Source of the DNA: Raillietiella orientalis
Lineage: Eukaryota
Length of the DNA stretch: 64,000 bases
Reading direction: 5' to 3'
NCBI GenBank assembly: GCA_036172245.1
Contig: JAYWIR010000058.1
Location: 620,001 to 684,000, forward strand
Both the position numbers and the translations under genes were made by a program. Below the pieces are notes generated by a model. It had not been told where the DNA came from. It worked only from the letters and a program-made list of their open reading frames with translations, and did not search any database. How positions within the stretch are numbered: the first letter of the stretch is position 1; each line of letters begins with the position of its first letter. Positions 1 through 64,000 of the stretch are shown here, in pieces.

Positions 1-1526
1 TGCACCGAGCAGTCTCTTTGCTTCTCCGCTGTGTCTTCTTTCCCTGTTGGCGAGTGTGTGGCCGATCCTTGTTGACGAAAGTGAGGAGGGAAGGTCGCGG
101 CTATGTTGCGGCTGCTCGAGTTGGCAGCATCTCCAGCCGGACTGTGGACAGGAGAAACGGAAACCTCCGACCCTCCGCTTTTGCCGCCGCTGGGGCGTCG
201 GATGGCCGGATCTCAGGGCTGCCGCTCACGTTCCTAGGAAGGGTGGAGTTAGCTTGCAACAGAGTCATGTGATCACCAGCTTGCCTGTTCCAGGTGCAAC
301 AGAAAAACTGGGATGATTAAGACGAGCGCTTTTCCATCCACAGGAAGCTCCCATGCGAGGAGCGGTTGGAATTCACAAATCAATATTTGCTGGCTGCTCC
401 TTACAGAAAAAGAAAACAAAGCGATGGCAAGAAATGAGGCAAAAATAAACACGGGAGGCATGCTAAAAAAGAGAAGAAGAAGAAAGAAGAAATCTTTGGA
501 GTGTTGGTGGAACCACTAATTTTTCTTATTCAAACACGAACATCTGCAGCAGGGAGAGAAAACGAGAACGAATCTCCACTTCGAAAGGCAAAAAAAGAAA
601 AAGAAAAGGAAAGAAAAAAAATTGAATGTGACCACCCGCCACTACGGTGAGACGAGAGGAAAATGCACCGTTCGCTCTGTGGAGTGGAAACCAAGGATCT
701 CAGCAGTCCTCTGGAGGATTTTGACCACGGCAGCGATGCATGATGATGCTCAAGCAGAGCGGATTAGTCAATGGGGATGACCATCTCAAGATTCCAGCTT
801 TCCTATTCTCAGGGATGTTCATTTTCCAAGCCAGCACAAGTCTCTCTCTCCGGACCGGACCATCACTGAGGCGGGGCCTTTTTTGCCCTCCCTCGTCCGT
901 CAGCCAAAGTTGAGGAAGAGACAGGGTGTGCCCACTGAGACTCTGTGAACTTGGCGACGGGCGTGTGGACCCACGAAGCCTCCGCTCGCCGTCTAGACGG
1001 ACTCTCTGCTCCTCTGCTTTTCCGCGTGTCGACCTGAGAAAAGTAAACAGGAGACAGGAGAACCGTTTCCCGTGAATTCCTTTCTCGGCGTCGCTGGTCG
1101 AGTGACGGGACTCGCTGCAAGATCACCTTGGACTCCTGGCTCCTCTTGGTAGAGGCTCATCTTCGGATCTTGCAGATGCCAGTTGCGGCAGGAAAGGGCG
1201 GATCGCTCCTTCGTGAGAAGAAACAAAGAAGAAAAAACGGCGGCTGTCAACAACCCCACCCACCTGGCACCTCTATGAGCAACCCGGTGCAAAACATGTT
1301 TGCGTCTCCAGAGCTTTTCCTGGGAAACTGGAAAACAGATGGAAGGTGCGGACATAGAAACAGCGATGTCGTTTGGGAGAGAAGCAGAGAGAGTGGGAGG
1401 TGCATCTTTGCGAAGAGAGAGGAGACATCCCTCGTGTGAAGTCCATGAGCGGCGTCCACTCTCAAGGCCGGAGAGGACCGGAGTGCAGCCAACATCTTCA
1501 GGAGGTGCCTCACGAGCTGCTTTTCC

Positions 1527-1550
1527 CTCTCTCTCTCTCTCTCTTTCTCT
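1527..1550. repeat. (CT)n microsatellite
   Basis: Run ctctctctctctctctct ttctct is seen directly. Confidence 0.85.
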
Positions 1551-1699
1551 CCCTCCTTCAGCTGCGATTTTCCCAGAGGAGCTAGACCACCGACCACTTC
1601 TGCATCAGCGCTTGCGGCAGATTCCCGGGTTGCCGTCGAGCGGACTACCCGAATGGCCATCTCATCCCTACCCTTCCTCTGTTCCTTCTCCGCCCTTCG

Positions 1700-2300
1700 A
1701 CTGAGGAGTTCACGCAAGTGAATTCGGGCACCATTTCCAGCTTTCCTGGCTCTTGGGATGAGCAGAGTAGAGGCTTCAGCGCCGACGAGCTGCTTCCGGG
1801 ATCCTCCCGGAAACAAAGAATAAGACGGAGGCGGGGAAAAAGATATTCGAGATGTCCTTCGAAGAAGGCATCCCTAGACGAGTGGGATGCCCCCCCCTCT
1901 CGGAGCTCTCTCGGAGCTCTCCCGGCAGTATGCTCCTCCAGCGACCCTTCCCTCCCATCCTTCACTCTCTTTGGAGAACTGAGGCGGACGATCCCGGACC
2001 CGTTAGTTGTCACCAGAGAGTCTCTTGGAAGATTCTGATCTCCTGCTTGGTACTCAGAAGACCCCATCTCCTTCAAAATTCTGAGGCTCGGATGCTGCTG
2101 TCGCTCCGGACCAATCATTCCGCTGAGAAAACGCTGTGCTCCTGAAGAATGGTGGGAAGGATGAAATCAGAAAGCAAGGAAAGTATAGTGTGTGCGCGCT
2201 TCGACGTTGCGGAATGGTGAGCCAGAAGACCGGAAGAGGGAGTCTTCCCGCACGTTGTCTTTGGTCCGGATTCATCACTACCCGATGGTCTTTACTCGCT
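1700..2300 (+). mobile_element. Highly decayed non-LTR (LINE) reverse-transcriptase remnant
   Basis: Degenerate RT-like motifs in the expected order across frames: GIPRRVGCPPLS (cf. RGVRQGCPLS), WRTEADD (cf. YADD), KYSV (cf. KYLG). Boundaries are approximate. Confidence 0.35.
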
Positions 2301-5300
2301 CGGCTTCGCCGGCAATAAATTGGAGTTGGGAAACGGTGGCGGGGAACTTTCCCCTCTCTTTCGTGTCTGAAATACTCGCAGGCTCAAGTGTTGAAACAGA
2401 CGAGGAGGGGGGGGGGCGTTGGCTGCGGTGACGGCAGAGCGCGCGCAAGAGCCTCCCATCCGACTTGCTCAGTTCATTCTCCCTACGAGCACTCCCTCTC
2501 GGAAAACTGGGCGATGGGGACTGAGGAAGCGAGTGGAAGCTGGGGAGACCTTTCATCCCGCAGATGCATCCTCTCACACTCCGAGACCGAGAGGACAGAG
2601 CAGATCACCGATTTCCTTTCCCTTTCTTTCTTGTCCCGGAGAGAGAGAGAAGCGAGAGGAGACCTTTTGGGAAAGAGACTGTGACCTCTTGGGAGCGGAG
2701 GGAAAGGCACATAGCATACGCACGCTTCTGCGCGAAGTAGTAGGGAGGAGGGGGGGAGCGAAGAGCGCTCGTCTCCAACTTCGTCCTCCCTCCTGAGGGA
2801 ACGACGGCTTACAAGGAAGGTCCTGGAGACTCCCGCGCATCGCCCGGCAAGGGTCCCTTTCTCTGGCCCTCTCGGAGGCCGCCCCTGCGAGCGTCCAGAG
2901 CTTCATTCAGTTACAGAGCGTTGAAGAGCGGACGTTGTTCTCTCCGTGCGAAGGATGTCAGAGAGACCCACAGGGCGCGACGGAAGCCGTGGAGACGGAC
3001 TGTGAGGGACGAGAAGGAAGAATTTCCTGACTTTCTTTCCCTCGTCCCCTCAACCTCCCGTCCCACCCGTTCCTTGAGAGTCCGATGCTGGGTCAGAGAG
3101 AGGCACTCCTCAGAAGACCATCTCCACCCACCCCTCTTTCTCCACCACCTGCGCGCGTCGGAAAGGAGAGGCAGCGATTGTGTGGAGGCAGGCCAATGGA
3201 GTTTGGGCAGGGTGAAGCCAGCATCCATCCACTTCCACTGGACTGTTGCGTCTCTTTCCTGCTCCTCTCGGTGTTTCTGAGAGAAAGAAGGGTACAAGAA
3301 GAGGAAGAAGGAGAATCCTCACCCAAGGGCGCGTCTTCCTTCCTCTGCTGTCTCCTGTCTGCTCCCCGTCAGTTTGGAAGAGAAGCGGAGAGGTTCCGAC
3401 CCCAAACGCGGAGAGGCACCCGAGGTCGAAGGCAGCAGGGAAAAAGGGAACGCCCATCTGCATCTCTCACCCCTCCTCTCCCTAATTCCTTGATCTTAGA
3501 AACCTCCAGTCATCCCAGGCTGGGGAGAACAATCGCGCGAGACCCTGCGACCACGAGCATCCCCTCTGGGTGATCCCTGGAATATGCGTGCAGCCCCCGA
3601 GGCTTCCCCTCGGCTCCGCTACCGTGCCAAATTCAAAGGATCCGCCTACAAACTCTTCTGGTCTTCGGGAGAAATGGAGAGGAGAGGGAGGAAGAGCAGT
3701 GATCTTATCCTGGAGACTCCAAATCCAGGGCGAGAGCCCACACGTCCCCACGAGATAAGAGGGAGGAGGACGTTCCTCCTCTTTCTTTTCCACTTCTCCT
3801 CAAGATCTTGGGAGCACCTGAGCTTGGAACTCCACTTCACCCTCTAGACCGACCTTCGTTATCCCAGTCGAACGCTTTCAGCTCCTCTTCCCCCTCAGTT
3901 CCACTGGGGACAGCTTCCACCGCGCAGAGTCCATCTCAGTGGACTGGCGGGGCGAATCTCTGCGCTGTCCTACCCAATCCTTCCAGATGTCCAGTACACT
4001 CTCCCTTCTCTACGTTCGACTCCCAAGGAGAAGAGGAAAGAGACCCCCGAGCGGGAGCAAGCAGGGAAGCGAAGTGGAGGGACAGGACCATCCCGCTTGC
4101 CGGCCCCGCAGGCGAACGACCGTGCGCGCTCACTTGACTCGTGCCCTTGTCCTCCTCCCTCCTGCTTTCCAGAGTGAGGGAGCTGGCTCACACACTTCCG
4201 TGGAAAGATTCAGACCACCTATCCTATTCCCCACTTAGTTTTTTTTGTCTTTGCTTTCTTCTTTTCTCTGGCGAGGCCGCACTGCTTGGCGCCTCTCCAG
4301 AGCTTGGAGACAGCGGCTGTAGGTCTCTCGCAGTGAATTCCAGGAGTCCCTGGTATAGAAGGGTTCCTGACGAAGTGGAAGGGTTCCCGGAAGGTTAACC
4401 CGGAGGAGACTGTTTCAAGGAGGAAAAAGGGGGCCAAGAAGGGATCGTGGGTGGCGAGTAGGTATCCAAGAAGACCGATGACGAAGAGCGAGATCCTCGG
4501 AAAGGCAAACGCAGCGCCTTTCCGAGAATCTCGCTCTTCTTGGGGAAGGCTAGAGGTAACCCTCCTCTCGTTCATGGAGTATGAGGTAGGCCTGGATTCT
4601 GCCCTAGTGAGGCCGATCCTCCCTGACAGGAACGCACAAGGGAACGGCATGCCGGCCTGCTCTAGGAGGTGGAAAGACCAGGGGAGAGGAGGGCTCGTCG
4701 CAATAGGATAAGTGGATGCAGGAGTAAGGAGACAGGAGAAGGAAGGAAGAGGCATCTGTGGAAATGCAGGAATCAGGATCCCGGCATATCTTCCCGGAGA
4801 GGCGACGAGAGAGCGCTCGTTCAAGCTCCTGGGGCACGCGAGCTTGAGATGCTAGCGCCGACAGTGGCCGTCTGGATGACAACTGCCTAGTAAAATCTAT
4901 CGAAGGCTTACATCTCGGCAGGTCTGCTCACGAAGAGGAGGGTGAGGGTAGACTCTTGGTCTTCAGAAGCGGCACAACGCCTGAAGCGTCGGGAGAAGTG
5001 GGTAGTCTGAGAACGGAAGGAGGACCCTCACAGCAGGCTCCCGAGCTTATGGTGCTTGGATCCCTCCATCCCCTCCTCTAATTCTTGTCTCTTCCCAGGA
5101 GTCAGAGGACTCGCCCAAACTCCTCCTCTTCCCCTTTCTGCTCCGCGACTTCTCCGCTAAAACCGAAACCGAACCTGCGCACCCGGAAGAGCTCACGGAG
5201 TAGCGGCGGATGCTGCAGTCTGGTCTAAAAATAACTCATGGGGAGCGACGGCACCTCTGGTCCCGTTTCGACGCACCTTCCTCGTACAGGGGTCCCTCGG

Positions 5301-6119
5301 AGTTTTTTTTTGGTTTTTTTCCTTTTCTTTTTCTTTTTTTCCCTCCCCTTTCTGGGTCGGCGCACGATCGCGACCGTAAATCAACTCCAGCTCTCCCCCT
5401 CCCCCCTTCTTGGCAGCCAAACCCGGATAGGAGCTCTCTTGAAAGCCCCGCTAGTCTGTGAACGGGAGGAGGGGGAGGGAGAGGCTTTCGGCTGGGCTTC
5501 GGACGAAACCCGAGCAATCATCTGATGCTGGCTGCCATTTCTCGATCCAAGCGCATCCATGGCAACGATGGGGAGTGTTCGGACTTCCCCCGTGGGAGGG
5601 AATACTGAGTGGATGGAGATCCGTCCAAGATCCCTCTTGAGGGCTCTCCGGGATTCGCTCCCAGCACCCCGGAATGAAGGAAGCGCTTCCTTGCCCGACT
5701 CGTGTTTTCTTCCATCCCTCTTTCACAAAAGTGAGAAAAATGAGAATAAGTTTAGGGTCTTGAGGGAAGAAACCGAATGAGATCCCCTCTCACCCCTCTG
5801 AAACCTCCTCTGTCAGATGGACGCAGGGCACATGCATCCGAACGCGGGAGGAGGCGGTGGCAGCCCGTCACAGGAGCTCTGCAAGGCAGGCAGAAGTATA
5901 CAGAAGGTCACGCCTGGGTCCTTTGCGAAGTCTCCAGGAGTGACCGTTGCATCGCTGCGGCTTGTTCTGAGTGAGGGCACCGCTTTCAAAAGAGCCGCTT
6001 CCTTCAAGGTGTCTCGACTACACCGCCACTTTCCCGGGTAGGGGGTATCTCCCCCAAAGGTCTACCCCCCTAGAAAAGAAGGCTCCTCCACAAGCTTCTC
6101 ATAGAGGCTGTCCTCATGA

Positions 6120-6820
6120 TTGGGGTTAGGGAGTTAGGAGCCACTGCTGCGGCTGCTACTCCTGTTATCGGAGCTTCTGCCACTGACACTGACACTGCCA
6201 GAGCTGTTTCCATAACTATGGGTGGAAGTAGGGGTGCGAGCAGCAGAACTAATAATAATGCCGATGGTATTACCAGTATTGCTATTGCAAAGAAGGATCA
6301 CTGTTATTCGTGAAGTGTTGTCTGAGGACAGTGTCCCTCTTATTGCTTTGTGATTACAGCCACTCCTACCTTCACTGTTGTGATTTGTTTCCTTATCACT
6401 TTGCTGTTCGGAGGGTGACTATGGCGCTGGCGATCATTATCTTCATTCTTCGGCAGATAAGAGTAATATAGAAAGGGCGTCTCAAACAGTACTAGTAAGC
6501 GGGAACTGCCACCGATACCACCTCCAGCAAGTGTCACCTCTGTTACTCATAATCTCATCACCATTCTCGTAGTCATTACTGGAATGATCGACGCTATCAC
6601 ATTACTTGAACTGCTCCCATCAGCATCACCAGCCACCACCAGTGCTGTCTTCATCACTAATTCGACCACCATCGTTACTCTGCTAATTATGGTTCTAGTA
6701 ACAACATAAACGTCACTACATCCCGCTTTTATACTCACTGCTTTGGCCACCATTACTATGGTTTTCGCGTTATGCTGCCACTACAGCTGCATCTGCACCA
6801 CGGCCACCGTCCTTTGCCAA
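6120..6820. repeat. Degenerate trinucleotide-periodic low-complexity tract (ACT/GCT/ATT/ACC-type)
   Basis: Period-3 tract (gccactgctgcggctgctact..., actaataataat, catcaccagccaccacc) with stops in all frames; translations are T/A/I/V-rich filler. Confidence 0.6.
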
Positions 6821-9299
6821 TCCCGTCGTTCCACTCATTCTCAGCCCGGAAGCCATGACAACCGTCTCCAAGAGCTCTTCGTAGTGATTCCGGGTCAGCG
6901 AGTCAGCGTGGCGTCCGCTTCAATAAGGATGCAGGCATGCTCGGGATGGGGAAGCCAAGAAGTCTGTCTGGACATCGGAGTCCCGCTCCTCCCCCGGAGG
7001 GATAAGAAGCTAAGGGAGAACGGTCCTCTTGGCGGCTACCGCCCAATTCCCTCTCAGGAACGTTCTCCCATCTCTCTCCTGCTGGATGGGGAGGTGGAGG
7101 AGCGCCGTGTGGTCAATCGGCGTTCGAAGAACGACCATTCCGTCGCCTGTTTGGATCGACCCCCGTCCTTCGCGCTAAGGAAGGATAATGGGGCACCAGG
7201 GAGCAGCGCAGCCTCCATCCGGCCTTTCCTGCCTAGGGAAGGGAGGGAAGAGTCTGTCGTCTGCCACCTCCGTTTTCTTCTCTCGTTCCTAAGAGATGCC
7301 TCCGCCCACGAGGAGCGGCATCTCTCCTGTCGGGGAGTCAATAGGAGGTCGGTTAGCTCACAGGTTTCTATGTTCCCCTTCCCCCTGTTCTCTGGGGTAT
7401 GTGGTCCTGCTTGCTTGCTCCTATAGTGCCTGTTGTGGTCTCTGCTCTCTTTCTCGCACCCACGGACTCAGTCCATCTTACCGCCTCTCTACACCTGGAG
7501 GAATACACGGCGAGTTGGTTTCCAGGTGAGGAACAAGACACGTGAGCCCTTTGTCCCACAGAGCAGGGATGTAAAAGCAAACTCATCCGCGATCCGATCC
7601 CGCGTCTACAATCACTCCTGGCGGCAGTTGCCATGGAGACAGGCAGCTCCTCTACTGCGCCCAACGCAGAGTGACCGCTGCATCTCAGAGGTGAGACATG
7701 ATGAACGGTCTCCTCCGCCTCTGCCGGGCTTCTGCAGGAGGAAAAAAGAAGGAACCACCTCGAAAGGTGACTGAAACAGATTCGGATCACACCCCTGCCC
7801 TGGTTTACACGTTGTTAGGGAAAATCGTCCCCGAGCGCGCGCGCTCGCTATCCATGCGAACGGGCTGCTGCTGCTGCTTCCACGGCAGTCCAGCTCTCTC
7901 AGAACCGCAAGTGAGTGAAGAAGCACCAAGCGTGCGTTTGCTGATGGAAGCCTCAGGGAAAGGAGTGGGTGGCGCTAGATACTCTCGAAGGGAGAGGAAG
8001 TACGTACGTGTGTCTTCGGAGAGCTCACTGTCTCCAGGAGTCTCCTTTCCTCCTCCACCTACTGCCTCTCGCATTCATTCCTTCCGTAGACGATGACCCC
8101 ACCTTTCATTCTCCCACGAGGCTAACCTTGCTCTCTCGCTCCTTTTCCTTCCTTCTTTCCTTCCCTTTTGTGACTGTTTCTTCGTGTCCCCCCTTCGCGG
8201 AGCTGTGGTCTCCTCGGAGACTTCAGAGATGCACGGGGAGAACGAGACGGAAGGGAGTTACCGCTGCTGCCTCCTGCCAAGGCCTCGGGCAGCAGACTGG
8301 CGCTCATGCGCACGCACTCCAGCCTCGCTGCTCTGGCACCTTCTCGCCACGGCGGCCATACGAGACGGCGGCGACCACGCCCTCACCGGGTGGCAGAGGG
8401 AAAAAACGCACGCCGCCTATACTCCCCCTCCCCCTCCTCTTTTTTTTTTTGTGTCATTTTCCCCCGCCTGCCACTGGTAGAGAGGACTTGCTGGCGACGA
8501 GAGACCTTCCGCGCAGCTGCTGCAGAAGGGGGTCCGCTGGGAGTTCTCTCGCGCTCAGCACGAGAATGGAGGGGAGGGAGGAGGGGAAAAGACAGATAAA
8601 AAATGGCGGCGGAAAGTGACAAAAAAAATACCGGCCTCGGCGAAACGTCCTTGAGTATGGTCAGGATGACGGCCTTCTTAACGATCCTCTTGGCGAAAGG
8701 GAGATGGCCACAGATTTCCAGCTAGAGCAAAAGTAAAAGTCCAGGTAGGAGGAGCTTTTCCCCTTCTTCCTTTTCCTGTCTTCCTCCTGCGAGTGGAGGT
8801 GGTGGTTGATGACTTAGCAGAGGCGGTGCCCGTTGTCTCGAGGAACAAGCACGGTGCATTCGTCGGTCATATGTTCAAGGGAGTGCTCCTCGCGCATGAG
8901 CAAGGCCATCCCTTCTCCCTTCGTAGGATACCTGGTCTTTATGGCAACGAGGGAGGTGCCTTCCTGTCCAGTCCTTCCGAGCCACTGCATTCTGCTTTTT
9001 TATTTTTCGTGCTTTTCCTCCCCCGACTTGTTCCCACACCGAGATTCCCATTCCTGCGCGATTCGCGTGGTCTTTTCGACGGGTTCCGTCGGAGGAGCAA
9101 CCCTCCGAGATGAATCTACCAGAGAAGAAGATCCAGGAGAGCATGCTCGGTCCCTGGCATGGAAAGGGCCAGGAACCATGAAGCCACCTTCCTCCCTACC
9201 AGCAAGCAGATGGCGAAACCATCACTAGTCTCCCTCTCTGACTTTCCAAAGCTCCTCTCCCGCCTGTCTGAAAAAAGGGAACAATCCCTTCAACCTTCT

Positions 9300-11500
9300 A
9301 GAGTTTGACCCATGCCCCGAGGCATCTTTCATCCACTGACCTCCATCAGCAAGCTGGCCTTAAATAATGCACTACCCCGACGTTCTGAGAAAACCGCGTC
9401 GAGGGGAAGAGACACACGGGGCAAGTCGGTTGCCTCGAGGATTGCCACTCATCCTGATAGAGGGGGAAGAGAAAAGGAGTGGAATCCTGAGGGGGCGTTC
9501 CCAGAAGAGAGGTCCCTCTCGAAATCTTGGCTGGCCTATGCCTTGGATTTTCGACGCAGAATCGTCCTCTCCGAAGACTCCGCAAGACTGGGGACAAAAC
9601 GAAGAGAACGCAAGTGGATTGCGGCTTTCTTTTGGGATGAGAGAAGACAGAGAACTTCGGAGTGGGGCTCCTCCTGGCATGTATTCCTCTGTCTCTTCTG
9701 ACACGGAGGAATGCGGTGCGAAACACAGCTGGCGGTCCACCATCTACTCTTCACCTCGCCCATTCGTGGATATGCTTCGTACACCAAGTGCTTCCTGAGA
9801 AGTTCCACAGGCAGCCGGAAAGAGACGATGAACTTCGCCGCTTCCCACCCACTGCAGGACTCTCTGCTTCTATACATGCAAGTGGGAGACTCCGGACCAC
9901 ACGAAGCGAGGGGATTCTTCCTGGTCGCCATAACGATTGGCTTCGTCACCGTCGAGATTATGAAGCAAGAATCGAGAGGGAGGGGAGAAATGTCCCACTG
10001 AAAGGAGGAGTGTGGGACAGGACTCCCCACCCGGAATAATCTCCGTAGTGCTGCAACATGCTCAAGGAGAATGGGTGCGTCGAAGAGGGCACTCCCTGAA
10101 GTGCTTTCCGGGAGCAGAACCCAGGAAACAGCCAGGGAGGCCCTCGAAAGAAGGGTGGCTGGTGGAAGTTCTTCCACCCTCCGGGTACGAGAACCTCCGG
10201 ATTGGATTGTTCCCATCCTTGTAATTCTTCCACACATTCAGTAGAGAGAGCGAGATACTTCAAAGCACCCATAAGCGGCAAGTGACGAGCACAGAGGATG
10301 AGATGTGCGTCCGTTCTTCCTTTCTTCCTCTCCTCTATGCATTAGGCCGAAGGCTCTGGCACCAGCCTCTCTCACTTGTGTATCCAGGAGACGGACGGGC
10401 AGAGCACCTCGTTCTTTCCCCAAGATTCGTTTCCTCGCCTCTCTGCCCCTCCTGTTATGAAGGTCCCTCTAGGAAAACGAGATACCCCTCACGGAATCTT
10501 TGCTCCGGTTCTCATGCTTGCACATTGGAAGGGACCACCTGGTTCCTTCTGCTGACCTGGCACGGTTCTGCTGACCAGTCGGAGGTGGATCCGACTCTCC
10601 CGATATTTAAAGCAGTCCGACTAGGCTTTTCTCGAACGTATCGATTTTCTCTCAGACAAATACCGACAAAAATGGAATGAGGTGGCATCTCTGGTGTGTT
10701 TTCGACCTTGCTCACGTGCGCACCTGGATGGTCGCTTCTTCACGCACGTGCCGCTAATCCTTCTTGATGCAACCACCCCGACGAAGGAGGAGAAGAGTAG
10801 GAGGAGAAAAACGAAAGACTTTTACCTATTCCGGGAGGGCCGAACATCTATCGGGAATGATCCATCAGCATAGTTTCGAAGGTTCTCTCCGGAGCATTCT
10901 CGACCTTGGAGTCCTTTAACGAAAATGAGCAGATCGTGGAGGACTCATTTTGCTTACCCCTTCCTTCACCTGTGATGTACACTGTCTCCCTGGACCTCGC
11001 GCGTACAATAGACGTGCTTCGCACGCGAGCGCAGGCACCCAAGCCACAGCATGTAAGCATGCGTGAGTCTCACGTCTTCCGACTGGCGCACTAGGGACAT
11101 CTGCGCCCACAGCCTATTCTCTTTGCTCGCCAGAAGCCTCTCAAAAGTCTCTTCTCCTGAAGGAATCTTCTTCCTATACGATTCCTCTTATTGCGGACAG
11201 TTCTGCCACTATCGATCGCCATGCCTGTGACCTATGACCCAGTTCTTCGATTGCTGCTGGTTGACTTAGTAAAGGCGGAATACCGAGGGACACGTTCCGA
11301 GAATCTCCCTGGTATCTGCAATTGTGATTGAAGGAACGCTTGTTTTTAGGTAATCCATGTAAGAAGAGGGCTCCCACACCTTCCTCTTCCAGGAAAACCT
11401 TTGCTTCAAGGAAGGGAGGAGGACTGGAAACAACCCTTTGTACTCCCTCTTTCACCTGTCCCCAGGCCAGTTCACCTTCGGAGCAGCGTCCCTTTTCTCA
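9300..11500 (-). mobile_element. Decayed L1/Tx1-like LINE ORF2 remnant (RT to C-terminus)
   Basis: Minus-strand motifs in order: EELGHRSQAWRSIVAELSAIRGIV (11174-11455, cf. Q..GRSI.DN...IRDII), RDF*EAS (cf. DFEKAFD), GRGKQNESS (cf. RGVRQGCPLS), NYADG at 10861-10875 (cf. YADD), then a C...EETEEY C-terminal region near 9.7 kb. Many frameshifts. Confidence 0.45.
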
Positions 11501-12616
11501 AGTCCTTCTCAGAAACCCAGGCGACTCACTTCTTTTAGAGAGAAAGAGATACATAGGACGTGGAGAAGGCGGGTGAAGCCCACATTTGAAATGGGTGGAC
11601 TCTTCCCGCTCCTCCAGGGAAGCCATTAGATTCTCCCTCCTACAGAGTCCGATATCCCTCGATGTCTGTGCGTGGAACGACGGAAAACGCCGTTATAGGT
11701 CCTTCCAAGACTTGGCGAGGAGTGTAGGGCAGGAATTTCAAGAACGAACGCGGATAATCGCGATAAGGACCCTCCAGGAACGACACGAGAAACCCTCTCG
11801 ACTGGCAACAAACGTCCCGGGGAGCTTCCTCAGGAAGTTCCCAGGAGTCACCTCCTAGCGGCATCTTCTCGGGGGATACCGAGCTTCCTTCTCGGCACTC
11901 GTTTCCCTCTTCCCGCCTTCCTCTCGCCCTCTGGAAGGGGTTGTGGGGTGTCCCAGCGCGCTTGGCTCTTCGGCTGCCCCGACTGCGGAACTCGGGGCAT
12001 CGCCCGGAGCTCCACAGAGCAAGGGCGTCTCTAGGGAAGGGAAATCGCAAGCGAGTCGTGTCATTCTCTAAGGAGGAAAGATGGAAAAGTGGGGAAATAG
12101 AAGAGGGAGGCAAGGGAGGAGAGATGATGGGAGAAAGAAGATTCACATGCTCAAAGGATGCTCTCCTGCTTCCAGCGGCTCCCGGACGCGTGGGAGGACC
12201 AATGGACACCAACATGAAGTCAACCCTGAGATCCAGGAGAATCCACTGGAAGAGGCGGGTCCAGTAGCCATCTGGTTTCTTCCTTTCCCACTCGTTTCCC
12301 GCTCTCACCTTCACCTGTCCGTTCTCCACCGCCTTCGCTCTCCTGCAGCAGTAACAGCAGCAGTCTTGTCCCTGATCCTGTCCACTCTCTCAAGTGCTCT
12401 CTCAATCCTTTATTCCTGACCCTTCCTCTTGCACCTTCTCCGTACCCATTCTCTCCCACCCTCTGCAGGAGAAGAAAAAATGGCTCTACCCTCTCCCTCT
12501 AAAGAGGAAGGAGCCGTCCTCCCCCGCGCATAAGTTGAGACGAAGGACCAGCTCCCCAGAGCACTCCACGCCCTTCCCTTTCAGATCCTCAAGCAGTGCC
12601 AACAATCAAGACAAGA

Positions 12617-15248
12617 ATGGAGACCCCGACCCTACCTCGGTCCCGTGGCTCCTCCTCGCGGTTCAAGGTACGTGAGCACCCCGCTCTTCCCTGGGGTCTC
12701 CCCTCTCTTCTGCTCTACTCGCTTCCCCAGGGAGGGCGAGGGAAGAGTCCCGCGGGGAAAACCACACAAAGCCACCCCTCATTTCGGGATCCCAGGAAGG
12801 AAGGGAGGAGGAAAGGAAAGCCGGCAGCATGCATCCGAGATCGCCTTTCCGTTTCTCCCCTACTCCAGAGCACTCCGGTAACCGGATAGGGTTCAGTTTT
12901 TCCCCTCTCCCCTTCCCCGCGCCCCTGACTCCGAGGTAAAGAAGGCTGGGAGTTGACGGCGAGTATAGGGTGAGATTTGTCCCTTTCTCCTTGTGTCCCC
13001 CTCCCTCCGACAAGGTGTCTCGCATCCCCACCTTCCTGCCCTGTCTCCCTTCATCTGGTCTCCGGGAGACGGAGAGGCTTTTTCCCCGAGGAGCGGGACG
13101 GAGGTTGCAAAAAGATTCCCGGGTTCTGGACCGCAAATATATGACAAAAACGGGGGAGGTGACGTCTCTCCACGAGCTCCTTCGACTTGGAGTGTTCCCA
13201 TCTCCCGCTCGCTCGCGCACTGTCCGCTCGTGGAGAGGGAGGAGGGAGGAGAGCCCTCCCGCCCCACTCTCCTCTTCCAGGTTGTGCTTTCCCTGCTTGT
13301 CTTCCAGAGAGCCAGAGCCTGGACCTGCCTATGGCTAGTGCTGTCGTCCGTTGTTGCCTCAGAGAACTCCCACGGTGACCCGGTGAACAGCTCAGAAGGA
13401 ACCGGCGCCGTGCTTCCGCCGGAGGAAGGAGAAGGTGATCTCCTCCCTTCCCTGGAATCCGACAGGCAGGAGCGAGGATTCTGGGACTTTTTCAAGAGGA
13501 GGAGTGGCAAGAGGCCCCTTAACCTACCCCTGCGCGACAGGCCCGTCCGACTGCTGTCTGAGGATTTTCCAGTGGGCGGCAAGGGCGGGTCTTTCCTCCC
13601 TCCCTCGCTTTTCCTGCTGCCCCCCTCGAGAACGCGCTCTTCTCCTCCCCTTCTGCAAGCCACAGGCTGGTGGGGAGCTGCCGAGGCGGCCCCGAGCAGC
13701 AGCGAGAGGAGGGGTCCGTTTCTCCCCCTCTCCAATACGAACCCCGAGAAAGAAAAGGGCTGGAACTTCCCCCACTGGGGTCTCTGGAACTCCCATTCTG
13801 GAAAGCCGGACCCAGCGGATCCTCCTGCAGGACGACAGCCTGCACAGTTCCTGGAAAGGCAGCAACAGCAGTCATTCTTCCCGGAGGCCTTCCTGCGGCC
13901 CCCCGCAGGAGCTGCCGACGAGGTCGTCTTCTCCAACAGCCTTGGCGACGACTATCGTGGTTCCGGTCCCATCCTCCTCCCTCCCGGCCCTCCAAAGGAC
14001 GACCTGCCTGACGACAGAGCCACTCCTGCTCTGGTAGTCCCCCACCTCCCGTCTCTTGCCGACCCTTTCATAGTTCTCCCTCCCCCAAAACTGCACCGGA
14101 CCCCTGAAGGGGAGCACGGTTCCGGAACCAAAGGGCAAGATGCAGAGGCCTTTTCGAAGCTGCGACCTCAGCCTCCGCCGCTGAACAAGAGTGGGGAGGT
14201 GGACCCTCTTCAGAGAAGTCAAGGGGTGAGGAATGGCGCCAGAGGCGACGACGGGGACGAGGACGAGCTGCCCGCGGCGGCATCCTCGGTGCTTCCCCTG
14301 CGACCTGCAGCGCCCGAGGAGGGCCCGCAGGCACCCGCGTTCCCGGCACTGACGCCCTCCTTCGGGAGCAAGCAGTTCCCGTTCCCATTTGCCCAGCAGC
14401 TGCCCGCCGGGATTATCTCCCTGATCGCCCCTCCAGCATTTGCCTTGCCCTACCCGGCAGCGTTCCTGGGCACCGGAGAGAACGGGACGTCCTCACCGTC
14501 GTTCCTGCCCCACGCCACTTCCTTTGGGGCCTTCCACCCGTTCCCCCTCGTGGTGAGCTCCGGGAGTCCGGAGCTTTCCAGGGCGGCGGGCCTCAGGGCG
14601 GATGAAGGCCTGAAGCTCCGAGAAGAGGCTCCGTTTTCCGTATCCAGACCTGGAGGCAACAGCAGAGACGCCCTTCCCGGGTCGGGAGGAGGGGATCTCC
14701 TGCAGCACCTTCGGGAGGGCGGAGTGATCCCCCTGCATTTCGGCCCCCCCGTGCTTCCTGCTTTCTTCCAGCCGTTAGCCTTCCCGGCGTTTGCGGCCAC
14801 TTCCTACCTGGGGGGGCCGGCGGCTCCTGCATCGCTCCATGGAAGCGGGGGGCTGCCAGTGTACCATCCGAGCTGGGACCCAGGCAGGCCGAGCTTCTTC
14901 TTACCCGGAGGGGTTGGCAGCGGCAACCTCACTGCAGGGGTTGCGCGACAGCCGGGGTCGCGGGCCGTCCTGCAAACGGAGAACCTCTTCTTCCCGGCCC
15001 GGGGGGGCAGCTACCTCATCGCGGGAGGGGAAGATGACGACGAGCCCGTCATCGAGATCGTCGTGGAGAACTCCAACGTCACTCTGGCCCCTCCCCTCCC
15101 CATCCGATTGACCACCCCAACCCCCCCCGCGAAGGCCAAAGACGACGTCAAGGTCTTCCTGGTGAAATATAACCCCCCGGGAATCAGGGAAGGACGCAGC
15201 GCACCCCTCGTTCCGACGGAAAGGGGAGAAGGTTCCGCCAGCCTTTGA
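12617..15248 (+). CDS. Secreted Pro/Gly/Phe-rich, largely low-complexity protein (~660 aa), possibly cuticle/extracellular-matrix associated
   Basis: Longest ORF in the window (12993-15248). Model: exon1 12617-12667 (METPTLPRSRGSSSRFK, donor GTACGT) plus exon2 from acceptor cttccag at 13308 (alternative 13281, both phase 0) to TGA 15248. Hydrophobic WTCLWLVLSSVVA signal-like segment; C-terminal EPVIEIVVENSNVTL...DDVKVFLVKY motif; AATAAA at 15523-15528. Exon1 is inferred. Confidence 0.7.
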
Positions 15249-17442
15249 TTTCCGCCGCCACGTTCCCCCCTACATGCTCTCGGAAGCAGGACAGACCCCC
15301 CTTCAAGGGATACGCACGCCTTCCTTCACAGATGGCCCCTCTTCCCCTCCCTCTTTTCCTAGAGCTTCCGTTGAGGACACTCTCCCCGGGAGAGTCCCTC
15401 CTTCTTACCCCTCTTCTCTGCCCTCCCGCCACGAGCGCGCCTGCTTCTCCTTCCTCCGTCCTCCAAACCGGGCCGAAAAGGGCCGTTTCAAGGGGACGCC
15501 AAACCACCACACTTCTTGCACGAATAAAAAGAGACCTGCAATGGGGAAAAAGGTCTTGGCAGGGAGAGAGGAGCAGCTCCCCAAAGTCCAGAGAGGCTGC
15601 GGGTAAGGGAGAAGGAGGAAGAAGAGGGGTGCGGCCATGGGAAGGTTAAGGGCAGGGTTGAGGGAGAAAGCTCCCCGGAGGAGGACGGGGAGCCGAGGGG
15701 AGGAGTCGCGCGTATCCCTTCTTCCCTAGGTTCAGATGCGTGAAGAAGAGGTGGGGAAGGGGAGGCAGCTCGGGGAGGATGTGGAGGGAGGGATCCTCCA
15801 CACAGTCTCGAACGACTCCCTTCTCTACCTCTTCCACTCCCTAGACAGGGAAAAAAGGGGGAGGGGAAGAGGAAGGCGATTCACGCTTTCTGGAGTCGCT
15901 CCACGCCCTGCCAGTCGTACCGGAAGTTCTCGCCGAACCCTTCCCCCTCCCTTCTTCTCCTCCAGCTCCCTGCCAAAAACAAGGGAAGGGAGGGAGGAGG
16001 AGGAACTCAAAGGTTCCGGGAAGGAATCGACGATCCGCCCCATCCCATTCAACATCCTCAGATCCGAGAGGCCGGGAGGATCCAGAGAGGAAAGCAGGGG
16101 GCACGACGGTCCCCAGCTCCCGGGAAGCACCCCACTTGCTTGTCTATGAGTGGAGAAGAGGGCTGCATCCTGCGGGACTCTGATCCTCCCCTCTCGCTTC
16201 TGAAACTAGGCGGAAGAAAATGCGGGAGAAGAATCCCACGAGAGCAGAGGTTGTGAGGAAGAAAAGGCTCAAGAGAAAGGGCGTCGGTAAGAAGGTGCAA
16301 GGTGGCTCTTGCCTGCCCGGTCTCTTCCCTCCTCTCCTGTGTCCCCGAGGGCAAATTCCCCATGAAAAGGATGTAACCTCTGGAGAGTGGGAGGGGGAAC
16401 CAGACAGGAGACAGCTGCCAGAAGGGGGCGCACCTTCCTCTGACGCGAAGGTGGCGGTCAGAATATAGGAAGGACACAAACCTTCCACCACCATCACCAC
16501 CGGGATCTCCTCTGGAGGCGCTCTCTTTGGACAGGAAACCGCGGGACCGGGAGGGAGGGAGATTGAGGGCTTTCCCGAAATGCAGGGAGGAGGGTGGGGA
16601 GGCAGGACTAGGGCCAGGGAAACACGCGTAGAAGAGGGAAACCCCGCGCGGCAGCACCGGACAGGGAGGAGCATCCGAGGTTGCTCACTGCGGGTCAGCG
16701 ACTCTCGTCTTCAATTTGTCTGAGTTGGCAGTCAGAGTCTCCCCTCATCCCGAACCAGCGCCGCCGAAAGGTCTGCGCCTCGGCATGGCTCGGAGACCGA
16801 GGGAAGGAGGAAGGGAACAGACTATTCGCCGGTTGCCTCGGAAAGGGCTCCACCCCGCTGAGCGGGGGGAGTCTGCTGAGCAGTCTGAGGCAGAGGACGT
16901 TGCCGTCTGCCTCAAGCGAGCTGACTCTTCCCCTCATCCCTATCCCAATGGAATGCGCCTCTCGTGCCTCCCAACGAGACAGAGAAGGTCAACAGACAGA
17001 GAAGGAAACATAACGGTCCCAAACGGGAGTGCTCTAGTCTCTACCCTCCATTTCTCATCATTACCGTCGTCTCCTCTGCTTCCTTCCCCTCCTTCGTCCT
17101 CAGCTGCCGCGGGAGGGCGCTTTCGGCATCACCGCACGCGGAGGCTCGAAAACGGCCTAACTCGGAGCCGAGGGGGATACATGAGGACGGGGAAGGGGGA
17201 GGGATGTCGGCAGCTTCAATGGGAGAAAAGGAAAGATCGATAGGGAAGCCAGGAATATCGGCGGCACCAGCCTCTGGCTAGGGGAAAGAGTAGAGTCTTG
17301 TGCCTTCCTTCCTCCTAGGAGACCTCACAGATCTCCTCCGGCTGTCTCCGTCTCCTCCCGGTTCTACATGCTCGAGAGCCTCGTGTGACCCCAATGACCA
17401 CATCCTACCGCGAGCAGAACTCGCCCGCTCAAGCCTGAACTG

Positions 17443-18255
17443 CGGAGAAAAAGTGGGGTGTACAGAGGGAGGTATTGCGAACGACATGGGGGCGATCGCC
17501 CTCCTGTCGGGAGGCCGTGAAGCCGATGGAAGACCACCCGTTGACTAATTCCAGGAGGATTTGGACGTTCAGACTGTCACGAGATAGAAGGAGCGGGACG
17601 GTGCATGGGATGCACACCCATCCCTCGCAAATACACGGGCGGGTGCAGCTCCTCCTTCCCCTCTCGTACTTGGGATGGAGCCCCATGTGCTCGTCGCTGA
17701 CTTCGCGGCGCCGGAGGTCGGCAAGCCGCTGTCACAAGGGAAGATCCCTTGAGAGGAAGATCATTTCCTGGACAAGTCCAGCCCCTTTTTCCTTCCCGGC
17801 TTCAGAGCGAGAAGTCATCCGATTTGACCATCAACCAGGAGAACGGTCTCGAGCAGGAAACAGCCCGACCACCCAGTTCCTCCAGGATGCTTGCTCCTCT
17901 GCCTACTACTCCGATCCACCTCGTTCTGGACAGCCCAGAGTCTTCGCCGCGTCCTGAAGGACCCTTAGACGCCCGCGGCGATTTCGTCCGCCCACCGGCA
18001 GCATGCAAGGGAGCTACAGGACTTCTCTGACCGAGTCCTTCATTCGAGATCCCCAATCCCTTCTTCCGCCTGCCAGCGGCTCCATCCTTGCTTTATACGC
18101 AGGAACGGTTCCTCCTCCCTCTTCTCGCTCTGTCCCGGACATGTCCGGGCAGTACCTGATGGGTTCCAGATGCAGCTTCCGGATGCTTCCCCGGTGTCGG
18201 TCTGTTGGTCACGCCGTCACTCCCTCCAGGGACAGACGAGCAGAATCAGGATGCG
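17443..18255 (+). repeat. ~810-bp repeat, copy 1 (inverted relative to 50692-51505)
   Basis: The reverse complement matches 50692-51505 almost base for base; ORF translations are near-identical (17475-17957+ vs 50991-51488-; 18003-18287+ vs 50661-50945-). Confidence 0.95.
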
Positions 18256-19019
18256 CGCGCTCGAGGAAAGAGCGCCTTTGGTGGTAGTGCGAGGAAGAAG
18301 AAGAACTCAAAGGGATTCAGAGAACGGAGCTCCTGGGCTCAAAAATGACTGCGATGTGTCTAGGAAGATAGGATGGGAAGTGGAGAAGTCCGATAGTGCT
18401 GGAATCTATTCAGATGCGTCCCAGGTGACAGCTCCTTCCAGAGACGAATCCTCAGCATCCATCAACCCTCACCTGTGGAAAAGCGTGGGGCTCTGCGAGG
18501 TCTCTACGCGGCGATCGGGAGGACTCGTCCTTCCTTCCCTTATTGTTGTCGTTGAGAGTGAGAGTCACGGCTCAGAGGGTTTGATACTGCTGGTCCAGTT
18601 CAGTTCGGAATCATGAAGAAAACGAGCGAGCGAACCGTTCCAGGAGAAGCCGTTCTGGCTCCCGGTTGATTAGCAAGCAGTGGCTGCAGCGATGAAGATC
18701 GGAGAGGAGGATGAAAACGGTTCCATGCCAGAACCCTCTCTTTCCTCCTCTTCTTTCTTCTTCTCACCCCTCCCCCCTTTTTCTTTTTTTCCTTTCACGC
18801 TTTCGCGAAGGACACCTTAACAGGTTCCTTCATGGCATGTCGCAAGGCTCCAAGCGAGTTCGCCGCCTCCTCTGACCGCTTGGAGTGCTGCCAGGCAGGA
18901 AAGTCGGAAGGCGCCGCTTCTCTGAGTAGGCCGGGTCCCACCTCGTCCTGCTATCAGAAGTCCCAGGAGTTTTCATTTCCTGCTCCTCCTGCCGCTCCTC
19001 CCGCAGCACGGAGGCATCT

Positions 19020-19270
19020 TTCCATGTATGTATGTGTGTTCCGTGTGTATGGGTGCACGCTTCTGTGCATGTGTACCCAGATATGCACGTATGTGCGTTT
19101 ACATGATTACCTATTAATTTGTTCAAGTGCCTGCATGTACATACTTGAGTATGTGCACACACATGCAGGCGCCTTTGCAAGAGTGTATAGACTGTGTATC
19201 GAGTGTGCATTGATATATATGCATCTATATAGTGTGTGTATGTATTATATGTGTGTATGTGCATGAGTCT
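19020..19270. repeat. Degenerate alternating purine-pyrimidine (TG/TA/CA) simple repeat
   Basis: tatgtatgtgtg, gtgcacacacatgca and tagtgtgtgtatgtattatatgtgtgtatgtgc are seen directly. Confidence 0.75.
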
Positions 19271-19299
19271 GTGATAGTTCTGTTGGTTTTGTCATAGTG

Positions 19300-21300
19300 G
19301 AAGCAAGTGAAAGATGGCCGCATGGTGGCAACTGCCGCTGCCCGCGGTAGTGCCGAGGATTTTCTCTCTCTCGCTGTTTTTGTTTTTTTGGGGGCCAAGT
19401 CTGGAACGGGAAGGGAAAGAGGGCCGAAAGGAAGTGTTGTGGACACGTGGAACCCGTACTGATCGCGTGGCGGGTGCGTGAGACCGGACGCGGAAGTGGC
19501 TGATGCTGCTGCTAAATTCACGTGGTCCCATCTTTGTTTTTCTTCCGCTGGTCGTGTAAGGAGATCGGCAACTCTCAGACGATCGTCTCTTCGTGATGTG
19601 ACGCATCACATCTATCTTCGGCGTAGAGTAGCTGCGAGAGTCGGCGCGGAGTTTTCCTCCCTTTTTCCCACCCCCCTTCTGAGCTCCTTCCAGCCTTGAA
19701 GACGAGCACGTGCTCGCCCTCTTCCTGTGGGAGGTGCAACAAGGGCCACAGTAGTGCTCTTGGAGCACAGAGACACGGACCCTGCTGGTTTCGGTAACCG
19801 TAGCGAGGAAGAGGGAAGGACAGGATTGACAAACAGGGCAGTGGCTCGAGCAAAGAGTGGGATCCATCGGGAGCGAAGGCAATCAGCCCTTATGCAAAGG
19901 AACCCTTGGGCGACGAAACCTCCCACGAGGACTGACCCTTCCCTCTTTGGAGAGCAGCGACTCAACACTTTGCAAAGAGAGATGCTTGTGCTTCTCGCAC
20001 CAGTCCCGTTTTCAGTTGCTTCCTCTGCATCGTTCGCTTCCCTTCTTCGGCATCTCTTTCTCATCATCAGCTTACCCATCGCGATCGACGAAGAAAACGC
20101 GAACCGCCTGCCTTCAGGATCAGACGGAGCACAGATTTCCCAGTGGCTACATGAAGCACTGCGAAAGAGAGGGAGGGAGAAGAGAATTACGAGCGGTAGT
20201 GTTGCCAGTGGGGTGTCTGCATCGAACGAAAAGAATTCAGACTGGCTCACCCGCCGCCGCAGACATACGATGGTGCTCATCCCTCACGCACTCGGGAAAA
20301 CTACGAGTTTCGGGGAAGGAATAGGGAAGGAGACCGCTCATACCGAAACAATCTTCTTACCTCCCGGTTTGCATCCCCTGTGGAGGGCCCCAGTCTTTCC
20401 CGAGATTCCACGAAGGAACGGGGGTAGGTCCCTATCACAATCTTGCCGGACTTTCAGCCGCGGTTCTTCTCCAGTCTCTTCGGAATCGTGATGGTTTGCC
20501 GAGGGATCATGCCCATCTCAGGTTCAAAAAAGGATTTCCGAAATGACCAGAGAAAGTGCCTCTCTTTTGCGCTTTGAGGAGGACACAGTGCACCAATGAC
20601 GGTAGCAAAAGAGGGTCCCTCCAGGCAGTGCCACTCACCCGACTAAATCATCGGTGACTTACCCTCACTTCTTTACTCCCGTCTCCTCAAAGGCCTTTCT
20701 TCATTAGTACATACCTATCCCATTCTGTCATCGTGCGAAGTTTCCATGTGTGTCCCAAGGAAGAGAAATTCCTCCCTTCCCCTTCTCCCCTCTTTGTTAG
20801 AGGACATGATACCCCACCCCACCCTTCGAGAAGGATGTTACCCTGTCTCACGGACCTTACGAACATTGACACACCCAGATTTTCATCTCTGTCAGCAAAC
20901 ACTCCGCGGATAGGGAGACAAGTCCTAAATGTTACAACATTCGCTCCTGACGATTCTCCCCAGCCGCGTTCAGAAAAGGCACGGACCCACTTCGCCCTCC
21001 CGGGATTGTTGAGAACGATTGTATCTCTTACGTTCCTCCGGACCCCTCCCCTCCTTCCGATCGATCTTCTGCTACGGACAAAGGGGAAATCAGGAAGGAA
21101 GAACGGAAAAGATGTCACCCCTGCTAACGATGCCCTCTCTCAGACGATGTCGCTCTGATTCCAGAATTCGTACTTTTTGCGAGGAAGCTGTCTGCTTGCG
21201 CAGGTGGCTTCCCGGTCCAGAACAACGGCAATAACACCTCAGGGGGCATCACCACAACCAGCACGGAGAAGCTCCGGGACCTGCACGACGCGGCAGTTGC
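19300..21300 (+). mobile_element. Possible decayed LINE 5' UTR/ORF1 region
   Basis: AAGATGGCCG motif at 19311-19320, followed by broken ORFs containing RIQTGSP, similar to the VETG/KSGT ORF1-like segments at 53.9 and 59.8 kb. Weak evidence. Confidence 0.25.
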
Positions 21301-24300
21301 ATGGTAAGATCGTACCTCAGCAGGTAGAAAGGTCTTTTTTTGTCTCCGCCAGTTTCAGTGGCTTCGTCTTCGCCCTTCGACTGCATGCGGAAAGCGGCGC
21401 GCACTGGCTCCGCTTTCTAACTAGTTGGTCCAGGAAGCGATCTTATTTAAAAACAGAATCTGAGCCAGTTCAAAAGACAAGGAAATAATCATCTAAAAGA
21501 ACTATTCCAGGTGTGAACCGATAATGAATAGAAGGAAAAAGACTTTGCCGTCGTAGTTGTCTCCTGGAAACCTTGACCAGCTCCTACTGACCGCATAGAA
21601 GTCATGAGTAGGGTACTTACCTCCGAAAGAAAACTTCTGTTATTGGACGACCTGAAGTGAAACTCAGGATATGTGGGGAGGAGAGAAGGATCTGAGAATT
21701 AAAGATCTCCAGCTTCAAATCCCCGAGAGAAAAGAAAACCTATTTCGGGGGATTCGTAATGCAACAGAATGGGACTCCTTCCCCCCCCTCCCCACCCCAA
21801 AAAAAAAAACGTAAAATCAAAACAAACTAGTAGAAGTAACACTTCGTTCGCATGGTTCGACTTTATGGCAAGTCCAAAAACAACAGCAAAGCAAAGCAGC
21901 GAGTAGGCACCACAAGAAAAGTGCAGCGGTGTTCGAATGCAGGCGGTGAGGAAGAGGAGAGGTTCGCGCGCTCTTGTCCTTGCGGAGGCATTAGAAGCGA
22001 TTCTACATGTCGAGAAACGTATCTGGGCAGTGCTGCCAGAGCAGTGACTTTTCGGCAACGGCGTTTTTTCCCCTAAAGAGCAGACTCATAAAACGCGATA
22101 CGAACCAGAAAACGCACAGTTTTCTGCCCTTTCTCCAAGGACCTGCTAAGGAAGAAGATTGACAGAAGCGATAAGAACAACAATCAGCAGTGAGAGCCGC
22201 AAAGAGCCTTCGTTCCGATAGTCACAGACAAACCAAGGGAACTTGCGGGTGCAAGAACGAGTTCCACGAGTCTTGTTAATGACAGGACACTGACATCTGT
22301 ATCTTCGTCGAATGTGAGTAAATGATAGGAGCGTGGCTCCCGTTACGCTTTTATTTCCTCGTATCTTTCAGGGTCATCCGATTCGGTGGTGATGTTGAGG
22401 AGGGAGGAAAAGAATTCGACAGTGTCGCCGAAGAAACGGCTCTTAGAAACCAGCCTGCACCGATTATGTTAAATTTCGGGGCCAGCGCGAGAAAGGCCGT
22501 TATTTGTTATCGGGAAAGTGGTCCTCCTCATCAAACGTATTCGTTCGATCGTTAACTAGGAGAAGAAAGCTCCAAAACAAAAATGAGAACAATAGAGTGT
22601 CGAATGTGATGAGGCATTCAAGCCTCATCACATTCGAGATATTTGCGATAGAATCAAAGGAGGAAAACAATTTTCCACGAGGTTTGCAAAAATAGATCAT
22701 TTCATAAGTGGACCAGAGCAGTTAAACATGAGGTAAAACTGGCAGGATTCCACAAGATCATCCAGCAAATAAACCGTTCTTGTGTTCATTTAGCTTCGAT
22801 GATTCGGAAAGAGTGAATGTGAGAATAAATTGACAAGAAACATGCAGGGCAGGCATATTCCACGCGAAAACTTGTTTTTTTTTGCACAAGAAGCTACCCT
22901 GGCTGGATAGCAGATCACGCCCAGCTGGTTCAGAAACTCAAGAAAAAAATACGAATGAGCACAAACGCTAATTGCCATCGTTCAGGTATGGCCTAGTTTA
23001 GCAGATTAGATTGTTAGCAGATCTTTGGTATCTTTCAACTTCTGTAACAGCTATGCCGATAGTGTTTGAACAGAACAGAAGGTGTAAGCATCCGAATACT
23101 TAGAAATTATGAATTTCGTTTCAGGAAAAAAAACGAAAACTGGATGTGTATGTATGTATGTATATATTCTATAGATTATAATATATATAATACATAATCT
23201 TAGCTGATGAAATTTCAGCAAATAGGATTACGAAAATATGAACAGCACAGTTTCGGTCCTGAATTTGTTTTCCGAGTGTTAAAATGAAAAAAAAAAACAG
23301 CAAATTTATCCTTGCTGAACAGTTTTCAAGGAATCTAAATTGTTTCCGTGCCCGCACTTTTCGTGCTTTTTGATTCGTGTGCCAATTACACATATTGCGA
23401 TAGGCAAGCAAACATGCTCTACAAAGTTGAAAAACCGCTTATCAATTTATATCCTGTATTGATAAAGTGAACATTTTTTAAAAAAATTTTGAGGTATAGA
23501 AGTGATGAAGATGAGATTCGACGCGAGATGTCATCAGCAATGGTTAATTTTTGAAGGGGAATCAACAGATATGGAGAAGGGAACCGCTGATGGCAAACAT
23601 GCATTCTCTACACTGTGATATTAAACACTCTTACTGTACAAACAAGTAGAGCAATTGGATGTGAACATTGATAATCGAAACATGATGAGATATGTCTTTG
23701 GGACAGTAAATCTTTTGTACAAGAACTGGAATTGCAATCTAGATTGTTATTAGAATTGATAGAAAGGAGCTTTTTATTCTATAGGAAAAAAATTTCCTGG
23801 AAGCTCTTTTGCACTTTTGATAAGGAATTCAGCTTACTTTAACCCAATGATCCTAACAAATATTAGTGCATTCGGGGTGCATTTTTGTTCATTCTCGGTT
23901 CATTCAAGCAACAAGATGAATTTGTATTCATCCGTATTGGTTTAGCAGTAACGGAAGAAATTATATATATTTTGTTGTCTTTACTTTTACTTCATATAAC
24001 TTCCTTCTAAATGCTACTTATAGTTAATATTCTCGTCTATATATTCCTTGTATATTCTTAGTAACCTCCCTCCTCCCTCTTCCCGACATGAAATTCTTAT
24101 TGATATGACTGCATACATACGTCATGGTTTAATGTATGATTGCCTTCACCATGAGTTTCAGAAATCTGAAATCGTGAATGATCGTAATCCGTTATCTGAG
24201 GAGAATTTCCTTACAATGTTACATATGTGTTGTCTCCGTAGATATTTGTGGCATTGATTACTTAAACCGACACCTTCTCCAATGAAAAATTCATTAAAAT

Positions 24301-24563
24301 CATAAACGAATTGCTCTGATTAAGATATCAGTTTTTCGACTTTTTCTAGTGACACTCATCAAAGTGACACTTAATTTTCTTTGTTATTCACAAGTACCTG
24401 ATAGTGCATTTTTTAAAGTCAGATTTCTTGAACTGATTACACGATTTACATTCAAAAAGAGAATTTTCGAATCCAAAATTGTTTTTGTCTTCCTAAACAA
24501 GTTTTGAAAAGTACCTGTCGGTATTCGTAGACGCCTTGTTAATTGCGATCAACTTGGCGTGGA

Positions 24564-27235
24564 ATGTGGATACCTGCAAGCAACCACGCATTACTGCTGC
24601 GTGGGTTGGCAAGGAGCTGTCGTCGTTCTTGTGGAAGAATGGTAAGCTGGAAGCGTCATAATGGTGAACTCGTAAATTGATTTTGCTACTGATGAAAAGA
24701 ATGTACTTTCGAATGTACTGTAACAAATTTCTCAAAGTTGTTAAATAACTTTTTTTGTGTGTAGAATTGTCGAGAAAACATGAATCCAAGAGAGCGACTG
24801 CGAATTTCGCAAGTTAATGTAAATTTTTTTATGCACAGAATTCTAAGTTAAGGCCTTATTTAGCTGGGCAGGTTATTTTGTATGTTTGTCTTTTTTACGT
24901 GTGGTCATTCATGATTTTGTCTTCACGTTACATGTAATGTGTGTGAGAATCGTTTGTTGACATTTGTTGTGATGGAGAGTCAACGGTTTTCGTGTTTAGC
25001 CCCGGATCAGACACGAAACCAAATTCCTTATGATGTGGTTAAATCAGCGGTATTACCAAAAAAAAGCGATAGTAAAAGCATTCAATAAAAGCCCAGATTT
25101 CCGGCAATTATTACGTTTTAGTAATTTGATGCGGTGAAAACTGGATCGCTGAGTGCTTGTGTAACTTTCTAACTCAATCTCTTAAAATTAAAAAGCATTT
25201 ATCGGCGGTAAATTATTTTTCATGAGTTTTTTAAAATAGACATGGTTCAGCATGGCATATAGGTATCGAAAGAGATATGAATGTATTGAAGGAACCTTTT
25301 GTGCCCAGGAACATACACTCTTACTGGATAATCTTACTGGATTCTTATATTGGTTTAAGAAAAAATGATATGAATGCACACAGAGCAATAGTTGCAAATT
25401 TTTTCCTCGGTTTTCTTTGTTCTTAATAAAGATTGCTTTTGTGCACAAATACATAATTTTGCAAAGAATGATGACTGGTAGCATATGTTATGTTGGACAA
25501 AGCTAAAAAATTCCCTGTGTAGCAAAGATGAAAACAGCAGTGTCAGTTTGCGAGTTTGGTTAGCCAATGAACATAGTTTTGAAGGCTTTCATTGGCGTGT
25601 AGAATTTTTGCGTGCAGTTCATAGCAAGATTTTACATTTCTATTGATTATTAATGAATTCTGACCATACCTTTTGATTTATATCTCAGTTGCTTTTTTTA
25701 TTCGCTGTTATATTGTATTCAGTGCCGGGTTTGTGTATTTTAATTCATTAGTGGATGCAAAACTGTGGAGTAAACATGCATTTCTTTCTAACATGTTTAA
25801 CAGTGATGATTTTCATTCCCAGGCTGAGCAAGCCATTCTTTATTATCATATCATTCCGTTTCTAAGAATCAGTTGGCATTTGTAGGGCAGAAATCTCTAA
25901 TCATTACTCCATATTACATTGATAAGTTCACTTACATATTTTTGCCAATGCAACAAAGCTTAGCATTGAGGTATCATAATGTGATCCAAATTGATATTGT
26001 CATTGCGCTATGGCACTGTAAATTCATTTTTTAATTTATACTGCATTTGTTTTACTTCAAAAATAAAAAAGTGAACTTGTTTTTTTCACATATTTTGCAT
26101 TGAAAGGTAGATCAAGTTGTATCCCATCAGATAGGATCGATAACATTATTGTAGACCAATTTTTTCGAAAGGAAGGAATTTCCTACCTTCTACACTTGAT
26201 TTGTGATCAGAACATAGTTTCCCATAAAATCTGAATGTTTCCACCAGTGGTTGCTTGCATAACCACCAATAATTGCATCATGGATGTGTTTGTAGGTGTT
26301 TTTTGTCACATTAATAATAGTTTTTGTTACTTATGTAAATACGCAAACTAGGGATCTCTCACTCTGTTTGAAAACATTTTAGTCTGTGAACAAAATGAAC
26401 TGAATATAGAAATGATGGCTGAAATTTAGGGATATTATTACTAACTTTGGGAGTGGAAAATGTATTCATTTCTTCAAATTTAAGTGCCAATGCCAAACTA
26501 TTTAGTTTTCCCTTGATGCATATCTGTTTAAATAATGTGCGTCTTTTGTTTTTCAGGCCCATTCAGAAGTGGATTATAAGAAAGCTTCATCTATTTATGA
26601 ATTCTCTGCTAAAGACATTGATGGAAATCTTGTTTCCTTAGAGAAATATAGGTTTGGTTCAGTTCGATATACAATTAACATTCTAAATACAATTGAATTT
26701 GTAGGGGCCATGTAGCAGTAGTGGTGAATGTTGCTTCCAAATGAGGCAAAACCAGAGTCAATTACACCCAGCTAGTGCAACTTTATGAAAGATATTCCAA
26801 CATGCAAAGTGTTCCCGGACTGAGAATTCTTGCATTCCCTTGCAATCAGTTCGGAAATCAAGAGCCAGGTACAAATGAAGAAATCAAGCAGTTTGCCATT
26901 GGATATGGTGTAAAGTTTGATATGTTTGCCAAGATTGATGTTAATGGAAGCAGTGCTCATCCTCTTTGGAAATATCTCAAGGAAAAACAGCCTGGCACTT
27001 TGGGAAAGTATGAATTACCTTATAGGAATATTTTTATTTATGTTTTCTCATTTGGGGGCATAGTTTCATCAAATGGAACTTCACAAAATTTTTGATTAAC
27101 AAAGAAGGCATCCCAGTTGCACGATATGGGCCAAATGTTGACCCATTGGTAAGTTTTTTGGTTGCACTTAATTTTTATTGACGCAAATTTTAGGGTATGG
27201 AACTAGATATTAAGAAGTATCTGCAGTCCAACTAA
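24564..27235 (+). CDS. GPX4: Phospholipid-hydroperoxide glutathione peroxidase (GPx4/PHGPx), selenoprotein, 200 aa with N-terminal leader
   Basis: Exons 24564-24641, 26557-26651, 26705-27007, 27064-27148, 27194-27235; all GT-AG with consistent phases. Protein contains [40 protein letters not shown] (TGA 26742-26744), [22 protein letters not shown] and [14 protein letters not shown]. Exon1 is less certain than exons 2-5. Confidence 0.95.
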
Positions 27236-27257
27236 CATGAAGGAAATGATGTTGACA

Positions 27258-27320
27258 AGCTGATTGAATGATGATTTTGTTACAAATTCATAGAAATAGC
27301 AAAATCGGAAGTGTTCAGCT
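27258..27320 (+). promoter_or_regulatory. SECIS element (type II, AUGA core) in the GPx4 3' UTR
   Basis: Lower stem agctga/tcagct; core ATGA 27268-27271 opposite GGAA 27307-27310; 10-bp helix gattttgtta/tagcaaaatc; unpaired AAA 27284-27286; mini-stem ttc-ata-gaa. AATAAA downstream at 27383 and 27526. Confidence 0.9.
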
Positions 27321-28849
27321 AGTTCTGTCCATTTCTGAAATGGATTTATGTCATTGGTTTACAAAATTTCGCTTAGAGAAAAAATAAACATCTCTGGTTG
27401 GTTTCCCCAAAAAATTCTTTTGTGATGAGATGCACTAGATGTCAATATCCAGTGCCCTAGTTAAGTTTTACCCAAAAGTCACTCTGTTCAATCACATACA
27501 GCAGTCTGATAGCATTGGGTTACTCAATAAAGGTGCATAACTGTATATTGTTTGATGCACAATACATATACACATGGGTTGCAGTCTTTATACAATGTGT
27601 AAGTGGGAGCCCCTAAATTGGTATTTCTCGAGCAATTTCAAATTCTGAAGATGTAGCTTCAGAATAAAAATATAACTGGAGAATGAGCTCCTAAAGTGTC
27701 TATTTTTACTTGGAACTGGAGAGAAAAATTTGCGTTTTCTCAATGGTCTAGATTTTCTAAACGTAATGACTGATTGTGTTGGTTATGGTTGGACTGTCAT
27801 CTGTATCATTGCAAATGGGCCACTAAAGTCAAAAATTCAAAGCGACTGAGAGATTCAATATTTGAGATTGTTCGCTCGAGTATTGGATTGCCAAGTCTGC
27901 AGATCGACCAAACGGGCCTGCAGAAGCGATTTCTCTGTGGTTCCACCATTTTGTAGTAGCAGAATGTGAAGAACGTCTGACGAAATGAATCATGTAAGTA
28001 AAAAATTGGTAGAAAGAGTGCATCATTGGTAGAAATTACATCGTGAATCCCCAAGGCGTTAAAGTTCACTATTTAGCCCTCAGATTGCTGCAATTCCAAA
28101 AAAGGAATTCACATTGTGTAATATGCCTTGGGCCACTACATTTTTTAGATGCGACAAAATTATTGCCATAGAGAACGTAAGATCCATGACATCGGAGTAT
28201 TTGTATCCAACAAACTAATTAATGCAAGTCACTCATCATTCATATTACCTTTTCAGCACAAATGAGTGTCAAAAATGAAAGTCTCATAAAATAGTGCAGC
28301 CCATTAAGGCATTCATTATCAGCTCATAGATGTGTAAAAGAATTAGAGCAAAACCAATGGAGCCACGTAAGCAGACACGACCAGCGCACCATTGATAAGC
28401 TCTGCTACCTTCACTTCAAAAATTTTTAGGGCTTAGTGTACCGTATTCTCCCAAACATCCAAGACATCATCAGATGAGACGAATGCAAATGCTAAATTGA
28501 GTATTAGACAAAAAGCTACATCATTTCAAGTTGACACCATAAAACGAGAGGCACCACGAGGTGTGAAGTGACAGCCATAAATGAGCAGTGTTCCAACATA
28601 AACATGGTTTATAATTGTCTGTGAATACAGAGGTACAGTACAAATCTGAATCATAAAAAGAAACTTTTTTATAAACATCTACTAAGTTAATTAAGGGTGA
28701 AAACTGGTTATAAATTGGAGGAACAGTCTCCGCTAAATGAAAACATTGCCTTGTATAACGGTTAGAAGAGCGAAGCCAAATATCAAACCTTTCAGGAGAC
28801 TCTAGAAGGAAATTTCAGGATTCATTGTTTGATGCTTAAAACAAGAAAG

Positions 28850-29500
28850 GGCTCGATTCTACTGATCGAAGTGACATAGAAGTGTGTTTTCGGAAAATAG
28901 CTGGACCTTTTGAAAAGCTGACGAATGTGCATTGCATAGATGGGAGAGATGAATCTTCAGGAATGACGAGACTCATGCAAAGAGTTTGCATGTCTTCATC
29001 TGAGTTCCTTCGATATCGTTCAAGGAAGCACCGAGCAGTCAGGAAAAAGCATCTGGTTCTCGGGCTATTTCAAGGAAGATCAATCTGTTTCCCTTCTGCA
29101 AAGTCATTTATTCATCTATGTGAGAGTCCGAGATTCAGGGTGGACTTTCCGTAAGAGCATTAATTGCACGCAAGGGCGATGGCATATGGAAGTAGGGGGC
29201 CGACTTCTGCGTGCACTTCTTTAGATGCTCTCATATTTTTAGATGTCTCATAAGCTCCCAAAGCTCCTGACGAGGATTTGGATTTCCTTCTAGAAGGAAT
29301 TTCAAAAGAGACTCAAAAATTTTTTTGCCGGATAAGCATAAGGGATTTGCAATAGCAGTCTGACTTTTCCGCTTTACCCAATTGGAGTGTGTTCTGTATC
29401 AGGAGGATCGCTTTTTTGTCTTCAGAGCTTTGCAGTTTTTTCTTATTTTCCATTCATCAACACACTAGAATAGCGCGTGGTGTCCCGGTGACCTTTCGAG
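28850..29500 (-). mobile_element. Decayed LINE RT remnant
   Basis: Minus-strand fragments DCYCKSLML..KIFESLLKF (cf. DF.KAFD...LF..L..FG), RSRPLLPYAIALA (cf. GCPLSPYLFIL) and INDFAEG (cf. YADD), in order. Confidence 0.3.
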
Positions 29501-30673
29501 TTTTTTTGCTCGCTACATGAACGCGCCTGTTGAACTGCTGCTGACAGAACCTGAAGATCATTCGGTAAGGAAGGTGCTAAGTCTGCAGCTACGCGCTAGT
29601 GTTTGGTACCACTGTGTCGGATTCCCAAGAGGCGCTGTGCTGCTGAAGTGCACGATTTCTCATCTGCAGGATCTATCCTTTCTCTCACCGAGTAGAGAGC
29701 AAGCCTTCAAGTGCCATCAGCACGGGTGACACGCATATGATGGTCCGACGATCACGACGGGACCAAGAAGAAAATTGAGCTGACTAAGGAACCGGATGCG
29801 AGAGTAGTGGCTTGAGAAGACCGGCACTTGAAGATGGCAAGCGCAAGAGATCAGGATCGGGTCGTTCATTTCCACCAGCCTGGGACAGCCCTGGTTCCTG
29901 AAGCAACAGGATACTTTTTGTGTATTGCCCTTTCCGTCTTTATCCGGCGAACGAGAGACCCTTACCACTGGAACGATGTGTTGGTCCCAGATTTGGAAAC
30001 GGAGGTAGCCAGAGATATTTGAAAATCCCAGAACCCCCTTCCCGGCCGTCCCTTTTTTCCCTGATGTAATGAACTCCAGGGAAGAGTCGTTTCAAGAAGT
30101 TCTTGACGGAAGAGGGGAACGAGTTTTCTCAGCAGAAAATCAATATTAAACCTCTCCAGATGTGGAACTATGAGGACGAACCGGGCCAGGAAGAAAAGAC
30201 ATCGAAAGGAAACGAAACTTCCTGATGGGATGAGACTCAACCGAGGAAGAGCGTGAAGGAACGAAGAAGAGGTTGACTTTCAGTTGAGGAACACGTAATG
30301 TGAGTGAAGTGTGAAGGCAATGAAGGGTTTCGGTTCCATCTGGACTGCCTGTTGCAAAACGGCAGGGCGATCAGGGTGAAGGCCTGAAACTCTCCGGGAA
30401 CAAGGAAAACCCACTCTATCTACGCGGAGTCTTGCCCTTTCTCCCCCTCTCCTTCTGGGAAGAATCAGTGGAAGCCACGGCTTTCTGGCATAACGGCGAG
30501 AGTAGGTCACTATGGAGACATAGCCGACGGCTTTTGTTATTATTTCTTCTCTTTTCTCTCATTTCCAACGTCGCGGTGTCGTGCATCGTGAACATCTACC
30601 AAAGGTACACGAATTCAAGAATCTCTTCTCTCCGTCTTACTAGCAGCATCCCTTTTCCCTGCCTGTTGGACGC

Positions 30674-31316
30674 ATGGATGTTCTGAGAGGGAAGATTCTG
30701 GTGACCCCGCTCAACTCGTCGCTGAAAGCCGAGGACCTCCTTGAAAGGGTTGACGTTTTGGGCTACTACTTCTCGGCCTACTGGTGCCCTCCTTGCAGGG
30801 ATTTCACTCCTATCCTCAAGGATTTTCACGAGGTGGGCTCTCTAGTGCCGAACGGGTAGGGGGTGGGTAAAGATATCATGTTGGTGGGGAGAGCAGGGGT
30901 GAGAGAGACCTTTGGAACGTCTTCCTCCAGATCTAGCCACAGATCACGCCACCATCGCACCCTTTTGTTTTCCTTTTTTCCAGGAACTTCGCAAGCAGGC
31001 TCTTCCCTTTGACATCCTCTTCGTGTCCTCCGATTCCTCTCCTTACGAGATGGCCGCCTACATGCAAGAGTCTCACGGGAGCTGGTGCGCGGTGCCCTGG
31101 GCCGATCCGCTCTGCAAGTAAGAGAAACATGGCTCTGGTTCTCACTTTCTCCTCCTCCATTCCCTCCGCACCACAAGGGACCTGAAGAACCGCTACGACG
31201 TGAGGGGCATCCCTTCACTGGTTGTGGTCAAGAAGGATGGTCGACTGGTTACGAAGGATGGTCGAGGAGACGTCCGGAGGTTCGGCCTGCGGGCCTTCGA
31301 GACCTGGAGAAAATGA
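30674..31316 (+). CDS. Nucleoredoxin-like / tryparedoxin-type single-domain thioredoxin, 143 aa
   Basis: Exons 30674-30832, 30984-31117, 31178-31316. Motifs [41 protein letters not shown] and [17 protein letters not shown] are typical of the TryX/NRX/RdCVF-like family. Confidence 0.93.
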
Positions 31317-32199
31317 GCGACCTTACCCCTAGAGAAGGCGCGAGAGGATCTCGCTGCAAGGAAGGGATGTCAAGGTGGAGAGAAAGAGGGAGGAGAGGGA
31401 GGAGTACTGCGTCTCGTGAGACGCAGCACCAAATGAAAAATACAGCCCAGATGTCCTGGAGTCAAGTTCAAGAGAGGACACGTTGATTACACATCAGGGA
31501 GGCTCGTGGGGAATATAAGGAGGGAAGAAAACTCTACAGAAGGCCTCCCAATCTTGTCGCCTCTTTGTCTCCCCTTCCGTTCGAGAAAAAGGCTGGGCAC
31601 GGAAGGGCCGTTTCACGGAGCGTTCTGAAAACGGAACGGTTGCCGCCCACCTTGTGGCTCGATGCATGTTGGCGAACTCAGGTGCTCCTTCTGTTCGCAA
31701 GGATTCTGTCTGCTCTCGTGAACGTGTCAGGAGCAGTCCTTGGATATCTCTTTCCCAGATCGGTTTGGTAGCCATTGCTGTGTCACATAGGGTTGCCGTA
31801 GTTTTCTTCCCCTTCAAAGGACAAAGATCGAATCCTTACGTCTTGTTCGTAGTCTCTGTTACAGGCCTTGCTTCCCTCTTGAACGAATCTTTTCCTCTGA
31901 ATAGGGGATCTTCTTTCTTCCCGTCCCCTAGATGATATGGATCCGATCTCCCCCTTCTTCCCTTCATGGAATCTCCATTGGCTTGGGGACGCTCTCTCGT
32001 CTCTTCCCCTGCTGCGGAAAGTCTATGCCTGAACTTCATTAGAAGTCCGCCAGTTTACCGATAAAGCAAAAACTCTCGAGAAGCGGGACATCGGAAGCAC
32101 TCGCTCTGTGTTCCTCCTATTTACGTGGCATTCTGCAGGGGTGATGGAAATCGTCCGATTGCGCAACAAGCAGGAAATGACCTCGATGAGAAGTGGGAA

Positions 32200-33190
32200 T
32201 CTCAGAATTGCGGGAGACTGTAGCAGTACTGATCTTAAAACCCAACGAGAGAAGAAGGATTGTGGCTTCCCCTTGTAGGAAAGGCATCATCCTCCGGGAA
32301 GCGAAGCTGAGGAAAACCGGCCGTAATGGCTGCATTTCGATGAGGGACAGCTTCCCGAGAGCATCCTGGAGTCGAGATGCCCCCTCGTTTCTCGGTGCCT
32401 CTTCTCTGCCGTTTCCCACCTCCCACCCTCCAATCTTCCCCTCACTTCCCTTTCTCTCCCTTGCACTCCCTGACAATCCCCTTCGGGAACCAGGGCCTCT
32501 GGTGCTCGGAAACCCTCAGGGAAGCCTCGGGATGCGAAAACGTGCATCTCCCAGCAGCGACAGAGGAGGAGCAACGTGTGTGGAAAGATGAATCCAGGCA
32601 CGGCACACTTGACCGCGGAGGATTTCCTCTAACTCCTCCTTCAATGTCGTCGGACACGCGAGTGTCGCACTTCTGTAGGATGAGTCAACAGTGCGCCAGT
32701 AATTTCCTTGGACATATGGCGGCTCTTTTTGACAGCTCGCCAACTCTACTGCCGTCCGTTAGCGCACTGGTGCTCCTGCTTTCTCCCTCACGGATCCAGT
32801 ATGACTGCACTCTCACATCCAGATATGTGAGTAAGTATCTGCGTGGACCATAAGCCCTAGACCAGGTGGCACTACTCGTTATAAAGGCGTTCCCGTCCAT
32901 GTGTGAATCTGTTTTAGCAGGATCACTCTGTAAAAGCAGGAGAGGAATGCCAGTGCTTTTTTCCACTCTCTTCCGAGGCCACAGAAATTACAAGTGACGA
33001 AACCAACCACAAGGCAGAGGAAAGAATTTTTTTCTCGGAATCAAGTCGGGTGGCCATGGGCTCGACTGTGATGAGATGGGATGACTGAAGATCTTTGCGG
33101 TGTTTACCGTAAGGAGGGGCAGCGAAGTAGCCGGTGCAAGCAGTCTTTCCCAAAGAGTCGTCCACGCGCGGATCAGCAGCATGCACAATT
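32200..33190 (-). mobile_element. Decayed LINE APE-endonuclease remnant
   Basis: Minus-strand DLQSSHL (cf. LQETH), STGIPLLL (cf. GVAIL), RAYGP (cf. NVYAP) and LDSRML..SHY (cf. SRID..SDH), in order across frames. Confidence 0.3.
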
Positions 33191-33539
33191 TTAAAAGATT
33201 AATGAATACAATTCCTAATTAATTGATTAAGAAAGGATATAGCATAACCGAAAAAAAAAATCATCGTTTCATAATAAATATGAAACAATATTTGATTTTA
33301 TTCCATTAAAGATAGTGATCAGCACATTAATTTATGTAATGAAGTCATCATTATTTCATTGAAATATTTGTTACATCCGGCACAGAATATAACATTTATA
33401 ATATCTCCGAGCACAAACGAAAATATGCCTTGTTTCGTGAATACTAGTGAATATTTAAAATATTAATAAATACACAATATTTGCAGAGATTCCCTTACTC
33501 CATTCGAAATACACTTGTCATCTTTCCCCTTTCCCCTAA

Positions 33540-33900
33540 GAAGTCCTTCCGGATCCAGAGCATCTCTTCGAGGAACCGATAGGACTTCCTAGCGGTGCAC
33601 TTGCGATGGTCCAGTATGCCGCTGCCACTGAAGCCACAACCTCTCTTGTTCGCTTCTTGGCTTTAACTGCGCTTCTCGATGTGCTCAGTGGGAATGGTCC
33701 TTCCAACTGGTTCCAAAAGGAAGAAAGAATTTTCTGGAAGCAGTAATTGTGCTCCGTCGCATGCTCCAGAAATGGAGAAACCGGAAATGGGAGTTTTCCG
33801 ATTAGGGGGCAGAGAAAGAAATGGAGACATGAGCGAGAGAATAGCACTGGGGCATATCTGGAGACCCATATGAACAGAATTCATGGAAAGGAAAATTAGG
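33540..33900 (-). mobile_element. Decayed LINE ORF2 C-terminal remnant
   Basis: ORF 33536-33847(-) contains EHATEHNYCFQKILSSFWNQL...AAAYWTI, resembling the ET.EH.F..C....FW...A.Y.IW tail of L1-clade ORF2. Confidence 0.3.
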
Positions 33901-36900
33901 AAACTCTGAAAGAGACAGGTAGAGATTTAATAAGACAGACGTACAAGGAGCTTTGCCCAGAAGAAGGAATCTGCCTCCTCACTCAATTCGGGATGATGAA
34001 CTGTCTTTTCCAGCAATAGAAATGTAGAATCGGTAGAATTCATCGAGCTTGTCCATAATCAACGAAGAATAAAGTGTTTCTTAATTTATGCATTCGATAA
34101 CTGCTGGCTTCATAAGAGAAAGATGTTAAATGTAATAATGTAATAATGAACTTGGGACTTATCTATCCATCATTGGCTTTATAAACAAACTCTACCTTCG
34201 TCCATCTTCAAGAAATCACTAATTCAAAGCTGAATATTTGACAAGAAACGACTCAATTCCTAGTATGGTTGGTTCTACTCCGGGAAGTTATGCATCTGGG
34301 AACATGTGGGCACGCCTAGGGTTTCAGCAGTCCAAAAACTCAAGTTGGAAACGAGGACAGCACCCATAGAAATTTCGGGAATCCTCATAAAGAACTGATG
34401 GTGCAATTGTAAAGATTGTAGAGCAAGTTTCAGAATGCAGTTTTCCTTTTTACTCCGTTATCTTTATCTCCTCCTCCCCGTCCTTTCCCCTCCGCTTTTC
34501 GTAGTCTTCGAAAAAGAAAAAAAATGCGAACTGAACGAAGGCCCCCCATTTGGTTCAAATGTCAGCACTGCAAAGTTTGCAGTATCTTTAAAACCTTTTG
34601 AGAAAGAAATTGATTTTTGTTTATTCCGATGATTAACTAAATTGCCTGAGTGCAACTCGTGTCAAAGTGGACCACGGTGGGCCTTGACCGGTTAAACGAG
34701 CACTTTCTTTTCTAGACCTTTGGCAACAGCAAATTATTCTCTCAACAAGTAGAATGAATTGTAAGAGTGAAGAATGTTCTGGAATACATCCTTACATTAG
34801 CAGATTCTTATCTACGTTTATTAACCGAAGCTTGCATTTAAGCATTTGGACCAGGAATCAATAGGTAAGTATTGAATAAATCCACAAATACTCAGACTCA
34901 GAGAAAATGATTGCTCTCTTTAACCAACAAGCATTTCTTCAAAAAGACTATCTTCCATGATTTCATCAACAATATAAATGAAGCAACAATTCATAAAGTA
35001 TTTTCTGACTTTATTATGACCTTGACTTCTCAAGATCATTAAGTGCTTCAGCCTCTAGCCATTGATTCATTTCTGATAAATGCCAAAATTTGATTGCGAA
35101 TCAGTTGGAAACCAAGCAGATACGTGCATTTAAAAAAATTGGAATCAGGAAATATAACAACAGTTGGTTCATTCACTTCCATTCCTTTCCGAAGCTTTAA
35201 ATTTTTGAATTGTGATGAGTCCTTCGAATTGGTCTTCATGTTTTTGAAAAATGAATGTCTGGACTTCCGCCCAGAATAGCACTGGTTTAACATGATCACA
35301 AGCATTTCCTTGTCACATATCTGATAAGATTTTCATACTAAAAATAAAGTGGCAGTGCTCTTATTTTTTCAATAGTGAAAGAATTATAAAAAAAACTTCC
35401 GACAATATAATCCTTTTGTTCTATGCTGACGAAGCAAATGCTTTCTCATTTCTTTTAATACAATCCTAGCTTTCTCAGCTAATCGTTAGATAAGAGTACT
35501 AATGATTTTGTTAACCTGCAATGAATATTCCAGGAAAAAATCCACGTTTCCGAGATGAGTAAATCATCATTTGTTGTATAAAATGCACATCAGTAATGTA
35601 TTATTAAGGAAGCGACTGAGACAAGGAGAGATAAAAAGAAATGGTGATAAGGAATGAGGATAATGCTATGCATTCCACAGAGCTTTTTTTGCAAATGAAG
35701 GAATGCATGAAGGAGAATTGGTTATAGACAATGAATGTGAAAATTATCTCCAGTTTTAGTAGCACTTTATTAGTCTAAATAGATTACAATTAAATAGTGT
35801 CTCTAAGAATCAGTAATTTTGTTCAGAAGTATTTTTCATTTGTTACAACATATTACTAATGCCAGAAGCTTTTTTATGTTTTGCTACCATCATTGAAAAT
35901 GGTCAGAGAAGGAAGCATCCAAATGCACAGTTCATGTCACATAAAATGACTGTCACTTTTAATTCTTCAGAATTCCACTCTTCTTATGAGCCAGATTGAG
36001 AAAATTTTAAACTTTTCATTCTCCTGTGGTTTCTTAAACGTTAAATTTTATGAAAGATTAATATCAACAGTAGCTGAAGTTTATCGTGATTACTCACACG
36101 ATAAAATTGTGCTACTCATTCTACTGACGATCTAAAGTAACTTACGAATACTTTGTGGGAAAACTGTCATAAGTTTTTTTTCCCTTTCTTTAAACTATTC
36201 TCCCTAACAGATCCAAAACCTTTTCTTCTAAATGTAATATTCACACTACATTTCATGATTTCAGCACTCGTTTTCTTTTTTAGTATTTATAACTTTTGCT
36301 TCTTAGCCATCTTCATCAAAAATACCATCTCGAAAGCTGCCCTTTTTTTAGTTCATATTTCTCGTAAATTACTAATATGCCTAAGGGTACAGGCACCAAA
36401 GAGCATAGAAATCAATAGTATGAAAGCCATCGTTTTTTTTCTTCTTTTCTTTGGCAATTTATCTTATTTTTCATTCTTGGATCAAAAATAAACAACATAT
36501 ACTCATGATCCATGGTTATTTTTCGAACTTTACGAACACAGACAAAAGCAGCTGTCTACGGTATAGAAGTCGAAATTTTTTGTTCCTGGAACTTTTCGTT
36601 TTGTTTACTTAAATGCGGAGTGAGCGTCGTGAAATTTTTAAACATTCGTTCTTTTTATGACAATGTATGTCACTATATTTGTGGCCTAGTAAGAAAAAAT
36701 ATCCACCGATCTACTAAAGTGCTAAACTGTACAACAAGAGAAAGGAAATGGAGCAAAAGATTTTAAACTCCAATTTTCTGCGGAATGCGAGGGAAGGAGC
36801 GCGAATGTTTGTACCCGAGATGCGAAGCCCCCAATCAAAGGTTAGTCCAGATGCGGCGAACGAAACTGCGTGCAATCTTAGCGTGTTAGGGAGTGCTTGT

Positions 36901-37543
36901 AGGTGACTCCTTTGTTCAAGGGGAATTGCCTACGCATTATGTAGAAATGCCATGATAAAACCAAGAACGCACAATTATTCTAGTAACTTTTGTGCATTTT
37001 GTTTTTGCTTACCAGTTAATAAAAGCTACTGTAAATTGAAAATTCAGTTCAGAAAAAAGCAATATGTAACCCCTGCACATTTCATCGAAGATTCACCAAA
37101 TATTTTAAATACTGATCATCTAAGAAAACTAGGCTTTTATGTCGATTAAGTGATTTTAGGATAGGTTAATGATAGGTTTGTTTTCGTAACAAAGGGTTAT
37201 GCCAGATTTGGAGTGTTACATTGTAACAAAATAGGAAGGAAAAGGCAATTGTTCTGGGATACGTGAACATATCTTGCGAATTTGATGCTTGTGCGTACTC
37301 ATCGCATTTCTTCGACTCTGGTTCCGATTTCAATGGTGAGTTCAACTTGTATCCCATTTCTGACACGAAAAAACGTTGTCTAATGCTTTTGTTACAAGCA
37401 TGTATTAGTCTTTGTGTAGAAGTTGGTGTCATCTTATCTCGTCGCAACACTCGAAAAATAGTCTTGGTGCCTGATTTCAGAAATTGAGAGATACTTGTTT
37501 TAAATTTGTAATTAGCAACAAGAAAAAAAAATCGGTTTTGTTG

Positions 37544-38479
37544 ATGGCAAATACGTTGGTGACAATTAAAAGAAAATCTGAATGTCAGCCTCCTGAAACA
37601 ATTCTGTTGACTTATAAGAGAAAAAGATTAGATCCGTCTAATGATGAAGAATTTGAAATTGCGTCAACAGTCTTGAGGTTTGCTGGTACAATAGAAAGCA
37701 AAGTGAGTAAAATAAATCAGATGCTGGCATGTTGAAAATGCAAATTTGTTCATTCCAAATAGGATACAGAGTTTCAACCAAACTTGGAAGATCTGAATGA
37801 TAACTTAAAGAAAGTTGGTGTACCAAGCTTGAGTAAAAGTAGTTGTTCCAAACTTAACTTCAAACGGAAAAGAATCGAAGAAATGCCTTTTGTAAGTAGT
37901 GCTTTCTTTTTCATTCACCTCATTTCATTCAGATTCTTAAGAAGCAAATCAGAAGTGACTGTTCTTCAGATGACAGCTCTAAACATTTGACATTATTTGA
38001 TATCATACCTAATGGAGATAGTGAAGGTACAAAAAGTCATTCATCAGAATTTACCATCACTTGTAATGACATGCAGCCACTGGTCACATATTCTTATGAT
38101 CTTTATTGGGTCACACCACATCCTACTTCTGGTAGTCTAGAGGAAACATTTGAGGAGTTCAGGTGTGTAATTTGAAGATATTGCCCTTTTATGGTTATAA
38201 GCATTTGCTATGGTTAGAGAGGTGCCTGCAGCACTATCTGAAGTTTTATTGGATCATGATGAAGAGGAAGAAGTTGATGATGATGAAGATTCCAATGCAG
38301 AGAATCATTGGCGCAATGAATATCCAGACACAGACACTGGTTCTTCATTCAATTCTAGATCTGATACTTCATATTTTGGCTATACTGGTAGTGATTTGGA
38401 TTGGCAATCTGGAGGTTCTGATTCTTCACAAGATATGCACGAAATTGACCATATGCGCAATAAGTTAAGAAGATTATAG
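37544..38479 (+). CDS. SLC7A6OS: Probable RNA polymerase II nuclear-import factor Iwr1/SLC7A6OS, ~259 aa
   Basis: Exons 37544-37702, 37763-37891, 37933-38162, 38218-38479, GT-AG and phase-consistent. N-terminal LVTIKRK...KRKR...LRFAGT, central ITCN...YDLY, and the Iwr1 signature DDDEDSNAENHWRNEYPD. Confidence 0.88.
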
Positions 38480-41400
38480 GATCTTTTGCTCCTCGTGGAA
38501 TATTCTGAAAACTTCAAAATTCTAATTTATTCTGTAAGTAATAAAATGTTCATTTTTCCTGTGATGTAAATGGACTATAATTCATGTCAAATTTCAAAGA
38601 ACATATACAGAAAACTAATATACTTGCAATAACACAAAGCATTATGATGCCAAACTGCTAAGTATACCATGGAATGCATGATTATAAGAACAAAAGCAAA
38701 TAATGCTAACATTATTGCATCGGAGTTATATGTTCAACCATCACATGCTTTTTTTATTAAAAATATATATTACTAATGCTTCCATAGCATCAATAATAAG
38801 GTAATGTGATTAGTGAATTTTGATTACCTGATTCTTTCAAATGCTTAAATTAATATGATTATTTTGCATTGTAACCACTGCTAAGTACCCATGAGGTGTG
38901 GAATATAATGAATAGTTTCAATAAATTTTCTCTGGAATTGTTGTCATCTTGTCCCAGAGAAAGTTCCCATATTTTTTGTCATAGTACTGATTGAGAATAT
39001 AAAACTACTGAATACTGTTAATTGGTCTGTTCTTCACTGATCATCATGTGTTCGTTTATTTATTGAATGATTATTACGTTTGGTTTGCCTGTATGTGTAC
39101 CAAATAATAGACAAGATGCAACTGCATCCACATGTAATCATATTTAATTACAGATAGTTTGTGAAATCTGTATACATCTATCCATCTTTTGATACACAAA
39201 GATGATTCTGCAAAGGCTTCCAGAAAACTAGTCTGCAGAAGTGGAATCTACGTGGTCCTTATAAGAGAAGAAGCTATGCTTATGAAACAGTCATACACAG
39301 AAATCTACATGCAACAGAAAGCTAGCAGCTAAATGAGTTCCAGAAAAATGGCAGCCTAATGTAGGAGAACAGAGTTTTGGAAATATACAAGAACATTTAA
39401 ATAAATTTCAGTCTTCTGCCTTGAATTCAAGTAAATTTGTGAATTGACAATTGTAATTCATCAGTCTCAGTGATATTAGGTACACAGAATAGTATGATTC
39501 CGTGTATGACTGAATAGGATCACTCAATAACTTGCAATTCCACAAGATGCTGGGTAGAATAGGATTTGAAGACTGATTTCATGCCTGTTTAACATGTCTG
39601 TACATTAACAATAATGCTATCCCTCAGTTGGTTCATTAGTGATGTTTGTAATCTTGTTCAGCATTAAGAAAGATTACAAACATTGCTGGAAAACACTTCA
39701 GTTCAGAAGTTTTTGCAACATTATTTAAAGGATTACAGTATTTTAATATTATATAAAGTAAGTAATATATCCATTATCTGAAGTAGAGCATAAGATGTCT
39801 TAAGATCATAATCACTTCCGTTCTTGACACAGGCTAATAATTCCCTCTTTGTAGGATAGTGTAGGATTCACTGCTTTGATACTGCTTCTTGAATATCTTG
39901 ATCCACTCGTATACTTTTATTCTTATTATATATGTTAAACACATGCATTTATTATTTAATGCATTTATGTACAACTGGTGTGTGTAGATTCGTTGGCATT
40001 ATTAAGCATGGAAAGCATAATCAAATAAAACTTACAAAAGTGTTATTGAAATATAGATGCAAAATCACGTATTTCGTGTATCCGATTCTCGTTTCGAAAC
40101 ATCGCAGAAGCTATCCTAGTGGGTGGATAGATTTTATGTACCAACTCACAACGAGGATGCCTATTTGGGTCTGGTTTTTTGTGGAATAGAATCCTGGGTG
40201 GGTAACGGATCTCCATGCTATATATATAAAAAAAGAATCCTCGATTTCTTCTCTACTGCATGCCTCTGGATGCATTACTTTAAAATAAAAATTGTGAATC
40301 TTACACATATACTACCTCCTCCCCAGTCAAGAAGTCTCCGTTGATTCCCCAAATCTAACGGAAAATTGGAAGAGCCGTACAGTTATGTATCACAAAGATG
40401 GCATTAATCAAAACATGAAATTCATAGATATATCATGGAGAATTATCGTAAAACGTGCCAAGAGAGTATTTCAATTTCTTGAATAAACTTTAAAATGTGA
40501 CGACAGATGTCCCATGAAATCCAGACTTGCTACGCCGAACATAGATCTTACTCTACTGCTCCGGATCCCTGTTACTGATCCCGAATATCTGTGGTTGCAT
40601 AATCGCTCGGTTGAATTGCTAAAGTATCCCTTATGGCTGAATTAATGGTGTCCGTATATCCTTGTGGCTTGAAATTCCTATGGAATCCTCCTTTCGATAT
40701 GAGTGAAACATATCATGGTAACAATATTTGCAACACCTTGTTGCAATGTGGTCAAGGAATGGTTCTTTGTTGAGGATTTACAACGTGGAAGAGACTCTAA
40801 ATTTCCAAATGCGAAGTGATAGCTCGCATTTGGAATTTGGTTCTATGAAGGTGTGTAAAGCGAAGAAGCAAGGGCTTCTCTTGTGAATTTCCAGTGTTTT
40901 CTGGTTCCTTTCCCCTGAGCCTTCCTGTTTTGCAATGGTTTTGGTGTGGATGGTTTCTGTCTCCGTTAACTCCATGTTGCGATTAATAAAAGCCTTTGTA
41001 CCACTCTGAATAGGCAATGGAAACGAAAATTAGGGTTCGGCTACCGAAAAGCAATACAGCTTTCGCAAATGTGGAAGATTGTTTTTCATGATAAGTCCAG
41101 ACACTACGCAGTCCTTTTCCAAACGCTACTTAGTAGGATGTTCGAAATTTCTGTTGAGAAGGGGGCTTGAAAAACATCCTTCTCGTGAAAAATCTTTTTC
41201 ATGGATGGTCAATTTATGGTTGATTCGACTTCGTCTGGGAGAAGACGATCCAACTCCTTGATGCTATTCTTCCGGAACAGTGTTTTGTTACACATGCTGG
41301 TTCGTCCTCTAGTGGTTCCCAAAGGAGGGATGCTAAGAATAAGAATGATTTGGAGCTCCCATCTCCTCCCGATCATCGAGCAAAACGGGGTTAGGGAAGG

Positions 41401-41999
41401 AGAAGAGAAATCTCGAGAGGGTGCTTTTGGGGTGACCAAACAGAAGCCTCGAAAGAGTGATCGTATACTGGATGATCGACTTTTAAGCATTCTGGCATCT
41501 CGAACGACACGAAGGACAGAATCATGGATGTTTTTGAATGCTGGACAAACCCCCGATGATCCACGGTACTTGGGAACTGAAGAACCTCGGTCTTTCTTCC
41601 TGGCCGCTGCTAGTCTATCCGTACCTTCCGCTTCTGGTCCTTAGTAAGTGATGATCCCTTTTGCCTGCTTCCGATCTTCTTTCTCAACCACTCAGTCTTG
41701 GGAAGAGACTCCCTTCTTTCCTCCAGTTCCCTCTTCCGAGCCGGATGCAGATCGCCTTGTGGATCTTCTCCTCCTCCCTCTTCTTACACCTCCACTAGTT
41801 AGGCTAGGCAGCGATTTGCGGTGCGTAGCAGGACCAGACCAGTACTACCCATAGCAGTGGAAAGAGATATTCCTCCAGAGCCTGCCCTCCTGGAGGTTCT
41901 TCTAGAGGGGCCTTTCATCCTTCTCTGGGTCGAAGGATCCTGCGAATTTCCCCTCACCATCCTCTCCTCTAGCTCGAGAATCTTGGAAAAGGGCTGAGC

Positions 42000-43095
42000 A
42001 AGTTCTCCTTTCTGTCTTCCGTCCTTCCAGAAATGAGGAGACGAGAAAAGAGGAGTCGAGAGACCGTGCCCCACGCCCCCGCGAGCCCTTCTGCCAGTTC
42101 GAGCTGCACGCGACACTTCGGCACTACCAAAGTCGGACCCTGGTTCAGGGTCCCCTGCGAGATCTTAGCGGAAGGAGGGGAGACAGGCACAGGGAGAAAC
42201 AATCGCACTTATTCCGAGACAAAGAAATCAGATATTCCACTGCAAGCGGGGGGAAGAAGGAGGAAACTGTGATCCTCTGCATCTTCCTTCCTTTCTTCTC
42301 GTCCGTTGTAGTCTTTTGGGACTCGTTGCTGCCGTGTAGTGCGGGGAGGGAGAGGAAGATAGGAATGGGGGGTTCTCAGGCTTGCTAGCTCTGCTACTGG
42401 CATCTTCCGCTCTCTTGGCGAGCCCTTGATCTCGGAAATCATTTCTCGTTCTCTCCGACGCTTTTGTCTCAAGTGTGCCGGCTGATTTGGAGGGCACGGA
42501 CGTTTACCGGTGCTCCGCAAACTTAAATAAGTGAGTGAGACTATATGAATTTGTATGGTCGTTCTGGAGATAGCAGTGTGATGGCAGAAACGCCAAACAT
42601 CGCCACTATGGAGGGCGGAGGTGATGCGAGGACTTCACCAACCCTTTCGATGGAGACGGAGGCTATCGCCTCTACTTGGAATTCCTGGGAAATGCAAGGA
42701 TATGAAATCAAGTTATCTCGGCTGCCACGCTTGCTGCCCAGGAAAAAACAGAGGAGTGACAACTGTCCCACCTGAGCAGCAGTTGGGAGACGCAGCACCA
42801 ATAGCAGTAATGCCAGCAGTAACGCGTGTGCTTGACTCCTACCGGCGACTACGTGTAGCCTGTTGGGACGTCAACAGGCAGAGAGACGACAACATGAAAA
42901 GGGGCGCAGCCGCCGCCTTGCAATTCTTCGATCTGGTGCTCCAGCAAGAGATCCACAGGATCTCCACGGAAGAAATTCAGAAAGTTGAATTGATCGCGGG
43001 CGACAAACTGCATTGACGTTGCAACTTCGCTCACTTGTGTGGGACTATCTTTCGGCTGAAACCAACCGTGGAAAGCCCGGTTCGAGACGTTCGGT
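42000..43095 (+). mobile_element. 5' part of an old plus-strand L1/Tx1-like LINE (ORF1 remnant plus start of endonuclease)
   Basis: LRVACWDVNRQRDDNMKRG....FFDLVLQQEIH in ORF 42621-43016 matches the APE endonuclease N-terminus (L.IATWNVNG.....D.V.LQETH). A degenerate CLKC..GGH knuckle-like segment lies near 42470. Confidence 0.55.
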
Positions 43096-43100
43096 CCGAC

Positions 43101-46100
43101 GTTGTCACCCGGTCACGCCGGCGCGTTTATTATAAACAAACAATTGCAGTATAAGGCCCCTCTGCGACCAATAAAACAAGGGATCTGCCGGGTCGTCGGT
43201 GCGCAGACCGACTTGACTCTCCACGGCAGCGGAGGGGGATGGGGAAAAACAAAAATAAAAATAAAAGAAAACTGAAAAAATCAAAAACCATAGTTCTTTG
43301 GAGGGTCGGGAAGGGATCACTGTACGCTTTGTGGAGTTTCCATCCTTTGCAGGATGCCGACAAGGTCCTTCTGCATATTTCCCAGGTGGGGCCATCGGAA
43401 TGCATTTGCAGAAAACGAGCTGCATACTCCATGACATCCCTGTAAATTGCATCTTCTACTTCGTCGGATCCACTCCAAGCCGCCACAATACCGCGGATGC
43501 AGCTGAGCGCTGCTACGACAGCGGCTGGCTGCAGGGCGTCCCGCACGAAGAGGAGCCAAAAACGTTTCTAGGAGGGCTACATTCCAGGATCCCTAGGGTC
43601 GTACCAAAAGGTTCCCAAAGGAGCCGGAGGGTAACACAGTCAACTAAGAGGTGCGGGAGGGATTCCCGTTCCCCGCACCTAACACAGTTTGGATTCACTC
43701 GTCCCCGTGTCCAGTGGTAGCGGCGCGCGTTGCAGGGGAGTCCTCAGTGCAACAGCATAAGCGCCGGCTCCTGCCACTTTAGGGGAAGGATTCTTCTTCC
43801 GGTTATCACTGGGGGCCACTTCAGGTCATCCATCGAGATGCCGAGCAGCTCGCCCCATTTCTTCAGTCCTCGCGGAAGGACGCTCTGGGTCGTGGAGTCC
43901 TCCAGCTGTTCCATGGTCCAACCGCTCATCAACTTTTCTCTGCCTGCGATACGGCAAGAGACTTGCCACCTCGGCGTCCTGCTGCTAACGAGTGCCCTTC
44001 GTAGGAAGGGCAGCACCGTTGCTAGGCAGGTCGTCTCTGTCCACGTGTCCTGGCTGGACACTCCAGGATCTCGCGAAAAGTGTAGCGGGCGTATCGGCCG
44101 CGTCGCAGGCTATTCCATATCTCGTGGCTCCTCTCATTCACTACCGCCCACGTGCCAACTGTTTCTTCCCGCCATGTGCTGGAGTTGACGGGGCTGCAGA
44201 TCATCTACCCCTTCTCCTTCGTCAGAGTGGATATTCGTCTGAGGAGAAGACCGCATCTTCTTATCTTCCTTCCACGACATAAAAGATGAGATGCAAGTCC
44301 TTCCGTTCCGGACACACGTCTGGCGAGGAGGCGGGCCGGAACACACCAAGGGATGCTCCACAACTTCGGTGCGATGGCCAAGGTGCGCCATCGCAGCTGT
44401 ATTTCCACGCGCTCCAGCGTCAGGAGGCTAAGACCACCTTCCCGACGCGGGGCTCACAAGTCCTTCAGAGGCACTCGGAGCCTCCCCTTGCCCCAAAGGG
44501 CGATGCGGAGGAGGTCCTTGGTCCTCTTCTTTACTACGACGGGGACAGGGCAAACGAAAAGTAGGGGGCGCAGGATGGGGGCCGCAAACGTATTCCAAAC
44601 CGCGGTCCGTTCCGGCAAGTGAAACTTGCCTTCCAGGAACGGGCCGATCGCTGACTCCATTTCTGGAGACGACCTGACCAGGCTTCTGACTGGCAGAAGT
44701 CCCCCATCGCCAAAGTACTTTAAGTACCTCTCCGTCGGGATCCCCAGGCGGATACAGTCAGGCCATCCTGCCCACGTTGCACCAACCGCTACCAGCGACG
44801 ACTTCGTCCTGTACACCCGTAGTCCTGTCCCACGGCTCAGCAAGTCGAAGAAATTCTCGACTGCCGAAGCCATGGGCAGCAGGAGTAGAAGATCGTCAGC
44901 ATACGCCGACACGGCCGGCGTACCGGGGCACGAGCTCGGCAGGGCAGCCAATGTCACCCTGTATGCTCTCAGCACCAGTTCGAAATAGGTGCTAAAGAGC
45001 AGGGTTACTCAGGCTGTTGCCCTGCCGGATGCCGCGCCTTTCCGGCACGCCGGACACGTTTTGTTCTCTGAAAGAAACGGTGATTATCGCATTGCGCCAG
45101 CAGGAGCGCAGGTAGGCCGTTAAGGCGGCCGGGAAGCCCATGCGATCCAGGAGCTCCAACAGGAGATCCTGGTCCACGCTTTATGCAAATCGACTGTGAT
45201 CGCTAGAGCCCTCTTCCTTACCCGGTCGTCCCTTCCCTGCCCCGCTGGCGCCCCAAATCAGGGTTGCCGACAATTTCGTTTTTTCTTACTTTCTTCCCTT
45301 TCCACATGGAACCATGTGCTGGCGGGGAACAGGTTTGCTTCCATGCTTCGCCCGGGAACAGCATGTGTTCCGGGCTAATGAAGCTGTCCGCTACCTGTAC
45401 CAGCCGCGCAGCCCACAGTCCAGCCAGCAATTTGGCATCCGTGTTCACAATCGTGATCGGACGCCAGTTGCTTAATTTACGGAGGTCTCCTCCCTTCGGA
45501 AGGAGCCCCACCCTGGCTGACCGAGACGGGAACATAGCCTTCGTCTCAGATGAGCCGTGTCAACTCGAGCACCAGGGGGGTCAGCTCTGCGGTGAAGCCC
45601 TGAAAGAACTCCGCCGGCAGGACATCCTCCCCTGGCGCCTTACGCTTCTTGAGCCTTTTAATCGCGGTGATGATTTCACTGGTCGTAAAAGGCTCGTCCA
45701 AGCAATCTTTCTCCTCCCCTATTGCCGGGGCTCCATCTGGAAGCAGGAGCCGCAAGGCATCCCACTCCGCAGGTGCCCTGGTGTCCCTGCACGAGGCGAC
45801 GTATCGATGCAGGGTCCGAGTGTTCCTGGTCCAAGTCGTCCAGCACGCTGGGCGGCCCGGTTTGCCAGGCTTGACGCTCGGCCCCGGCTTTGTACTCGGC
45901 CAAGCGACGGACGTTAGGGGTCCTCGCGTAACGACGGGCGTGCAAATATGCTCTTTCGTTGCGGGACCCCTCACCAAATCCCCGGGGCAGGCGGTGCAGA
46001 GGGAATTCCTCGCAGAACTCGCGGACCGAAACCTTCATGCGGTCCCAGTCGGCGAGATTCCGGAGGGTGATGCCTCTCAGGAATTGGCGGAGATGATCCG

Positions 46101-46560
46101 CTGCATCTGGGAGCCTCGTCCAATCCCCCGGCAGATGCCCGTTTCGCCGAGGAAGATCGAGTAGGACAACTATTTTTTTCAAGTGATCCGAACCGATGAA
46201 CCTCGTGACGAATCTATAAGCATCAAGCTGCTCCAACATGTGCGGGGCGAGAACCAGTTTCTTAAAAACCCTGAAGCGCGAATGGTTGGTGGAAGCAAGT
46301 GCACGGAAAGCTTAGCTGATAGCATGAGATTTCAACATCCCTGCTTTCAGGAAGGGCTAAAGGCCAACTCAATTTGGTTAACGAGTTGTACGTAGCCATG
46401 TGCACTTGCAACTTGTTGACTGGCGTCATCAGTATGGAGGGCAGGATCGATCACGTCTTCCCCACCGGCCACCTGTGCTCGTAGGTCGGTTATCGTGGAA
46501 AAGCGGGAACGACATTGTTGGGCCACGACCGAATCGAGCTGGAAGTACTCCACGCGGGAA
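43101..46560 (-). mobile_element. 5'-truncated L1/Tx1-clade non-LTR retrotransposon (ORF2, frameshifted) with 3' UTR
   Basis: SDH (endonuclease end), KAPGEDVLPAEFF, LLPKGGDLRKLSNWRPITIVNTDAKLLA, RGIRQGNSLS, SAYADDLLL, LKYFG and CVRCGERESLPHLLVDC in correct order; T-rich 3' UTR with AATAAA at 43126-43131. Confidence 0.92.
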
Positions 46561-46574
46561 GGGTCTCCCTTCCT

Positions 46575-50095
<3,521 letters not shown>

Positions 50096-50691
50096 GTTTG
50101 ACTATTTTATTACTAAAATTTAATTTAACAATAAATATCCCGCATTATCAAGTGAAAACCCTGCATCTAATGGGAGCTGGCGTGGATTCCAAGGAAGGTG
50201 ACCTCGGGATTCGTCCTGTATCACGTGGACCAGTCTCGATAGCCCAGCCTGATTGCACGAGTAATGATGTTTCCTGAACGCCTCTTCCCTCTTTTCAGTC
50301 ATGGAGGAACTTCTTCCTGAAATCTTCCCCTCTCCTTCTTCCCTTTCTTTATCTGGTGACTCTGAAGCGCCGGCCTTTAGAGGTCCCTGAGCTGGGACAT
50401 CGTCACAGCCGAGCAACGGGGAAGGGGACACTCGCGCAGAAGCTCGACCAGGTAACGGTGGGAGGGAAAGGAGGGAGAAGACGGGGATTCGATGAACGAA
50501 AAGGTCCTGTCTCTCTCCTGTCCTCCCCTCCACCCTTCCGAGTCCGCGACCCACAAATCTGTGAGCGGCAGGTAGCATAGAAAGAAGGGACGAACACAGC
50601 GACCTCAGCAGTGTGGGAATTTTGGATCCCCCCTTACGCAGAAAAGGAAGAGTCTGCGTACTATAGCAGCAGCAGCGAGTGAGTGACAATC

Positions 50692-51505
50692 GCACACCCG
50701 TTTTGCTCGTCCTTCCACGGAGGGAGTGACGGCGTGACCGACAGAATCCGACACCAGGGAAGCATCCGGAGGCTGCAGCTGGAATCCATCAGGTACTGCA
50801 CGGACATATCCGGGACAGAGCGAGAAGAGGGAGGAGGAGCCATTCCTGCGTATAAAGCAAGGATGGAGCCGCTGGCAGGCGGAAGAAGGGATTGGGGATC
50901 TCGAATGAAGGACTCGGTCAGAGAGGTCCTGTAGCTCCCTTGCATGCTGCCGGTGGGCGGACGAAATCGCCGCGGGCGTCTAAGGGTCCTTCAGAACGCG
51001 GCGAAGACTCTGGGCTGTCCAGAACGAGGTGGATCGGAGTAGTAGGCAGAGGAGCAAGCATCCTGGAGGAACTGGGTGGTCGGGCTGTTTCCTGCTCGAG
51101 ACCGTTCTCCTGGTTGATGGTCAAATCGGATGACTTCTCGCTCTGAAGCCGGGAAGGAAAAAGGGGCTGGACTTGTCCAGGAAATGATCTTCCTCTCGAA
51201 GGATCTTCCCTTGTGACAGCGGCTTGCCGACCTCTGGCGCCGCGAAGTCAGCGACGAGGACATGGGGCTCCATCCCAAGTACGAGAGGGGAAGGAGGAGC
51301 TGCACCCGCCCGTGTATTTGCGAGGGATGGGTGTGCATCCCATGCGCCGTCCCGCTCCTTCTATCTCGTGACAGTCTGAACGTCCAAATCCTCCTGGAAT
51401 TAGTCAACGGGTGGTCTTCCATCGGCTTCACGGCCTCCCGACAGGAGGGCGATCGCCCCCACGTCGTTCTCAACAGCTCCCTCCGCACACCCCACTTTTT
51501 CTCCG
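50692..51505 (-). repeat. ~810-bp repeat, copy 2 (inverted relative to 17443-18255)
   Basis: Direct sequence comparison with copy 1 shows only scattered substitutions, denser at the ends. Confidence 0.95.
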
Positions 51506-51866
51506 TTTTCCCAGTTGATGGTCTAACCGGATGACCTCTCTATCTAAAGCAGGGAGGGGAAAAGGGTCCAGAGTCAGAATGAGGAAGAACTAAAACTTCT
51601 TTCTGAGAGATCAGATTTCGTCCCTAAACATCTCTGTTCCTCTCCCCCCCCTTCGTCTCCCCGTCCTCCAGGAGGATCCAGTGTCCCTGAAATAGGGAGA
51701 AAAAAACCACCTGACGTGTGGAGGAAGCTGTTGGATGGTTATCCGGTAAACAGAATGGAACCTCTTCTTATGGAGACCACAAAAATGTATTTCTTGAATG
51801 AGCAAGACAAAAAGATGTGGGGAACGAGGGAGTAAAGGGTCAGGGAGAGCAATGGGCAGGAATTCC

Positions 51867-51928
51867 CCTTGTCCTCTTCAGAAACACACCTTTATCTTCC
51901 TTTTCCGGTGAGTTCCTTCACGCCAAGG
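51867..51928 (-). promoter_or_regulatory. Candidate SECIS element with GUGA core in the 3' UTR of the divergent GPx paralogue
   Basis: Minus strand reads ccttg gc GTGAA ggaactcacc gg AAAA ggaagataaa ggtgtgtttc TGAA gagga caagg. Lower stem ccttg/caagg, tandem G.A core, 10-bp helix with one U.U mismatch, apical A-run. AATACA variant signal at 51786-51791. Confidence 0.75.
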
Positions 51929-51959
51929 TGATTCCGTGGACGGTCTACGCCCTACCCCC

Positions 51960-53028
51960 TCAGACCCCGAAGATGTCTCTCTCAATCATCTGAAACGGGA
52001 GTGAGGAGGATAGAATCCTCCACATCAGGAAGGGGAAGAAGAAAGGGTCTGGACTTACCAGTGGATTGGTGCCCGCGCTGTAAAACGCTACAGGGACGCC
52101 GAGCCTGTTGACCAGCAGCAAGAGCGAGTCCCATCTCTGAAAGCTATGGGGAAAAACAGAGGAGAAAATAAAAAAAGATATGGGATCAGACCACAGAAAA
52201 AGGAGGAACAACACCTTCCTACCTGCTGAGGAAGCCAGGGATCCTGCTGTCCACGAACTTCCAGAGAGGGTGCACGGTATCCTGGTCCAGGTTCGCCTGC
52301 GAGAAAAGATCCAACTCCCTCCCGGAGCGAGGAACTCCAGGACGCAGCCGCTCGAAATCTTGGCTGGACGGATCGCAGGGGAAGGCGAGGACGTGCAGAT
52401 TCTTCATGCATGCGTACTTTCCTCCGAGATGCCGCAGCTGAGTGTAGTTGACCTTGTCTTGACCTCAGGAGGAAGGGATACCCATAAGGATCGCGTGGTC
52501 CCTGGAATTGAAGATGAAGGAGAAAAGGCAGGTAGGCACAGGGGAAAGCAACGCGTCTTTAGTTCCCTTTCCTTCCTTTACCCTCCTTTTTCGAGGATAC
52601 CCACCTGTACTTATCCAGTGCTGCCAGGTTTCCATTCAGGTCCTTAAGGGCAAAGTCATACACCGTGGTTGCTACCCGCCAGTCAATGTCCGATTGGAAC
52701 GTCATCTGAGAAGGCAACAGTGATAACTAAACCCAAATCCAGGAGAGGGGATGGAGAGGATGGACCTCTGTCCATGAGCCCCCTTGCCCACTTTGGTCCG
52801 GTCTCTACCGGAGACAAAAGACCGGGTAAAGCACCGCTGCTTCATCTCGAGATCCCTTTTCCTACTCACTCGCTTTCATACTGCCTTCCCTGCCCCTCTT
52901 TACCTTGGCTACGGAAAGGGCGCCATTTGCGCTTCCCGTAGCCATCTCCAACGTTTTCCAGGGAACAGAGCACTCACCATGCCCAGGAGGTAATAGAGCA
53001 GCGAACCCGTCCATCCCAGCACCGCCAT
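51960..53028 (-). CDS. Divergent GPx4-like glutathione peroxidase paralogue, putative selenoprotein (U63), 181 aa, hydrophobic N-terminus
   Basis: Exons (minus) 53028-52978, 52705-52605, 52501-52223, 52143-52059, 51989-51960, with the same intron positions and phases as the GPx4 gene (85-nt exon 4 in both). Sequence: DWRVATTVYDFALKDLNGNLAALDKYRDHAILMGIPSS-U-GQDKVNYTQL (TGA 52467-52465), VLAFPC, HPLWKFV, QRWDSLLLLVNRLGVPV. No frameshift is needed. Confidence 0.87.
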
Positions 53029-53054
53029 GCTGATAGCACGCTAACTGGGGGACC

Positions 53055-53950
53055 ACTCTCGGGGCTTATATGAGGCCCACGATATCTCAAGAACTTTGTC
53101 ACTCCCCGTGGAGGCATTCTGGGTGCATGCAACCTCGCGAGAGCATGAGAAGAAACCGGAGCTCGCCTCTCGACCGATTCGAGGAGCGCCCTCCCGCTTC
53201 CTCTATAAAGGTGGCCGCCTGCTCGCCCCTCGACCTTTGGAAGCAGAAGTAATTCACCCGAGATAAATACGGGTCGAGTGCCTCGACCCTGTCTCGGTTG
53301 CCGAGATCCACCCGTGCAACTCGTCAGATCCCTGCTTGGCGATGCTCGGCGGCGCAGGGCCTTCGCCGTCCGAGTGCGCTTGCACTCTATGCTGGATCCC
53401 CTGGACAAGGGGAGAAACCAGCTCTCTGCAGAGCCAAAAGTTCGAGCCGAGGAGGGCGTTTCTTCCTCGACGGGACCCTTGGTCCCATCCCAAGGTTCCC
53501 CGAAATCAAACAGTAGATCGCCCTGAATCGGATCGCCTTCCAGAGCAGCAGGTGAGGTGTCACTTTCGCAGCGTCTCTTCTGGCTGGTGTCCAGACCCTT
53601 ATTCTGCCCTCTCTTATCGACCTCGCTCACTCCGCTTCCCCGTCGATCCAGAAACGATCCCCTAAGTCCTCAGTTTTTCCCCCACTCTCGCAGGAATCTC
53701 CCCGTTTACATACTCTGCTTTTCCCCCACCTGGAGGAGGGTTACCATAGGCGATCGATTCCTCGGAACACCCTGAGAACGGGTCCTTGTGGACTCCTCAT
53801 CCCACTTCCTCAAAGGGAGAAAGTGATGGAGAAGGATAGAGGCAGGAATCGTTGGTGTCTGAGCTCTGCGACCAGTAGGATCTCCCAAGAGCCCAGTCTC
53901 CACCCTCACCCACTTCCTCCACGAGCTGGAGTTCAGAAAGTGATCCTACA
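53055..53950 (-). mobile_element. Decayed LINE ORF1/endonuclease remnant immediately upstream of the GPx paralogue
   Basis: RVETGLLG....TIPASI (ORF1-like, 53706-53909), then DLGNRDRVEALDPYLSRVNYFCFQ ... DIVGLI*AP (cf. GL.N..K....L...D..CLQE ... IN.YAP). Confidence 0.35.
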
Positions 53951-54791
53951 GCAGGAGGGATGCGCAACTGTGCTGCTCCTTGTATCGTCATCCGTACCAT
54001 GGCAAAGTGGTTTGGAGGAGAGGGATCGGGAGAAAGGATCTGCTTCTGCTGTGCCTGCCGTCACTGCTGGTTCGTCTCTTCTCCCCTTCTATTTTTCCTT
54101 CCTTCTTCACTTTCCCTTTCCCTTGCTGCTTCTCGATCCTAGTCCAAACTGCTCACCTCCTTTTTCGCCTGTGAGTAACCTGCACGGCTACACCTTCGTG
54201 CTGGTCCATCCTTTCTGAGGTTCCGAAAGACAGTCAGCACCAGAAGGTGCAGGCTTTCTGTTCTAGCAGTCTCCTTCTTGCCTCCTCCCTTTCAGGACGC
54301 CCGTTCCGGAAGGAGGGAAGCTGCTCATGGATGAGACCTGCAGCCTCCGGAAACTTCCCGGAAACCCAGCTTCCACGACTTCATCCGGGCGAACGACTTG
54401 CACTCCCTCCGTAGATTGCTCACTAGCAGAGGAAATTCACTTGTCTTTCTCTCCCCCTCTTCTTCCTTTCTCCCCAGCGCCAAAGCCCCCAGCTCCACCT
54501 CCTTCCCTGTTCTCCTCCTCCTCTCCTTCCTCCCCTCCTTCCTTTCACCTTGAAGTATGCGGAAACTAAACTTAGCGCTCGGGGAAGGGGGGTCGGACCT
54601 CAGAAGCGACCTCTAACCAAGTGCCCCGAGCGGGGATTGTTCTTCGAATCGTTGGCGTCTGCATCTTCGGTCGTCGTCGTCTTCATTTTCTTTCCACGCC
54701 GGTCCAAGACGACGAGTGGACCCGCTCGCGCTGCGGATCTCCAGAGAGCCTGAGCAGTTGTAGATGTTGTCCGGAGGGCCACACTGTGGGA

Positions 54792-55163
54792 ATGGGTGCA
54801 ATTCTCCTCCTCCTCTCTCTAGGCACGAGCACGAATGCGCTGGTCACTGCTGCAGCGGATCAAGGTGCCGCGACATGCTGACAACGATCTTCCCTCTTCC
54901 CAGTCTTCCCTCCCTCCTTCCTTCCAGACGCAAGGTTCCGCTCCCAGGAGCCCACGAGCAGCAACGAAGGGAGGAACAGAGCCTCGAGCATCCATTGCGA
55001 GCGGATCCCGAGAGTTTCCGGTCGCTCAGAACCGGAGGCGTCATACGCAAGCAGTGCTCGGCCAGGTCCCTGTCGTTCCTGGTTTTGGGATGGCTTGCCA
55101 GAACCAACTGCAGTTGAACCTCGAGCACACCAGAATGGCGCAGATCCGCGCTCACGGAAATGA
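54792..55163 (+). CDS. Hypothetical small secreted protein (102 aa, two exons)
   Basis: MGAILLLLSLGTSTNA signal-like exon 54792-54864; 63-nt intron with GCTGAC branch-like motif and long pyrimidine tract; exon 54928-55163 open in the required phase. Weak donor (GTGCCG) and no recognised homology. Confidence 0.2.
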
Positions 55164-56649
55164 GTTTTCCCACCTGCCACGTTGAGAGTGGCTGCTGCAG
55201 CGCCGCATCGTGGTCGTCGTTTCGAAAGCGCCATCTTTTGTTTAGATGCGCGCACCACCTGTGTTTTCTAATGTGAAACGTGCGAAAGTGACGCCCACGG
55301 GCTCCTTCCTTGCACCCTCATCTTTTGCATGCCTTTCCTCCTCTGTTTCGGCCTTTCCTTGGCCTGGATTCTTCCTTAGACGAAAGACAGTTTGCTTTCG
55401 AGCTGTTTCCACTTTAAGATCCGCTTGCATTCCTACGGCATCCTTCCCAGGGTTCCGAAGGAAACCAAAAGAGCTTCTTTCCGCTACGCAACAATGCAGG
55501 TGATGAGCAGAAAAACCGATAGGCTGCTTCAAGGACTTTTTCGTGGATCCTAAGACTCATTAGAAACCCTATGGTAGGCAAGCAGACAGCTGGTAAAATC
55601 AGCTGCGTCTTACGATTGCGCCTTTACTTCGTTCCAAGGGAGTGGAGGAAGGGAATCTTCTCTGCATCCAGCTCATGTCCGCTCAGGCGTCTCGTCTAAA
55701 TGATACTGTTGCTCGTCCCCAGTCCTTCCTCCTCGACTGTGTAGGTGCCCATTGGCCCTTCTAAGGGAACGTGCCGGTCGCCTCTTCATCTTCAGATGCC
55801 TCTTTCTTTCAGGCGTGGAGACTGTCTCTGTGCTTTCCCTCCTTCGCTTTTTCCTTTCATTCCGCAATCTTGAGATCTTGCAGCGTCGTCGGTTCTGGCC
55901 GGCCAAACCGCGACTGCGCCCTCGAGAGAATCCTTCCTCTGGAGCATCGTAGAGCATTCCTCCTCGCCTCTTTTGACGCCTTTCCATCCATGTAGAACCG
56001 CCCTTGGGAAGGCCGTCAGCCTTAGCAAATGTTGGCAGACCATGTCGCCGTCATGGCCAGCCTCCATCGACCTAGAAACCAGGGGAACAGAAGACACCAG
56101 CCAAAAGAAAAGCCGCTTGATGTGCCTCGAGATCGTCTTTGCTGAGAAAATTTCAAGAAAATCTGCTGCTGCTTCTGGCTCTCAGAAGCTTCTGAAGCCC
56201 ACTTCACTAAGCTTTTGTTTCTCGGCTCCTCGTTTAGGGAAATAATAGAGGGAGTTCGATTCCCTTCCACAGGAGCACCCTCTTCTAGAGGTAACACTCG
56301 CCGCTCTGTGGAAAGAACCCGAAGTTTTTTTTCTTTCCAGCGTTGTAGAGCTACTTATTGCCATCTCGCGAAAGACTGCAGAGACATATTTCGGCGTTGT
56401 TTTCTTATGCTGCCCAACGGTCGAGATGCACAAGCAGACTGGAAAAGACAGGGGTCTCAGATTCCCCAGAAGGTCAGTAAGTGATAGGTGGAGGTTTCTG
56501 GCGAAGCAGACCATTATATTAGCTACAGAGATAGACAGATGGGGAGCAGAAGCGGACTGTGATTACTAGTTGAAAGGAAACAAGGCAGATGACGCGTGCC
56601 GACGTGTAGAGCAGCAATCGCACCCACCCCTTGTAGCTTTTCCTATCCC

Positions 56650-56872
56650 CGAAGGGTGATCCCTTCCCTAACCTTCCATTTTTTTCTGTGAATTGTGTTG
56701 TGTTTTTTATTTTTATTTGTACTTTTCCCCTCCGCTATCGAAGCGAACCTCGCCGGCCTGCGTGCCGGTTACTCGGCAAGTTCCGAACATTTTGGAAGGT
56801 TGTAGGGCCGATGGTCCTACACTTTGTATATTTATTTCTACAATAAACTCCCCGACCCAACCGGATGATAAT
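56650..56872 (+). mobile_element. LINE 3' UTR/terminus fragment related to the 43-46 kb element
   Basis: Shares gtgatcccttccc, the T-rich tract, cccctccgct and AATAAAC-N14-GGATGATAA with the 3' end of the 43101-46560 element. Confidence 0.7.
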
Positions 56873-57769
56873 ACTATCCTGGAAAGAGCACTTACGGCTG
56901 GAGGAGTATCCTCCAGAGGTCTCTTTGGGACATTTCTGACAGAAAGGGGAGGGTGAGGGAAGAGTATGAATAATTCCAGCCTCTGCAAGGGCGCCTGCTT
57001 CCGGCGGTAGTCCTCCTCGCCCGCTGCTGCGCCACGCGCCATCCATCACGCCGAGGCATTTTCGAAGTGAGCAAAAAGATGGGAAAAGGAAACTGGGGTT
57101 CTGAGCGAAAGGGAGGAGAGGAAGCTGCAACTTCTCCAGCTGCGAGGTGAAAGCCAGGTGACGAACCTGCCGCTTCCCAGACGGGAGAGAGGGACGAGTG
57201 GAGGAGAGGGGAGGGGACGAAGGCGCGCGCTAAAGTCGATTCCTCTCGTCTCGTACCTTGACTCCCCCCTTTCTCCTCCCACGCGCTGTCTTGCGCTGAG
57301 AGCTTTGCTCTAAAAGCTTTTTATCCTCATGGGACGGGGAAGGAGGAGGATCGTGCAGAAAGCACCGGGCTGCGGAGTGAGCTTAGAGTCTGAGCCTCAA
57401 GAAAGGGGACCAGTGGGGGGAAGGGCATCCAGTCCCGAAAAATGAAAGTCCGCCAGAAGCGTTCGTGAGGTGGACGTATGGGGTGTCCACGTGTCATCGT
57501 CCCCGGAGTCTGACGAAGCGCAGCCGCCGGAACTTTCGGGGTTTGGGGTAGGGTGAGGGTGAGGGAAGGTCCAGGGCAATTCAGAAGGAGCAACGGGTAC
57601 ACTTTGCACTCCCTCGTCCTCCAGGAAGAGCTGGAGATCACCACAACCGGGAATGAGGGAATGCTGCAAGGGACGTCGGCCGCACAGTTCCACCCCTCAG
57701 CCGAACAGGATATCTTCGAAGCACCGACGGGCCTTTCTCCTTCGGGAGAAGCAGGCGGCTCCAGGGAAA

Positions 57770-58495
57770 GAGGGTGGAAGCAGGGGCAGGGAAACGGGTC
57801 TCCCTCAAGTGGCGAGAGTCGGCGTGCTTGATGTTCTATTGATGCTTCCCATGCAAAGCATGCCGACATCATTGGAGGGAGGTTGAACCTGAACAGTTGC
57901 AAGTGCGGAGAAAGAGAATCACTCTCGAATCTACTTGTGGACTGTGTTGTCCTCCTGCCCCTATAAGAACGTTTCACTTCGACCCTAAGCATCCCGGTTG
58001 GCAACCCCAGGGACGTTTTTAAACTCCTCTTCGCGCGAGATGCCCTGCAGCCTGCATCCCACTTAGCAGCTCTTTGCTGCATCCGCGGGATTGTGGCGTC
58101 CTGGAGCGAAGCCGATAGAGCACAAGGCAGAAGGGACACTATCCAATTCGTTATTCGCTTTCTGCAGATAGCAGGCCAGATAGTACCACCTGAGTAGCAT
58201 GCAAATGGAACTTGTTGGATCCTAGAAAGGATGCAGAGGACACCTCCAAGCAGATTGTGACCCCGTTCTGTACCCTCCACTTTGTTTTCTTATTCATTTT
58301 TATTTAATTCTTATTTTATTATTTTTGCTTTTTCGTTTGCTCCTCTCTCTGCTGCCAAGGCGAGCTCGCTAGTTTTGTACCAGCACCTTGGCAGGTTCCT
58401 TGTGTATATGAGCGTGGTAGGACCAAGGGTCCTACCAATACCTTTGGAAGTTCATTGTTCATTCAATAAACTTCCCGTAGTGAATGGGTGATAAT
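57770..58495 (+). mobile_element. 5'-truncated LINE 3' end (ORF2 C-terminus plus 3' UTR)
   Basis: CKCGERESLSNLLVDCV and RDALQPASHLAALCCIRGIVASWS match the 43.1-43.7 kb element (CVRCGERESLPHLLVDCV; RDALQPAAVVAALSCIRGIVAAWS); AATAAA at 58465-58470. Confidence 0.85.
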
Positions 58496-59299
58496 GAAGG
58501 CCTCCCTCGAGAGGGGTCATTGTGCTGTCCATCCCGGATGGACCCGCGCGCGTGCTCTGTCTGAGTAGGCTCCGTTCCCTGCCCCGGTTGTCCCGGATGC
58601 TGCTGCGGGAAGGAGGAAGGACTGGATCAGGTGCAGAAGAAGCCTCTCAGGTCGTTGCCGTCGCCCCCATCCGGGTGACCTTGAGTTGCGCCTCCCCGGC
58701 GTACGCGCGCTCTGGAAAAGCTCCCGAGGGGAAACGAGGGAGGAAGAGAACGTCAGCAGAGGAAGGGGAAGAGGGGAAGGAGAGGAAAATTTGCGGACCA
58801 GCCGGCAGCTCCTCTGCAAGGGCTGCTGAGTGGCGCGGCAGCCCTTGCGTGGCGCTATCGTAGCGAGGAAATTGCTCAGGAAGAGGGGAGCCCCACTCTC
58901 TTTCCTGGAGACCTCTACAGACTGCTCGGGACTTTCGGAGCGGCTTCCGCGGCCTTCTAGCAGCTGTTGTCATCGAAAAGCAGCCAGAAAGGGTGCTGCC
59001 AATGGAGCAGGGCGGAAGCAGGAGGGGTCCGCTTTCTGTGCTCCGTTCCCTTCCTGCGGTGACCACCGCCCTCCTTTCCCGCGTTCTCCTCTGGAGACGC
59101 ATTCGGAAGTCCTGCCGTATCTCCGAACAATCCTGGGGAAGGGAGGACCGGCCATCCGCCGCTTCCTTCCTCTCGGACAGAGGAAGATGAGGAATCCACC
59201 TCTCCTCTCGCTCCTACCGTTCCCTGGAGATTCCTCCTGGGGCAGGAAGGCACCTGAAAACTCCCTTTGTGAGGCCTCGACTCACGGGGCTGCGGTTGG

Positions 59300-59900
59300 C
59301 TTGAGGAGAACCCCTGGGGGGCCTCGACTGCCCACACCACCTCAGTCTTCACCTTGCTGTCCGGGAACCCTTTTTCGCCTCTGAGCTTTGCCGAGTGCTG
59401 CAGCCGCCTCACTACCGACTTCTTCGTCCACCAGGTAGATCGCTTGCCCAAGGGGAGATCTCCTTGCCCCCAAAAGGGGAACGAAACTCGCTGCTTGCCT
59501 GAGTGGAGTCCGAAGTAATGGTTCACCCCGCACTTCTGCAAGAGGGGGTGGAGAGGTGACCAATGGGGGACAGTCGCCCTGCTCGGCGAGGGGGGTTATA
59601 AAAAATGCATGGAGGGAGGAGGAAGGGAAGCGAGGACCGACTCGTCTCCCCGTGACTTTCCCTTCCCAACCCATGGGGCAAGCAGGGAGCCTTTCGAGGA
59701 AAGCGGGAAGCTCGGGCTGGAGCCCCGGCCACAGGCTCTTGCTTGACCCCGAGATTGAGTCGGAACATTCGAAAGGACAAAAGGAAGGCGGTAAGATGAG
59801 ACGATGGAGGTTCCGCTTTTGGTCTTCTGGTGGTGCCTCTCGACAGGCGCTGAGTGGCACCGACGAGAGCAGGCCGGGAATCCGGCAAAGGGGAGACACA
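59300..59900 (-). mobile_element. Possible LINE ORF1 remnant
   Basis: KTKSGTSIVSSYRL...NVPT followed by a degenerate QKCG..H knuckle-like segment. Weak evidence. Confidence 0.2.
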
Positions 59901-62329
59901 CAGGGAAGAGTCAGAAAATGAGGAGAGAAAAGTGGAGTGGCAGTGGGAAAGTGAGGGAAGCAACGGGGACGCCGGCTTGCCCCGAAAGAGCAGAGGGCAA
60001 GATTCAGGAGTTCGCGCGAAGAGTTCCTCCTGGCTCGTAAGACTCGACGCGGGAAGGAACGCAGACAGCGGCTGTCGGCCGCTCGCTTCCGCCTAATCCG
60101 GAGTCTAGTTCCGCGTTCTGCAGAGCTGCGCTTGGCTGAAGGCGGCGGTACAAACCCACCGAGGAGGCTCTTGCGAGAATGTCGCGACGGAATTTTCCGG
60201 AAGCGAAAAACTCGAGTGATGGGGAAGTTGAGAGAAAGGGAAGGAGAGGGACAGTGCGGAAAGCAAGTTTGGAGAAGCTCCCTCCCCTCCCTTTCCCTCC
60301 TCTTTCCTCTGTCACTTCCTTGAGTTGTTTCCCGCGTGAGACGACAGAAGCTGAAAAAAATTCGTCAGCCACTCATGGTGTCAGCCATGTCGGTATCGCG
60401 AAGCGGGAATCGGAAGCCATAAGGAAGGAAATGAACGTGAAGAACGTAGCGTATGTTTAAAAAAAATTTTTCCCCTCTTTTTCCTCTTCTGCGTTCCCGG
60501 AGAGGATTCGAAGCCAAGTTCTCAGTTCCTAGGCTTGAGTTGAGAAACTGAATCTCTGTCCCCAGGGGAAAAAGAGCGGCCGGCCCAACACCCAGCAATA
60601 CACACAGCTGCTTTAATGGCGCTCTAATAGCTGGACGGGAAACCGGGGTGCATCTCCCTACGAGAGGAGCAAACGGTGAAACATGGCTGTTCTCCGCATG
60701 TATAAATACGCTCAAGCGGGAAAGCAACAATACCGGTTGTTTCCGAGAATGCGGTTATATTTAAAGCCGCGAGTGCGATCATGCGCACTGGAAAACGGAT
60801 TGTAGTACGGAAATTCTTGAAGGCCGCATTCTTCATGATTCTCCAGGCTGTCTCTCCTTGTTTTTCTGGACTTCTCAGATCCTGAGGGGACCCCCACAGA
60901 GTTGCTCCAGTGTGCTTTGTCACGAACTCCAACAAGGTGAGCGAGTTCCTATTTTATAAAGTATCCTAAAGTGCATGAAAGGTACATGTGCGTTTTTGTG
61001 CCGGCATCGATGATCGAGTTATGCAAATGCAAACATGCAAACAAATAGCGAAACAAAGGTGATAGATTTTAACCCTCCTTATCAGAGTGAACGGACGCAC
61101 ACAGTGACCACTTGTGGTTCTTCTAAATTGCATTTGGGTTCCATTGGGGGTGAATTGCATCTTTTATTGTTTTTTGATGATTCTATCGATTGCATGAGCT
61201 CAACGATGAGAGATTTCTATCGGATTCAGTTGGATTCCTCGAGTAATCATTCCGTAATTTAAATGTGTTTAACGTAGAGTTCTGTGTTCTCTTTGCAAAA
61301 ATTTTTCCTTGTTTCGTTGTCTCTCTCTTTTGCGGAAGACTTTGGATAGTTTTGTTGGCAGGAATTTTCTGTAACCATGAGAAGGGTGGAGTGAGATGAA
61401 ATTTCTGAACCGCACCTTCCCTTTTGGCAAGCCGAGAATGGTGGTTCCCAGCCGCTAATGGTGGTACATGTTTTTCGCTTTTGATGAGGCTGCTAGGTTG
61501 CCGATCTTCAGGTCCAGCATGTTGCTAATTAAAGTCTGTGAATTTTGATTTCAGCAGCCCGAAAATCGACTTTTTCGGAAGTCAATTCTTTCTTCTAGTG
61601 GCAAATTTTGCCAATACATCTCTCTATCTTGCCCTGAGCAGGTTGAGGATGTTTGTTTGCTCCGACATCCCTGTGCTAACAAGACAATGATAGTAAATTT
61701 TCTATAGAGTTGCTCATAACTGTCCAGCAAATTCGATAGAAGGGATGCTTAGAGGGATCCATGCCTTAACATCCGTCTACCTTTGGGTTGCATTGGTGAG
61801 AACGAAAGCACCGCAGTTACTGGCCTTCTTAACGCTAGCTTGATTTTGGATATGTCCATGAGGCGAGCAGACATGCTGTTTGCTTGAATGACAGCCTCCA
61901 GCTCTTCGTTTGTAGAGATTTGCGGGAGAATGAATGGGTGATACTGTCAAGTTATAACCAAGAATTCAAGAGCAATGGATCTCTTCCTTTAAGACTCTAG
62001 ATTTTCCTTGGATTCTTTCTCTAGGGTTTATTGTATAAGCAGCAGCACAAATGATGGCGTCGAAACGGTTTCTAGCTTGACAATGCAACAACATGTAAAC
62101 GAGTAATCTTTTGCGCAGGTGTGCTTCAGGTGTGCTTGAGTGATTGTCTTTACGGTGGAAGAGTCATGAAATTTCTCATCCACTGTAGTTCAACCCTAGT
62201 GCGATGAGAATAATAGTCAATGCTTCGAAAACAATAGTTTAAAGAATGAGGAAGTGGGCGACATGGTCCCAGTGGTTGAACTAGGAGGCCTTGTATAGAT
62301 AGCATAGACTAAGGTGACGACTCTTTCCA

Positions 62330-63570
62330 CAGCAGCATGGTTCGCTTTGTATGTCTTCTGACGTGTGGTTCTCCGAAGTCGGACTACTCTTCGATGGTTT
62401 CCCTGCTGTCTTCGAATTTGGAATATTCGCACATATTGTGTTGAGAGTCTGGACCAATCTCTAGATCTTCACACTTGATGCTTGAAACAAACTACTGAGA
62501 GTCCAAAGATTTCACTTGCTCTCCTGATCCGATCAGAATTCCTTTGATTGCTAAGGATCTCTCAGTTTGTGCCACAGAATTTTCGTCTTAACTGTATTAT
62601 CAACTACACCTCTTGAATCCAGTAATTCGAGAGATGGGACTTTGAGCCCAATGATGGTCTCCATTTCTTTGTAATCCAGATGGAAAGGCAGTGACTATTT
62701 GACACTGGCTGTTAGGAATCACTCGAGATGCCTAACGGATCAGGATTCCGGAGAAACAAGCCTTATTGGGGAGCAGCTTGTCTCATTGGGGGCGAACTCT
62801 TAGCAAGGAGAAAACGAAAAAACTGATCTACCAGGAGCAGAATTTGCTATATCACTCCAAGTGACAGCGTCAAATTTCCTCTGAAATGTTACTGGGTATA
62901 GATACGTGAGACGAAACCAGAAAGAACGTTCTTCAGAGGTAGCGTGTCAGAGACCATACTTTTAGAGGGAGGAAATTGAAAACTCCGAAGGACTCAAGGA
63001 AAATTTAGGAAATACTTCATGTCGGGATGCTCTTTGTATGGGGTGAAGAGCTCGATTTGCTGTTACCATCTTTTTCTGGACAGCAGAAAGACGGTCATCT
63101 AATTCAGCTCAACTACCCCTCATAAATGTCATGTGAATGAAGTTCTCCTCAATCCTGCTTACTCTACCAGTTCTTGCAGCACCATTCATTATCGGAGGTA
63201 GAAGAAGGAAATGTAGCTTTCTTTTTTATCTAATAAGGGTGATCACTTGTGGCCCCTACATTCTGGGAGAGAAGTCAATGCAAAAATGGGAAGCAAGATG
63301 CAGCTTGACAAACTCAAAGACTTCATCTTTGTTTCGCCTTTCTTTGTAGTGAGGAGTCACGTTTTCTCACTTCTTTTCGATGCCCTCCTCGGTTTGGAAT
63401 TCTCCGGGAGACTCACTTGGACAGCAGGGAAGCAAAAGACAGAAGCGCTTGGAAAAAAATTTGCGAGCAGCCTTCGAAACAAGGACCAAACAGGTCTTGG
63501 AACTATAAACCGTTCCATTTCTGACGAAGAGAGAACTACGGAAGAAGATTTGCAAGAAATTGCCTTTGGC
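62330..63570 (+). mobile_element. Decayed LINE RT remnant
   Basis: VRFVCLLTC (cf. WRPISLLNC), GFRRNKP (cf. GVRQG.P), RKYF (cf. KYLG) and KDQTGLG (cf. K..GGLG), in order. Confidence 0.3.
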
Positions 63571-64000
63571 TGAACTTAGAAGCGAAGCCGTTCCACGGAA
63601 GCGTATTTGGCAAGAGTCTCAGGTCTCCACGTCCAGTCGGTTCCATCTGTGTTGAAGTCTGGGATCAGTCCTGGAAAAGAAATGAAGTTATAAAAAGATC
63701 CAGGAATCCATTAGCATTTTGGAGCTGAACACTCCTGTCTTTTCACTAATTCTATTGAGAGCCGATGCGACTTCTTACGTGAGGTCGAAACTGAACGCGG
63801 AACTCTGGACAGACAACGGGATGAAAACACGGGGGGAAGAACTGATTTTCTTCGGCTTAGTCTTCTGGAACGAAGGAGATGCCTTAGCATCTTCCGGAAC
63901 TAATCGTAAAAACTGCCTCCTTATGAGGAAAGGAGTGCGCAGTGATGCTTGCAGAAGGCAAAACATCTGGTGTAGTTCAAACATGTATCATTACACCCTG

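Follow-up and report, generated by a model that had tools for sequence, protein, structure and literature searches.

Does a gene that keeps the selenocysteine (Sec) codon of a GPx, while much of its active site has been rewritten, still encode a selenoprotein, and has selection maintained it? A locus of Raillietiella orientalis raises this question. The 64,000 nucleotides analysed in this study (hereafter the window) contain a canonical Sec-GPx4 of the parental type on the plus strand and a strongly diverged GPx4-like gene on the minus strand; we refer to them as the neighbour and the duplicate, respectively. Judging from the sequence, the duplicate may be an intact, lineage-specific copy of a Sec-GPx4 that has been remodelled and kept by selection as a spliced and translatable selenoprotein gene, a reading whose chances of being correct we regard as roughly even.

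Gene structure

The features of the two genes are as follows.

53065..53070, minus strand: TATA-like hexamer TATAAG, its start 42 nt upstream of the ATG, read directly from the letters
52978..53028, minus strand: putative exon 1, 17 codons from the ATG at 53028-53026, encoding an uncharged hydrophobic leader; plausible, unverified
52605..52705, minus strand: exon 2, 101 nt, opening with an in-frame ATG; ..VYDF..KDL.G..L.KY(R) strands of the GPx fold; placed by tblastn and by alignment to the neighbour
52223..52501, minus strand: exon 3, 279 nt, with the Sec codon, VNYTQL, L.VLAFPC and HPLWK
52465..52467, minus strand: TGA in frame, aligned with the selenocysteine codon (GIPSS-U-GQD)
52059..52143, minus strand: exon 4, 85 nt; RWDSLLLL replaces KWNFTKFL, with the tetrad Trp kept and Asn changed to Asp
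51960..51989, minus strand: exon 5, with the stop TGA at 51962-51960
51864..51931, minus strand: SECIS-like hairpin, with GUGA at 51921-51918, a helix II of 10 positions and 9 pairs, a 16-nt apical loop that has AAAA on its 5' side, UGAA at 51880-51877 and, beneath these, helix I
26557..27235, plus strand: parental-type canonical Sec-GPx4 (the neighbour), exons 26557-26651, 26705-27007, 27064-27148 and 27194-27235, Sec TGA at 26742-26744
27258..27320, plus strand: SECIS of the neighbour, AUGA type (Rfam SECIS_1 31.7 bits, E = 1.4e-4; SECIS_5 30.6 bits)

The duplicate is a five-exon model on the minus strand (53028..51960) with 546 nt in frame, and the frameshift-free structure proposed by the first-pass annotation is exact at these positions. 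All four introns are bounded by GT..AG (donors GTGAGT, GTGGGT, GTAGGA and GTAAGT; acceptors ..TCTCAG, ..TTCCAG, ..CCATAG and ..TTTCAG), and no premature stop, frameshift or lost splice site was found in the 181 codons and eight splice-site dinucleotides. The only in-frame TGA lies at 52467-52465, opposite the neighbour's Sec TGA in the alignment, as had been claimed. Three introns can be compared between the two genes, and both their positions and their phases (2, 2, 0) are equal, including the phase 2 boundary after KYR. The claim that the intron phases are the same in both genes therefore stands for these three introns, whereas intron 1 was left out of the comparison because the first exon of the neighbour was not found in the window: a tblastn search with the N-termini of 99 homologues returned nothing significant there. 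Exon 4 is 85 nt long in both genes. Exon 3 measures 279 nt in the duplicate versus 303 nt in the neighbour, which bears out the reported shortening by eight codons. All coding indels between the genes are multiples of three, whereas the lengths of the introns differ freely.

The start of the model is its least certain part. The ATG of exon 1 is the first after an in-frame TAG four codons upstream, with A at -3 and G at +4, the exon ends in the donor GTGAGT, and its GC3 is 0.82 over 17 codons. All 17 residues of the uncharged hydrophobic leader come from this putative exon, and such a leader may route the product to the secretory pathway or to a membrane. A search around the neighbour revealed no exon homologous to it. 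Many ordinary GPx4 homologues begin with a similar hydrophobic leader, both among the N-termini compared here and according to the available text of PMC2679728.

Two ideas about the genomic surroundings were rejected. The GC-rich flank is not a graveyard of gene fragments, since its Su(H) TIG and NXN-like exons look well conserved and have a normal coding composition, and no mirrored gene copy was found past the second arm of the 805-bp inverted repeat.

Homology and origin

The tblastn set matched the duplicate itself at E = 2e-82 and the neighbour at 1.6e-23, over four successive exons whose order and phase are correct. Against the Pfam family GSHPx (PF00255), exon 3 of the duplicate scores 26.5 bits, just under the cutoff of 27, whereas the corresponding exon of the neighbour, to which it is 33% identical, scores 121.5; exons 2 and 4, each searched alone against Pfam, gave no match. 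With a profile built from 121 GPx4-like homologues, the spliced protein of the duplicate reaches 114.0 bits and that of the neighbour 313.5. The best PDB matches of exon 3 are GPX4 chains (E about 4e-10), and in the IQ-TREE phylogeny, which took in 55 of the 123 aligned rows, the duplicate is sister to the GPx4 of the window itself (SH-aLRT 87), a placement to be read with the usual caution because of its long branch. The tree, the PDB matches, the shared intron phases and the equal length of exon 4 show that the duplicate is a GPx4 paralogue that shares its origin with the neighbouring GPx4, as the first-pass annotation had proposed.

No close relative of the duplicate emerged. A search for orthologues of exon 3 among longer proteins yielded 33 candidates, none at E<=1e-3, and an exhaustive HMMER search with the same exon against 1.84 billion cluster representatives returned 33 matches at E<=1e-3 (best 2.8e-8), all of which are ordinary distant GPx with 25-46% identity. 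Metagenome contigs gave 214 pattern matches, and the one that was 'confirmed' translates to a chance match of 10 residues in a non-GPx frame. For the exon of the neighbour, no database match above 74% identity was found. An AF2 model of the exon-3 fragment has the GPx-like strand-helix-strand layout (pLDDT 67), although it is weak over the rewritten NQFG.QEP/helix region (pLDDT about 50, and <50 at residues 57-60).

The SECIS-like hairpin

The first-pass annotation had reported a SECIS-shaped hairpin after the stop codon. Its layout, GTGA_AA_GA at 51931-51864, was recovered, but no Rfam SECIS model matched the hairpin at E<=10 in searches of 16 kb, 291 nt or 83 nt, whereas the SECIS of the neighbour scores 31.7 bits. 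Its folding energy is also ordinary (z = -1.37; 20 of the 200 shuffles fold as well). RNAfold returns a minimum free energy structure of -22.2 kcal/mol with helix I, an internal loop, a 10-bp helix II and a 16-nt A-rich loop. A SECIS-like pattern ([AG]TGA, one N, 10 positions with at least 9 pairs, AA early in the loop, N-GA and helix I) matched twice in 128,000 nt, namely at the Rfam-confirmed SECIS of the neighbour and at the hairpin of the duplicate, and forty block shuffles produced three matches in total (mean 0.075), although this rarity overstates the significance because the pattern was written after both hairpins had been seen. The core motifs begin 32 and 38 nt past the stop codon in the two genes. 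Compared with the neighbour, seven of the ten pairs of helix II have changed on both sides and are still paired; one is unchanged, one has changed on one side, and one is broken.

The GTGA_AA_GA core is known elsewhere. It is reported for SjGPx1 of Schistosoma japonicum and for 12 of 21 sponge SECIS in the available portions of PMC2679728 and PMC3473315, respectively. These 'class II' elements, which include most sponge SECIS, resemble the hairpin of the duplicate in that G replaces A before the quartet UGA, the apical loop contains AA and the 3' strand carries GA. Because the parental gene in the window uses AUGA, the G in the core of the duplicate is the derived state.

A further match to the SECIS-like pattern, about 1.9 kb downstream (minus strand, near 50041, 8/10 pairs), was discarded, as it matched no Rfam SECIS model. 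On the minus strand, neither AATAAA nor ATTAAA occurs from the stop codon to 50124 (about 1.8 kb). One copy of the 805-bp repeat lies inside this interval.

Active site

According to the available text of PMC7869902, the tetrad of GPX4 consists of Sec46, Gln81, Trp136 and Asn137. In the duplicate, the codon for the peroxidatic Sec is present in the ..S-x-U/C-G.. loop that follows the first core strand, and the Trp of WNF is retained, because RWDS aligns with KWNF. The Asn of WNF is Asp, with the codon GAC aligned to AAC, which agrees with the earlier claim. The position of the tetrad Gln (FPCNQF) is occupied by Pro or Asp depending on the placement of a gap in an ambiguous alignment. The earlier description of the catalytic Gln as displaced by one residue was mistaken: the residue two positions past the FPC cysteine is Pro, and the nearest Gln lies three residues further downstream.

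The remaining changes are extensive. Amino-acid identity to the neighbour is 39% over 158 aligned codons; the neighbour keeps all 53 near-invariant columns of the family, whereas the duplicate retains 26 of the 53 and has replaced 27, two tetrad positions among them. The motifs NVAS, GKT, NQFG.QEP and NFTKF are rewritten, and the specific replacements that had been listed (NVASKU to [17 protein letters not shown] to FPCDPSSQDFE; WNFTKF to WDSLLL) were all found. Mutation of the tetrad Asn, including to Asp, reportedly cuts GPx rate constants by orders of magnitude. To our knowledge, every GPx described so far has its Sec together with a Gln/Trp/Asn environment, which is held to give Sec its extreme reactivity. 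With Asp in place of the tetrad Asn, Pro at the Gln position and the four motifs rewritten, efficient peroxidase activity with GSH and lipid hydroperoxides has most likely been lost.

Selection, decay and base composition

Whether this divergence accumulated under selection or by decay can be judged from several features of the coding sequence. Nucleotide identity between the duplicate and the neighbour at the three codon positions is 0.52/0.665/0.30 (158 aligned codons), and 39 of the 62 identical residues are encoded by different codons. We simulated neutral decay by substitution only, with 400 runs per setting, under a simple substitution model and with the coding sequence of the neighbour as a stand-in for the ancestor. 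At 36-44% identity, these runs acquired 4.3-5.0 premature stops, the probability of no stop was 0.5-1.25%, and the probability that the TGA was kept was 0.24-0.32; a gap between position 2 and position 1 identity as large as that observed arose in at most 0.5% of the neutral runs. In 220 neutral-decay simulations (identity 0.36-0.42), the profile score was 55.2 +/- 15.6 bits, and none of the 220 reached the 114 bits of the duplicate. Conservation also follows constraint in the family, with 48% of columns retained at entropy <0.5 versus 24-35% at entropy >1.5 (permutation p = 0.014). Selection, as opposed to neutral decay, is favoured by four features: the uninterrupted frame, the preserved splice sites, the pattern across codon positions and the compensatory changes in the hairpin. 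The first-pass annotation had ascribed the retention of UGA, SECIS and splicing to selection for a new Sec-dependent activity, substrate or Se-binding role; these four lines of evidence support the part on selection, whereas the hairpin fails the Rfam SECIS models and the new activity would be a further step.

Past selection, however, does not guarantee present function. The duplicate may have been selected for most of its history and be silent or non-functional now, with no visible lesion yet, because promoter activity was lost, the SECIS was weakened by the A-to-G change in its core, or the active site was crippled. We consider such a dying gene possible but rather unlikely. It would account for a terminal branch of 3.57 versus 0.15 for the GPx4 of the window, a length about 24 times that of the parent, which is as compatible with strongly relaxed constraint as with a new function. 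It would likewise account for the loss of half of the near-invariant columns, tetrad Asn and Gln positions included, for a hairpin that the Rfam SECIS models do not match, for the stretch of about 1.8 kb in which a canonical poly(A) hexamer is absent, and for the failure to find any relative above 46% identity. Moreover, invertebrate GPx gene clusters with incomplete or SECIS-less members are described in the available part of PMC3473315. Nevertheless, stops, frameshifts and splice-site losses are all absent, the hairpin has all SECIS-defining elements together with compensatory pairs, and the profile score is far above that of neutral decay. The base composition points in the same direction: the GC contents of the duplicate at the three codon positions are 0.57/0.40/0.73, compared with a GC content of 0.505 for its introns and a uniform 0.50-0.58 for the flanks, and dead DNA would relax to the local level of 0.5-0.55. 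A comparable profile is found in other coding exons of the GC-rich parts of the window, such as the NXN-like exon (GC3 0.71) and the Su(H) TIG exon (0.84). Because the frame, the GC3, the hairpin and the profile score are intact, any silent period must be short relative to the age of the duplicate.

It is less probable still, and in our view improbable, that the duplicate is an ordinary, weaker glutathione- or thioredoxin-dependent peroxidase, with a sub-function or a tissue-specific use but no new function, and that its changes are mostly a by-product of GC-biased fixation in a GC-rich and probably highly recombining compartment. Changes from AT to GC do dominate codon position 3 (74 of 104 weak sites became strong, versus 15 of 54 in reverse) and codon position 1 (37/83 versus 20/75), FYMINK residues have fallen from 35% to 23%, and several key replacements, e.g., Asn to Asp, are single A-to-G steps; in addition, the Sec, the Trp and the core of the fold are kept. 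However, codon position 2 has no AT-to-GC bias (26/106 versus 17/52), and many of the replacements are therefore not compositional. The large loss of rate that is said to follow mutation of the tetrad Asn also speaks against an ordinary peroxidase.

That the frame is a chance product of stop-poor, GC-rich DNA, gene-like in looks only, has practically no probability left: the same stretch contains several overlapping open frames of 150-190 codons and many ORFs of at least 170 codons occur in all GC-rich parts of the window, so an open frame alone means little here, but the homology to GPx4 across four successive exons, with order and phase correct, refutes it, as do the matches to PDB GPX4 chains (E about 4e-10) and the family profile score of 114 bits.

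Proposed function

If the duplicate is indeed a maintained selenoprotein gene, its history and function may be outlined as follows. A copy of the neighbouring Sec-GPx4 would have come to lie in a GC-rich compartment of the genome, where it would have evolved about 24 times faster than its parent. Part of the divergence would be compositional, as a strong AT-to-GC shift of silent sites and first codon positions would have followed relocation into GC-rich DNA. The mRNA would be made and spliced, the GUGA-type hairpin would recruit the Sec insertion machinery, and the UGA would be read as Sec. The predicted product has about 181 residues with a thioredoxin/GPx fold and a possible hydrophobic leader; initiation at the ATG that opens exon 2 would give 164 residues instead. 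The selenol would probably remain the reactive centre, and the likelier role would be that of a slow peroxidase, or of a thiol oxidoreductase or sensor that relies on the selenol and has another partner. More tentatively, and with some doubt, we suggest a GPx-fold selenoprotein in which selection acts on the Sec and the SECIS while the tetrad Gln and Asn and most substrate-side motifs have been discarded, i.e., a Sec enzyme or sensor that has been neofunctionalised and whose chemistry or partner is unlike that of every described GPx.

If selection keeps the UGA and the SECIS, a costly machinery, without the tetrad, the duplicate is a natural experiment on Sec in a GPx fold that lacks the tetrad, and it would show how a selenoprotein gene changes its function after duplication. 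If the gene is silent instead, it documents the very last stage before the visible decay of a selenoprotein duplicate. It is likewise a practical warning for annotation pipelines, because standard and even selenoprotein-aware pipelines could skip a gene whose largest exon falls under the Pfam threshold, whose frame contains a TGA and whose SECIS-like hairpin is missed by the Rfam models.

Comparison with known systems

The closest known system is the neighbouring GPx4 itself. The two genes have in common VYDF, KD..G, KYR, VNYTQL, LAFPC, HPLWK, W and G.PV..Y, the position of the Sec, three introns and a SECIS-type hairpin about 30-40 nt past the stop codon. The duplicate differs in its overall identity of 39%, in the 26 of 53 columns retained, in an exon 3 that is eight codons shorter, in GUGA instead of AUGA, and in a GC3 of 0.73 versus 0.36.

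GPx7 and GPx8 are ER-targeted PDI peroxidases of the GPx4 clade, in which the N-terminus carries a hydrophobic targeting segment and the reducing partner has changed. They have Cys in place of Sec and keep Gln, Trp and Asn. The duplicate is the reverse of these enzymes, as it keeps Sec and loses Gln and Asn.

Extra Sec-encoding, lineage-specific copies of GPX4 are described in the available text of PMC13134290, namely GPX4b in ray-finned fishes, GPX4c in lampreys and GPX4a2 in salmonids. The duplicate resembles them in this respect; however, they are reported to be regular members across whole clades, whereas the duplicate has a rewritten active site and no orthologue of it is known. The incomplete or SECIS-less GPx duplicates of invertebrates, such as Nv.Gpx_i in the available part of PMC3473315, are similar in that they lie close to an intact GPx gene and diverge from the family pattern. 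In contrast to duplicates of that type, the gene reported here has its frame, its splice sites, its Sec codon and its SECIS-shaped hairpin intact.

Structure of the candidate gene and its neighbour

Reading 53100..51600 in reverse complement and then placing the exon ends yields a divergent GPx4-like gene with an in-frame TGA.

Features of the candidate gene (exons from the reverse-complement reading and exon-end location)
53028-52978, minus strand: exon 1
52705-52605, minus strand: exon 2
52501-52223, minus strand: exon 3
52467-52465, minus strand: internal TGA, the sole one in frame
52143-52059, minus strand: exon 4
51989-51960, minus strand: exon 5
51962-51960, minus strand: terminal TGA, the stop codon
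42 nt upstream of the ATG, minus strand: TATAAG, read from the sequence

The exons sum to 546 nt with the frame maintained, the donors are GTGAGT, GTGGGT, GTAGGA, and GTAAGT, and every acceptor is a pyrimidine-rich ..AG. These coordinates and splice sites bear out the five-exon, in-frame model of the first-pass annotation, and every motif rewrite that it listed is seen in the gene. The putative exon 1 is a plausible one: it starts at the first ATG to follow an in-frame stop, the context of this ATG is good, the donor is strong, and GC3 is 0.82; exon 2 also begins with an in-frame ATG. The leader, which lacks charged residues, had been taken as a hint of secretion. Hydrophobic leaders are usual among GPx4 homologues, both in the N-termini that we compared and in excerpts of PMC2679728; therefore, the leader is a family trait and not evidence of secretion. 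The proposed displacement of the catalytic Gln by one residue also failed, because the position two after the FPC Cys is Pro and the next Gln lies three residues on; the alignment after FPC is locally ambiguous.

One other GPx gene was found in the window by tblastn with the candidate model as the query. This gene is on the plus strand at 26.5-27.2 kb, embedded in AT-rich DNA.

Visible exons of the neighbouring GPx4 (tblastn and alignment)
26557-26651, plus strand
26705-27007, plus strand
27064-27148, plus strand
27194-27235, plus strand

The first exon of this neighbour was looked for in the window and not found, and intron 1 is therefore not comparable. The other three introns are common to both genes, with identical aligned positions and phases (2, 2, 0), so the earlier claim of equal phases stands for these three and has no counterpart for intron 1. 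Exon 4 is 85 nt long in both genes, and exon 3 of the candidate is, as had been noted, 8 codons shorter (279 vs. 303 nt). At E ≤ 1e-10, 4016 of 4098 candidate relatives of the neighbour were retained; the closest are unnamed proteins at 74% identity, and the named entries, from arthropods, chicken, and sea anemone, reach 66-69%. This gene is an ordinary GPx4 of the metazoan kind.

Relationship of the two genes

In exon 3, the Pfam GSHPx score of the candidate is 26.5 bits (cutoff 27) vs. 121.5 for the neighbour, to which it is 33% identical there, and its top solved-structure matches are GPX4 chains (E about 4e-10). We collected 154 proteins, two of them the window-exon proteins P0001 and P0002. 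Among the remaining 152, 121 with 150-260 residues were retained and 31 were excluded for length; with the two window proteins added, the alignment had 123 rows. The tree was built from 55 of these, namely both window proteins, those hits to the candidate that survived the length filter, and every third remaining row. It places the candidate as sister to the neighbour (SH-aLRT 87), on a terminal branch of 3.57 changes per site vs. 0.15 for the neighbour. The candidate would therefore be a lineage-specific duplicate, approximately 24 times more changed than its parent; the sister placement of so long a branch is less than certain.

HMMER, run exhaustively against 1.84 billion cluster representatives, returned 33 matches at E ≤ 1e-3, with identities of 25-46%, and none at E ≤ 1e-10. 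A word-indexed search among longer proteins returned no relatives, and the protein libraries searched contained no relative closer than the 25-46% GPx matches. A single metagenome "relative" was rejected as a chance match.

The hairpin downstream of the stop codon

51931-51864, minus strand: SECIS-like hairpin with helix I, internal loop, helix II, and apical loop (RNAfold)

The internal loop sets GUGA opposite UGAA, 9 of the 10 positions of helix II are paired, and the 16-nt apical loop starts with GGAAAA. A SECIS-shaped hairpin after the stop had been proposed, and the shape was recovered by folding; the folding energy is ordinary (z = -1.37), and the Rfam SECIS models gave no match at E ≤ 10 in 16 kb, in 291 nt, or in the hairpin alone. 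In a comparable Rfam search, SECIS_1 matches the neighbour's SECIS (27258-27320) with 31.7 bits. The absent match is a real negative and is counted against function.

We also wrote a simple pattern that asks for [AG]TGA and a single base, then 10 positions of which 9 or more pair, AA among loop bases 1-5, N-GA, and a helix I of 4 bp. Exactly two matches occur in 128,000 nt (both strands), the neighbour's SECIS and this hairpin, vs. three in total in 40 block shuffles (mean 0.075), a nominal rarity that is optimistic because the pattern was written after both hairpins had been seen; relaxed patterns gave 3, 5, and 7 matches. The core motifs start 32 and 38 nt past the respective stop codons of the two genes. 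In helix II, 7 of 10 pairs are changed on both sides with pairing retained, and such paired changes amid saturated silent sites look like those of a structure kept by selection. A second, weaker SECIS-like match near 50041 (minus strand; ATGA core, 8/10 helix pairs) lies approximately 1.9 kb downstream of the candidate stop, between poly(A)-type hexamers, and has no Rfam SECIS match.

Genomic surroundings

The window is a sharp GC mosaic, AT-rich (33-39% GC) at 22-29 and 34-41 kb and with 52-64% GC in the rest. The genes match the compartment that they lie in: GC3 is 0.23-0.36 for those in AT-rich DNA and 0.71-0.84 for those in GC-rich DNA, where the candidate is located.

Other features of the window
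17443-18245 and 50701-51505, both arms: 805-bp inverted repeat pair, 96% identical
30644-30856, plus strand: WCPPC thioredoxin-like exon, nucleoredoxin/tryparedoxin type (Pfam Thioredoxin_8, 28.5 bits)
38201-38476, plus strand: Iwr1/SLC7A6OS-like exon (Pfam Iwr1, 38 bits)
43245-43784 / 57802-58332 and 44404-44923 / 48322-48844: old inverted repeat pairs, 65-68% identity
47580-48176, minus strand: Su(H)/RBPJ TIG-domain exon, well conserved (Pfam TIG_SUH, 49.5 bits)

The TIG exon lies approximately 4 kb from the candidate on the same strand, and no other Su(H) domain was seen among ORFs of at least 45 codons from 43 to 50.8 kb. The 805-bp arms, which may derive from a transposon end or a segmental inversion, flank a 32.5-kb segment containing the canonical GPx4, and one arm starts 455 nt downstream of the candidate stop; no AATAAA or ATTAAA occurs on the minus strand from that stop to 50124. 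The WCPPC exon sits in a GC-richer island between AT-rich stretches, and a word-indexed protein search found no relatives of the Iwr1-like exon. Two retroelement traces occur near the old repeats: a weak zf-RVT match at 43516-43743 (minus strand) and an ORF at 44457-45008 (minus strand) that has a YADD-like motif and no Pfam match. The long near-perfect hairpin at 50441-50548, which attracts numerous weak miRNA-precursor matches on either strand (best MIR1507, 24.8 bits, E = 0.07, falling far short of the gathering cutoff), probably represents a palindromic repeat.

Selection, decay, and composition

Across the 158 codons that align, the candidate and the neighbour share 0.52/0.665/0.30 of their nucleotides at codon positions 1/2/3, and a different codon is used at 39 of 62 identical residues; silent sites are therefore near-randomised, with the protein still 39% identical. 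Dead DNA would drift to the local GC of 0.5-0.55 at all three positions. The candidate has GC1/2/3 of 0.57/0.40/0.73, with GC3 of 0.64-0.82 in each of its five exons, vs. 0.505 in its own introns and a flat 0.50-0.58 in any frame of the flanks; two other coding exons from GC-rich parts of the window have the same profile (GC3 0.71 in the NXN-like and 0.84 in the Su(H) TIG exon), and genes from the AT-rich part have low GC3 (GPx4 0.36, Iwr1-like 0.23). We simulated decay of the neighbour's codons under a GC-shifting model of substitutions only (400 runs per setting). At 36-44% identity, the runs carried 4.3-5.0 premature stops; the frame stayed open in 0.5-1.25% and the TGA survived in 24-32%, and a position-2 vs. 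position-1 gap as large as observed arose in at most 0.5%. Between the two real genes, every indel in coding sequence has a length divisible by three, and intron lengths differ freely. On a profile of 121 homologues, the spliced candidate scores 114.0 bits vs. 55.2 ± 15.6 for simulated decays of equal identity, none of 220 reaching 114 (simulated stops were scored as X, which slightly depresses their scores). Residue retention is higher in conserved columns (48% vs. 24-35%, permutation p = 0.014). Codon positions, composition, simulation, profile, and retention together thus reject neutral decay for the bulk of the copy's history. That the copy fell silent only recently is a possible, if somewhat doubtful, explanation, and excerpts of PMC3473315 describe dying GPx duplicates in clusters.

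The decay tests do not show normal GPx constraint: the candidate keeps only 26 of 53 near-invariant family columns, all of which the neighbour keeps (53/53). Retained are mostly the hydrophobic fold core, plus Sec and Trp; the losses are mostly polar residues surrounding the active site. Part of the divergence is compositional, with AT-to-GC changes dominant at position 3 (74/104 vs. 15/54 in reverse) and position 1 (37/83 vs. 20/75) and not at position 2 (26/106 vs. 17/52). It is improbable that the gene still encodes an ordinary peroxidase, only weakened, with GC drive behind most of the divergence. This GC-rich stretch contains at least three open frames of 150-190 codons that overlap one another, and the open frame alone therefore means little, but a chance frame is refuted by the GPx homology and has a negligible probability.

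Proposed activity and comparison with known systems

The results show that selection has maintained the copy as a coding gene, one with a SECIS-shaped hairpin. From the making of the mRNA onward, we infer the steps. The mRNA would be spliced as modelled, the GUGA-type SECIS would direct Sec insertion at the UGA, and the product would retain the GPx fold and a reactive selenol. With the Asn and Gln of the catalytic tetrad (Sec/Gln/Trp/Asn, as defined in excerpts of PMC7869902) gone, it would no longer be an efficient classical peroxidase; it may be a slow one, or it may act with another partner as a selenol-based oxidoreductase or sensor. AlphaFold2 on the exon-3 fragment (86-row alignment; mean pLDDT 67.1) predicts the GPx strand-helix-strand order and a late helix at HPLWK, with low confidence across the rewritten stretch past FPC (about 50, and below 50 at residues 57-60); the model speaks neither for nor against a working pocket. 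We consider the chances about even that this is a selection-maintained selenoprotein gene, spliced, with Sec inserted, a GPx fold, and a changed activity.

Sec-GPX4 duplicates confined to one lineage are already known (GPX4b, GPX4c, and GPX4a2, in excerpts of PMC13134290). The novelty here would be the replacement of half of the invariant GPx residues, including two tetrad positions, with Sec retained; a narrow search of the literature found no description of such replacement with Sec and a SECIS-type hairpin kept. The hairpin itself has parallels among animal selenoprotein genes, in excerpts of two sources: the core of SjGPx1 is class II GTGA_AA_GA (PMC2679728), and 12 of 21 sponge SECIS elements have the GTGA_AA_GA core (PMC3473315). 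The candidate hairpin likewise has G before UGA, and because the parental gene uses AUGA, this G is derived.
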